The translations under genes and the position numbers were made by a program. Below the pieces are notes generated by a model that saw only the letters and a program-made list of their open reading frames with translations, was not told where the DNA came from and did not search any database. From Blepharisma stoltei ATCC 30299 (taxonomy: Eukaryota > Protista > Ciliophora): DNA of 64,000 bases. Positions 1-64,000 of this stretch are shown here, in pieces (position 1 is the stretch's first letter; the number at the start of each line of letters is the position of its first letter). The stretch spans positions 62,001 to 126,000 of the forward strand of contig CBFDEM010000019.1 in NCBI GenBank assembly GCA_965603825.1, in the 5' to 3' direction.

Positions 1-199
1 GGAAACGTTTCGCTTTGGAAAACGACCAGTGGATTACACTTCGTGTCAATGTTGTAGCGGACTGACCAAACACTCCATTAGAGGAGATCATGCTTGCACC
101 TGTAAGAGGCCGATTTTGAGAGGATTGGAGATTATTTCGTGGAGATGTAAAAAGGGAAGACCTTGTTTGCAGTTGTGGAAGTGATGAGCTCGTCTCCAT
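1..199 (-). CDS. N-terminus of a gene running off the left edge (METSSSLPQLQTRSS...IHWSFSKAKRF); hypothetical, possibly SHIPPO/STPG-type ciliary protein
   Basis: ATG at 199-197 in AT-rich context, open to position 1. SFSKAKRF resembles motifs in ciliate microtubule-associated repeat proteins. Not in the ORF track because it has no stop. Confidence 0.6.
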   Translation of the reverse strand, partial: METSSSLPQLQTRSSLFTSPRNNLQSSQNRPLTGASMISSNGVFGQSATTLTRSVIHWSFSKAKRF

Positions 200-384
200 T
201 TTATTTTTAAGTAGATTCTGATATTATTACAATAGAAAATTAGGAAAAAATATCCAGCTAGGGAGATTTTAACTATGATTAAATGAACAGAAAACACAAT
301 ACAAATAAAATACTGGATTATTTTAGAAAAAAAAATTTTAATAAATTTTATAGACTAGAAATATGATTTTTTTAAAATATTAGG

Positions 385-3300
385 TTAAACAACTTTATCT
401 TCGTTGTAACTTTCATCGTATTGGTCGCCTTCATATTCAGAGCTACTATGAGATTTAGAGCTATTAGAACTTGAGCTACTAGAACTGCTTGAACTCTTTT
501 TATGTTTTTTATCACTTTTTTCTTTTTTCTGACCTGCTCCTTTTACAGCTTCTCCATCTACATGGAAATCGATCAAGCTTTTATGTAACTTCCCAAATTC
601 TAGAATCCAATTTTTTACAAAATTCAAAGCTTCTTTATCTTCAACTTCTGATTTTAGTTTTTCTAAATTTTCTGCATATTCTAAAATTTTTTCTAATAAA
701 GCTCCTCTGGTATCTATATCAATATCAATCCCAGTCTGCATGGCCTGGGTCATTTTTTCTTCTACTAAATCGCACAGTTCTTTGCACTGTTTATTCACAA
801 TTTCTATAAACTCTTGGACATTTTCTTCTTCTGCTTCTTCTGCCTGTTCTTGTTCTCCTTCACTGCTACTTGACTGTTTTTCTTCTTTTTCGTGGCTTTG
901 GCTGAATTTTACTTCTTCTAGTAACGATCTTTCTTCTCTAGAAAATTCTTTGCTGATTTCAGCTTCTTTAATAGCTTTTTGTTTTTCATCTAAAAATTTA
1001 TTTCTATAATATTCGTCATTAGGATTTGGGTGGTCTGTAGAATATTGCCCTGATGGGATATGGCGATATTTAATATATCCACGGCTATCAGACACAACTT
1101 CCCATCCTTCAGGCAAATTCGCCCCTAAAGCTTCTTGAGCTATCCAATAATACCCTTTGTCTTCAATAGAATCCATTCCTAAAAACCTTGCATATGTATC
1201 AACACTTTGAAATCTTGATGGCTTTTGCAGCTGGAATTTTCTATGTTTTTCATATCTTTTTCTAATCATCGCCAAACTGACTCCATTGGGAGTAATAAAG
1301 CTTCTCATTGCATACTGTAACCCATCATCATTACATTTTATTGATAAAATTTTTCTCAAAATTTCAGGTGACACAAATTTGTCCCTCCCATAATCCGTTT
1401 GTTTAGACACCCCACTCTGGTCAAATCCAAAAACTGCTGAAATTGAATCTGAGCTTTCAGCCAAATTAATGATTTCGTGGAACACCGAAAAATAATCTCC
1501 CCAATGGGTAAGTTTTTCATCTGTGATTACATTAGTTTCTATAAAATCATTCCTGTCCTTAAAATAAACCCCTATATCCCACCAGCTTCCTTTCCCATAG
1601 CTTGGTATTATATTATATTCTTGCTTCTGTCTCGCATAATAATTTACACTAAATCCTGAGCTTAATAACGGAGCTTTATCATTATCTTTTCCTTCTAATA
1701 ATTCTTTTGACAATGATTTTGCCATGACCCTTAAATCGCCACATTCTGGGGTAATACAAATTGTAGCGATTCCATGGGATTTTAGCATGTCAATGAATTG
1801 GCAGCCTTTTCCATTAGGTGAACGTAATGATAAAAGAAGATTATCTCCAATTGCTTCTATTTCTAAATCATCACTGCAGCGGGTTCAGGAAAAAACTAAA
1901 TAGGAGAGCTCTGGGCGAGGAATTGGGACTAATCCAACAGCAATAATGGTGTTTCCTTTTGTGGAGACTTTTAGAGTAACTTGAGCGTCCATATAGCCTT
2001 GTTTAGAAGCTGATAGTGTAAACATCCCGATTTCATCTAAAAGATAAGTAAAAGACCCTGATTTTGCTAGACCTTCCAATGGGGAGTTATTTTCATTGAT
2101 TCTGAGCTCTAAATAGACTGATCCTAAAGGCTCCCCACTAAGAGCATCATAGGTCATAATTTGGACCTCACGGTTTTCACGGGACCTTAGTAATTCAGTC
2201 ATTACGATTTCAGCTTGGTTTGCTTGAATACTTTTGACTATTTCTTGGTACCCTTCAGCTTGGATACTTAGATCATAATTTCCTTTAGGTATTGACAGCT
2301 CATAAACTCCGCGGCTCATTTCCGGGACAAAATACATTTCCCCACTACCACGGGAAATCCTTACCATAGCCCCAGCTACTTCAGTTTTCAGCTCTGGGTC
2401 TTTTAATACGATTTTTATAGCAGAAATCTCGCGAGATTGTACAGCAATATATACATTTAAGCTAGAATTTTGTAAAGGCTCTTCAAATGTATTAAAAAGC
2501 TTGGTAGCTCCTTTGAATTCTTTGGTTTCACAGACCTCAATTTCATATATATCAAGTGGTATATTTGCAAAAAGACAAGACCCGTCGCGGTCTGTGGTGC
2601 GCTCATAGGAAATTACTTCAGTCGGTTTTGGCTTGTTAGCATAATGTGAAGTAGGCCTTGATTCTTTTCTTGAAGAAAATCTAATACTTCTAACTGACAT
2701 TGTAGTCCCTGCTGACTGTGGTCTCATAGAGGCAAAATTAGCACTTCTAGGTCTTGATAAGGCTGGTATAGCAATAGGCAGTGCTTTTGGTCTAACAACT
2801 ACTTTTATCCCTTTTAAAAACTTTTCTTGGTCACTGTAATCATAAATTGTGACAAATAATTGACAAGTCGGCAGATAATTGGCCATTTTCCCTATGACTT
2901 CTCTGATATCTGGCCATTTGCGAGTAGCTAGCTTAGAATGAAGGGTATCTTTTTTAATAATCCCTTTAATTTTACTACAGATTTGAACTTCAAAGGCGCC
3001 CATTCTTTGGTTTGTTGTGTTGTCGTCACATTTAGATATAGGCTTGATCAAGACTTTTACCATGGGGAAACGTGTTAATACGCCACTCTTTATGGATTGC
3101 GCGAAGCCTGCGTATTTTTCTGGGTCGTGCCGTGTAGTTTCTAAATGTGATTCACAATTATCACAGTGTTCAATTGTGACTATGACTTCGTTTTCTCTGA
3201 GAAATGAATATTCACGGAATTCTCTAAAATTTATAGGAGGCTTAGGATCATCTGCGTTTGGAAAAATTTTTTTTGGAGCTCGAGGATTTTTCTCAGCTGA

Positions 3301-3456
3301 AACACCTGGAAGTAGAGATCTGACTTTAATGGGATATTGGGAGGGTGTTAGACCTGCGACACTGTAGGAATATTTAATTTCTGGAACATGACCTCCATGG
3401 AACCAAGGCTTTGTGTGGAGTTTTTCAAGGTATTTGCCCGGCAAGCGATCCGTCAT
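385..3456 (-). CDS. 1023-aa multidomain protein: Rdx/SelW-like thioredoxin fold (CDNC), beta-sandwich repeats, CEP164-like WW domain, acidic/Ser-rich tail
   Basis: ORFs 1885..3456 and 385..1788 are in frame and joined by TGA 1885-1887 with an open linker (W-TRCSDDLEIEAIG...). Rdx-like motifs VTIEHCDNC, RMGAFEV, LHSK...WP. CEP164-like YARFLGMD..EDKGYYWIAQEALGANLPEGW...DHP..DEYYR. Confidence 0.8.
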
Positions 3457-3740
3457 AATTATTTATGAAACAGCAGATATGATAAAATTAAGAGACTTAA
3501 GGTAAAACTCCGCAGAAATCTCTTTTATGATGAATAATTAGGATTTTATTTCAAAAAATTAAATAATATAATTAAGGATTTTCCAAGGATATTCCCCGAA
3601 ACTGCCTCCGTTTATTTAAACAAAAATATTTTAAATTATTCTTAAACTTCTGTAAAATTCTTCATATCGGTTTCATATCAACCTCAAAATTTCACAAAAA
3701 TTTAAATTTTTAATATAAATATCGCTTTCCCTTTCCCCTG

Positions 3741-4214
3741 TTATTCATAGCCAAGCTTAATTTCTCTTCTAAGCCCTGCTATAATTTTCTTCATATCTTT
3801 TCTCTTAATACAAACTTCATTCGGATTTTTTTTCTTTCATTTTTTCCTAATATCTGGCAAATCCAGCTTTTTAAGTTCTTTCATAACTTCTTTTATTTCT
3901 GCTTCACTTTTAGTAATTTCATTCATTAGAATGGTTTTGCTTATAGGATCATAGTTGTCACATTCCTCAATAATTCTGTCAATTCCTTCTTTTATCGTTG
4001 GGACTTGTCCCAACATAATGTATCCTTCTGCGCAGGATTTTTGAATTGGTGAAGAAAATTCGGTACAGTCCAGCGAAGAATTTAATGAGCCAAGTCGTAG
4101 CCGAGGGTTGGAAATTTTTGGAAGTGCTAAATGCTGGGAGTCACTTTTCCTTTGGACGTGCATTATTTTAGTGACGGATATGCAGGATCTTCTTCGTCGG
4201 TTGTCTTCTCCCAT
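3741..4214 (-). CDS. hypothetical protein, about 157 aa
   Basis: ORF 3837..4214 read through TGA 3837 to TAA 3741-3743 (W-KKKNPNEVCIKRKDMKKIIAGLRREIKLGYE). Confidence 0.6.
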
Positions 4215-4304
4215 GAAACTTGTGGGTCTTATTACAATTCTGTTTTGGCTTTTATTTAGTATATCATAATTATAATGTAATTTTTTAATTATTTTGATAT
4301 AAAA

Positions 4305-5049
4305 ATGATATCAGAAGCTTTAAAAAGAGCAATTTTCTCATTGATTCTGCATATAAACGACCGCTCTTCGAATTCTATGATAAAGGCTGTTGTCTTTGGG
4401 CAAGCTCTAAGACAGCTCGAACTGAGGTAGGTCTTTTATCCAATATCCATGCAAAAATATAAATTCCATGCCAAACATCTTCTAAATTGGCTGTCTATTC
4501 ATCATAATATAAGGAAATTTCAAATTTATTTCATTCAGGTAGCAACACGACCTAAAAGACTCAGGAATCTTAGACCAGGTCTTAAAAAACGCTAATGTCG
4601 TAGTAAATACAATTGGAGGCTATTCCTTATATAAGAGACTATGATAATCTTTATGAGTTTAACGTCACAATCCCTAAGCGTATAGCTAAGCTTGTGCTAA
4701 AAATCTTGAAATTTTGATATATATCCATTTTTCTGCAGTCGGCTGTGATCCAGCAAGCATTTCTTCTTTTTCTGAAATTAAAGATCACTCCCTTATAAAC
4801 ATCTCATAAGTTAATTCAATATGAGCATGGACATTCGAGACATAAAAGCTTAAATGATTTAGAAAAAATCCAAATGGATATAATTGTAGGCAAAGATGCA
4901 TTGAAAACAGAAGATTTGAAGATAAAACCTGTGTCGTTCCTCAGAAATTGATGAGAATTTTGCAGGATTATCAGGCAAAGGTGGATTTGACGATTGATGA
5001 ATGCTTGCATGGGTGGTATGAAAGAAGTGATAGAACTTATGGGCCATAA
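4305..5049 (+). pseudogene. NDUFA9: degenerate copy of complex I 39-kDa SDR subunit (NDUFA9-like)
   Basis: Colinear fragments in shifting frames: DRSSNSMIKAVVFG / ASSKTAR...KI*IPC / DLKDSGILDQVLKNANVVVNTIGG / NLYEFNVTIPKRIAK / ACAKNLEILIYIHFSAVGCDPAS / SLNDLEKIQMDIIVGKDALKTEDLKIKPVSF. Several frameshifts, in-frame stops and a large internal deletion. Confidence 0.8.
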
Positions 5050-5273
5050 GAGATAACTCTAATGCTCTGTAATGCTTTTTAATTTATCTGGAGAATTCTA
5101 AGTAATTTAGTTAAAGAAACAAAATTGTGTATTATTTATTTTTAAAAAAATAGGATTTATTTATTTATTTTTGATTGAAATGCAAAAAATAAATATTAGA
5201 ACCTTGACTCAAAGCATTTATTTAATTAAATTTAAGATTAACTAAATAATCTTTATATTTAGGATTGTGCAAA

Positions 5274-6062
5274 CTAGAAAGAACTTCTGATTTTCTGATC
5301 CAATACTTCTGCACGAATTATTTCAATTTTTCCTTTGAATTTTTTATTTTTCTTCAGAGTAATTGATTTTTTTCCAAGCAATTGATCTGCAGAGGTATAT
5401 CCTTCCCCCATTAAAACATCTTCAAGCATAGGATTAGAGTCCCATACTTCGACTTTTAGAGGGGTATGTATATTATCTCCACAAACATCATACAAATGAA
5501 AACTAACCTGATTTCATGCTGGATTTAAGCTTTCTTCAATAACCTCACTTTTGTAAATTTGGAAATTTTCTTGGCCTTTTCTGAGCCGATAAAACTTAAA
5601 ATAGGGCGAACGGAAGTTAAACGGATCTTTATTTACCAAATTTTCCCCTCTGATCTGAAATTTGAATTGTTCACTTAGATGATGAATTTCGCTATGAACT
5701 ATAAGTTTTCCAAAGATTTCACCATAATTTTTGATGCTAAATGTCGTTGATCCATTAATCATCAAATCAGACAAAGTGAAGGCAACTTTCCCAATCTTTT
5801 GTAAGTAGTTTCCAAAGAAATCGTAAAGGATTATTTTAATTAGCTTGGATTTCTTATAGGTGACTTGAATTTTAAATTCTTTTTTATATTCTGGGTTTAT
5901 ATTAAATTCGATAAGTTCAGTGTGGCCAGCTTCTTCCCATTTCTCTGAATTATCTGTTTTAGTGAACACTTTACAGCAGGTTTTGTGCTTAGAATTAGGG
6001 TCTTCTATCCTTAATTCTTTTGCTTGAAGTGTAAGTTTTACGATAGACTGAGGCTTATTCAT
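5274..6062 (-). CDS. tandem C2-domain (copine-like C2A/C2B) protein lacking the vWA domain
   Basis: ORFs 5514..6077 and 5274..5495 joined by TGA at the conserved LNPxW Trp (SLNPA-W-NQ). Motifs WEEAGHTELI..NINPEY and PLKVEVWD. First ATG at 6062; stop TAG. Confidence 0.8.
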
Positions 6063-6376
6063 ATTATAATAGTCCAAATTACAAAAAAAAATTACGTTTA
6101 TTAAATCTTCATGGCTTATTAGGACGCTATCATAATATTGGAAAATAATGATCAGGTATTAAGGGAATTTTTATATTAAGGAAGTTTTAATCAATAGATA
6201 AATGAAAAATTCTTTATTTTTGTATTGAAATAGGCTGACTTTCTGAGGATTTGCCATATTTAATAGGCTAAATTATTTTCAAACAGAATCTATTTTTGTT
6301 ATTTTGGATTCTAAAAATAAAATATTAATCAAGGTATAATGGATTTTTTCCAGTAAAATATGACTCTATGTTTAAA

Positions 6377-7267
6377 TTATATTAATTTACTTCCCTCTCT
6401 GGATATAATTCTTGACGTCAAATTCGATTTTGAAAGCATCCTAGCCAAATTCTGCACATCCATTGTTCCACGTCTTTTAGTCGTATCATTCAGTTTATTT
6501 GCTTGCAGTTTTTGCTGATTTGTGAGCGACTTCTTTAAGTTCTGGTATCTCTTCGTAAGTCTATATAAAATTTACTCTGCGAATTCTGCTGCCTGCTTCT
6601 TTTTTAACTCTTCAAATCCTAATCTTACTTTCTGTTTTGCATTTTCAAGCTCTTTTTCATGCCTTCTTCTAATGCAGTCTAATTTCAGCTCAATTTTCCT
6701 GGATCTTTCTTCTTGCCACTCATCTGATTTTCCACAGTCCAAATTATTTAGCTGATTTCTTATTCGGTGAGCTTCTTGATAATTTTTATTTCTTACAAGG
6801 GTCTGCAAGATCTTTGATAAATTTAAATACTCAGGTGAATGCTTTGGGATCATAGGAACTGTATTTTCAAGTCTTTTTTTCTCTTCCTCGAATTCTGTTT
6901 CCTGCTTTGCTATTAATGAAGCTTCAGTTTCTTTGCATGCCTGCTTATAGTCGGAAAAAGCGTTCTGCCATGCTTGGACTAAGTCTGAGTACTCTTTTGA
7001 ATAATTTGTTTCGACTTCAATCATTTCAGTGTTTTGACGGGATTTTAAGGCTGACCTTTGTTTTTCAGCAACTGTTTTCCGTAGCTGTAAGATCCTGTGA
7101 TATGAAATGTCAGCTTCTAAGTAGTCTCCGTTTTCTTCTTGCTCTACCCTTTGTTGCTCTAAATGGTCTCTATATATTTTTTACATCATTTCGTTTAGTT
7201 CTTCGATTGTGGAGATAGCTTTTTCAAGATCCTTGTCTGAAATATCAACTGATCTTCTTCTTTCCAT
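6377..7267 (-). CDS. coiled-coil protein with two 15-nt introns
   Basis: ATG 7267. Removing 7170-7184 and 6561-6575 (each with an in-frame TAA) gives one frame ending at TAA 6377-6379. Confidence 0.85.
6561..6575 (-). other. 15-nt spliceosomal intron GTAAATTTTATATAG
   Basis: GT-AG, A at position 10, contains the TAA that ends ORF 6572..7024; frame continues after removal. Confidence 0.9.
7170..7184 (-). other. 15-nt spliceosomal intron GTAAAAAATATATAG
   Basis: GT-AG, A10, in-frame TAA; removal links ATG 7267 to ORF 6572..7024. Confidence 0.9.
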
Positions 7268-7694
7268 TTGGATTTAATTATTTTTGAAAATAAGAAATTA
7301 CTATTAAATCTGGATTTAAGTGTAAATATAAAATTAAATTATTGTAAAGTAAATTTCTATGGCTAGAGTGGTATTTTAAAAATTTGAATTTTGATGAAAA
7401 ATAAGCCTGGAAATATTTGATTTAACAAAACAAGCCTATTTTCTTTCTAAAATTTATCTGAAGATATAGAATGATTTTAATTAATTAAAATTAATTGGCT
7501 AAACATTGTATTTAATAAAATAATCTAAAATATTATTATTTTCTTATAATACCCAAGTTTTTATCATAATATTCCTAAAGAGCTGTTGCCATTTTTCAAA
7601 TCTGTCTCCTAATCTCAAAAAACAACCCGTTTCAAATAATTTTTTTAAAAGCTTTTCTTTTGCTTTAATATATAAAAATTCTATTAATTTATCA

Positions 7695-8174
7695 TTATTT
7701 CCCCACAACAACTTTAAGAAATTCATCGAACCTTGGACTTAACGGTTCATTTTGTACAGATTCCCTTAGGATCTCTTCGACTCTTGCTGGAGAAATATTC
7801 CCTTCAAATGAGGCCATAGTTTCTCTGACATCATTTATACTGATTTTGCTTGATCCGCACCTTTCAAAGTCCTTATAAGCATCAACAATTTTCTCTTTGA
7901 ATTGTTGTTCTATTTTTCGCCGGGCTTGCATTTGGAGCCACTGCTTCAGGGTGAATGATCTTTTTATCTTAGCCTTTTCTGTCATGACACTAATTTCAGC
8001 ATATGACACTGAACAGCCAAGTCCTTGCATCATTCTCCCAATGTTTCCGATCTCGACTTCTCCAAGGCCAGCTTGATCAAATATGCAAAATGCGTTTTTC
8101 GCCCGTCTTAGCTCTTCTGGCGACAAAATAGCCTCAATCTGGCTTGCCTTTATGTTAGATGTCTTATTGCCCAT
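7695..8174 (-). CDS. calmodulin-like EF-hand protein with degenerate loops and predicted N-myristoylation
   Basis: LSPEELRRAKNAFCIFDQAGLGEV...MQGLG and AYKDFERCGSSKIS follow the calmodulin pattern; starts MGNKTS. Confidence 0.8.
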   Translation of the reverse strand: MGNKTSNIKASQIEAILSPEELRRAKNAFCIFDQAGLGEVEIGNIGRMMQGLGCSVSYAEISVMTEKAKIKRSFTLKQWLQMQARRKIEQQFKEKIVDAYKDFERCGSSKISINDVRETMASFEGNISPARVEEILRESVQNEPLSPRFDEFLKVVVGK

Positions 8175-8751
8175 TATTTTTAGTAATATCCATCCGACTA
8201 TGAAAATATGAATTCTTTGGCTTAAAAGGCTTTTTCCTCAACATAAATAGCATTTTCTAGTGTCAAATTATCTTAGCGATCGCTAAAATATTTTATTATT
8301 CCGATTTTCATAAGTAATTCTGGGAAAAGTCTATGGACTTAAAAGCGTTTTTTTCTGGAGGCTCAAAGAGAATAGGTAATGGAAGTGTAGGGTCTCAGAA
8401 AGCTCTAAGGAATAAGCAAAGGAATTAAATTCATGAATTAAACGATTTGAGAAGTGGAGAGAGCCTTACGGATTGTTAGGCGTCTTCCATATTTTTATCA
8501 ACAATATCAGGCTGCACAGAAAAATGGAATTTAATTTTAAATTTAATAATAAATTAGAAAATCAAGTGCTTACAAAGAAAATTGGCAATAGCAAGCAACT
8601 TTACATTTTATTAACATAATAAATAATTTTTTACTTCATTTAGCTTAATTTACCGATTAATTATTTATAAATTTAGAAAGACTAATAGACTTTACTGAAA
8701 TACAAAAGAACTTTTATGCTTTTATCATTAAAAGGTATCAATTTATAAAAA

Positions 8752-10842
8752 ATGGGTAAATTTGGCTTACCTTATTTAAAGGCAGCTTCAGATTTGCTCT
8801 TTTTATTCCAACAAAATTCTCACGAAATCCAAAGACTTCAATCCCTAATCAAATCTCGCCCTCCTTGCCTAGAACAACTCTACGACCTCGATGAAATTTC
8901 TAATTTATCCTCTTTAACAGGCGACATAAGCCAAGCCATTTCAGATCTATTTCCTCATGAATCCTGAAAAGAAGCCTCTGACACAGTTACAAACCAAATG
9001 TTTATCTTATTTGATGACCTCAATAAAGACCATGGTCTCTATACCTCTCTTCTCTCCCTTAAAAATTCTTTTCTTTTCCCATCACTTACTCAATCCCAGC
9101 AGCTTTTTGCGATTTCTCTATTAAAAGAATTTGAAAAAGAAGGGACTCATTTAACTGATTCTATCGTAAAAGACCATAGTTTAAATATACTGAAGCTTCA
9201 GTCACAATATTTAAATAATATTGATTTTTCTAAAGCAAAACTTTTGTTTGCCTTTGAAGAAATTGAATCAATTCCTATGAGTTTGATACCAGAACGCCTA
9301 GGAGATAAATATGATGATTTAATAGAAGTTGAATATGATAAAGAAGATTTATTGTCCATTGTAAATCATTCAGAAAGCCCTAAAATTAGAGAAAGGGCCT
9401 GAAAAGCAAGCGGAAATGTAAATATTTCTAATAAAGCAGTCTTAAAGAGCCTGATTAGTGAAAGAAAACAGCTAGCAAACTCTTTAGGCTTTGAAAATTT
9501 CGCAGAATATTCCATGCAATATAAAATGTTTTCAGGAAATGTTAAAGAACTAATAGAAAATTTGGTAGCCTGTCATGGATATCTAGAGCCAAAGCTGAAA
9601 AACGAGTACGACATTATCCTTGATAGAAAAGCTTTAAATGAACAAATTTCAAGAAAAAACCCAGTCAAACTGGAAGGCTGAGATATTTCGTATTATTCTC
9701 AAAGATATATTGACGAAATAAAAACACAAAAATTAAAAAATTTTACAAAACATTATAATGATGAAAATTTTTTTACATTTTTTAACATTTTTGAAGGAAT
9801 TAAAGAATTATGCTCAAGCTTGTTTGGGATTAGTATCGAAATTTGTATGGCAAATACTGATGAGGCTTGGTCAAATGATATTGTGAAATTAGCATTTTCT
9901 AAAAATGGATCATTAATAGGATATTTGTACATGGATTTATTCCAGAGAAATAATAAGGCGAATAGAGGAGCTTCAAATTATAATATAGTTTGCCCTAAAA
10001 AGGTTTCAATAAATTCTAATGAGCACCAGATCCCTATCAGTGTTCTATCATGCAATTTTTCTCGGCCTGCTTTTAGTAAAGAATCTTTATATGTGACTTT
10101 AGACGATTTTAAAAATCAAGGGATTACTTATAACAATTTAATAGAACTTTTTCATGAACTTGGCCACTCAATCCATTCCCTTGTTAGCCAAAGCGAGTTC
10201 CAAGCATTTTCTGGGACAAGAGTTCCATTAGATTTAGCAGAAATCCCTTCACATATTTTTGAAAAATTTGTCACAGACTATAACTACGTAAGTCGCTGGG
10301 CATTACACAAGCTAAACAATGAAAAAATTCCTAATGAGCTATTTTTATACATGACAGATTCCATTTATATATTTAAAGCTTTAAAAAACCATATCCAGCT
10401 ATCATTTTCTCTATTTGACTTACTTATCCACTCTGAAGAAAACATTGACGCAGCCTTACAAAAATTCAATGGTTTTTTCGAAACCAAAGAATTCGGAGGA
10501 GATTGGTACTGCAATTTGCATCATTTAGCAGAATATGGCAGCTCTTATTACACCTATGTGCTGGATAATGCTTTATCTGCAGTTATCTGGGAAACTGCGT
10601 TTAAAAAATCAGCAATAAATGCAGAGGCTGGAAATTTGCTGTATAAGCATTTATTAATAAAGGGCGGAAGTGAGCCTGGAAAGACCCAAATTGGAAATAT
10701 CTTGTCTCCATATATGGTTTCTCAAGAAGGAGTTACAAATATAAACGACATTGACCCATTTTTAATTATGCAGCATTGGTACAGAACACATTTCAAAGAT
10801 CATGAATTAGTTATTTTAGAGGATTTAAGAGCAAAATATTAA
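8752..10842 (+). CDS. M3-family metallopeptidase, mitochondrial intermediate peptidase-like, 696 aa
   Basis: Three ORFs joined by TGA at 8965, 9400 and 9679 (KLEG-W-DISYY matches the xxWDxxYY motif). LFHELGH zinc motif, FSGTRVPLDLAEIPS, YGSSYYTY. Confidence 0.9.
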
Positions 10843-12090
10843 TTACGTTTGGTCTAATAAAAATTCTGTTGCTATTTCCATAACATAATTAGCTTTAATG
10901 AGCGCTGCTACAGATTTATTTTCGTCATTAAAGCCCATTACTTTAAGTTTTTTTATCAGTTCGGATAAATTTTCACGATGTCCTCGTGGGGTTTCTTTAC
11001 AATCTCTGCCAAGTACCACATAATTTTCTCCTGGGTCTTTTTTAGGAGATTCTTTTATATATTTTTTGGTTTCTTCTGGGATTTTTTTAGATAAAGCTAC
11101 AAAGGTGTTATTGGCGCCTGATTCAAGAGGTTTTCTAGTCTCTACAGCTTCAGCAAAGTCATCTTGGGAGAAATTTTCGATTTCTATAGGCTTTTTAAGA
11201 GGCTTATGATTTTCTAGTGTTTTATTGGGAATTGCATCTAAGTCTATAGGTTTTTTTGTCCGGACGAACTCTGCATCAATAGGTTTTTTGGTTTGGACAT
11301 ATTCTATATTAACTGACTTCTTCTGATGAACTTCAATGGGCTTTATAGGCACAAAAGCTTCTGGAGGCTTTATTTTTAGCAGAGGATGCACATGTTCAGT
11401 ATTTTTTTCGCAAATTTCACACATGTTTATATTACAAAATTTGCACTCATATTTCACTCCATGTACTATAAACCCACAAACTGAGCACAAATTATTTTTA
11501 ATCCTAATTCCAGGCTTAGGCAAATTATTCCCTATAATCTCTCGCAAAAAATTCTGAAAATCTGCAATGTTATTATATTCGCATTGAGTTGAAAAATCGC
11601 TCGTAAATATGGCATCTGTGCCTTTGTCCATAGTTATTGAAGTCTCAGTAGAGTCTTCTTTATATACAATTGATTCAGTTTGGATAGTCACTGAATAATT
11701 GTTATTTGCAGCTTCATATTTTTCTGTTTCTCCTTTTTGAATTTCTTGTGTTCTATTTAAATGCTTAAGAGATCTCTCCATAGATTCAGCATTAAATGTA
11801 TCTGAAGGAGTTGATGTAAAAGAGCTCATCATAAAAGTAGACCTTTTCATTAAAAGCACCTGTGAATCCAGAACTTCGAGCTTGATAGTCCCAGTGCACA
11901 ATTTTAGTGCATCTTGGTACTCATCTTGTGTCTGAATCGTTATTAAATCCCCATCTTCATCTTTATATCGAAATGAAGGGTCTTCAATGCCGAATATTTT
12001 TGATGTTCTTGATTTCACTTCGTTAATGGTCTCTGGTGCTTTTCCAACTCGTCTGATTTCTTCACCTAAAAGAAGCTTGAGAATCGTCAT
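10843..12090 (-). CDS. PB1-ZZ-UBA protein, p62/SQSTM1/NBR1-like autophagy receptor
   Basis: PB1 (FRYKDEDGDLITI), ZZ (CSVC...YECKFCNINMCEICE...HVHPLLKI), UBA (LKVMGFND...ALIKANY), candidate LIR ENYVVL. Confidence 0.85.
   Translation of the reverse strand: MTILKLLLGEEIRRVGKAPETINEVKSRTSKIFGIEDPSFRYKDEDGDLITIQTQDEYQDALKLCTGTIKLEVLDSQVLLMKRSTFMMSSFTSTPSDTFNAESMERSLKHLNRTQEIQKGETEKYEAANNNYSVTIQTESIVYKEDSTETSITMDKGTDAIFTSDFSTQCEYNNIADFQNFLREIIGNNLPKPGIRIKNNLCSVCGFIVHGVKYECKFCNINMCEICEKNTEHVHPLLKIKPPEAFVPIKPIEVHQKKSVNIEYVQTKKPIDAEFVRTKKPIDLDAIPNKTLENHKPLKKPIEIENFSQDDFAEAVETRKPLESGANNTFVALSKKIPEETKKYIKESPKKDPGENYVVLGRDCKETPRGHRENLSELIKKLKVMGFNDENKSVAALIKANYVMEIATEFLLDQT
11243..11335 (-). repeat. imperfect 33-nt in-frame tandem repeat encoding KKSVNIEYVQT / KKPIDAEFVRT / KKPIDLD
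   Basis: Visible in both DNA and translation of the p62-like gene. Confidence 0.7.
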
Positions 12091-13473
12091 CTATTATAAC
12101 AGAAATCTATTGAAATTTACTATAAAACTAATTTAATAAATCAATTGTGAAGCCATCTATTTCAGATTGAGTTGGTTGGCATAAAACTTAATTAATTTAA
12201 GCCTGTCCACTCAATGCAAATAGGGGTTGCCGGGATTAATGTTTATATTGTTTTGACGCTGGCTGGGTGCACAAATTTCCTAGGCTAGGTCTGCTTAGTT
12301 ACACCAGCTAATCTTGAAAACGATGCTTTTGGCTTTAAAGACTTATAAATTAGCTATTTCTGTTTCCTCTGCTTAGCGTAACAGCTAAGGATACCCAGAT
12401 GAAGCGTAAATCTACAGGTGTAATTTTTATAATTTAAGCAGATGCATATAGACAAATATATCTAAAAATGAATAATATCTAATTATTTAAATAAAGTAAC
12501 TATTATTATCAAAATACCATTTTAAAATATTCGATTTATGATATTTGCAAGGCTGTAGTATAAAAGAAGTTTGTCCATACTCAATATAATAGCTATTAAA
12601 TATCAAAATACCTTACATTTTATTGTGAATAGCCCTTAGGGGGTCTTATATCGAAAAAGACGAAATATTTTTATTTAAATTTATCTTACAGCATTGAAGA
12701 CCTTAATTAAGGGGAAAAGATGCTTAATAATGCATAGCCAGCAGGGTATTGCCAATTTCTCAGCCGCTATGTTGAGAATAAGAGCAGTAGCTCACATCCA
12801 TGATAGTCTTGTTCCTTATGTGGTGGGAAGGGTCAGAATATCAATGTCTGGTACGCACTAGGCATTAGGACAGTTTCCTATAATGATACAAGGTGCTATA
12901 TCGAGTTTAAACTTTGTATTAAACAATTAGATATTTCGATTTTTCTAATTTTCTGGATGGCAACCTATAAGCCTACGTTTGCGCTCTGCATGGTCTCCTA
13001 AGTCGTCTGACCTCCGGGAGAATTACATGCTCTTGTCTGAAAGGAGAAATAAGTTCAAGCCTGTGAAGTCTGGCTACCAAGTGATGAAGCGTCATGGATG
13101 GGCTACAGGGGGCTTTTTGATAAGTAGCTAATGTTAATTCTAATGAATTAAAGCAAGCAATTCAATGTTTAAGTTTAAATAATTAAAGATAATTATTTTC
13201 TTACAATCTCGTAGCGTGAAATCCAATTTTTGATTTGATTTTATGAATCCCGAGCTAAAATAGGACAAATAATCATAATTTAAACAGAAATATATATATT
13301 GCTATTATTAAATAAATATTTCCAATCAAATCACTATTATATCATTTAATACCATTTCAATATTTTTGATTTAATGCTTCTAAATTTGCATTTTAAAATA
13401 ATTCAATTAAAATTTTATTTATTAGAAGCTTTTAAATAGCATATTCTTTCAACAATTTAAATTAAAACCTCTC

Positions 13474-13977
13474 TTATTCCAAACGTCATGGATGCTGAAA
13501 TTCAAGATTCTCCTCCATTTCTGATGGAAATTCATTCTCAATATGATACTCAGCCCTTAATTCATCAATACTTCTACCTTTGAATTTACAAGCCATTTTA
13601 GCACAGCATAAATCTCTTAATGGTATCATCATTAAATAGTCTGCTGCTGTCATAAGATCAACAACCATATTTCAATCAGCATCTATAAAACCTGCATCCC
13701 AAGCAGAAGTATTTTCTTCCATTTTTGAAGAAATGATAGGTTTTTTAATAATTGGAGGATCCTTATCTTTATAATGTCTCATATATTCAATTACTTTTTC
13801 AATAACAACTGAATTAATATTTGGTAATGATACTTCTGTTACCTCATTAAATCCTTCTATCATGCTTCTAATAAACGAGGACATAAGAGCTGCACTTTCT
13901 TCGACCTCACAGATGTGCCCTTCTGCACTTCTGAGCCTGATTTTTACTTCTTCTATTTTATTAAAATTATAGAACAT
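13474..13977 (-). CDS. SKP1: divergent Skp1-like protein
   Basis: ORFs 13672..13977 and 13486..13668 joined by TGA. A second TGA at 13486 supplies the C-terminal Trp (FQHP-W-RLE, compare EENLWAEME); TAA 13474-13476. Confidence 0.85.
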
Positions 13978-14309
13978 TGATAAAATGCGTTTTATTTATT
14001 ATGGAGTTAATTTGGTTATAATATTTTGAATTAGGCAGATTTATTTGAATAAGCAAAGGGGTAGAAAAAGTAGTAGAATTAATTATAAAATTTTTTAGGG
14101 CTGCTAGTTAAGTGTAAATCTCTAATATCATTTCCGGTAAAACGTGGCTCAAGTTGGTTAAATAATTTAAGGCTATAAACTGTCCAAGGGCAAGCTTAAA
14201 GGTGCTAAAATTTTTTAAAATTATCTTTTACAATCAATACATTTCAAAATATTGTAATGATAAGCAAAATTTATATTTTAAAAATTTTTACTTATAAAAA
14301 TAAGGCTAA

Positions 14310-14792
14310 TTATTCCATCTCAGCCCATAAATTTTCTTCTCTTATTTTTGCCTCTTCTTCAGGTGTGAAATCATTCTTAATGTGAAATGCGCTTCTAATC
14401 TCTTCTGAGGTTTTATCTTTAAGAAGGGATGCAAGTTTTGCACACAATAAATCCAGCAATGGACTTATACATAGAAAATTTGCTGCAAGGATGAGCTCAA
14501 AAATCATTTCAGTCTCAAGATTAAGAAAATCAACATCCCAAGCTGGGAGAATTTCTTCCAGATTTGCAGTTCTCAAAGGTTTTTCAATTACAGGAGGTTC
14601 TAAATCTTTATAATGTTTAAGATAAAGGAGTATTTTTTCTATAATAGCTGCTTTTATTGGTAATGAGATTTCTTCTTTTCCATCAAACCCTTCAATCATG
14701 CTTCTAAGAATTTGGGATTTAAAAGCTGCTGATTCTTCAATTTCAAAGATTTGGTCTTCCTGGCTTCTCAACTTAACTTTATCTTCTTCCAT
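14310..14792 (-). CDS. SKP1: Skp1 (SCF adaptor) paralog
   Basis: IFELILAANFL...LLDLLCA and KNDFTPEEEAKIREENLW. Confidence 0.95.
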   Translation of the reverse strand: MEEDKVKLRSQEDQIFEIEESAAFKSQILRSMIEGFDGKEEISLPIKAAIIEKILLYLKHYKDLEPPVIEKPLRTANLEEILPAWDVDFLNLETEMIFELILAANFLCISPLLDLLCAKLASLLKDKTSEEIRSAFHIKNDFTPEEEAKIREENLWAEME

Positions 14793-14882
14793 AATTATAC
14801 TTTCTATAATCTATAACTACAAAAAGAAATGCTTTATTTTGGCTTAATTTAAGATAGAATTTGTCAAATAATTAATTAATAG

Positions 14883-17800
14883 TTAACAATTAGCTGATTT
14901 ATTTTCCTCTTCTAGTTCTGGATCATCTGGGATCTCAATTTCAAGTTTATTCTTTTCTAATTTGGCTTTAGGCTTCCTGTATTTTTGCATGACGCTTGCT
15001 TTTTTAGCATTTAAAAGCACAAGAGTCGGCATGATATCTTCGTAGTCTTTGGCAACCAAATAGTCACTATCAGAGTCTGGAAATGCAAATGCAGAATGGG
15101 GAGGAGTTTCTGAATCACGTTTAGTAGAATCGGCCTCCTCTATAATATTTTCTTCAGAAACGCCAAATTTAAACTGTTTTTGAGAAAAAATTTCCTTATC
15201 CCTCTCATTTATAACACCCACCACAATTCCTCCTACGAACGTTCTTCTCACTTTCACAAGCCCTTCTTCAGTAGTCAAATAAGCCAAATGTGGGTCCACT
15301 TCATCAATTTCTATTCCTTCATAATCCTGTATTATTTTTGCACTTATAATCGGTCTATTAGTATCAGGGTCTACTCTTATAGCTCCTTTAAACGTTTTCT
15401 TAATATTGCATTTGTACCCCATAATAGCATGGCTTGCAATCACAATTTCAGGATTATTTCTATCAACACTGCAGTTATAAAAATCGAAATCTCCTTCATT
15501 TTTAACAGTTCTTCCTATCATTCACCTATCCCCAGATCTCATTTGGATATCAACTATTTCAGCCCCAATAAAATTTCTCCTGACCTTTTCTAGCTCATTC
15601 CCTCTTCTGATGATCCCATAATGCACATCTCTTCTATTTACTTCTTGTACTGTATATTCCCCTTTTAAGATTTCTCCATTATCAAAAGCGCCACCTTTAA
15701 ACTCTTTTCTAATAAGAATACTTAATGATGAAGGAATATGCTTGACTTTTATGCATTCAAAATCATATATATCGATTTCTGCATTTATTAGATCAATAAA
15801 AACTTCATCTGTTATGATATCAAATAACTGAGGCTCGTTTTCTTCATCAATAAACTCATGTGAGCTGCTTTCATCTAGCTTTATTTTGAAATTTTGTGCA
15901 AAACTCTCGTCAATCCAGTCATTTTTGGATGATTCTTTAGAAATTTCTTCTTCATGAATCCTATTGGTGTCAGCCAAAATTTCAGTTGGAGAGATATTAT
16001 TTGTGCTTTGAAGCTCCCAGTAATTGTCTCGTGAAGTATCAAAATCGCCTGTCTTTTCTGGGTCAAATGATTTTATTTTATTCAGATCGAGAGTTGTTGC
16101 TGTATCTTTAAAACTGTCAAAAATTTTTGCAGCGTCAATTTCTAAGGACTCAGTTGTTAAAGCAGGGTTAACACTATAGGATTTTAAGGTCTTTAGCGAC
16201 CTTTCTTTTTTCATATGGATTATCAAGGAGATAGCATCTATAATTGAAAAGAAAAGGCAGATTGAAGTAATCCCTAAGCTGTCAAGGGCTAAAATATAGA
16301 CATAGCTACCTGTAGAATACACAAATAAAATCCATATACAAATGCCAATGAGAGGGAAAGAGACTATAAGGATGCTGATGTAAAGAGTATAAAGAAATGG
16401 CTTTAACAGATTGGATTTTCTTTCAAGGTTAGCTTTACAAGACTTCAATCCAAAAAATTTGCATGTACAAAGTCTTATGAATTTAAACGAAATCAAGCCA
16501 CTAAAAAATAAATACGTGATTATTGCACAGCCATTCGCCTTACACCATATTCTAAACGCTGCATCTTTTTTCCAAGTCATGAAATAAAACACAATCAAAT
16601 ATACAATATTCAGCGCAAAATGAAAAATCAATGGCACTATTAAAATTACCAGGGTAATCTGGACCTCAGGATCAGAGCTTAGCAGCTCTCGTCCATGCGT
16701 CCCATCACTAACACTGACTTCTCCTAGTACAGCTAGCCAAGATACAGTCTCCAAGACTGCACAAATGCTTACAGCTGCCCCTGCTATTGAACTGGCTGCA
16801 ATAAACACTTTTCCAGTCACAGCAATTCCTACCCCTATTATGCCTAACCCTGACGATGGAAAAGGCACTTCTTTTACAGCCAAACTTTCTGCGTATTCTA
16901 CAGTAGAATTATCAGGCGGATACTTTAAGCAGACTTCATCATCATAATTGCACGCTTTTACGTTGCATGCAGCATCACAAACTGAATTTTTTAATAATTC
17001 TTCAGTACACCCTGCTGCACATTCTCCAGGGTTTACGTCACTTTTATGGCAAACTCCTGAAACTGCATAATACCCACTAGGACATGTATAAACACAAGTG
17101 TCCTCATATAGCAAAAATATAGAGTCACAGGACAAGCAGCTGCTAGCTGTCGTTTCACAGGTCACACAAGGGTAATCACAAGCTACACAGTCCGTCCCAT
17201 TCTTTACAGTTGAATTTTCAGGACATGAAGACAAGCAGGATCCTTTATAAAGATAATAATTATCTGAGCATTGTAAACAATTCGTATAATTTGCGTCACA
17301 GCTTAAACAGTTTTCAGCACAGCCTGTACACTGTCCATTAATAACGACCATATAGCTAGGGCAAGATTCTACACAGTTACCGTTATATAAATATAAAGGG
17401 TCATAGCAGCTTGTACAGGACGTGGTTAAGTCTGCACAGGTTTTGCAGGAGGAATCACATGAAAAACACTGGTTTCCGGATTTAATTGAGGTGCCTGAAG
17501 GGCATTGAGAGACACAGCTGTTTTCATAGAGGAATTGGTTTGCCTTGCAGGATGTGCAGTTTGAGGTGGAAACGCTGCAGGTTTCGCATTTATTGGAGCA
17601 TTCTTGGCAGATCCCATTAATTTCTGTATAGCCATCATAACAGTCCTCAACACAGGAATTATTTAGAAGTAAATACCCAGAATTGCAGGACGTGCATTGG
17701 GAAATTTCGTCACTACAAGTTTTACAGGGACTCTGGCAGTCAATACAGTCAGTCCCAGAAGGAATAGTCACATTTTCTGGGCAGGTAGAATAGCAAGTGT

Positions 17801-20800
17801 TTTTATATAAATAATGGCTGGATTGACAAGTGGAGCAAGTTGTAGTGGTTGTTTTGCAGGTTAAGCAGTTTGTGTCACAGTCATAACAGATGTTATTTAT
17901 AATAATTTGTCCTACCGCATTGCAGGATTCCACACATTGGGTTTTATATAGAATATTTGATCCTTTACAAGTCAAACAGCTCTTAGAATCTGTCGCACAA
18001 GTATCACAATTATCATCACACAGCTGGCAAATAAAATTTGAGTCAGAATACAGTCCATTCCCACATACACGTAAGCATTCATTATTATAAAAATAAGGAT
18101 ATTGCCCATTTTTATTGCACGAAGTGCAATAATCAGAAGATCCTGAGCAATTTTCGCAGGTATTATTACAAGCTGAACAAGTTTTGGAATTCCCTATATC
18201 AAGATATCCTGTATTACAAGCTGAATGGCAAGCCCCGCTCCAAAAATAAGGCTCAGAAGACGTAGAAATGCAGCTTGTGCACGTATTTGGGAGGTTATCA
18301 CATGTTTCACAAGGAGAATAGCACGTAAAAGTGACCGTTTGTAAGCTGTTTTGGTCTATAGAGTAGCCATCTGAGGTTTTTGTGGTGACTATAAAATTAG
18401 AAGAAGTAGTGGCGATATTGTAATTTTTGAGCCCAGAAATGGTAAAAGAAATAGTTGTGGGTGGATAATCAGTAGAAGCTGATAAGGAACGAATAGTATT
18501 TGAGCTGGTAATAGTGCAGGATGTATTTATTTCAACGATTAGGCATGAAGAAGTAATGGTGATTTGGGAAGGGACAGCTACTTCTATATAGCCTCCTGCT
18601 GGGAGTGTATGTAAAGTTGTTAAGGTAAACTTGTAAGAGGTTGTGGCAGAAATCCCTGAATCTGAAAGAGAAATTTGGAGGTTGGGGAATGATGCAGGCT
18701 GAGTGGCTTGGACTGTGATTTTGCTACTGAGTTTGTCAATACTATAGCCATTTATTAATGTTTCTATAGTAAAAGAAGAAGATGGCTTGGTAGATGAAGG
18801 GTTTATTATGCTATGCAAAATAAAGCTAAAAGCTGAAGTAGTGTCTGATGAAAGTCCTATAACTACTTTTAATTGGCTATTTACTATAGAACAAGCTACC
18901 GATGTAGTTATGCTGCCAGAGATATCACAGTTTGGGCTACTAGGCAGAGAAATTTCGCTTGGAAAGGTTATCAGAAGATACCCGTTATTATACATAGTAT
19001 TATAAGGTGCTATAGTAAAAGTATAATCATTTTCTGTAGCAATAATATTACTAGTTATAGATATGGCTGCACTTAATAAATCATGAGGTGTTGTCATAGT
19101 CACTGTAATTCCACTTTCTAGCTTATCCAAAATCATGCTATTATATTTTGTGTATACTTGAAAAGTGTCAGAAGACTGTGTCGTTATAGGATTTCTTATT
19201 AACCCTATATCAAAAGATAGCAACCCAGGCGAAAAATTGCTAGGGAAGCCTTGATTTACTTGTATAGACGACTCAGAATTAACACATATAGTATTTGAGT
19301 CATACCCCACAAAATTTTGGCAAGCTGAAGTAAGATCGCTCGCAATGATTTGTGACGGGAAATTAATTAAAATTGTCCCCCCTGATGGGATTGTATTTTT
19401 TGTTTGGATTGCAAAAGTATAGGTCGTAATATCTCCTGTGACGTAAGATTTAGGGGTTATTGTAACACTTGTCAAATAATCTGAGGTTGCTGATATACTT
19501 ATACTGCTATCACTGTCTATTTTATATAAAAAAGTAGCATCTGTATATGTTTCTATAAGAAAATTATCAGAAGAAGTTGGCAGCATTGGGTTTATGATAT
19601 TTTCTGCTTGGAATTTTATAAGACCTGAGGTATAGCCATTAGGAAAACCATTAGTCACCCATAAATATTGATTATCGGTGACTGAGCACTGGGCATTTTG
19701 TGCTAAAACACTATTTACGTCTACAGATTTGCAGTTTTTTGCGTCATAATTTGTAAAAGAAATTTGGCTTGGAGCTGTAATTTTTATTGTACCTCCAGCA
19801 GGTATAGGATCTCCACCATAGAATTCAAAAATATATGAAGTGTCTGCATTAATTGTGCTAACTTCATTAGTTATTTTTACATTAGATAGCCCCCCAGCCA
19901 CTGCAGTAACACTATAACTAGTAGCAGAATTATCTGATAAACAAATACTTCCTGAGCTAGTATAGATTTTCATAATAATATATCCAGATGGTTTTGTAGA
20001 TGATGGATTTTGCACATTTATTACGCTAAAAGTAATCGTTGATTTTTCTGCTAAATAGCTTGAAAAACCTGAAGAAATCGATATTAAGTTTTCCGAAATT
20101 GTATATGTCAATGTATGTTGCAGCCCAAAAAATGGATTTATGCTAGTTGTTATTGAAGAATTTACAATAAAATCAGACGGAAATGTAACATCCATATTTG
20201 CCCCAGAAGGGATAGGAGTTGGGCAAGCTAAACTAAACTGATAAGAAGTCTGAGCATTAATAGATTGAGAGCCCATTATTAAAGAAGTCCCATATATAGT
20301 GTTAGGGGTGCTCACTGATACAGATAAGCTAGCAGAGGTCTCTATATATCCACCATTGTAGCCTGTTTGTATTAAAAATCCAGACACAGCCGCTGTGCTT
20401 GGAGGATTTCTAATAGAAGAAATAGTAAAACTGATACTGCCACTAGTAGATTGAGTTAAAGATGCTTGAATTACGCCTGTTGTACATGTACAAGTAATAG
20501 AGCTCTGTATATCTAAATTATTATTACTGGAAACCCCTGCGCAGACTTCATTTCCATCACAATAATACAGTGACGAAGTACTCCCCATATTTAAATTTCA
20601 GGTTGGAAAATTTATATAAATAAGCCCTCCTGAAGGAATTGTATAAGTAGTTTGCATGCTAATTGTCCATGTAGAATAGTCCCCTACTATTTGAGTTCCT
20701 GGGAGTAATTGAGCGCTAATTAAAGATGCGGCGTTGAATGATAAAGAAATTGAGCCTTGGTCTAAGACACTGCCAGAGCTAGAAAGGGTATTTATAGTAA

Positions 20801-21155
20801 AACTCCCTGATGTAGTTGTCATTGGGTTACTGATATTACTTATATCAATATTCACATTCGTAGAAGTTGGCGGAAAACAATTGGAGATAGTCAATACATA
20901 ATTACTAAAACTGCAAGAATAAGTACATGATGACTGTAAACTTTGAACAGAACATGTGACTGAGCCTTGAGGGAGGTTTGTATAAATTGAAGGAAAAGTT
21001 ATGCTGAATTTGCTTGAGGAACTTAAAGATGAGGAATATTTAAAGCTAAAATGGTAATTTGTAGAGGCTTGAACTTGGTAATTGTCTACTGTGAGTTTTA
21101 GTTGTGTTAAATCAGCAGCAAAGACAAATGGGATAATAAAAATTAAAAAGACCAT
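14883..21155 (-). CDS. 2090-aa multi-pass surface protein: signal peptide, about 7 Ser/Thr-rich beta-sandwich repeats, furin-like/CxxC repeats, one LNR (Notch-type) repeat, about 5-6 TM helices, repetitive cytoplasmic tail
   Basis: ORFs 20598..21155, 15522..20588 and 14883..15521 are in frame and joined by TGA at 20598 and 15522. Repeated xNPxxTxxSxxF units, CxxC arrays, LNR CAAGCTEELLKNSVCDAACNVKACNYDDEVC. Confidence 0.9.
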
Positions 21156-21188
21156 TTGAATTTATATATTTCGACATATTTCATATAG

Positions 21189-21728
21189 ATGGGGAGTGGG
21201 AGCTGAAGAAGACATGAAGAATTTGACAGAAAAACACTTAAAATTGAAGGATTTGTCTACGTATGAAGCTCTAAAAGTAACGAATTTTCGAGAAAATGGG
21301 TAAACTTGAATGATGAGATAATAACGTTTTCAAAGGAAAAAGGATCGTATGTTCCTTTATATGGGAGTATTAGTAAGCATTTTAAATTGGTATTTGAGGA
21401 CCTTTTGACGTTGGAAATGATAATTGAGTGCTTTAATAACAAAGGAAAATTAAAAAATTGGAAATTTAAATTCAATAATCAAGCTGAATTTTTGCAGTGA
21501 AGCGAAATTTGTCAAAAAATCACAAGGCCAAAATGAGATGACAGAATATTAAGCAAAACCTGTAAATGCTGCGAGAAGAAATTCACTACATTTTTAAGGC
21601 AGCATCACTGTAGGAAATGCGGAGCAGCAGTTTGTAAGTGGCATTCCACGACACGAATTAGCTTGCCAGAACTAGGCTATTTTAAAAAAGTTAGAATTTG
21701 CCAAAACTGTGCTGATTTTATTAAATAA
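21189..21728 (+). CDS. PH-FYVE domain protein (Phafin-like architecture)
   Basis: ATG 21189, four TGA read as Trp. PH: KIEGFVYVW...SRKWVNL...AEFLQW. FYVE: CKCCEKKF..FLRQHHCRKCGAAVC...VRICQNC. TAA 21726-21728. Confidence 0.9.
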
Positions 21729-21735
21729 AATAGAT

Positions 21736-22878
21736 TTACAAATTTTCTTTAAATACATTGTCTCTAATGTATTCTCCAAATTGCTTATTATGGACTTCTT
21801 CTTCTGTATCTGATAATAAAAAATTTGTGTCGAAACCTATTTTTGTGTCGGATTGCCGCTTTGAGTAAGAATTAAGCCAAGAATCATGCAAAGCTTGACT
21901 TGCAGAAATTCTGCACCCTGGGTCTACTTGCATAAGATTTTTAATCAGTCCTTTTGAGCCTTTGCTTAAATTTTTCGGTATTGTGAATACTCCCATAACA
22001 ATTTTTCTATAAACTTCTTTTTGGTTTTTTCCTCTAAAAGGTTCTTCTCCAGTAAGCATCACGTATAAGCAAACTCCCATTGCTCAAATATCAGCAGCCA
22101 AAGGGTCATAAGTTTTTTTTAATACAATTTCTGGAGCCATATAATAAGGTGTCCCACAATTCACGCTGAATTTTTTTCTCCTTAATGTGTGGGTCGCAAA
22201 TCCAAAATCGATCATTTTTACTTGTTTGTGAGAATCTATCAGAATGTTTCCAAGTTTTATATCCCTATGTGCAATTTTCAGCATGTGGCAATAGGATATT
22301 GCTGACAAAATTTGTTTAAAAATATCTGCTACATCATACTCTTCTAATTTTCGCCGGTGTTTTACATAATCTTCAAGTGAGCAGCCATTAAAATATTCCA
22401 AAATTAAATGTGCGCCTAATGGTGTTTCTCTGATTTCATAAAGTTTAATAATTTTGGGATGATCCAAAAATTTCAGTATTTTTATCTCAGTTTTTAAATT
22501 TTTTTTGCTTTGTGTTGAGCTTATCTTGGTTTTATCGTAACTTTTTATAGCAAATTGTTCTGATGATGTTTTATTTATAGCCAATCTAACGATAGCATAA
22601 GAGCCTTTCCCAAGAATTCTGGTAATAATAAAATCTTCTAAGCCGCTTAGCTTGAAGCACTCTGATGGACGATTTGATATAGGGTTTGTTTCGATTTTTG
22701 TCTTGGTTGGCTGCATTGAGAGGTTTCGCTTGCCGGATATTAATGGGAACGAAGGGGTTTGAGTAATTTTGGAAAGCTGTGGGAGCAGCAAAACTTTATT
22801 CACTGGAGAAGGACTGAATTGAGGAGTTACAGTTCTAGGCTGCCTTATTTGAGAGCTGTATCTTTCATAAGCAATCAT
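21736..22878 (-). CDS. CAMK-group (SNF1/MARK-like) Ser/Thr kinase
   Basis: GKGSYA, AIK, HRDIKLGN, DFG, CGTPYYMAPE. TGA 22084 supplies the Trp of ADI-W-AMGV. Confidence 0.95.
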
Positions 22879-22992
22879 TAATGCTTTTTTTGAATCTATT
22901 TTCAGATTAAACTAAAAACATAGTAAAATTCAATTATTGTCAAAAAAATCGTGGAAATTTAAAAAGCTTAATCTTTAAATAATATAATAAAT

Positions 22993-23523
22993 ATGCTTAC
23001 AAGACTAGGCTTGAGGCCACTTTTAAGATTTATGTCTGGTGGGTCTCACCATGCAGAACCAGCAGCCCATCACGACCACCATGCTGCTGAGCATCATGAC
23101 GAGCACGGTCACCACGTCCACCATTCTAATGTAAAAATCCCAGAAGGCTCATGGCATCGAGACACTGATGACGAAGACCAATACTATTACTACAATAAAT
23201 ACGGACCTTTCCACTCTTACAATCTACTTAATCAGTTCAGAACTCTAGATAAGCATAATACTGCTGAAGAAGACCCTTATAGAAACACCATACAAGGTTA
23301 CGTAAACATGGCTGACACTTCCATTGATAGAGTAAACAGCCAAAGAGGAATTCTCGAGTTTATTGGACTTTTATCGTTTTTAATGCTAGCAATTGGGATG
23401 ACCCAAGTTAGAAGCTTATATGATGGAGAAAATTTAGGACCTCAAATCGGAGGAGCTTTGGTTACAGCTCAAGAAATTGAAGATTTCATTGGAGAATTGA
23501 AGAAAAGGAAAAATAATAACTAA
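22993..23523 (+). CDS. probable mitochondrial single-TM protein with His-rich N-region (respiratory-complex accessory subunit candidate)
   Basis: Arg/Leu-rich presequence-like MLTRLGLRPLLRF, His tract, one hydrophobic helix (ILEFIGLLSFLMLAIGMT). Confidence 0.7.
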   Translation: MLTRLGLRPLLRFMSGGSHHAEPAAHHDHHAAEHHDEHGHHVHHSNVKIPEGSWHRDTDDEDQYYYYNKYGPFHSYNLLNQFRTLDKHNTAEEDPYRNTIQGYVNMADTSIDRVNSQRGILEFIGLLSFLMLAIGMTQVRSLYDGENLGPQIGGALVTAQEIEDFIGELKKRKNNN

Positions 23524-23569
23524 AATTATTCTTCAGAAATTAAAGCGTCCATAAGCCACCTGCCATGGA

Positions 23570-24742
23570 TTATTGTGATAGTTTTCCAAACCCAGATTTG
23601 GTGTCGTTTCTGAAGAAGCCGATATAGACTTCTTTGGTTTTGAAGGAAATTTCTTTGCCGAATCCATGCTTTTTGTCGTCTTGAAAATCTCCTTCGTAGC
23701 ATCCTTTCTTATGATAAACTAATTTTCCTTTGCCATTTTTTAGATCATATTGCCAGTGGCCTTCATAATAATCTCCACAAGAATACTTATAAATCCCATG
23801 CCCATGCTTTAAACCATCGACAAAATCTCCTTCATAAGTATCACCATTTGTATATACTTCTTGTCCTTTACCATTCAGTTTTCCATTATCAAAAGTTCCT
23901 GAGCTAGAGCCTCCAAGAGAATAGTGTAGCGTTCCTTCCCCATTTGGGTAATTATCAACTCAGCTTCCTTCATATATGTTGCCATTTGCATAAACTTGTA
24001 TGCCTTGGCCATTTTTACAGTTATTTTTAAAAGATCCTAAATAAGCATTGCCCCTAGAATCTCTATTTCTCCCTTTTATTAAACAATTATTTTCAAATTC
24101 ACCTTCATAATAAGTATCAGTTTCAATATGATAATAAGCACCTTTGCCGTTAAATTTATGGTTTCCTCACTGCCCTATATACCAATCTCCATTAGAAAAA
24201 TTATAACACGTATATCCTTCAAATGGAAATTCATTGGGCAAATAAAGTTTTTCAATCTTATAGCCAATATCTTCAAAATAATCAAAATTTTGTATCAAAT
24301 TATTTATTTCTGAAAAATTATTCGAAAAATCTAAATATAGAGTTTCAAATTCTTGCAAAAAATTTAATGATGTCCTGCTTATAGAAGCAAGAATACAATC
24401 AAGTGGCCTTCTTGCTTCTTCTAGAGAGATTTTTTTTGTAGAATTGACTTTTTCAATTAAATATTTCAGCTGATCTATAAGTTTAGAAAATAGATTTTCC
24501 GCATGTTTTTTATTCATTTCAATTTTTTCTGCTTCTTTATTGTAATAATCACTGCATTTTGATTTTATAGAATACAAAGTTTCTATAGCTTTGAGAGCAG
24601 GGTTTGCAAATTTCTGATGGTCTGCTTCATTAAGAGTTATTTCAAAGGAAGTTCAATTTATTTGTGTGTCGATAAAGTTGGATAACTCAATTTTGGCTTC
24701 TTCTAAATTTAGATGAGAGATTTTTGCTGCATCTAGGTTCAT
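23570..24742 (-). CDS. MORN-repeat protein
   Basis: ATG 24742, TGAs read as Trp, about 8 YxGxF/WxxxxxxGxG repeats. TAA at 23570-23572 as written; an alternative frameshifted end lies at 23526. Confidence 0.9.
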
Positions 24743-24901
24743 TTCTTAAAAATTAAAATACTATAATTTTAATAAACAATTAGGCTTCATGGCATAGTCG
24801 AGTCTTTTAGTATTTAATTATTAAATATTTATTTGTTTATACTCAATAATTGACTTAATGGTTTCTTAGTAAATTAAGCTTATTTAAAGCATATAAATAA
24901 T

Positions 24902-25534
24902 ATGTACCTATTTTTAAGAATAGGAGATTTTATTCGGCTCTATTCTTTTTATATCTTGATTTATCAAATGAAGAAAAACCAGAGTTGTGTAGGCGTCTCA
25001 TTGAAAACTCAGTACCTTTATTTAATGTCTTTTTTGCTACGATATACAAGTTTATTTTTATTGCAAGATTTGAGAATTTTTCATTCAATCATGAAAATTT
25101 TATTTCTTTTCCTCACAATTTATATAATCTACTTGATAAAATACTCAGAGAAAATAAGCAAAAGTTATGATAAATCAGATGATATCGGGAATATTTATAT
25201 TTACTTGGTTTCAAGCATATTTATTTCATATTGTTTTTACACAGAAGACGTGTTATGATTAGCTTCTTTTATTTTAGAGTCAATATCATTTACCCCGCAA
25301 TTAATCATGATTATAAGACTTAAAGAAGTTGAAGTGACGTCAAACTATGCATTTTATTTAGGATTTTACCGCTTAAGTTACCTTATCCATTGGATTCTTA
25401 AATGCTTTTCAGATTTTTATTTTTTATCTCTTCCTTATTTAGCATTAATTCAGATCATCATTTATCTAATTTTTGCTTATAATTGCTACAAAACCAAGCA
25501 CCATAAAAGCTACTATGTAACTTTGCCGTATTAA
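24902..25534 (+). CDS. ERD2: divergent ER lumen protein-retaining receptor (ERD2/KDELR-like)
   Basis: RIGD, SCVGVSLKTQYLY..FLLRY, VL-W(TGA 25256)-LASFILESISFTPQL, LGFYRLSYLIHW. Confidence 0.8.
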
Positions 25535-25733
25535 ATAGCCAGATTTTAAATCCACAAAAATCAGTTTCATAAATAAATAAATCTAACTATATAAAAGTTT
25601 ACGTCAGAAAAAAAATTAATTTAAATTAAAGTAGGACCTTTAAATAAAGTCTTTACATAATTCTTTTTTAATTTCTCAATAATCCCCTCCATTTCATACA
25701 AAGCAATCTAAATCAGTATTTATAATCATTATC

Positions 25734-26219
25734 ATGGCTGAAGTCAAACTTAAGCTCCAATCTCAAGAAGGCCAAACCTTCGAAGTCGAAGAAAGTGTTG
25801 CCTGCAAGTCTCAGCTCATCAAAAACATGGTCGAGGATTCTGGCACTGACGAAGAAATCCCACTTCCAAACGTAAAAGCTGCAATCCTTGAAAAAGTGAT
25901 CGAATATGCCAGACACTATAAGGATTCTGTTCCCCCAGAAATCGAAAAACCTCTCAAATCTGCTGTCATGCAAGAAGTGGTGCCAGCTTGGGACGCTGCC
26001 TTTGTTGAGCTTGAGCATGAGATTCTTTTTGAACTTATTTTAGCCGCAAATTATTTGGACATAAAATCTTTGTTAGACTTGTGCTGTGCTAAAATTGCTT
26101 CCATGCTGAAAGGAAAAACACCAGAAGAAATAAGAAGAACGTTTAATATTGAAAACGACTTCACCCCTGAAGAGGAAGCACAAGTGAGAGAAGAAAATAA
26201 ATGGGCTGAGATGGAATAA
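25734..26219 (+). CDS. SKP1: Skp1, most canonical copy
   Basis: EIPLPNV..AILEKVIEY, LFELILAANYLDIKSLLDLCC, GKTPEEIRRTFNIENDFTPEEEAQVREENKW. Confidence 0.97.
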   Translation: MAEVKLKLQSQEGQTFEVEESVACKSQLIKNMVEDSGTDEEIPLPNVKAAILEKVIEYARHYKDSVPPEIEKPLKSAVMQEVVPAWDAAFVELEHEILFELILAANYLDIKSLLDLCCAKIASMLKGKTPEEIRRTFNIENDFTPEEEAQVREENKWAEME

Positions 26220-26365
26220 GTCGAATAAAAATAATATCAGGAGACACTGTTTCCAATATTACTTAAATATTTTAAAAAATTAATAGGAATATAAGCTTGT
26301 ATTTTGTATGATCTTTTGATATACTAAAATTTCTGTTTAATAACTTTTTAGCTAAAAATCATTAA

Positions 26366-26863
26366 ATGGCTGATACCAAACTTAAGTTGAAGAGCAGAGA
26401 GGACCAAATTTTTGAAGTGGAAGTAGGAATAGCTCTCCAATCTCAACTCATCAAAAGCGTCGTTGAAGACTCTGGGACTGAAGAAGAAATCCCTCTCCCT
26501 AACGTAAGAGGACCAATCTTAGAAAAAGTCATTGAATATCTTCGTCACTATAAAGATTCTCAACCCCTGGATATTGAAAGGCCACTAAAAGCTGACGCTT
26601 TCGAGGAGTCAGTACCGGCTTGGGATTCTGAATTTATAAAACTCCGACCTGATGTTGTTTTAGAGCTTCTCTCAGCCTCCAACTATTTAGATATTAAGCC
26701 ATTAATCGATCTATGTGCAGCAAAAATAGCTTCTATGCTTGATGGAAAGAGCCCAGAAGAAATCAGAAATTATTTTGGCCTTGAAAACGATTTAACACCA
26801 GAGGAACAAGAAAAATTCCAACAAGAAGTTAAGTGCTTGGAGATTGAAGACCCAGTCGTTTAG
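26366..26863 (+). CDS. SKP1: Skp1-like paralog with divergent C-terminus
   Basis: Tandem paralog; ENDLTPEEQEKFQQEVKCLEIEDPVV lacks the terminal Trp; stop TAG. Confidence 0.92.
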   Translation: MADTKLKLKSREDQIFEVEVGIALQSQLIKSVVEDSGTEEEIPLPNVRGPILEKVIEYLRHYKDSQPLDIERPLKADAFEESVPAWDSEFIKLRPDVVLELLSASNYLDIKPLIDLCAAKIASMLDGKSPEEIRNYFGLENDLTPEEQEKFQQEVKCLEIEDPVV

Positions 26864-27413
26864 ATTAAATAATAAAATTTATAAAAATTGTAGAACTTGA
26901 TAGGCAATAACACCTTGAAAATATATGTATAAATTCTGAAGGTAAGTTAAAGCATGATAAAATTGGTTTATTGTATTTATTGTAAGCAGAAATTAAAAGA
27001 ACTTTGCTAATAACTGTTTTGGCTCAAAGATTTAATGGAGAAATTTTGGAATTAGCAGTTAAGGAAGATGATAAAAATTGTGTCAAAAATTAATTATCTG
27101 ATTTATTCTCGCTTATCCTTGACAGATCAGCTCGGTTAAGGATAGAAGGAGTTTGAAATAAGATATTGGCACATTTGTGATAAAAAATAACCATGTCTCT
27201 ATAAGATAGGCTTTCAAGGTAATTTTATAAGATTTAAAAATCTAAAATTCTTTAGCTTTTAAAAATACGTGCTTTTAGCTTTTACTGCTGTTTTAATAAT
27301 TATTTTAATAAAATACTCTATATGTCATTTTCAATATTGTTTTATTATGTTTTCAATTTTACTTCAAATTACTTTTTAGTGCATTTTTGCAATTCTTATT
27401 ACTTTAATCAGTT

Positions 27414-28493
27414 ATGATGGATCCAGTTCTCATCTCAGTCAGAAGCCAGCAAAACCCTTCATCAGTATCTAAGCGAAGCTTATTATCATCTTCTATAGAC
27501 TCTGCTCAAGAAGAAGCATATAAATCAACATTGAAAAATTTAGAAGAAAAGATCCGATCTGCAGTCCACAATGAAAAAGAACTGCAAATTCTATCAGCGA
27601 AAGAAAAAGAAAGAGAACTGCAGCTGAAATCTGAATTAAAACTTAAAAATAAGTCAAATGCTTTAGAATTGGAACGACAAATCAATGAAAAGAAAAACCG
27701 TCTGCTTAAAGAAAAGGAGGAATTTAAAGTTCCTGGGATCTCAGAGGATTTTCATGGGTACCCAAACATTCCAGAAACTCCTAAGCAATTAAGAAGGGAA
27801 AGAGAACTCGCCATAAAGCGAGGAGTTAAAAAAGATCTTACATTACAAATTCAAAGCAAAACCAAAGAACTTGAACAACAAAAAGCTAGAGAAAAAGAGC
27901 TTGATTTAGACTTTTTGTCAAGAGCAAAACAGTCATTGGATATTGAAAAAGAACTAAAAAAGGATAAAAAATTAAGAGAAAAAGAATTATTAACTTCCTA
28001 TTGGAATCAAGAAATTAAAGCAAAAGAGCTCAAGAAAAACTTCGAAAGAGCTGCCAGAGGCCAAAAAATTAAAAATAACGACATAATTATTGAAGATAAA
28101 GAAAACGAAGAAATTGAAATTGACTATAAAAGCAACGATATAGAAGAACCACCAAAGGTGGAAAGCCCTATAATTCCAAAGCAAAAAGAGGAGGAAAAAA
28201 TCGAAGTTGACGATATTTATAGATCGCTCTATATCAAAAAGCTCGAAAATTTGTTAGAAAAGAAATCAAGTGATACCAAATCAATTGTCTCCACTTACTC
28301 AAAATTTGATAAAAGGCAGAAATTGCTTAATAAAGCAATGCAAATTAAAGCAAAAATTGACCAGCAAACTCAAAGGAATTATCAGGAAAAAATTAAAAAT
28401 ATGATTAACCAAGCGAAAAGGCATCGAAACAGATTCAGCAATTCTGTGTCTCCTGGATTTTCACCTATACCTAGATATTCATCATTAGGGTAA
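27414..28493 (+). CDS. charged coiled-coil hypothetical protein
   Basis: 359-aa K/E-rich ORF with ATG and TAA. Confidence 0.75.
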   Translation: MMDPVLISVRSQQNPSSVSKRSLLSSSIDSAQEEAYKSTLKNLEEKIRSAVHNEKELQILSAKEKERELQLKSELKLKNKSNALELERQINEKKNRLLKEKEEFKVPGISEDFHGYPNIPETPKQLRRERELAIKRGVKKDLTLQIQSKTKELEQQKAREKELDLDFLSRAKQSLDIEKELKKDKKLREKELLTSYWNQEIKAKELKKNFERAARGQKIKNNDIIIEDKENEEIEIDYKSNDIEEPPKVESPIIPKQKEEEKIEVDDIYRSLYIKKLENLLEKKSSDTKSIVSTYSKFDKRQKLLNKAMQIKAKIDQQTQRNYQEKIKNMINQAKRHRNRFSNSVSPGFSPIPRYSSLG

Positions 28494-28523
28494 AATTAAA
28501 TAATCAACAATTAAAAACTAATA

Positions 28524-29939
28524 ATGGCACTATCAGCTAGAGCAATTGAAGATTTTAAACAAACACTTATGAGTGAGCCTAGAAGTCGAGCGCAAATGAA
28601 TAAGCTGCGATTTTACGTAAAATCTATAGATATTTTAAAACCCCTACCACTAATTCAAAAAATTCAAGTAATTTTTACTCAGATGTGCAAATGTATGGAA
28701 TTATTTGAACACAAAAAAGGAAGCCAAATTATCTCTATTAAAGACAAAGTTTGAGATTTTTTTATGGTTTTGACTGGAAAAGTTGCCATAAGCAGCCCAG
28801 GACTATCACAATTAATAATCGAACCTATGAATATTTTTGGAAAAACAAACCCATTAGCTGAAGAAATCCATGGGAGAATCAATGCAGTTGCAGAAGAAAA
28901 TTCTTTTATTATAAAAATCCCAATTGAAAAATACATGAAAATTATGAGCGAATTTATTAGCTTTTTAGAAAAAAAGAAGTCTATAGAATTTATTGAAAAA
29001 TCAATACCAGGAGGGAAATTAATCAGTGAATCAGGCAAACAGAGAATTTTGAACCTTTTTACTGATGCAGAGTTTAAAAGTGGAGAAATTATTTTAAAAG
29101 AAGGCGAAATTCCAGGGTATTGCTTTATTATAAGAGAAGGAGAATGCAAACAAGTAAATTTAAGCGGGTCTAAAAAGCATCCATGAGGTTTTATGTCACG
29201 AACTATGAGCTGTTTTAATTATGATTTAGCTGTAGCTGGGGAATGAGTTGGAGAATCTTCTTTACTTTTCAATAAGCCTTTAGAGTTTTCTGTAATTGCT
29301 TCAACTTATGTAAAAGCGATGAAAATCACGTCACATGCACTGATTCATGGATTTCCAAAAATGACTATAAGTTTATTGAAAGAAAGTGTCGGTAATAAAG
29401 TCGACTGATGGACACATAGGAGAGAATCAATAATGTCAACTGTAAATAATGGACCTCTAAATGAAGGAAAAAAAGATATTGATGAAACTTTTATGAACAC
29501 TGAAAGAGGGTACCCAAAAGCAAGCAAAGCTGCTATTTCAAGCTTGAGAAGGCTTGATTTAGCAAAAACTGATTATAGACCTGAGTTGATGAATTCTAGG
29601 CCGAAAATAAGAAACTTAACACCAGTTTTGTATAGAAAAAATGAAGAAATAAATGAAGGCTGAAGGGTATGGAGTCCACCTAAGGCAAGGTCTTTTAAAT
29701 ATATAGAAAAGCCAAAGCCTGAAAAGAAAGCGAAAACTATATTGTGTTCTGGAGCTGCTGTAAGTAGTAATTTACTCCCGACTTATACACCTCCGAAAAG
29801 TAGGAAAGGCTCGTTAATAGACAAAGAAAGATCAAACTCAATCAGTATTGAGAACCGGACACATAGTCCTTATTTTCCTATCAGAGTTAAAAAAATACCG
29901 TCATTTTTTTTGAAGAAAATTGATATGAAAAATGATTAA
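28524..29939 (+). CDS. protein with two degenerate cyclic-nucleotide-binding domains, 471 aa
   Basis: Four ORFs joined by five TGA codons. FKSGEIILKEGEIPGYCFIIREGEC and GE-W-VGESSLLFNKPLEFSVIA. Confidence 0.8.
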
Positions 29940-30258
29940 TTGGACACACAAGCTATTTTCGTTGAATATTTAATGTAAAATAATACTTAAAATAGCTTCG
30001 AAACAGATTTTTTAAGGAAATAACCATTAATTTTTAGCCATTTCATTTTTCAGATTTTAATATTCTCTACAAAATCTGGATTTAGCTCTTTTTTTAGCTA
30101 AAATCTAATTATTAAAAATAAATATTTCTCAATAGAAAATATTTTTAAAAAATTACCTTCAATTTACTTAAAATGCTGCTTAAACAAAATCACCACAAAA
30201 CCGATTTATCCCAACCGAACCATCTTTATATTGTTCATAAAAATTACCAAATTATATA

Positions 30259-30909
30259 ATGACATCTGATCTAAACTCCATAAACATTCAAGCTTGCGTT
30301 ATCTCAAGCACAGAAGAATTGGATTGCTATAACTGGAAGCCTTTTATAGTATCTCCCCTCATAACCCTTATGGAGCTCAAATCTTTTTTACTCAATAGCC
30401 TAAGCATTTCTGAGGATTGTGACCTAAAAGTCCTTACAGAAATTCAGCAGGGCTCTTATTGCTTTCATTCCTTATCTGATAATCAATACCTTACATTAGA
30501 AAAAGCTGGCATCCAGAATAACACAAAACTGTGCCTAGAAATTAAAAAATGTGAAAATTATGCTGCGTTACGCATGAATGAGTTTTATAATGAAGCTCCT
30601 ATCGAAACTTTTATTGATATTTTAAACCAAAGTCAATCAGATTCCACAGAAATTGTATCAAGCTCGACTGAGGCGTATCCGGACCAAGAAGATTTTTATA
30701 TAACAAGATCGATGTATGAGCAGCAAAACTTTATAAATTCACAAGAGGAATGCTTGCGTAGACCAGACCTCAGCATTGTGATAGAACAAATCAATAATGC
30801 GTTGAAAGACAAAAATAAAATAAAATTGCAAATAAAGCCCTTATCAAGCTTAAAGAAAAGCATAAACCGAATTAGTGAAGAATTAAATGAGTTAAAAAAA
30901 GTGTGATAA
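30259..30909 (+). CDS. hypothetical protein with ubiquitin-like N-terminal region
   Basis: TLMELK...TLEKAGIQNNTKLCLE resembles a Ubl fold; ends GTG TGA TAA. Confidence 0.65.
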
Positions 30910-30917
30910 TAATTAAA

Positions 30918-32267
30918 TTACTGGTCTGAAAGCTTTCTGAACGATTTTATAGCTTTTTGTTGGAATTCTTTTGTGGACATTGGAAGATTCGGGATGTCGT
31001 CTTCTATTAGTTTTTCGATATCAATTTCATTGACATTAAGAGTCTGCTTAGAATTCGTAGATTCAGGCTGCTTTTCTATTGTAATGTTTCTCCAGTACAT
31101 CATAGAGTTAACTGACTCTTCTAGAGCAAACATAACTTTAGTGACAGTGTCTTCATCTAAATCTGGAAGATCTATTTCATGATTAATACCTAAATTTACC
31201 AGCGCATCAGTCATCATTTTAAACCCATCTGGCAAAAAAGTAATTTTTTCTCTTAATCCTTTTAGCTTGCCTGTGGCGATTTCTTTTTCTTTTCTCATCT
31301 TTTTCAAAGCTTCTTTGTGTCTTTCAATAATTTCAACTTTGGTTTCTTCACCGCTGCTTCTAGTAATTTCGTTGACTTTTTCTTTATTTTTAGTTACCTC
31401 TTCATTTATTTGGAAAATTTCTTCAGAAATTGTATATAGATAATGACTTAATTTTGAGTCCTCATTTACACTGCTTGTAAATAGCTCTACCAAATCTTTT
31501 AGACTAGTAAGCTTGCTTTGCCTCTTCATTTCTTCTAATGCAGAAGTTAATTCATGTATATGCGACCTTATTCTTTCTCTTTCAGCAGTCGTTTTCTCAC
31601 ATTTTGATGCCCATTTTTGGGACTGGGTTTTATAAATTGCATGCATTTCTGAAGCATCTGCTATAGGCTGCGCAAACTTCACAGTAAAGCCTTGCCTGAA
31701 TTTTGTCCCTTCAAATCTGTCTTCTATTAAATTAGTCTTCAGTAAGCTTACACTTTGGGCTAAAATGTCTCGATTGCTTTCAAATCTGCTGTGAGTGCTC
31801 ATAATATTCTCATTATATTTTTCAACTGTTTTTTGGAGCTCAGCTGATTCTTTGTTAGTCTCTATAATTTGTGATCTAGCCCTTTCCAATTCTCTTTTTG
31901 CGCTTATATTTCCAGTCGCGAAGCTATAAGAAGCTCTTCTCATGTTATTAATTTCTATCACAAGCTTTTTAGCTTGTCCTCTAACTTCTCCAAGCTGCTT
32001 ATTCGCTGCGTCTAATCTGACCTCTAACGCTTTTACCTTTTCTTGTGCTCTGGAACTGTTGGACTTCGGATTTCTGCTTTTTTTAACATTTGCTATATTT
32101 TGCTTGATTTCTTTTAAATCTTTGTCAAGCAACAATGATAATCTTCGCTCATGCTCCAGGTACCGGGTAAAATTATTGATCTCATTTTCTAGTCTTACTG
32201 TTTCTCTTCCAAAGGTAAAAATACCTGATTTCTTTGAAACGTTTGACGGGGAGGTTCGTGCAGACAT
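30918..32267 (-). CDS. coiled-coil protein resembling outer dynein arm docking complex subunit (CCDC114/ODAD1-like)
   Basis: Long coiled coil with SLKDLVELFTSSVNEDSKLSHYLYTISEEI, similar to the conserved ODA-DC segment. Confidence 0.55.
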   Translation of the reverse strand: MSARTSPSNVSKKSGIFTFGRETVRLENEINNFTRYLEHERRLSLLLDKDLKEIKQNIANVKKSRNPKSNSSRAQEKVKALEVRLDAANKQLGEVRGQAKKLVIEINNMRRASYSFATGNISAKRELERARSQIIETNKESAELQKTVEKYNENIMSTHSRFESNRDILAQSVSLLKTNLIEDRFEGTKFRQGFTVKFAQPIADASEMHAIYKTQSQKWASKCEKTTAERERIRSHIHELTSALEEMKRQSKLTSLKDLVELFTSSVNEDSKLSHYLYTISEEIFQINEEVTKNKEKVNEITRSSGEETKVEIIERHKEALKKMRKEKEIATGKLKGLREKITFLPDGFKMMTDALVNLGINHEIDLPDLDEDTVTKVMFALEESVNSMMYWRNITIEKQPESTNSKQTLNVNEIDIEKLIEDDIPNLPMSTKEFQQKAIKSFRKLSDQ

Positions 32268-32303
32268 AGATCGGTTTTATTATGAAAATGGCTTTATTAG
32301 TTT

Positions 32304-35300
32304 TTATGAAATATAAGGGATTAAGAAATCTTTTGTCTTCAGTTTATGAGATTCTTCTAAATTTACGTGCACGCTAAAGCTTTCAATAGTCTTGAACTGG
32401 ATCATGCATATGCTGCAGTAAGAAGAAATTTCCATATATTTAGCCTTACTTGCATATTCCTCAGCCAGAATATATAGTTTTTCCATATCATTATTTCATA
32501 GTTCAGGATTTCAATCAACTCTATATAAAGTTGGAAAAAGAACAGCGACTGGAGATTTCTCAGAAAAAATATAATGATCTCTTTCAACCCAGCCTATTGT
32601 ATGTCCACGTGCGCAGACAACCCACCTTTCTGGGTCATATTTTTGGGAAATTTCGTTGACTAAATCATCATCATTTACAGTATCAACTTCATTTAGCCCA
32701 GAGTATCCAGTAACCATGAATAAATTTTCTTTGTTAAATTGTTTTACACACTGATATGAACAAATTGTACTGCTACATACAGCACATACAAATTCAGCTT
32801 GCCTCAATGCTGCGATTTTCCCATTTTTCTCGATATCAGCGATTAGCAGTTCTTTTTTATAATGAATTTCTGATAAATCATTTGAAAATAGCTCCTCACT
32901 ATTTGGCTGCCAATGTCTAGGGTCTTCATCAATAGGAAGAGGCTTAATTGCTGGCAAATACCCATTATAAGAGTTATCAATTTCAAAATCCTCAAATTTG
33001 TGAGGATTTTCAATAGTTTTATTCCAATTTATCAGTTTTTTCCAATTAGGAAGTTCCCTTTCTATTCTAATTCTGTCTGCTTTTAACAGCTTTTTAATAT
33101 TATTTCTGATATTATTTGACAACTCACTGTGCTTTATATATTTATCATCAAAAATCAAAATACTGATTTCTTTTCTGATTTCATTGATAATTTCTACATC
33201 ATATCCAGTGAATTCAAAATCAAACAATATTTTATTGACGCTGTTATGGACTCGAAAAGAGTCATATCGTGTATTTTTATCATCTGCAAAAAATTCAGCA
33301 TTTGGAGAAAATATCAAGGTCAAAATTTGAGGCAGGTTTGGGTATTCTGGCATTATTGTCGAATTTCTTGCAATAGTAAAATTTCTTTTCTCCACGTATT
33401 CACAGCAAACTGCCATTTTTCTATCTGCTCGTTTTTCATCTCTGCATATGCAGACAGCATTTATTGAGTCTTCTTCTATTTTTATGGAATATCTTGTCAT
33501 CACATCAAAAAATCTCAACTTATAAGGATATTCTGGCCTCTCTAAAAATGCGATTTCTGTAGCTTTTACACAATCTCTGTACTGGTTTTCATTGATTTTT
33601 ATGATGTTTTCTCTTTTATATGAAGCTGCGAAGTTTCTTTTGCTGATCCTTAAGGCTTCTTGCATTTTAGAATCTGCGTATCGGGATGGATATGCTTCCC
33701 AAAGCTCTCCAGTTTCAGGGTTTCTGACAGTATCCATAGAAACAAGCCAAGCTAAATTATTGTATCTTTGGTAATAGCTACCGAGCCATAATACATATTT
33801 CAGGGTACGATCTCTTACGTTTTTTTTATATGTAATTACAGCGCTGGAATGGCTCATAAAAATTCTTTCAGGGCTCTCACTATTTCCTTTTATTAAATTT
33901 TCTATTTCAACTTGGGTTATGAAGTCTGGAATGTCAGGAATCATAATAGAGGTTTCACAATTTTTCCCGATCTTTTGGCACAGTTTTTCTCTTGTGAAGG
34001 CTTCATCAATTTCATATTTAGAAAGCAAATATTTTCCACTATATGCGGCAGCTATACAGAGCTTTATACGGAAAACTTCTTCACTTGCGGGGCTTCTTTT
34101 TTCAACACAATCTTGGTCATATTGAAAATGCCGCTTATCTATTTTTCGTTCTTCAAATCTTTTTTCGAGCTCTTTATAATTATTTAAATTTTCACGGAGA
34201 GCATTTGGGTCCAAGCAATTATTTCTGCAAAATTCTTTTTCTTCAAGAGTCACTGGGGGTTTTCTTAAATTTCGACCGTTTCTAAACATAATTTTTTCGA
34301 CTTCGTAGCCAAACTCTCTGTACCATATATCGTAAGCATTTAAGTAGCTGATTAAATCACTGTTACAGCCATTGTCAAAATTATATCTTGCTTGGTAGGT
34401 TTCTGGGTGTTTTTTTGAAAATTTAGAAGGTAAGTTAGCGAGATGCTGCAATGGTGGCCTTTCTAATGATAAAATGGCACCGATTACCATGGAGTCTCGA
34501 AAGCAGCCAAAAATCAGCCCAAACATGCATAAGCGTGTAACTCTTATATCATAGGGCATATCTGCATATAATTTTCCTAATGGGGTGATATTTTTTTTGG
34601 AATCTAGCCCTCCCATTTCTTGCAAATATTTTTCAGTTTTGGCAATTTCTGCTTCATCAGGAGGCTGTAGGGCTTTCCCAAGGACATCTCTTGGATTACC
34701 GAAATTTAATTGTTTTAATTTTAAAACTAGCTTGTCAAGTGAGCATCTTTGGATTTCAGGTTTTGCGTAGTCATAAAGTTTAAAATTGAAAAATCCTTCA
34801 GGCATTAGTCGAAAAACAACACCATCAGCAACTCTGCCAACTCTTCCAGCTCTTTGTTTCATAACAGATTTTGCTGCCCAGACAAGCTCTAAGTTATCAG
34901 CCATTGTATTTGAATTGAATGCATTTTGCCTTAAAAATCCAAAATCAATTATAAATCTTACGTCAATAAGTGTCACTGAGCTTTCGGCGATGTTTGTTGA
35001 TAAAATTATTCTTCTTTTATCAGGAGAAGGAAGCTCTAGCACTTTTTCATGTTGTTCTTCAGGAATTGAACTATGAAGTATGCAGATATCTAGCTCGTAG
35101 AAAATATCCTCGCAAATGTCTTCTAGCTTATCATACATATAATTAATTTCTTGAATTCCTGGAAGAAAAACCAAAAATGTGCTAAGTCTTTCTTCTGGTT
35201 TAAATTTTATTAAATGCTGATATTTTATTGTATATGCTGCAATATCAAAAATAATATTATCAACTTCTTCAACCTTTGTATCTGAGTCTTCAATGAATAA

Positions 35301-36329
35301 AGTATTTATGTAATTTCTATCATATTTTCCTTCAGCTCTAAAGTTATTTCTATCAATTGCATCTATAAGCTCATCTATATAAATTAGATCTACTTTAAAT
35401 AGACGAGAATCAGTTGATAAGGAATCAATTTTGTCAGCGCGGTCTTTTTCAAATCTGTTTTCTATACGAGCGATGTTTGATTTATAGCTACTTGCAGGTG
35501 TTGGATTATTAACCCAACTATTATTTCATACGTCCTCAGGGCTTGTTCAGCTGTTTTCATTCTGATTTGATAATTTCTCAATTTTCTCTTCTTCTCATTC
35601 TTCACTATCAGTAGAAAAATCTGTATTTTCTAGCTTGCTAAGCTCAGTTGGTGCAAAATAATTTCCAATAATTTTCTCCATAGTAGCCGACATCAAAATC
35701 AGCTTAAAATTTGATTTTTTTGCTAACAAATATTTGAAAATAACCAGCAAAAAATCTGTTTCTATAGACCTTTCATGCACTTCATCCATAACTACAAAGT
35801 TTCATGGTATTTTGTGCTCTTTAATAGTTTCACATCCACAAAGCTCCTGGACGAGCATTCCTGTTGTCATGTATATAATCCTTGAATTCTCATTATATTT
35901 TTTAATTCCTTTAATATGATATCCAACAACTTCACCTATTTCTGTCTCCATTTCTTCAGCAACTCGTGTAGCAATTTGTATCGTAGGAAGCCTCCTTGGC
36001 TGAGAAATTACAATTTTACTATCTGGCCATCTTTCAAGGATATATTTAGGAACTTGTGTAGTTTTTCCACTACCAGTTGCGCCTTCAATTATTCCTACAT
36101 TAAATTGATTGAGCTGCTTCAGGATTTTTTCTTTATGCCTAAATATCGGTAGCTCCTCTGGATCAGGGATTCCTTCGCTTAATTTCTCATAATTCAATTT
36201 TTTTGGGTATCTTGGCTGGTCATTTCACTCTGAGTTTCTTCTCGGAGGTCCACCTCTTCCTCTACTAAAGCCCCCACGAGAGCCTCTTCGCTGATATCTA
36301 TTAGGCTGGTTTCAATGACTTCGATCCAT
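32304..36329 (-). CDS. DEAH/RHA RNA helicase, Spindle-E/TDRD9-like, 1341 aa, with C-terminal Zn modules
   Basis: ATG 36329. ORFs 35802..36197, 35595..35789, 32511..35174 and 32304..32486 share one frame joined by TGAs. GATGSGKTT, DEVHER, MSAT, VFLPG, STNIAESSVT, QRAGRVGR, then HA2 region. Confidence 0.9.
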
Positions 36330-36447
36330 ATTTATGATATTGCGTATGTTCTTACTAGATATCTAAGTAAAGATAGTGCCAAAATAATAAATTCGGGAAT
36401 TAATAAATATTTTAAGTTATATGCAACCAAGATCTGTTGAAATATAA

Positions 36448-37488
36448 ATGGATCCACGAGATCATAACGATTTTAATGAAGAGAAAAAAACTGAGCACTG
36501 AAACAAATATCAAATACTCGAACAAATAGCAGTAGGCAGCTTTGGAGTAGTTTTCAAAGCAATAAATACAGAAACAAGAGAGCTAGTAGCTATTAAAAAA
36601 ATTCAGCAGGATCCAAGATACAAAACTAAAGAGCTTAAAATTTTACAAAGAATGCGACATCCTAATATAGTTAACTTGAAAAGTTCGGTTTATAGCAAAG
36701 AAGAAGAGGAGTACCTTAATTTAGTTATGGATTATTACCCAGAAACTATTGCAACACCTATAGCAAATTCTTCCTCAAATGGAAAAATCCCTGAAATTCT
36801 TGTAAAGCTTTATATCTATCAGCTACTCCGAGCTTTAGCCCATATGCATGCTTTAAGAATTTGCCATCGGGATGTGAAGCCTTTAAATTTACTTTTAGAC
36901 CCTAAAAGCCATATAGTCAGTCTATGTGATTTTGGGAGCGCAAAAAGGCTTAAGCCAAATGAGTCAAACGTTTCTTATATTTGTTCGAGATATTATAGAG
37001 CTCCTGAGCTGATTTTTGGGTCGACTAGTTATACTGAAAAAGTTGATATCTGAAGTGTTGGGTGCATAGCTGCAGAACTTCTGCTTGGGCATGCAATTTT
37101 TGCAGGGGAAAGTAGAATAGCGCAGCTGATCGAAATTGTAAAAGTGCTTGGAACTCCTTCAAGAGAACAAATACATGAGCTGAATCCTGAGTACGACCAG
37201 TACAGATTTCCTTATGTAAAGGTTATCCCACTCAATAAAACTCTTCAAGGATCTTCTAAAAATGCTATTGACTTTATAAGCGGAATTTTGCAGTATTCTC
37301 CAAATTCGAGACCAAAGGCTTTAGAAGCACTAATTCATCCATTTTTTGATGAACTGAAAAACCAAGGTATAAGATTACCGAATGGAAACCCAGCACCTGA
37401 TCTTTTTAATTGGACTAATGAAGAAAGATCCTCAGTGAGTGTTGATATTATAGAACGATTAACGCCCGGATGGTATAGAAACAATTAA
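36448..37488 (+). CDS. GSK3: GSK3/shaggy-like kinase, copy 1
   Basis: ATG 36448; CHRDVKP, CDFGSAK, NVSYICSRYYRAPEL; VDI-W(TGA 37051)-SVGC. Confidence 0.93.
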
Positions 37489-37659
37489 TTTTATTTTAAT
37501 ATCCATTCTTTTCCATATTTTTTAGCATAAACAAATTATTCTAAATGATTTCATATGCATCAATCCTCAAATTATTCTACTTTATTGCATCTTTTACTTA
37601 TGCTAATTCATAAAATCATTAAAATATCTAATCAAGTGAAACGTTTATTAATAATAATT

Positions 37660-38724
37660 ATGGAGGTAACCACAGAGCAAAGGAACTTCAACATGGAAGA
37701 GCTAAAAATCGACCAGTGACACAAATACCAAATCGTCGACCAAATTGCTGTTGGGACTTTTGGTGTTGTTTATAAAGCCATAAATCGAGAAAATAGTGAA
37801 CTTGTTGCAATTAAAAAAATTCGTCAAGACCCGAGATACCAAAACCGTGAATTAGAAATCATGCGGCTTCTTACCCATGATAACATCATTACTTTACGAA
37901 ATGCTTTCTTAAGCAAGGAAGGGACTGATAGAGAATATTTAAACGTTGTAATGGACTATTTTCCGGAAACCATTCTTAAACCGATTCAAAACTCATTGAA
38001 AAAAGGAAGAAAAATCCCTGAATTAGTATCAAAGCTGTATATGTATCAGCTGCTCAGAGCACTAGGGCACATGCACTCCCTAGGGATTTGTCATAGAGAT
38101 GTAAAACCGTTAAATATTTTGCTTGACTCCAAAACTCACATTGTAAGCTTATGTGACCTTGGAAGCTCTAAAAGGCTTATTCGCGGTGAAGCAAATATCG
38201 CTTATATATGTTCACGATATTATAGAGCTCCTGAGCTTATTTTCGGGTCAACTAGATACTCAGAGTCGATTGACATATGGAGCGCTGGGTGTATAGCTGC
38301 TGAACTTTTAATAGGAAAAATGCTATTTGTGGGGAGCACAAGGATTACCCAGCTGATAGAGATTATTAAAATTATGGGAACTCCTTCAAGAGAAGAAATT
38401 TATGAAATGAATCCTAAATACAGAGAATATAAATTCCCATTTGTAAAAGTGGTCCCACTTTTTAGGATTCTTGATGGCGCTTCTAAAAATGCAATTGATT
38501 TTGTATCAAGTTTACTGCAGTATTCGCCTAGTGCAAGACCTAAAGCATTAGAGGCATTGCTACACCCTTGATTTGATGAATTGAGAAACCAAAATTGTAG
38601 GCTGCCGAGTGGGAATCCCCTGCCTGATATTTTTAACTGGACAAATGAAGAAAGAAATTCTGTGAGCCCTGATGTTATTGAGAGATTGACTCCAAGCTGG
38701 TATCGTATTGACCCTAGTAACTAA
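37660..38724 (+). CDS. GSK3: GSK3/shaggy-like kinase, copy 2 (DLG in place of DFG)
   Basis: ATG 37660; NIAYICSRYYRAPEL; HP-W(TGA 38569)-FDEL; TAA 38722-38724. Colinear with copy 1. Confidence 0.93.
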
Positions 38725-39627
38725 TAATTACAAAAATAATTTTCATATATTAATTATTTTTATATACAAATTTTATAAAATATGATAAAAATGATTATTA
38801 TTTTAAGTCCTAAGCTAAAAATATCAATTAATTATTAGAATAAAATCATATGCTAAAATTTCTATAAGGATATAATATATGGTGAATTTTTTATATTTTT
38901 AAAGCACAAATTAAAGAAATAATATTTATAATCTTTAAAAGCCCTTAGCAATACTGCAGCAGGAATTTCACTGTATTACCCAAACATTTCCTATATTTTT
39001 CAAGTTAGAATCCAATTTATCAAATATTCTACTCTTTTCCATATTTTTACTAAAAATTCCAAACCCTAGATTAAGTATAATAATATTTTGACAATTTGAT
39101 TTTGGCATTTCCATTCTGTAAATCCAAGGAGCAATCTCTGAGACAAATGCTATTGAAAAAGTAGCAAATAGCCTATCAATCTTCAATATAGCTATTAATT
39201 TTCTATTAAATACAGTATGAGGGACTTAATTCTTCACCAGCAATTCTTAATTAATGGATTTCTGTTTGCTATATATTGAAAACCAAGTCTTCAATAGGAA
39301 AACACATATTGGGTAAAAGCAGAAGTAATCTATAAAAATTGAATTTCATAAATCAATTATCGTTTTTAACCTAATTCAATTATTATAATAAATGTCAAAA
39401 TGTCAAAATTATTGCAAATAAAAATGATTGAGCTATTATGTTTCATTAATTCAATATTTAGACTCGTATAATAAAAAACTGCCAATTAATCTTTGAACAA
39501 TCAAATAATTTAAAATACATTTTATATTTTATAGAAGACAATGCTTAAGTGAGATTATTTTAATTAACGGAGAATATTAATTAATTTAAAAAGGCAATTT
39601 AAATTATTGAACTATTATAATTTACTA

Positions 39628-40749
39628 TTAGCCTTTACGTGAAACTGGTTCATCATATTCAACCCTCGAGTCGTCTGTAGAATTAGGGATGTCTTCGTTA
39701 TAGTAATAATCAGCAAAAAGTGACTGAGTAATTTCATCTTTCAGTAGCGTTTTGCAACGAATAAACGATTCATTATTCACATCTCTATTGTACGAAATTT
39801 CTAAATTCTTTCTAAAATTCGCTGAGGTGGCTTTCGGAATATATGGAGCTTTTAATGCCCCATTTTCGAGTTTTACTCAGTCAATATCGGAAAACCATGG
39901 ATGCTTTTTTACTTCATTTGCCCCATGATATCCAAGCCTATTTCTTGGATTCTTCTGTATAAGCTGTATATAAATTACCTTGTTTACTAAATCAAGAATG
40001 TCGCTTGATCAACCTTTTGGAAGATCACTTTCTTTTAGTTTGATTTCTTCTTTCATTTTCAATGAAATTTCTCTTCGATTAGCACCTTCATAAGGCCTTT
40101 CCCCGGTTATCAATTCATAAAGAATGATTCCGAGGGAATAATAATCGGTCGCAATCGTTTGTTGTTCATAAGAAATCATTTCTGGGGATATATAGCCAAT
40201 TGTGCCTTCAATATGGTTGGCATTTTGATCCAAAATATTAATAGCTGTTCCAAAGTCTGATAAATGGAGATATCCATTACTGTCGAATAATAAGTTTTCA
40301 GGCTTTAAATCTCTATGGATAATATTCATCCCATGAATATATTCTAAGCTTCTTATTATGCAACAAATTCAAAATTTTACTACTTTTTCCGAAATAGCTT
40401 TTTTTTGAGCCAAATAAAATCTCAGATCTCCACCAAGCATTAAATCTAATACTAAATATAAAAACTGGCTATCAGAAAATGCATAATGCATGCTCACAAT
40501 AGTTGGGCTATGAAGTGTGCTTAAAATTTTTTCCTCATTCAGCACATCATCTATGCTCCTCTTAGCCAAAATTTTTGCCTTTGACATGACTTTTACCGCA
40601 AATTCTGTATTTGATTTCGTGTGAAGAGCTTTTCAGACTTTTCCAAACGCTCCTTTGCCAATTACATAATTCAATTGAAATTGGCTTCTAGAGACTGTTA
40701 AAGGTCCGTCATTTGGCTCTTCATGAGGGCTTCTACAACAATTTCCCAT
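39628..40749 (-). CDS. AGC kinase (YANK/STK32-like), copy 1, MGNCC acylation motif, one 15-nt intron
   Basis: ATG 40749; GKGAFGKV-W(TGA)-KA, LDLMLGGDLRF, HRDLKPEN, DFG; TAA 39628-39630. Confidence 0.9.
39964..39978 (-). other. 15-nt in-frame intron GTAATTTATATACAG
   Basis: Removal gives DLVNKLIQKNP, matching the intronless paralog DFVNKLLEKDP; A10. Confidence 0.88.
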
Positions 40750-41036
40750 TTTAGACAAAATTATTATGAATCACACCGCTGGCCATTTTAAACGTTTATG
40801 ACAATTTTGCCATTAAAAATGCTATCCTTAAGAAATCCGAAAATAATAATTTTATTTTTTTTTTGCAAACTTTCAAAGGATAATTATAAAAATAAAAGTT
40901 TTATATTAAATCCATGCCTGAAATTTAGCGCAATAATTTTTTATTTGCTCTATAATAATGACATTTTTATGGAGAATTTGATTTATAAAATAGCATTTCT
41001 TATGGCCTTTCTAACTATTATATCGTTTTATTTTTA

Positions 41037-41609
41037 TTATATAGATTTTTGAGTTATATTCAAATAGTTCAGCAGCTCAAACTCTTCAAATCTGTCCCTA
41101 AAGCACTTATCTAAATTATTAAGTAAAGGGAATAGTTCAATATAAAGATGCCAATAATAATTTTCTTCATAGCTCAAGAACTCACAATTTGTATTATAAT
41201 AGTCTAATTCTTGGTCGCCCTCAGCAATGCTGCAATATGAATTCCCATCAGTCGCACATACACATTTTCTATGCTTTTCATTCATAAGCTCACAATTAAT
41301 GTCCCAATGGCATCGAATAGGATGCTCTTGTACATGCTTTGACCAAATATTTCGAACCCCACAGTTAACAGACTCTGAATACGTTGGCACTTTTTGTTTT
41401 TCGCATAATAATTTTCCTTCCATTTGCCACACTCTTTGGATTTTTAATTGCAAAATTGAGCAGCTAGTTTCTTCTGGACAATCTTGAGAATTTACTAATA
41501 TAAGATCATTTGTCCACAAAGCACAAATCCCTGTTGGCAATTCTACGCATTTTCATACAGGGCATGCAAAAAGCAACAAAAACAAATTAAAAAGTATTAT
41601 ACTTTTCAT
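41037..41609 (-). CDS. secreted Cys-rich protein
   Basis: ATG 41609, signal peptide MKSIILFNLFLLLFA, CPV-W(TGA)-KC. CVCATDGNSYC resembles CSCGYNADASAYC in 57852..58928. Confidence 0.8.
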
Positions 41610-41618
41610 ATTTTACCA

Positions 41619-42716
41619 TTAAATCTTATTGGAATTTATATCAACTCTTGAAACATCAGTAGACGCTGGAATTTCACAGTTGTAATAATAGTCAGCAAAT
41701 AATGATTGCGTGACTTCATCCTTTAATAAAATTTTACTCTTTGCGAGAGCTTCCATATCGATATCATTATTAAATGACAATTCAACTTGCTGGCTGAAGT
41801 TTGCTCTAGTAATTTTTGGAATATAAGGAGCTTTTAAAGAAAAATTTGCAAGCTTTTTTCAATCAAAATTGGAAAACCATGAATGGTTTTTTGCTTCAAA
41901 AGACCCATTATAGCCTAGTCTATTTTCAGGGTCCTTTTCAAGCAGTTTATTGACAAAATCAATAACATGACTAGATCAACCGGCTGGGACTTGACTTTCT
42001 TTAAGACTTATACCTTCATTTATTTTCTCCTCGATTTCTTTTAAGTTAGTCCCTTCATAAGGCCTAGCACCCACAATAATTTCATATAAAGTGATTCCAA
42101 GGGCATAATAGTCAACCGCTTTAGTTTGGACATCTTGGAAAATTGTCTCTGGAGCTATATACCCTAAGGTGCCTTCTATATATTTTGAATTTTTGTTGCC
42201 CAAAATAATGGCTGTACCAAAATCAGATAAATGCAAATACCCCTTTTCGTCAAATAATAAATTTTCAGGCTTCAAATCTCTGTGGATGATATTTGCTTCA
42301 TGAATAGACTCAAGGCACCTTATGGTGTTGGCTATTCAAAATTTCACTATTTTTTCGTCAAAACGCAATTTTTTAGATAAATGATACCTGAGGTCTCCGC
42401 CTGGCATTAAATCTAAAACTAAAAAAAGGTTCTGGCTATCAGAAAACGCATAATGACAATTCGTGAGCGTTGAACTTTTTGCAAATTTCAGGATTTTTTG
42501 CTCGTTTAAAACTGTACTTATACACTTTTTGGCAAGAATTTTTGCCTTAGACATGACCTTTATAGCGTATTCTGTATTGGAAGCTTTATGGAGAGCTTTC
42601 CAGACCTTCCCGTAAGCTCCTCTACCAATTATATAATTTAACTGAAACATGTCTCTGGTGACGGTAGAGTTTACTTCGGTTGATTCTTCATTTGAATTTC
42701 GGCAGCAATTTCCCAT
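41619..42716 (-). CDS. AGC kinase (YANK/STK32-like), copy 2, MGNCC
   Basis: ORFs 42336..42716 and 41976..42275 joined by TGA; continues to TAA 41619-41621. Confidence 0.9.
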
Positions 42717-43087
42717 TTAAATTTTATGATATTATAGAGAATTTATTTTCAGCACAATTCAAGAATCAACAGAATATAATATCCATAAACAAAAATGGGA
42801 TTATATTAAGAAATAAGTCAGTCAAAATCATTTTAAATTAATTACTATGAAATTTTTTAACGATTATTTAATTATTTTTTGGCAGAAAATAATAGAAATA
42901 TAATTTTTATTTTTGAAAATAAAAGTTAAAAAATTTGATATTTTATGGAAATTAAATTGTAAAAATATGCAAAAAATGCTTAATTTATTGAAAATTTTAT
43001 TATATTTTTTATAAACTCAGTTATGAAAACTTCGTATCTTTTTTCATATTGTGAAGATCCGTATCCTGCTTGCTTTATAATAGTCAA

Positions 43088-43996
43088 ATGCACAGAAAAA
43101 TTGTTTCAAATGCCACCAGTGAAGCCGCTCTCTATAAATCGCCTCGCAAATCCCGACGAGTTTCAGTTGGCTCCATATCATCTCCTCAATCTTCAAACTC
43201 CCAGTCCTCAAAAAAAATCACCCCAGGCGACCACGTCCAAGTCCTCAATACTTATTCTCAATCTCCTAGAATTTTTATAAAAGCTTCCAATAACACCCCA
43301 ATAACCCTTCACATTCAAAAGCCGGGCATAATTACCACAACAAAAACCTATGTATTTGAAGCCGCATCCCAATTAAAAGAAATTTCGAATAACATGAAAT
43401 TCCCCTGTGAACAAGAACTTCCTATTGTATCAGTATTTCCTTTTGACGATAAGCCAAATGAGTCTGCAGAGTCTTCCTCTGTCAGCTCGATTTCTCTAAA
43501 TCGCACTTCTGCACCTCTAGCTCCATTATCCCCTATAATTTGCCGAATCTGCCTTGATTCTTCTAAACAAGAAGATTTAATTGCCCCTTGCAAATGCAAT
43601 GGGACACAAAAATACGTCCATCAAGAATGCTTGAAATTGTGACTGCTTCATAGTGACAAAGATGAAATGGAGCTATCCTCTTGTGAACTATGTAAATGTC
43701 CGCTAAAAATGAATTTTCATTATTTAACGACGTGCAGCCCATGTGGGAAAGAACAAAGCTGTGTCCCGTGGCTTGCGCTATTTGTGGCATTATTTTTTAT
43801 GATTTTTGTAAGTGGGATGTTTTATTTATTTTCATGCAAAATTATACAAGATAAGACTTTAGTTATGACGCTGGGTGTTATTTTTTCGGTTTTTGCGGTT
43901 TTATGTCTTTTATTAAGCTTTGGAAGTGCTTTGGAGTCGTGCTTTGAAAGAAGGGTTGTGGAGTGGGATATAGAAAATCAAGATTTTAATAATTAA
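43088..43996 (+). CDS. RING-CH (MARCH-type) E3 ubiquitin ligase with two C-terminal TM helices
   Basis: CRIC...LIAPCKCNGTQKYVHQECLKL-W(TGA 43640)...CELCK; first ATG 43088. Confidence 0.9.
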
Positions 43997-44002
43997 ATAA
44001 AT

Positions 44003-47000
44003 ATGACAGAACTTGTGTTTAGAATTGACTATAACGACCAAGAAGCTTGCTTAGAAGCAGCCAAACAAATAACCAAATATATGATGAGCTACAAAGAAGT
44101 GCTAAATAGATACACAGAAGGATGTAACTATGACACTGCAAGTTCTTCAGAGAAAAGGCTGCTATTAGAGCAATTCAGCAGTTTCTGCTTGCTAATTATC
44201 CAATCTTGTGTAAGCGAAATTGAATTATTAGAAGACGAATTGGATAGTTCAAAGTTGTATAACGACGACTGCCAAAAATTAATTAAAGAGTTAGAAGACG
44301 CCAGGCAACAAATTGAAAATTTGAAATCATTGAAGATGCAGGACAAAACTCCTAAGAATTCTGATATAGAATTGCATCAGAATTCAAGAGAAAAATTAAA
44401 GTTATCTACGATTAGCTCGAAAGAAGCTGAGGTAGGAATAACTATGAGGTCGAATCAATTCAATGATCCTATAGAAACGGCTATTGTATACCAATGAAGT
44501 TCTACAAGGATTCAAGCTGCATGAAGAGGATATGTGATGAGGAAACAGTATTATGAACTTTTAAACGAATATATTGATCAGAGTAGAGCCATTCCTACTC
44601 AAGTCTCTGACGAAGATATTATGAAAATAGCCTCAAATTCTATTAAAACTAAAAATCTTACATTTGAGCAGTGCTTTCGGGCAATTGACAAAGACGACAA
44701 AAAAGTCATCTCATGTGATGATTTTATTTCTTTTTTGGAAAATCTGAGGCTATGCTTAACAAAAGCTGAAATTTCGAGGCTGGTTTTGATTTTTGATGAA
44801 GAATGCAAAGGGAAACTAGAAATTCAAGACTTTTATGATATTTTGGCCGCTTATAAGGTTGAGACTGAAAATCACCGAGTGATGAGCAAGCCTGTAGAAG
44901 TCGATGCTTTAGCCAATTTTATGAAATTCATAGAAAATAGAAAACTAAGCCCAGAAGAAATATTTGAAATTATTGATACCAACAAAAAAAACCTAATTCT
45001 CAACGAAGATTTAAAAAGTTTCCTTATAAATATTGAATCAAACCTTAAGCAAAGAGAAATTGCTTCTATAGTAAGGATACTTGATCCTCATATGACTGGA
45101 GAAATTACAAAAGACACCTTCATGAAAATCATGAATAAAGGAAACCAAGCTGTAAAAATTGAAAATTTAATTAAAACAAGAAAACCCAGGACTCGTTACA
45201 ATTCAGACGGAAAAAAAGAAAAAATTAGCAAGCCTAAGAAAGATAAAGATATTAGAAGACTTATTAAAAAAATAGAAGAAAATGGTAAAAGTGTATCAGA
45301 GTTCGTAAAAATTTTACAAAAAGAGAATAAAGGGAGAGTTGCTATACAAGTTTTTTCGAAAGCACTAGGCTCTGTATTTCCTTCTATAAAAAAAGAAGAA
45401 ATTATCAAGCTATTAAGCTTCTTTGATTTAGATAAAGATAGTATGATTAGTATCAAGGATATTGAAAACTTCTTTATAAACCATGCGTCAAGCCACAAAT
45501 CGACCAAAAAGTTATTTAAAAAATTAGCCAAAAAAATACAGGAGTCAAATACCCCAACCCTTGAATTTTTTGCAAATGAAAAAATAAATGATTTTATGGA
45601 CGAAAAACAGTTTATAGAAGATATATCAAGAATTTTTAAACTTTCTCATGAAAAATCCGAACTTTTGTATAATTTTTTGAAAGTTGAAGACCTGGATGGT
45701 GTTCCCATTAAAAGTTTAGCTGCTTATATTGACTCTTATAGATCTGACTTGCAGCTAAATGAATCAGAAATAGAAAAAGCTGCAAAAGAGCTTCTAGAGA
45801 CTTCTAGAATTATGCCAGGAAATGCAGCTGAAGAACTAACAAAAATATTCAGCACATTAAAACTTAGCCCATTAGATGTCTTCAAACTAGCTGACAGGCA
45901 GAATAATGAAAAAATTGGCATAGGAAGTTTCACCAAAACAATTCTAAAACTTTTCCCTAAAATCAACGAAAATTTATTAAATAGAGCAGTAAAACTTTTC
46001 AAAGGGCCAGTGATAACCCATGACGAGATGATATCTAGATTTGATATCGAAATTGAGCCTGAAGAGCCATCAATTGACTTTTCCAACTTATCTGAAGATC
46101 AAATCAGAATGTTTAAAAAATTAACCAGCGCTTTTCTTGAGACAAGCTTTACTCCGCAGACTTTTTTTATTAATGCTGATACCGATCATGATGGTAGAAT
46201 CAGTACAGCAGATCTCATTGGAGCTATGAAAAAATTATTTTCCCCAAAAATCCTGTCAAATGCTGATATAAGGGCTATTAGTGAAGCTTTCAAAATTCAT
46301 GTAAATGAGACTATATATATTGATGAGTTTTTGAAGCTTATGAATGAAGTCAAAACGGAAGAAGAAAAAATAGAGTTTCAGCCATTAAGCAAAATTGAAG
46401 AATCCTCTATTAAAATTGAACAAAAAATCCCCACGGAATCTGAAAAAGACTCGGCGAAAAGTAAATCAGAAAGCCTCAGCAGAGGATCAAGGCCAGCTTC
46501 GCATAGCATGAAATTCTTTCAAAGCACGTCACGAAGAAGCTCAAGAATATCGTCGATTGGAAGCGAAAAAATTATTAAACCACTAAAGCTTAGTGAAATC
46601 CAAAATGAAGCTCCTGCGAAAAAGTCTGAAAGTTCTTCATCTTCAAGAAAACCCTCAAAAATTGATGCAATAGAAAACGTATTTTATCAAAACAGGAAGC
46701 CAAAAAAAGAAAAAACACCAGATAGCACTCCAAAAATGCCAGCTGAGATTTTGATCCAAAACAACGATCCAAAAGCACATAATGATGTTTCTTTTAGGTC
46801 TTCTGGGAACACATCAGATGCAGCATCACAAAAAAGGCAAAAAATTCGTCCAAGAATTTACTATTCTCAGGATTCTAGCCATCCCTCATCCCCTAATTCT
46901 GAATTATCCTCCCCTTTACGATCTACAGAATCACTCCAACAAGAGCCTATCATGAAAGTGGCTAACTATTTAAATGGAGAGAATGATAAAAAAAGACCTT

Positions 47001-49462
47001 TAATGGCTGAAGAATTTTATGAGTCACTGGATGGGATGCATTGGCATGTTATTACAAAAGCCCAATTAAAGATGTGCTTAGACAAGCTACCTTTGTCGCT
47101 ATCTGAAGACGAAAAAAATATTATTTTAAAGATAGCTGACTCAAAAAATGAAAATAGAATTTATAGTGAGGAATTTGTAAAATACTTGAGATCATTAAAA
47201 AGCAAAGTTCTTGAAAGACAAACAAGCCGAAAAATATCTAGAAGAACAAGGCCACCTGAAGTAAAAGACTTGAACCGCAATTTAAATGATTTTCCTGAAG
47301 ACTCATTAGACAGCGCTATATTTAAGCTAAAAGACTACATAAAAACCCACCAAATTTATATCACCTCAATTGAAGCCACTTTTCAAAGACTAGACGAAGA
47401 TGGCATTGGAGCCCTCAAGGAGCCAGATTTTATCCTCGCAATTGACAGACTGAGAATTGGGATCACAGAAGCCCAAATGAACAAATTAATTGAGTTCGCA
47501 GATCCCAACCAAAGCGGGATAATAAATTACGTCAATTTCATCAAGATGATTTCCAGCTATGAGTTCAGAAGCCTCCAAACAGTATTAAAACCTATTGAAA
47601 AAATCAAAGAAATAAAAGAAACTGAAGAAGAAGAAAAATATGTACAATCCTCAGCGTCTTCAAGGAGTATGAAAAAGCAGCTTGTAAACCCTATTGAAGA
47701 AATACAGAATTATGTGCTTTCTGATGTAGATTTTTTTACAAAAACGAATGATGAGTGAAGAACGATTTTGAATAGTGAAATTGCAGCACTGAAAAGATGT
47801 GCAGAATTGATAGAGTCGTCAAGGAAAAAAAAATTCATTGACCCTGATTTTGGTCCTGAGCAAATTCAAGATGGGGCATTTTGTTTATATTGGACAGGAA
47901 GCCCACCGAATAGTAATTATCCTCCAGCTGATGAGCTGACGTGAATTTCTCCTTCAAAATTCTTGAAATCAGCAGTCTTCATTAATGGAGGAAGCAATAA
48001 AAACACAGTCATACAAGGCTCACTTAGGAATTCCTGGTTTCTTGGAGGCTTAAGCATTGTTGGCCAGCAAGAAGAATTCATCTGTGGCTTCTTAAAAAAG
48101 CTTGAAAAACCTGACCAAATAAACGTAAATACAGTCCTAGGGATTTCTAAAGGCACCTATCCTCCTATCTTTCATGCATTTGCCAAAAAAGGACTCTACG
48201 TAATCCGTGTAGAAATCGACAGGTCTTCAAAATGGGTGATTATTGATGACAGAATCCCAATGTACGCTAAAGATACCAAAGATCCACAATATATATTTGG
48301 CCATAGCTCAGATCCCAATGAGCTATGGATAAGCTTAATAGAAAAAGCATATGCAAAACTATATGGCTGTTATGAAGCTTTAAATGGTGGACTGCTAGAA
48401 GACTCGTTGCACTTATTAACCAAAATGAATGTAGAAAAAATAAAAATATCAGCACGTGAGCTCTCACAAGATAAAATTAAACTAGATCAGTTTTGGACGT
48501 TACTTAAAAAATGCAAAGATGAAAAACTGCTTGTTGGCTGCACTATTGATTCAGAAATAAATGATGTTGTTATTGATGGAGAAATTACTGGATTAATTGG
48601 CCAATATGCCTATGCAATTGTTGATATTTTGTTTGTAAAAAACCCTCGGGCAAAAAATTCAAAAAAAAGACATAGATTGTTAAGGCTAAGGAATTTTTGG
48701 AATGAAAAGGAATGGCAAGGAAAATGGAGCCGAAAAAGCGAAGAACTGCAAGAATTTTTTGGGATTATTAAGCCTGAGCTGGATAAAAATAATGAAGAAG
48801 CGTTTGATATTAACAGATATGATGGCACATTTTTAATGAGCTTTAAAGATTGGAGATCGATATTTAGCCATGTGTATATATGCTCAAATTTCAAGAAGCA
48901 ATGGGGAGTCCAATTTCAAGGGGATTGGACATCAGAAACCTCTGGTGGGGTTCCTATGGATAAAGAAAACTCAGTACTTTGGTCACGGAATCCTCAATTT
49001 ATATTAGAATTAAAATCCAGATGTGAAATAACAGTACTTCTAAGTCAAGAAGACTGCCGATACATGAAAAATTCAGTGTTTCCATTCGACGGGACAATGA
49101 AAACTATATGTTTCTCTATCATGAAACTGAGCCCAGAAGAAGAACATGCTAATTTGTTTGATAAAACAAAAATTGTTTATTTATCAGTTTTAAAACAGCA
49201 CAGAGAGGTCAGCTGCAAAATCGACATCCTACCCGGAAAATTCGCTATTATTCCAGCCACACTCAACTCAGGAGAGACTGGGAAATTTTGGCTATCAATA
49301 TATTCAAAGTGCGAAAGAGAAAAAGTGAAGGTTTACAGCTCCTCAGACCCTGAAAACGTCGGAGTAGAGATAGAAAACGAAGAAGAAGTCCCAAAGGAGA
49401 GCATCAGCCCTTCAATTATCAATGATCTACGCGAGCTAGTAGTATATCTCAATTCAATATAA
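44003..49462 (+). CDS. 1819-aa IQ + multi-EF-hand + calpain-like (CysPc + domain III) protein, predicted catalytically inactive
   Basis: ORFs joined by TGA at 44495, 44522, 47756 and 47942. IQ motif RIQAA-W-RGY, many EF-hand loops, FIDPDFGP, WVIIDDRIP, ELWISLIEKAYAKLYGCYEALNGG, RNPQF. Confidence 0.9.
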
Positions 49463-49477
49463 TATGATAATATTAAT

Positions 49478-50815
49478 TTATCTACCATATTTCCCTTGCA
49501 TGATCATGCTGCCATAGTCAGCCAAGTTTTTCTCATTTTGGCTTAACGATCTTATCCTTTCGTCATTTCTCTCTCGATAGTCTGGCTTATAAGCTAGGCT
49601 TGTATCAGGACTTGGGCCTTGATTAGGGGTTGCTTCGTTAGTTTTAACATAGGAGCTTGCTAGCTCTGGGGCAAGTCTGGACTGGGAGTTAAATGCTGAT
49701 GCATACATAGCTGGGGACTGCTGAAGTATCGGAGACAAGAACTCTGGGACGTATTTTGACGTATCTTTTAATAGTCCAGTAATCGGGTTAAATATATAAG
49801 GCTTTGGGCTTTTTTTGGTATATCTAGGAAATGAAGTAGAATACATTGACTCTGCTTCATAAATTGCTTTTTGGACGTTATCACTTGGAATATTTGTCTG
49901 AGAATATGCGGGGGATAAGGATGAGCTCAAATTACGATTTGAATATAAATCGTTTTTCTGGCTTATTTGGTGTTTCAGCATTTCCTGAATTTCTAAATTT
50001 TCCTTATACTCTTTCGCTTTTCTCTCTTTTTCCAGCCTTTCAAAGTACTCCACTTCTCTGAGTTTCCTTAAATTTTCAAGTCTATTTTCTATTTCTTTTT
50101 GCCGCGCCATGGCTTCTAATTGTCGCTTCTGGTCCCTCGCACTCATTTGGAAGCTGATTTCTGAGCTGGATCTTTTGTTTTCTGTATATTGGGGCTGATA
50201 AGGCTCATTCGGAATTTCTTTTGGGATATTTTCATTAGCTAATGGAGTTGTTTCTGCTGGATTTTGATATAATTTCAGCTGATTTTCTTTTTGTTTTAGC
50301 TGCTCTTTTAATAACTCGATTTCTTGGTTATATAAAGCGTCAAGCTCATTATAATCCTGGCCGTTCTCTGGCTGTTTTTGTACCTCTTGAGGGACATTTT
50401 CATATTCCTGGCTGTTTATTTGCTGGAATTTTGGCTCGTCATAATAGGCTCTGTTTTCTGCTGGGTTTTCTCAAGGATTATTCCCTACTTTTCTTTGATA
50501 TGATTGCAGCAGTTTTTCTTGGTATGTCTGCGACTGGTTTTGGTTACTGGAAACGTTTTTCTGAGGGGACTGAGTAATAATTTCTGGCTGCTTAAAATAG
50601 CTTGCAGCTGGATAGTCATAATTCCCACTATCTTTTCTAACCTGCACATCTGTGACCATCCCTTTTCGGTTATAGGCAACATGATGGCTTTGCATATTCT
50701 TATGGACGTCAAATCTTTTCCTGCCAAACTTTGGCTCTAAGTAGTCCTAATTGATATTTACGTCTACGAGGAACGATTTGCTAGTTGCAGTATTATAAAC
50801 CCCGCTGCCTTCCAT
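49478..50815 (-). CDS. low-complexity/coiled-coil hypothetical protein, one intron
   Basis: ATG 50815; intron 50747-50761; TGA 50471 read through; open to TAA 49478; FNPITG motif. Confidence 0.8.
50747..50761 (-). other. 15-nt intron GTAAATATCAATTAG
   Basis: In-frame TAG; A10; removal links ATG 50815 to the downstream ORF. Confidence 0.88.
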
Positions 50816-50970
50816 ACTTTGCCACTTAATATTCCATTAAAATCAGAAGTCTTTAACTGCCTCTATTGAAACAATATCATTTTTAAATAATTTTGCCTTT
50901 GAATATTAATTTCCAAAGAAAAATAGGCCAAAACATTGCAATAAATATCTGATGAAGTTTTCAGATATAA

Positions 50971-52209
50971 ATGTCTGACGCTCAAAGGCCCAGAAAGCTT
51001 AACCCAAACTACAAACAAGAAAGCAACTGGCGACACAAAAAGCATACAAATAACGCTTTTCATAAATATACACGAGAAGCCATTCTTAATGCTTATTACG
51101 AGTGTCCATTTCCAGCTGTGCCACTAACAGAAGCTGTCCTCCCTCTTTATTCATCACCACCGCTTCATCCTTTTATCGAAATGCATCCGAATTATCGTGA
51201 AGAGCTCGGAGATGAGATAAACAGCAGAAAGCCAGCGCCTAGAGAAAAGCAGGTCGAACAAGTGCCTGAATGGTATACTGAATCAGGGACAAAAGATGTC
51301 CCTTCACCTGATAAATCACCAACAGAACAAAATACAGCTGAGGCGAAGCCTGAAAAACCAGAAAATGGTGCAATTGACATTAATGATGTCCAAGATGAGT
51401 TCGGGAAAATCGACCTTGTGGTTGAGGAAAAATTGAAAACTCAGGTTGAAGAAGATGAAGCTTTCCCTGAATGGGATGAAGTGGATGACCCTGAAGCCAA
51501 AGATATAGAGGAGCCTTTTGAAAAGCCGAGCAAAAGCAATAAAGAAACCCAGCCACAAAGTAAACAGGAAGAGGCTTTACTGCAATCACAAATAAACCAA
51601 CAAGCTTCACAGCCTTCTCAAAGTATACAGCCACAGCAGGCATCTAAACTAATACCGTTTTATGACGCCAGTCTATTAACTTATCAGTGCTCAATAAAAA
51701 ACCCTTTCGCTGTAACACTTGCTGAATGCGCTATGCTAGGAAGTGACAACTTAGCCTACTTCATGCCATTTTCCAAGCCTTTTGAAAAGTTTTGGTTCTA
51801 CAAAGATTTAGCTAAAAAGGTACAAGGGCCGTTCTGCACAATTGAGATGTTCAATTGGTCAGTTCGAGGGTGTTTTCCGCCTGATTTAGAAATTGCTAAA
51901 GAAAACACAGAAAATTTTGTGCCAATGAATAACTTTTTCCTGCAACTTGCAAGCACGCCTCAACCAAAGAGTAATGAGCAGGCTAAAGAAGCAGAAATTA
52001 AGGTAAAAGAAAGCGAGCCTAAAGCAGCAGAAAAATCACAGCAGCCTGAGACAAAGTTTGGGAACACTTATAATGAGATGTTCCCAGCTTTTGAGCCTTC
52101 AAAGCATGAAGTTTCGAATAACAAAAGTAAGAGAAACGAAGACAATGCATGGGAAGAAGTCAAAAAGAACAAGCCTAGTACAAAATCGACAAGAGGTAAA
52201 GCTAAATAA
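50971..52209 (+). CDS. GYF-domain protein, GIGYF-like translational repressor
   Basis: GYF domain WFYKD..KKVQGPF...EMFNW..RGCFPPDL; N-terminal KYTREAIL (4EHP-binding-like); two PEW motifs (DDX6-binding-like). Confidence 0.8.
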   Translation: MSDAQRPRKLNPNYKQESNWRHKKHTNNAFHKYTREAILNAYYECPFPAVPLTEAVLPLYSSPPLHPFIEMHPNYREELGDEINSRKPAPREKQVEQVPEWYTESGTKDVPSPDKSPTEQNTAEAKPEKPENGAIDINDVQDEFGKIDLVVEEKLKTQVEEDEAFPEWDEVDDPEAKDIEEPFEKPSKSNKETQPQSKQEEALLQSQINQQASQPSQSIQPQQASKLIPFYDASLLTYQCSIKNPFAVTLAECAMLGSDNLAYFMPFSKPFEKFWFYKDLAKKVQGPFCTIEMFNWSVRGCFPPDLEIAKENTENFVPMNNFFLQLASTPQPKSNEQAKEAEIKVKESEPKAAEKSQQPETKFGNTYNEMFPAFEPSKHEVSNNKSKRNEDNAWEEVKKNKPSTKSTRGKAK

Positions 52210-52558
52210 CTGCTTTTAAATATTTAAGAAAATTTTTTAAAAATCTAAATATTCCCATTTTTCTCACTATTTATTTTCTGACAAAATTTTTTCCAGTTCC
52301 AATCTATTTTTCTACTGATTCTTTTAGCTCCTCTCTTCTGGTTTTTTACCCGCGACTTTGAGACTGTTTCCATTTAAATCTTTTTTTGGGCCACCTCCAA
52401 AAAATGTTAGCCCATCATTTTGGGTATCCATTTATAGCTCCAACGTCTCTTAAATTCCTAATTTAAAAATTTACCGTAATTGCCAATTTTTTCTTATGAC
52501 CCCAATACCCCATTCTTCCACAAACACTTTAGACCTTTTAACTAAACTACATTATAAA

Positions 52559-53497
52559 ATGATTTCAATGAGTTGTATTGAGTGCAAAGCGGTAGGAAGT
52601 ATCATCGTTAATTCAAAAGAAGGAAATATAGTGTGTCAGTTATGTGGGCGAGTTCAGGAGGACCGTATTATTGACGATACCCTAGAAACAAGAAATTTCT
52701 CGAAGGACGCCACATCAAGGGGTGGTGACGATACGAAAAGAGTGGGAGGCGCCAACATAGACTTGTTGTCAGATCGCGGCATATATACTGTAATTTCTGG
52801 AGGCCCAGATTCTGCTCTTTCCCGTTGGAGCCAACGTTCTTCACAATCTGGACAAGACAAACAACTTGTGAGAGGCTTTGCAGCGATAGGTGAGCTGTGC
52901 AACAATTTACACTTAAATGACGTATGTGCAGAAGAAGCTAAGTTGATTTTTAAAAGAATCAGTGAAGAGAGAGGGCTTAAAGGGAGATCTTATCTAGCTA
53001 TGGTCTCCGCTTGTGTCTTTATCGCCAGCAGGAAAAATAATCCAAGGTCAATCAGAGAAATCTCGAAAATCACGAATGTTGACCAAAAAGAAATTTTACG
53101 ATGCTACTCCATGACAAAAAAACTCATCCCCACTGGAATGGGCGCAAATCGGTCTGCTGCTGACTACGCCCAGAGATTTGCGAATGAACTGAATTTTGCA
53201 CCTTTACAGGTAAAAGCTGCGAAAACAATAGCTGAAAGGTCAATTGAGCTGGAAATTCTCACTGGGAAGAGCCCACTTAGCATTGCAAGCGCTGCGGTGT
53301 GGATAGTGGGACAAATCCTGAACTGTGAGAAGACGCTAGCAGAGATCAGTGAAGCCTCAACTATGAAAGACATCACGATCAAAAATTGTGTCAAAGCAAT
53401 GTGTGTCAGACTGATTGAGCTTATCAGAGGCTTTGAAGCTAATGTTGACCAAAAGAAAATGGCTATGCTGACGAAGCATCAAGATTTCGAAAAATAA
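52559..53497 (+). CDS. TFIIB: transcription initiation factor TFIIB
   Basis: Zn ribbon CIEC...CQLCG, RIIDDTLETRNFS, RVG, cyclin repeats with LKGRS and GKSPLSIASAAV. Start chosen at 52559 (alternative 52496). Confidence 0.92.
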   Translation: MISMSCIECKAVGSIIVNSKEGNIVCQLCGRVQEDRIIDDTLETRNFSKDATSRGGDDTKRVGGANIDLLSDRGIYTVISGGPDSALSRWSQRSSQSGQDKQLVRGFAAIGELCNNLHLNDVCAEEAKLIFKRISEERGLKGRSYLAMVSACVFIASRKNNPRSIREISKITNVDQKEILRCYSMTKKLIPTGMGANRSAADYAQRFANELNFAPLQVKAAKTIAERSIELEILTGKSPLSIASAAVWIVGQILNCEKTLAEISEASTMKDITIKNCVKAMCVRLIELIRGFEANVDQKKMAMLTKHQDFEK

Positions 53498-53897
53498 TCT
53501 CAGAATATATTTATTTAAATTTGTATTGGTAACTTATAAGTTTTTTTAAATTTTGCTAAGGAAAACCTAGGTTTTCTTGACACAAAATCCACAGAAAGAT
53601 AGATTTTCGTAGAAATTGGAGAAATTAGTTGGTAAAGAAAAATGGAAAGCAATCTTTTGTGCGTAAAAATATCAGAAACATTAAAATGGAGGACGAATAT
53701 GCTATTTTGATGCGTTAATAGATCCACACAGAATTAAAATTCATATATTAAAAAAAGCAACAACGGATTATTAGAATTAAAAATTAATTTTTAAAATAGC
53801 TAAATTCAAAAGTCCAGCTATCCAAATTTTCTCCACATTTTAAATACATCCATCTTACCAGACTTATATAAAATCGCTCTTTCTTAAAATAAGAAAC

Positions 53898-54434
53898 ATG
53901 GGAAGTTTATTCTCTAAAAAGGGTTTTTCTAACAAAAGAGTAACTATTATGCAGGCTCAACAGATAATTGAAGCTATCATAAACGATGACCCTTCTTTTG
54001 TATATATTCAAAGTGATTTAGATTTACGATTGGAAGCTGTATTTTTCATTTAGTATGACTGAACGCCTTTACACTTAGCAACATGACTTGGTAAACAAAA
54101 CGCGATTCAGAAGCTATTGGAGCTTAGCCCAAATTTAAACATCACAGACTGTCACGGAGAAACAGTGCTTCACTTGGCAGCATACACGAAATCAATTGAA
54201 ACCTTCGAATGCTTAAAAAGTGTAGGCGCAGATACAACAATTGAAAATCATGCAGGTAAAAAGCATATAGGAGAAACCCCTTTTGATTTAGGAGATATGG
54301 CTAAGCAGAGCGTAGTTGCCTCTGAAGAAAAAACTCGAAAGAGCCACCATCATCTAAAACCTGTCAAAACAAAAAAATACTTTGCAGACTCTGACAGCGC
54401 ATCTACTCAATCACAGAAAGTAGTTCCTGATTAA
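53898..54434 (+). CDS. small ankyrin-repeat protein, predicted N-myristoylated, 2-3 tiny introns
   Basis: MGSLFS...; YD-W(TGA)-TPLHLA, GETVLHLAA, and NHAGETPFDL after splicing. Confidence 0.85.
53940..53954 (+). other. probable 15-nt in-frame intron GTAACTATTATGCAG
   Basis: Matches the consensus (GTA, A10, YAG) but contains no stop, so it is not required. Confidence 0.65.
54039..54053 (+). other. 15-nt intron GTATTTTTCATTTAG
   Basis: In-frame TAG; removal joins the N-terminus to the first ankyrin repeat. Confidence 0.9.
54256..54270 (+). other. 15-nt in-frame intron GTAAAAAGCATATAG
   Basis: Removal restores ankyrin spacing NxxGETP (ENHAGETPF). Confidence 0.85.
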
Positions 54435-54649
54435 TTGGATTGCTTATTATAATAAACAAATAATCATTCTCTATAGCTGATTTTCTTTTTAACTGGATCA
54501 AAGAAAATTAACTGAAAAAACTTATATAAAATCCTGGTCAAGATTATGAAGGGTAAAAATTGTGCAAAATCCTATTTATAGAGAAGAAATAAAATCCCTT
54601 GATTAACTAAATATGATTTTCATCAAATTCCTTTAAATTACATAATTTA

Positions 54650-55843
54650 CTATTGATATATTTCTTGCTCCCCTCTGTTTTGATTCCTTCTGCCAGTTTT
54701 CTCAGCCTCAGCGTTTATCCCCACAACACTAGGTGCAGCAACCACATGAGTTTCCAAGATTTTCCTTTCGCTATTCTCAATAGCTTCTTTTTGTTTTTTC
54801 TCAATATATTTTTTCAAGTCCTCTGTGTTGCTATTAACTTCTTCTTCATTGCTTTCATTTTCCTCTCTTGCAAAGGTTTCTACCTTCCTCCAGAGTCCTT
54901 TGTTAAAAAATGGAATTATAATATCAGGCATCTCAATTTCTTTTCCTTCTTCCATTTCTTGTATAACTTGAGCTTTAGCTCTATTAAGCTCTTCTATTTC
55001 TTCTACTATTACCCGAGCCCTGTTCCTTAATTCAATGATTTCTCTTTCGATATTTTCAGTTTCTTTATCAATGCTACTTGTAGGATTTCCATTAATATAA
55101 ATATCAAAATTTTCATATTTAGGCAATTTTTTCTTTTTCATAGCAGGACATGTATCTTTTCCTGGGAAATTTGTGTGAAAAAAGAAGCTGATGTCACAAG
55201 ACCCAGTGTCAAGCTCGTTTCCTTCTAAGCAGTATCCTCCATTCATGCACCAGCCACACTGCAAATCTCCTAAACAAGTTTCACAAGTATCATACTGCTT
55301 ACAGCCAGTCCCAGAGCATCCATTATAGTCATAATAAGCGCACTCACCGTTAAAAGGGCCATCTCCATCTCCGCCGACACAGATTTGTTCAGTCAAACAC
55401 CAAACACAAAGAGGGTTATAAGCACATGCTTTACATGTGCGGAAACCTGAGCAGTCAGTTGCCAAATTGTTGGATTTTCTTAGTAAAGCATGGATTTGCA
55501 TGTTGATTTCTGACAATTCGTCTTGTTTTTCTTGGATATCTGAAAGAATTAAAGACTCTAGGGCATAGGCAGTTGAAGATATTGAGGAGTCGATTTTCAT
55601 GCCGAGAATTTGTAGGGAGGAGTTTATTTGGGACGCAAAAGAAGACAGAGAGGAGTCTGTTTGCTCAACTCCGACTGCGAGAGCACCTGAACTTGTAGAA
55701 ACGCTTTCGACGTTTTCAGGGCCGACCTTGATTTTTTCTGGCTTTTCTTTGGAGAGAAAGGAATAAGCAAAAGAAGGGCTGCTTTCTTCGAGCTTTTGGC
55801 TTAAAATGTGAAATAAAAATAAAGCAAAAACAAATTGTCTCAT
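54650..55843 (-). CDS. secreted protein with two PSI-like Cys domains flanked by coiled coils
   Basis: Signal peptide; CSGFRTCKAC..NPLCVWC and CKQYDTCETCLGDLQCGWC; stop TAG. Confidence 0.8.
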   Translation of the reverse strand: MRQFVFALFLFHILSQKLEESSPSFAYSFLSKEKPEKIKVGPENVESVSTSSGALAVGVEQTDSSLSSFASQINSSLQILGMKIDSSISSTAYALESLILSDIQEKQDELSEINMQIHALLRKSNNLATDCSGFRTCKACAYNPLCVWCLTEQICVGGDGDGPFNGECAYYDYNGCSGTGCKQYDTCETCLGDLQCGWCMNGGYCLEGNELDTGSCDISFFFHTNFPGKDTCPAMKKKKLPKYENFDIYINGNPTSSIDKETENIEREIIELRNRARVIVEEIEELNRAKAQVIQEMEEGKEIEMPDIIIPFFNKGLWRKVETFAREENESNEEEVNSNTEDLKKYIEKKQKEAIENSERKILETHVVAAPSVVGINAEAEKTGRRNQNRGEQEIYQ

Positions 55844-56001
55844 TTCTCTTTAATTTAAATTTAAAAAGAGTTCTAACAGATTCTCTAGATTTACCATAAC
55901 TCGTATATAATCGCTGATATCCGCCAAAAGAGCCACATTCTTATATAACAATTTGCTATCTGCTATTAAATCTGCGAATCTAGAGGTTAGTTAAATATAT
56001 C

Positions 56002-57441
56002 TTAATCCAGTTCTTTTCCTGTTTGAAATATTGTCAAAATTTCTTCCAAAGATTTCCCTTTAGTCTCAGGGAGTAACTTATACACCCAAAATCAGCTTAT
56101 GACCCCAAACCCTGCCAGTATGATTCATATCCCAACTCTTCCTGCATCGAAAGAAATTGCTGACGCAAAAGTCATAGACACAACAAAGTTAGAGACCCAG
56201 TTCGCTGTTGTTGACGCACTTGTCGCTGCACTCCTTAAATTCAGAGGATAAATTTCCGAATTCACGATCCACGGACAAGTCCCCATGCCTACAGAAAAAA
56301 ATAAAATATAGACCAACAAAGAAAAAACTGCGAGATACTGTATAAATTCAACCACACTGAAAAAGGTGATAAAAACAAAGCTTGCGCCAAGTGACAATAA
56401 GAAAGTTACCATAAATGGAATTGTGTATAAAAGGGTCGATCTTCGGCCAAGCCTGTCTACATACCATACAGATATGAACGTTCCGACCATATTAGCAAAT
56501 GCAATTGGGATACTTGCAATGATCGCTTCTCTTCCAGAAGAGTCAAAGCCTGCGACTTGCATGATCTGGGGACCATAATACATTGCTGTATTAATTCCAC
56601 ATAGCTGCTGCAAACATTGGAGTCCTATTCCGACCATTGCAGACCTTTTGCAGTTTTTATAAAGCAGCTTAAACTGGTGCTTATATGAATGGTTTCCTTC
56701 CTCTTTAATTGACTGCATGATCCCTTTTACTTCTTCTTCAATATATTCATATTTTCTATATAATAAACTGTACCTTATATGTAATAATGCTTTTAGCCCT
56801 TGTTCCAGCTTGCCGACTTTGTAAAGAAATCTTGGACTTTCTGGCAGAAAAAACATGCCAATAACTTGAATTATGGCTGGAATTGCACCGATGCCGAGCA
56901 TTCATCGCCAGTGGTCTTCTAAGGAGAGACAGACACAGTATGCTATTAATTGGCCTGAAGTTGTAAACAATACGTTTATACTAACAATGGTTCCTCTCAG
57001 TTCCCGAGGAGCTGACTCTGCTAGATATATAGGGACCACCATGGCTGCAGAACCAACACCTAAGCCGACTATGAAGCGTCCTAGCATAAGCACCCATATA
57101 TTAGGAGCGCTGGCCATCAGAATGGATCCTGTTACAAATGCACAGTCTGCAGCAATTATGGTAGGTTTACGCCCTTTTATGTCAGATAAAGGCCCAGCTG
57201 CTAAGGCACCGAACATTGCGCCAATAACTGCTAGGCTGACAACTGTTTCTAGGACGACAGGAGTTTTATAACCCAAGTCATCATAAATATAAAGATTAGC
57301 TCCTCCAATAATTCCGGTGTCATATCCAAACAAAAAACCTCCAATAGCTGCAGTAATTGTCAGAATAATTAAAAATGTCGTGTTTTTCGGCGGATTTTCT
57401 CGCAAAAGTTCATTGTCTCCAGATCCGTCAGAAGAGTTCAT
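56002..57441 (-). CDS. MFS sugar-porter, inositol transporter (INT/HMIT)-like, 479 aa
   Basis: GGFLFGYDTG, WR-W(TGA 56902)-MLG, PESPR, QQLCGINTAMYY, PWIVNSEIYPL, PETKGKSLEEI; TAA 56002-56004. Confidence 0.93.
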
Positions 57442-57851
57442 TTTTATATTATTCTGAAATTTATTAATTAATTTGAGTTTATGGCTAGGCTAGATTCTTT
57501 TTAGCCTTATTAAAATTGCTTTAATATTGTTTTTGAATCAAGAAGTATAAAACTTATAAATAAGCTCTTTATTGTAAATTCTGCAATAGTGACTCTGATT
57601 AAGACTCCAAATAATTATTCAAAATTGTACTGACAAATGAAATAAATCAAAAAGTGTATGATATTGGTTGATGAATCAAAGTTCAGAAAGGATGCATGCT
57701 ATAGCGACAAATACTCAATTCTAATTGCATTAGGAATTTCTGCATGATAAAATAAGTAGATAAATGATGTTGTCAGAAATTAATTTAAATTGGAAGAAAA
57801 ATGGTAATTAAACTTTTAAATAGCCAAGTTCTTTAATTATCCAAAAAAAGT

Positions 57852-58928
57852 TTAAATGAAATATAAAGCTATTAGGCTTATAATTCTCAGTAAAGAGCTT
57901 GATGTCTCGTCTTGGTCTACAATTTTCTGCCAAAGTCCCCAAAAATTGGTGTTCATCACTTCCTTTACACAGTCTGTGTTTGCTTGAATTTTTGGGTATA
58001 TTGAAACGTATAAATACTGGTAAGCCAATTCAACATAATCTGCAAAATAATTTTGCATGCATGGGCCGATATCTCTTCTTTCTGTGTTGCACAAATTAAC
58101 TTCTTGGCTTGAAAGCCAAATCTGTTTTAAGGTTAAATATCGAGAATATGGCTGGTCTCCAGGGAAAAGCTCACAATAAGCGCTTGCATCTGCATTGTAG
58201 CCACAGCTGCAGTTAGAATAGTAATATCCTCCTACAAACCGATCTGTCAGTGACATACAGTCTACATAGCTATTGCAAGTAATTGGAATAGAATTGACTG
58301 ACACGACCTTATCCCCACAATAAGAAATCCCATTATTCTGAATGCACAGCTCAGCAATACACAAAGGATTAATCCCGCTTACTGGACAATCCGCAATAAT
58401 AGTCCCTGGCAGCAAGCTATAAGCATTCAAGCATCTTGCCTTGCTAGGATCTTGCCCACTTGTATAATTGCAAAGTGCTGAGTTCACACACATAAAATCA
58501 TTTGTGCAGCCAGTTTTCCCTGCAAGTATCTGCTGCTGGCATTGTTTATTAGCCCCACAATACAATTGAGGGTTGCAGTCACTATTATCAGTGCATGCTT
58601 CTCCAACTGTTTTCCCTACACAGATATTCCCATTACATGTGCTGCCTGGCAAACAATTATCATTATTCGTGCATTTTTCGCCTGGCCAAGCTTGCTTTGT
58701 GGGCTTGACAGCAGCTTCACATTGGATAGGAGAATTTTCATTATAGCTCACTGGGCAATACACAGTTGCATTGGGACAGGGCTGAATTCAATATGCCTCA
58801 TCTGTGTGATTGAAGTAAAAGCAGGTATCTTTATTGACGTTCATGTTGGTTGTGACACATTTATAAGGAGAGCAAGCATTCTGAGCTGTTGAAAAAATGA
58901 TATATAAAGCAAATGCTAAAATTTTCAT
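57852..58928 (-). CDS. Cys-rich secreted, probably GPI-anchored surface protein
   Basis: ATG 58928 with signal peptide, one TGA, many Cys repeats, hydrophobic C-terminus after SSS. Confidence 0.85.
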
Positions 58929-58936
58929 TTTTAACA

Positions 58937-61069
58937 TTATTTAATTTTCTTAGGCTTAAGCCTTACTGGGGAAGCCCTTCCTTGCTTGACTTCTTCAATT
59001 TCTTGCCGAGCCTTGATTATTTCTTCTTCTAGCTTGTCCTCTTTTCCAAGCTTTGAGTTCAGGCTTTTTACAATTTCCATTCCTAAGTGTCTTTGATATT
59101 CTTCTAGCAGCTGCTGCCGTTTGGATGGGTCAATTTTGGAGGAGTCCTTGTTGATTGCTTTTTTCAGATATTCCCTAAAAGTTTTTTCTATAAAATCGCC
59201 AAACTCAGCTGATTTATAAGAAGAATCGTAAGTTTCGAGCTTTGTAAAAGACTTGGAAAGTTCTGGGGATTCTTCAGATGTAAGGCTAGGAGACCTTGTG
59301 TAGTTTGGCTTAGGGTCACTGTGGATAGATTTTTTGACTGGAGTTTCTCTTTTGGGGGTTGTGTTTCTGCTTGTGATTGGGGTTGAATTTTTTGTGTCTT
59401 CCAGCTTGGAAACTTTTTTTATCACTTTTTTCTCTACTCGCAGAGGGGCTCTTTTGCTAGGAGACTGCTTGAGGATTTCTTTGGTCGTTTTCATGGTCTC
59501 ATCAAGCTTTTTTTTAGCCATTGCAACAGGATCTTGCTCCCTTGTAAAGATTTTAGGAGTCTCTTGTCTTAGCACTGATACACTGGATTTTCGAGACAGC
59601 TCTTGGATGTCTACAACAGGGCTATATCCTCCATGGAAAACGTTGTCTTGAGAAATCGTCCTTTTGTGTTCACATCCAAAGGACTTGTCACTGACTGTCA
59701 CATAGTTTACGTCAATTTTAGCTTCATGGCTAATTTTAGGGACTTCTCTTATAGGAGAAGTTGATTTATGGACAGATCCTGACGCAGTTTTTACAATTTT
59801 TTTAGGTTGAATTTCCTTTACTGAAGGTTTTTCAAAGGTCGCTTCACATAGTTCTACAGTAGTGATCAAAAACTCATATAAAGCAAGTGCTGTACATGTT
59901 AAATCGCACTTTCTGACCTGGTCAACATTGATTTTATCAAGAATTTCTCTAGCTTTTTTTATGTTAACTGCATAAAAATTACCTTGTGAAAATGCGTGGT
60001 TTTTTATGTACTCAAATGTTTTCCTTGTAGTTTGGACGACATGCCCAGGGTTTGCAGTCAATTTTACAACATTTTCTTTTACTCTTGAACTTAAAATTTT
60101 TCCTGAGGATAAAGTTTCAATATTTTTGTCAACTCCAGCGAAAATTATCATGAAAGCATACGACAAAGCTTCAATTGTTTCGTCGTGAGCTACTAGTCGT
60201 CGCCAAAGCTATGTAAAAGTTACATTTACCATCCTAGGGGTGATTTTCCCCATTTTTTCTGTCAAATCTGATATCAGCCGATCTTCACTTTTTAGGTTTT
60301 TCAGTGAAATTCTGGTAGCAAATCGTTGATTGTCAATAAATTGGTTATTTTGTATAATGCAGGCAGCTTCAGAGATTTTGTTTACGATAATCGTATAATG
60401 TTCTCTGTTTGGCCTTTCAATAATGTCATGCAGAATTTCGCTCATTAAGCTATAAAACTCAATGGACATATCAGGAATTAGCTGATAGCAGTCATTAAGG
60501 ACGTCAATCATAGAATAAGCCTTCATTGAGATCTCATTCGTGATTTTTTTACTATTTGCAATTGATGTACACACATCAGATAAATATTTTTCTAAAATAA
60601 TCAGACTAAAAGGAACAGTATTTTCCTTCATTTTTGGCTTTTTTATGTTTTTCGCCTCAAAAGTTGTCCAAGCGTCACTTTCACTTATGTGATGGCTAGG
60701 GAACTCATTTCTAAGAGCAGGAGTTATTGACCTAGTTTTTACAGCTGTTGTGGGGGTTGTTGCTCTTTTGTCTGGTCTTGGCTCTAGAGAAATCGGTTGA
60801 GGTGGCTGCCGTGGATTATAGTCGTGTATTTCATATGGAGTGTCTAACATCGACCTTATCGACAATAAGCTCTCTTGTGACGATGACGATTTCAATGTCT
60901 GCCCAGCCATCATATCTGGCTCTGTGCTCTGTATAAACCCTTTTGTAAGACTAGGGCTTTTTCTGCTGCAGGCCCTTTCCAGCAGCTTTTTCCTCGCAGC
61001 AGCTCTATCAGACTGTGCAGTCACTTCAGCATTTTTTATCACGTTAAGATTCGCAAGATTAATTTCCAT
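58937..61069 (-). CDS. hypothetical protein (about 705 aa), one intron
   Basis: ORFs 60209..61069 and 58937..60166 joined by removing intron 60209-60223. Confidence 0.8.
60209..60223 (-). other. 15-nt intron GTAACTTTTACATAG
   Basis: Contains the TAG that ends ORF 60209..61069; A10. Confidence 0.9.
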
Positions 61070-61143
61070 TTATAAGCTTCTTTTTTTAGAAGACACCCAT
61101 ATTACGATTTACAGAGAACAATTATCTGTTAATGGCTGTTCAG

Positions 61144-62070
61144 TTAGTTAAATGTCTTGTTTCTGTGATCTTCGCTACATAACTCATACTTTTGTTGCTG
61201 GTTAACCTCAGCGTCGTTCAATAGGTCGTCTACAAATTTCTCCTTGATCTGTTCTTCACTGTGTTGTTGCTCTACTGCGCTGGCCTCTTGAGTATAAGCC
61301 TGGTTCTGTCAATACGGGTCATAAGCTGGAGCCTGCTCGTAGTAGCCCATGTTATAGTAAGGGTACATCATATACGGCTGCCCCTGGTACCCTTGGGTAG
61401 AGTACATTTGGTTTTGGTACTGGTTCGTGTAAGGCTGGCTGGAGTACTGCGGGTTATAATAAGGCTGGTTGGTATAGCCTTGGTAGTTACCATATCTTTC
61501 TTCCTGCTGGTTGTGCTTTGGCATGGCCTTTTTGCATTCCACCCACTTGCCACTGATATAGTTGTTTTCGTTATTTTCGATGACTTTGTCAACGCTGTCT
61601 TCACTTACGAATGTGATGAAGCCGAACCCTCGGGGTCTGCCTGTTTCTCTGTCAAACATGACGACGCTGTCCTCAATTTGTCCGAACTGCTCGAAGAAAT
61701 TAATGAACATCTCCTGCGTCACATCTGGAGGCAGCCCACCCACAAAGATCTTTTTGGTCCGATATGGAGCAGGATTTTCAGTGATCGCAGCCGCGCCTTG
61801 TTCTCGTGGGACAGCGAGCTTGCAGTCGACTTTTTTGCCGTCAATTAATTGTTCTTCTGCCAAGATGCTGTCAGCAGACTCGTTTTCTTTCATCGTGACA
61901 AATCCAAAACACCGTGATCGCCCAGACGCGCGATCCATCATCAAAATGCAGTCCTGGACTGTCCCGTACTTCTTGAAATGGCTCTGCAAGGTGTCTTTTG
62001 TCGTGTGTGGAGCGAGGCCGCCTACAAAAAGCTTCCGACTATTTGGAGATTACCTTCCTATGTCCTGCAT
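61144..62070 (-). CDS. tandem-RRM RNA-binding protein (Musashi/DAZAP1/hnRNP A-like) with Tyr/Gln-rich tail
   Basis: ATG 62070; RKLFVGGL after splicing; RSRCFGFVT, KKIFVGGL, RPRGFGFITF; TGA 61309 read through to TAA 61144-61146. Confidence 0.92.
61175..61189 (-). other. probable 15-nt in-frame intron GTATGAGTTATGTAG
   Basis: Matches the consensus (A10, TAG); no stop, so not required. Confidence 0.6.
62039..62053 (-). other. 15-nt intron GTAATCTCCAAATAG
   Basis: In-frame TAA; removal gives MQDIGSRKLFVGGL. Confidence 0.92.
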
Positions 62071-62103
62071 ATTTATCAAGTTATAGTTTATTTTTTCTTA
62101 GTA

Positions 62104-64000
62104 TTAGGAGTTAAGCCTTTCGGAGATCCAGGCATTTATTCTTTCTTTTAAATCAGTGTCTTCAACAAGCTCTTCGACTGTGAGTGGTGCTCTGCTGAAG
62201 GGGTCGATCTGGTCACTTAACAGATGTCTGACAATAGTAGGCCGATCCACACGATTTCCACTTGGCAAAATAACTGGGTTTCGCATAAGCTCACAAGAAA
62301 TAGGGTCTAAAAACTCGTCTGGTATTTCTCCTAACTTGTCTTCTACTGACTGCTGCACTTGACTAGTTGATTTCACCCTCTGTATAAACTGCTCGAAAGT
62401 CTGAATCAATTCATAAGCAAGAATTGGCCTCTTATTGCAGATTCTAAGTGCTTTATTCATAATATCCCCACTATAAGATCTCTCATCTTTAATAATACAC
62501 TGGTAAAATTTCTCATGCTTCCCTATATGTAGGTAAATTTTTATGATATTCCCTAGCATCTCTTCTGGCAGAAAATTATAGTGCTTTGGGTTTTCCACTT
62601 TTAATTCCAAGCATTTCGGCCCACACAGCAAAGCTAAAAAGTAATTAAGCATCGCTGCAGTTCTGTCTCCGAACTCGTCACTCACAAATAGTGACGAATT
62701 CCAGTCCGCGACTTGTTCAAGCAGCCCTATTGACTCATTAGCTTGCTGCATCACATACTTGCAGTATCCCTCCTCCTTTGAGTTTTCCTCTTCTTCTTGT
62801 GGGGTAACGCCTTCTGTGTTTCTTTTATCATTAAACTTCTTACAATGAATTAGCTTTTTTAGCCCTTCGTCATAGCACCAAGTTGTATCATTTATAAGCA
62901 TATTAATAAATCTTGCGAAAAAAGGTTCCCCTTCTTGAGCTTTGGTCTGGTTTTGATAGTACTCGAATTTCCACAAAAACGCGAATATTTTGGCTGTATA
63001 GTGCCTGTACATGAACTTGTCGTAAAATTGGGAGTGAGAACCGCTGAACTCGATATCAACGTAAAAAATGATCAGGGAAGGCAGCAGGTATTTTTTGGCG
63101 ACTTCATTAAGGTTAATTAAGGTATGCAGGTCCCCAAAAATGCCTTCTTCTAAGATCATACTTAAAGCTTGGACTAGTTTGGCTCGCAAATAAGGGTTAG
63201 AAAAGTGGGAAGGACTTGACAAAACTACTGTAGCAAATGTCAATAAGTTCAGAATTTCTTGAGAGCCCAGAGATCTCAGGCCTTCTGGCTGCAGCTCAAG
63301 TATGATTATTAATAATTCTGATATGTTTTCTACAATATGCTCAGGCAAAATCCCAAGAAGAGGGTTTGGAGGCGGCAGAGGCAGCGTTCCTTGAAATCCT
63401 GCCCACTTTACTACTAAATTCATAGTCAAATTGCAGAGCTGCAGCAGCATTGAGTTCCTTCCTGAGTCTAAAAGAATCACATCATAGCATAGCTTTATTT
63501 TGATAAAATACTTGAATTCCTCTTCTGCGGCTGGATTTTTCTTTCCTTTTAGCTGGTTTAATATTCTGTTTAAGTCCATGTAATTCTGACGGATTTGGTT
63601 CCAGCCATAATGGAACATCTGGGCACAAAGAAAGTAAAACTCTGTAATGGTCCCGAAGCTTTTGTCTTCTCTTGGCAATTTCTCTAGAGATGTGCATATA
63701 GGCGTTTCATTGATTTTGCTCATCTTTTTGTCATGCAGCATATAAAGTGGGTCAATTTTTTGAGCTTTAGGATCGTTCGGGTCGAAAAAAGGCTTACATA
63801 ATTGCAAAAGGACGTCTAAAACATTTATACAAAAACCTTCACTTGAGCTAGTCCTCATAGTAGGTCTTTCTAGTCTGCTTCCTAGTTTTGCTTTCTCAGC
63901 ATTAAACACTACAGCTCCAGCAAGCCAATTTAAGGTCTTTTTCATGTCATTTTTCATCAGCTGCTTAATGATATCGACCAAGACCATTGCATACTGTTTT
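62104..64000 (-). CDS. UFD2: U-box ubiquitin conjugation factor E4 (UFD2/UBE4), 5-prime part outside the window
   Basis: FGTITEFYFL, NPYLRAKLV, SQFYDKF..R, LCGPKCLELKV, U-box IPDEFLDPISCELMRNPVILPSG...HLLSD..DPFSR. Frame is open to the window edge. Confidence 0.95.
   Translation of the reverse strand, partial: KQYAMVLVDIIKQLMKNDMKKTLNWLAGAVVFNAEKAKLGSRLERPTMRTSSSEGFCINVLDVLLQLCKPFFDPNDPKAQKIDPLYMLHDKKMSKINETPICTSLEKLPREDKSFGTITEFYFLCAQMFHYGWNQIRQNYMDLNRILNQLKGKKNPAAEEEFKYFIKIKLCYDVILLDSGRNSMLLQLCNLTMNLVVKWAGFQGTLPLPPPNPLLGILPEHIVENISELLIIILELQPEGLRSLGSQEILNLLTFATVVLSSPSHFSNPYLRAKLVQALSMILEEGIFGDLHTLINLNEVAKKYLLPSLIIFYVDIEFSGSHSQFYDKFMYRHYTAKIFAFLWKFEYYQNQTKAQEGEPFFARFINMLINDTTWCYDEGLKKLIHCKKFNDKRNTEGVTPQEEEENSKEEGYCKYVMQQANESIGLLEQVADWNSSLFVSDEFGDRTAAMLNYFLALLCGPKCLELKVENPKHYNFLPEEMLGNIIKIYLHIGKHEKFYQCIIKDERSYSGDIMNKALRICNKRPILAYELIQTFEQFIQRVKSTSQVQQSVEDKLGEIPDEFLDPISCELMRNPVILPSGNRVDRPTIVRHLLSDQIDPFSRAPLTVEELVEDTDLKERINAWISERLNS

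What the first reader, a model, noticed from the sequence alone, without database searches (positions are those of the whole stretch)
32304..36329. Spindle-E/TDRD9-like helicase with an RGG tail, RIG-I-CTD-like Zn module and matrin Zn finger but no Tudor domain: candidate small-RNA genome-editing or RNA-sensing factor
Seen: the full 1341-aa protein appears only with TGA=Trp. Post-helicase blocks follow the TDRD9/Spindle-E pattern (LELVWAAK..KQRAGRVGRV; PEIQRCSL...NPRDVLGKALQPP; LGKLYADMP...GLIFGC; ARYNF...SDLISYLNAYDIW). The N-terminus is RRGSRGGFSRGRGG. The C-terminus carries FVCAVCSSTIC-(about 45 aa)-WVVCARGHTIGW (about 32540-32795), then C-x2-C-x12-H-x6-H (CSICMIQFKTIESFSVHVNLEESHK). Known: Spindle-E/TDRD9 act in the piRNA pathway; a DExH helicase (Ema1p) is needed for scnRNA-guided DNA elimination in Tetrahymena; RIG-I-like CTDs bind RNA ends. 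Inference: this may be a heterotrich scnRNA-pathway helicase that recognises RNA ends through a domain combination I do not recognise from described proteins.
Basis: partly seen in the sequence, partly recalled or inferred. Interest (0 to 1): 0.8.

Follow-up and report, generated by a model that had tools for sequence, protein, structure and literature searches.

The report
Protist Spindle-E helicase without Tudor domain
This ciliate gene is a relative of Spindle-E/TDRD9, the helicase animals use to silence transposons, and like its relatives in many ciliates and an amoeba it lacks the animal Tudor domain and carries a zinc domain folded like the RIG-I tip, which suggests that this part of the small-RNA machinery is older than animals.

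Summary
In detail: a 1341-aa reading frame with 8 TGA=Trp codons and intact DExH motifs. It is almost certainly Blepharisma stoltei BSTOLATCC_MAC7973, already auto-labelled TDRD9.

Family: it groups with animal TDRD9/Spindle-E (SH-aLRT 99) and is colinear with silkworm Spindle-E except for the Tudor insert.

C-terminus: the module folds confidently (pLDDT 97) as a beta-tent zinc domain (RIG-I/MDA5/LGP2 CTD Z about 8; Mis18 7.2), followed by a JAZ/matrin-type finger.

- The architecture is not heterotrich-specific. It occurs in spirotrichs, other ciliate-like lineages and Entamoeba.
- Tent and Tudor never co-occur (88 versus 150 proteins).
- The finger is shared with invertebrate Spindle-E.
- The RGG tail is not conserved.
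- The tent is acidic with no conserved basic residues, so RIG-I-like RNA-end sensing is unsupported.

Expression: this copy rises only about 2.7-fold over a long-gene background at 2-6 h of conjugation. Its paralogue (MAC15942, noted earlier by this scan on other DNA) tracks the developmental Piwi (r=0.95) and is the better scnRNA-helicase candidate. Orthology to Ema1p could not be tested.

Verdict: new variant of a known kind.

The parts
32304..36329 (-). Whole CDS, 1341 aa, code 4, no intron needed; equals database protein P0001; probably BSTOLATCC_MAC7973 (Contig_26.g67)
   Evidence: same 4026-bp length, matching domain list, contig rank 19; the same mapping correctly predicted the paralogue's entry
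36249..36290 (-). Short RG/RGG-rich N-terminal stretch (aa 14-27); not conserved, absent from the Stentor orthologue
35652..36158 (-). RecA1 (aa 58-226): motifs I, Ia, Ib, DEVH and SAT intact
35430..35651 (-). Acidic, Trp-dotted insertion after motif III (about aa 227-300), typical of tent-bearing members; the stretch to motif IV is about 50 aa longer than in animals
34770..35189 (-). RecA2 (aa 381-520): motifs IV, V and VI intact
34125..34769 (-). Winged-helix/ratchet (HA2) region (aa 521-735) of Spindle-E type
33720..34079 (-). Region colinear with silkworm Spindle-E 735-828 (RRM-like in TDRD9 from knowledge; only a weak RRM hit here). The animal Tudor insert, Spindle-E 829-1106, is missing right after it
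33060..33584 (-). Spindle-E-specific post-Tudor block (about aa 916-1090; OB-like by position); significant PDB match only to Spindle-E 1107-1329
   Evidence: (E 2e-11)
32505..32804 (-). Beta-tent zinc domain (aa 1176-1275), predicted ligands C1182, C1185, C1239, H1243; acidic
32346..32417 (-). C2H2 finger of JAZ/matrin type (C1305, C1308, H1321, H1328), homologous to the C-terminal finger of invertebrate Spindle-E/TDRD9
36047..36048 (.). Site of a 297-bp germline-limited insertion (degenerate MITE copy) at codon 94
35184..35185 (.). Site of an 83-bp germline-limited insertion at codon 382
34266..34267 (.). Site of a 529-bp germline-limited insertion holding a MITE copy, codon 688

Best explanation
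It is one of two Blepharisma copies of the protist form of the TDRD9/Spindle-E DEAH/RHA helicase. SHOWN: family placement, intact ATPase motifs, the Tudor-less architecture ending in a tent and a finger, purifying selection, and a modest expression peak at pair formation and early meiosis. INFERRED from animal Spindle-E and ciliate Ema1 biology: it is recruited to a Piwi-small RNA complex engaged on a target transcript and uses ATP to translocate on or remodel that RNA. The acidic tent domain acts as a protein-docking or structural module, in place of the Tudor domain that animal members use for this (from knowledge), and not as a 5'-triphosphate sensor. This copy would be the minor, early-acting paralogue; the C40 paralogue would do the bulk scnRNA work.
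For: Best PDB match is Spindle-E at 196 bits against 147 for DHX29; with a protist profile, 481 against 305 and 296 for DHX29 and DHX36. The post-HA2 profile hits only Spindle-E significantly. In the tree, ciliate-type members (99) are sister to animal TDRD9/Spn-E (98; joint node only 84), Entamoeba lies outside, and the whole family has SH-aLRT 99 against DHX9/29-like, spliceosomal and bacterial helicases. Tent and Tudor are mutually exclusive. The tent is acidic with no conserved basic column. Published RPKM: 0.4, 1.4, 1.1 before mixing; 20.6 at 2 h; 14.1 at 6 h; 2.7-9.1 later; meiosis starts about 2 h after pairing. Tandem CHHC-finger (Gtsf1-like) genes are in the genome. Silkworm Spindle-E joins a Siwi-piRNA-target-GTSF1-Maelstrom complex (PDB 9nhs title; PMC13523842), and Paramecium Ema1 co-purifies with Ptiwi09 and Gtsf1 (PMC11724296).
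Against: There are no interaction or knockdown data for this protein. Long genes in that dataset all rise about 8-fold at 2 h; the corrected excess is only about 2.7-fold at 2-6 h and none later, and the correlation with Piwi MAC5406 is -0.45 (background is 15 long genes with similar 26-h fold, a biased sample). No Tetrahymena or Paramecium member was identified. No Maelstrom was detected (its control also failed). The tree is the quick IQ-TREE search without bootstrap and has no named DHX36, DHX57 or YTHDC2 rows.
Confidence: 0.55

Rival explanations
1. One reading: the tent is a true RLR-type sensor that recognises RNA ends (5'-triphosphate or blunt duplex) and, with the JAZ-like finger, loads the helicase on small-RNA duplexes.
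For: The top eight VIA-align hits are all RLR or DRH CTDs (Z 7.2-8.2, 90-99 aligned residues against 79-84 for Mis18). The tent profile's only PDB hits are RIG-I and MDA5 (E 0.5-3.7, not significant). The finger's best match is a dsRNA-binding ZFa finger (E 1e-5).
Against: Net negative charge and no conserved Lys/Arg in the tent, whereas RLR CTDs use a basic cleft (knowledge). Foldseek ranks Mis18, YPEL5 and cereblon first. Z differences under 1 are ties. The fourth zinc ligand is His, not Cys.
Confidence: 0.15
2. This particular copy is the functional Ema1 equivalent for scnRNA selection and IES elimination in Blepharisma.
For: Early conjugation peak, like the early-peak class of Paramecium PTMB.220/EMA1 (PMC3091696). 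The Stylonychia member carries the GenBank name 'nucleic acid helicase', which from memory is also the Ema1 annotation.
Against: The paralogue MAC15942 reaches 221 RPKM, is 53-fold up at 26 h and tracks Piwi (r 0.95); this copy returns to background when the new macronucleus forms.
Confidence: 0.15
3. The copy has drifted to a Piwi-independent job, such as general or meiotic mRNP remodelling, and its apparent induction is mostly the length-related trend of the RNA-seq series.
For: Low RPKM; little excess over background except at 2-6 h; heterotrich-clade members form several old sublineages.
Against: The 6 h/14 h ratio of 3.8 exceeds all 15 comparison genes (0.5-1.6); every characterised family member acts with Piwi proteins (PMC4232550, PMC11094040).
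Confidence: 0.15

Closest known systems
Spindle-E (Bombyx, PDB 9nhs_G; Drosophila) and animal TDRD9
   Same: DExH core, HA2, post-HA2 blocks colinear (Spn-E 369-828 and 1107-1329), and a C-terminal C2H2 finger (Spn-E about 1400-1439)
   Different: No Tudor insert (Spn-E 829-1106); a beta-tent zinc domain before the finger; an acidic Trp-dotted insertion after motif III. Some ant Spn-E records also lack Tudor but have no tent
Ema1p (Tetrahymena) and Ema1a/b = PTMB.220 (Paramecium)
   Same: Ciliate putative RNA helicases, induced early in sexual development, Piwi-associated (PMC11724296, PMC8191774, PMC3091696)
   Different: Sequence not retrieved, so orthology and domain architecture are untested; this copy is weakly induced compared with its paralogue
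RIG-I/MDA5/LGP2 and C. elegans DRH-1/DRH-3 C-terminal domains
   Same: Beta-tent fold, Z about 8, rmsd 3-4 A over about 95 residues; C-terminal to an SF2 helicase
   Different: A different helicase family (DEAH/RHA); CCCH ligands; acidic, with no conserved basic residues
Mis18/Yippee (YPEL5), cereblon CULT, MsrB
   Same: Same fold (Z 5.3-7.2; Foldseek top ranks)
   Different: Not fused to helicases; no significant sequence match except a weak MsrB hit (E 0.007)

Membership tests
TDRD9/Spindle-E helicases | DEAH/RHA core that groups with TDRD9/Spn-E | tested here: met
   SH-aLRT 99, quick tree, DHX36/57/YTHDC2 compared only by HMM score
TDRD9/Spindle-E helicases | Family-specific post-HA2 block | tested here: met
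   E 2e-11 to Spindle-E only; colinear
TDRD9/Spindle-E helicases | Tudor domain (defines the animal form) | tested here: not met
   so filed as the protist sister form, not as a Tudor-domain protein
TDRD9/Spindle-E helicases | C-terminal C2H2 finger (invertebrate members) | tested here: met
   73 of 150 Tudor-bearing members score on the protist finger HMM
TDRD9/Spindle-E helicases | Acts with PIWI proteins in small-RNA silencing | not testable with these tools
   only expression timing available
Ema1p orthologues | Reciprocal best match or clade with Tetrahymena Ema1p / Paramecium PTMB.220 | tested here: inconclusive
   no named oligohymenophorean protein among the listed hits; original papers not held
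Ema1p orthologues | Strong conjugation-specific co-expression with the scnRNA Piwi | tested here: not met
   r -0.45 for this copy; met by the paralogue, r 0.95
RLR C-terminal RNA-sensing domain (PF11648) | Beta-tent zinc fold | tested here: met
RLR C-terminal RNA-sensing domain (PF11648) | Score above the Pfam cut-off | tested here: not met
   no hit for the query; best homologue E 0.04
RLR C-terminal RNA-sensing domain (PF11648) | Conserved basic RNA-binding cleft | tested here: not met
   net charge -5, no Lys/Arg column at 45% or more inside the tent; sequence-level test, surface not computed
JAZ/matrin (U1-like) C2H2 finger | C-x2-C-x12-H-x5/6-H followed by a helix | tested here: met
   profile hits ZFa, Snu23, ZNF346, ZMAT2; JAZ structure Z 4.0; the query alone is below Pfam cut-offs
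DHX36/DHX29/DHX9 or spliceosomal DEAH helicases | Core groups with them; standard OB_NTP_bind end | tested here: not met

The most novel reading that the evidence does not exclude
Spindle-E/TDRD9 dates to an early eukaryote, where it ended in a beta-tent domain plus finger; animals gained Tudor and lost the tent. Ciliate Ema1 belongs to this lineage, so Piwi-Gtsf1-Spindle-E is one conserved module behind both animal piRNA silencing and ciliate DNA elimination, and the tent is an undescribed functional module for Piwi-complex docking or RNA binding.
Probability: 0.4. Interest if true: 0.75.

Novelty: new variant of a known kind. Interest (0 to 1): 0.5.

Why it matters
Spindle-E/TDRD9 is treated as an animal germline factor, and no paper in the searched library links it to ciliate Ema1 or describes this domain (key older papers were not held). 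A protist form with a tent domain instead of Tudor would date the helicase arm of the Piwi pathway to before animals. It also gives a named structural model (PDB 9nhs) for how ciliate scnRNA helicases could work, and a small, well-folded domain that can be assayed directly. For Blepharisma it names two knockdown candidates and says which is more likely to matter.

Tried and rejected
- Single-sequence folding of the C-terminus failed (pLDDT 32); a 68-sequence alignment solved it.
- Pfam alone does not name the tent.
- ESM Atlas feature search gave only a sub-threshold DHX34 lead; Atlas fold search returned beta-tent families at TM under 0.5.
- Ema1p and PTMB.220 sequences were not retrieved by three word searches, one full HMMER search (150 of 411 hits shown) or a metagenome scan; Aronica 2008, Nowak 2011 and De 2025 were not held.
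- Maelstrom and RIG-I_C-RD family searches of the genome were blank, but so were the controls.
- The careful tree did not finish in two runs.
- Read depth from contigs cannot rank expression.
- Rejected: frameshift or pseudogene, intron artefact, heterotrich-only architecture, RGG as a family feature, and the 9.6-fold value at 26 h as evidence of a genome-editing role.

Full report
Observation. The minus-strand frame 36329..32304 is open for 1341 codons only if TGA is read as Trp (8 codons). The same protein is in public databases (P0001). Relatives that use the standard code have Trp at several of these positions. Contigs of four probable RNA runs lie on the gene with no skips or indels, and their variants are enriched for synonymous changes, 24 of 39 codons against 20% expected.

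Identity. The gene lies on contig 19 of a 41.5-Mb, 64-contig genome. The Blepharisma stoltei genome paper lists BSTOLATCC_MAC7973 (Contig_26.g67) with a 4026-bp CDS, a matching Pfam list and the eggNOG label TDRD9 (10.1101/2021.12.14.471607, Data S3). Contig_26 is 19th in text order. The same rule predicted that the paralogue found on contig 40 (3825-bp CDS) would be on Contig_45, and it is (MAC15942, labelled spn-E). The identification is therefore an inference, but a strong one. The family label was already attached automatically; searches of the paper and its held supplements found no discussion of the gene.

Family. The best solved relative is silkworm Spindle-E. A profile of protist members aligns to Spindle-E 369-828, skips 829-1106 (the Tudor region), resumes at 1107-1329 and weakly picks up the finger at 1400-1439; it scores 481 bits against 305 for DHX29 and 296 for DHX36. 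The post-HA2 part alone matches only Spindle-E significantly. In a core tree, ciliate-type proteins form a clade (99) next to animal TDRD9/Spn-E (98), with Entamoeba marina and one unnamed protein outside, and the family has SH-aLRT 99. This was a quick search without bootstrap. The outgroup was bacterial Hrp proteins, two eukaryotic RHA-type proteins and eight Blepharisma DEAH reading frames, each used as a single open frame with no spliced models joined; three further Blepharisma fragments were left out. Entamoeba is a long branch.

The C-terminus. A profile search of 1.84 billion representatives gave about 70 homologous modules. With them AlphaFold gave pLDDT 96.6. Foldseek returns Mis18, YPEL5, cereblon, RIG-I and DRH-3. 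VIA-align ranks LGP2, MDA5, DRH-1 and RIG-I CTDs first (Z 7.2-8.2), then Mis18 (7.2), MsrB and cereblon. These Z values are middling, but the list is one fold family and the zinc ligands fit. The function is not shown: the domain has net charge -5 (median -3 in 68 homologues) and no conserved Lys or Arg column, unlike the basic RNA cleft of RLRs (knowledge). The final finger is of JAZ/matrin type and is homologous to the finger at the end of invertebrate Spindle-E/TDRD9, which is already described in Drosophila, where mutating it has a mild effect (PMC4232550).

Distribution. The architecture is in Stentor (OMJ88539.1), Stylonychia (CDW71563.1), Euplotes (CAI2359838.1), many nanochromosomes with C4A4 telomeres and TAA/TAG read-through, AT-rich standard-code contigs and Entamoeba marina (KAL7713033.1). 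Most metagenomic members are unnamed, so their class is inferred. Among 252 family proteins of 1000 aa or more, some of them near-duplicates, 88 have the tent and none of these has Tudor; 150 have Tudor and none has the tent. These are essentially two lineages, so the exclusivity reflects one split and not repeated swaps. A tent in both ciliates and an amoebozoan suggests that it is ancestral and that Tudor is an animal gain; that order is inferred. The RGG tail is in 4 of 30 members of the Blepharisma-containing clade and absent from the Stentor orthologue.

Expression. Published RPKM go from about 1 to 20.6 at 2 h and 14.1 at 6 h, fall to 2.7 at 18 h, and reach 9.1 at 26 h. Long genes of unrelated function listed beside it show the same 8-10-fold rise. 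Against that background this gene is about 2.7-fold up at 2-6 h and flat afterwards, while the paralogue is 5-17-fold up from 6 h on and follows the developmental Piwi (r 0.95 against -0.45). The comparison set is small and was selected by similar 26-h fold.

Mechanism. Most likely it is an ATP-driven remodeller of Piwi-small RNA-target complexes, by analogy with Spindle-E (PMC11094040; PDB 9nhs) and with ciliate Ema1, which associates with Piwi and Gtsf1 and is needed for Piwi to stay on chromatin (PMC11724296). This copy would act early and at low level. The tent is more likely a docking module than an RNA-end sensor. None of this is shown for this protein, and Ema1 orthology is untested because its sequence was not retrieved.

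Germline copy. In assembly GCA_914767885.1 the CDS is interrupted by three insertions of 297, 83 and 529 bp; two contain copies of a roughly 390-bp inverted-repeat element. The germline version hits a stop at codon 116, so the gene needs DNA excision in each new macronucleus. This is common in the region: 14 insertions in 15 kb.

Verdict. Real, in a known family, with a domain architecture I found undescribed in the searched literature but shared across protists. New variant of a known kind; interest 0.5.

Noticed in passing
G000:C40:161668-165525 (L018): Paralogue, 1274 aa, 36% identical, same tent and finger; MAC15942, peaks at 221 RPKM at 6 h and tracks Piwi MAC5406. Better candidate for the scnRNA helicase.
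   Followed up: partly
window 35430-35651: Acidic insertion with several Trp between RecA1 and RecA2, typical of tent-bearing members (mean 1.3-1.4 Trp against 0.17 in animals); could be a Piwi hook replacing Tudor contacts. Speculative.
   Followed up: partly
L001 (germline copy of window 28971-39754): 14 germline-limited insertions in 15 kb; the 391-bp one at window 38947 has long terminal inverted repeats and is related to two insertions inside the helicase gene (a MITE family; BogoMITE from memory).
   Followed up: partly
window 36448-38724 (+): Tandem similar protein kinases (GSK3-like by motif, 74-80% DNA identity in patches) lie head-to-head with the helicase; the first starts within about 120-150 bp of the helicase start codon.
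   Followed up: no
window 30918-32267 (-): 449-aa coiled-coil-looking ORF without a Pfam match starts 37 bp after the helicase stop; it looks like an outer-dynein-arm docking protein (impression only).
   Followed up: no
P0272 (KAL7713033.1): Entamoeba marina has a TDRD9-family helicase with tent and finger; a candidate for its small-RNA pathway.
   Followed up: partly
P0011, P0012, P0459, P0463, P0466, P0474: Several ant Spindle-E records of about 1200 aa lack the Tudor domain; real loss, isoform or annotation artefact not checked.
   Followed up: no
L036-L043: Several genes with tandem CHHC fingers (Gtsf1-like) in the Blepharisma genome.
   Followed up: no
Data S3 of 10.1101/2021.12.14.471607: Long genes rise 8-10-fold from 0 h to 2 h regardless of function, so moderate fold values in that table need caution.
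   Followed up: partly
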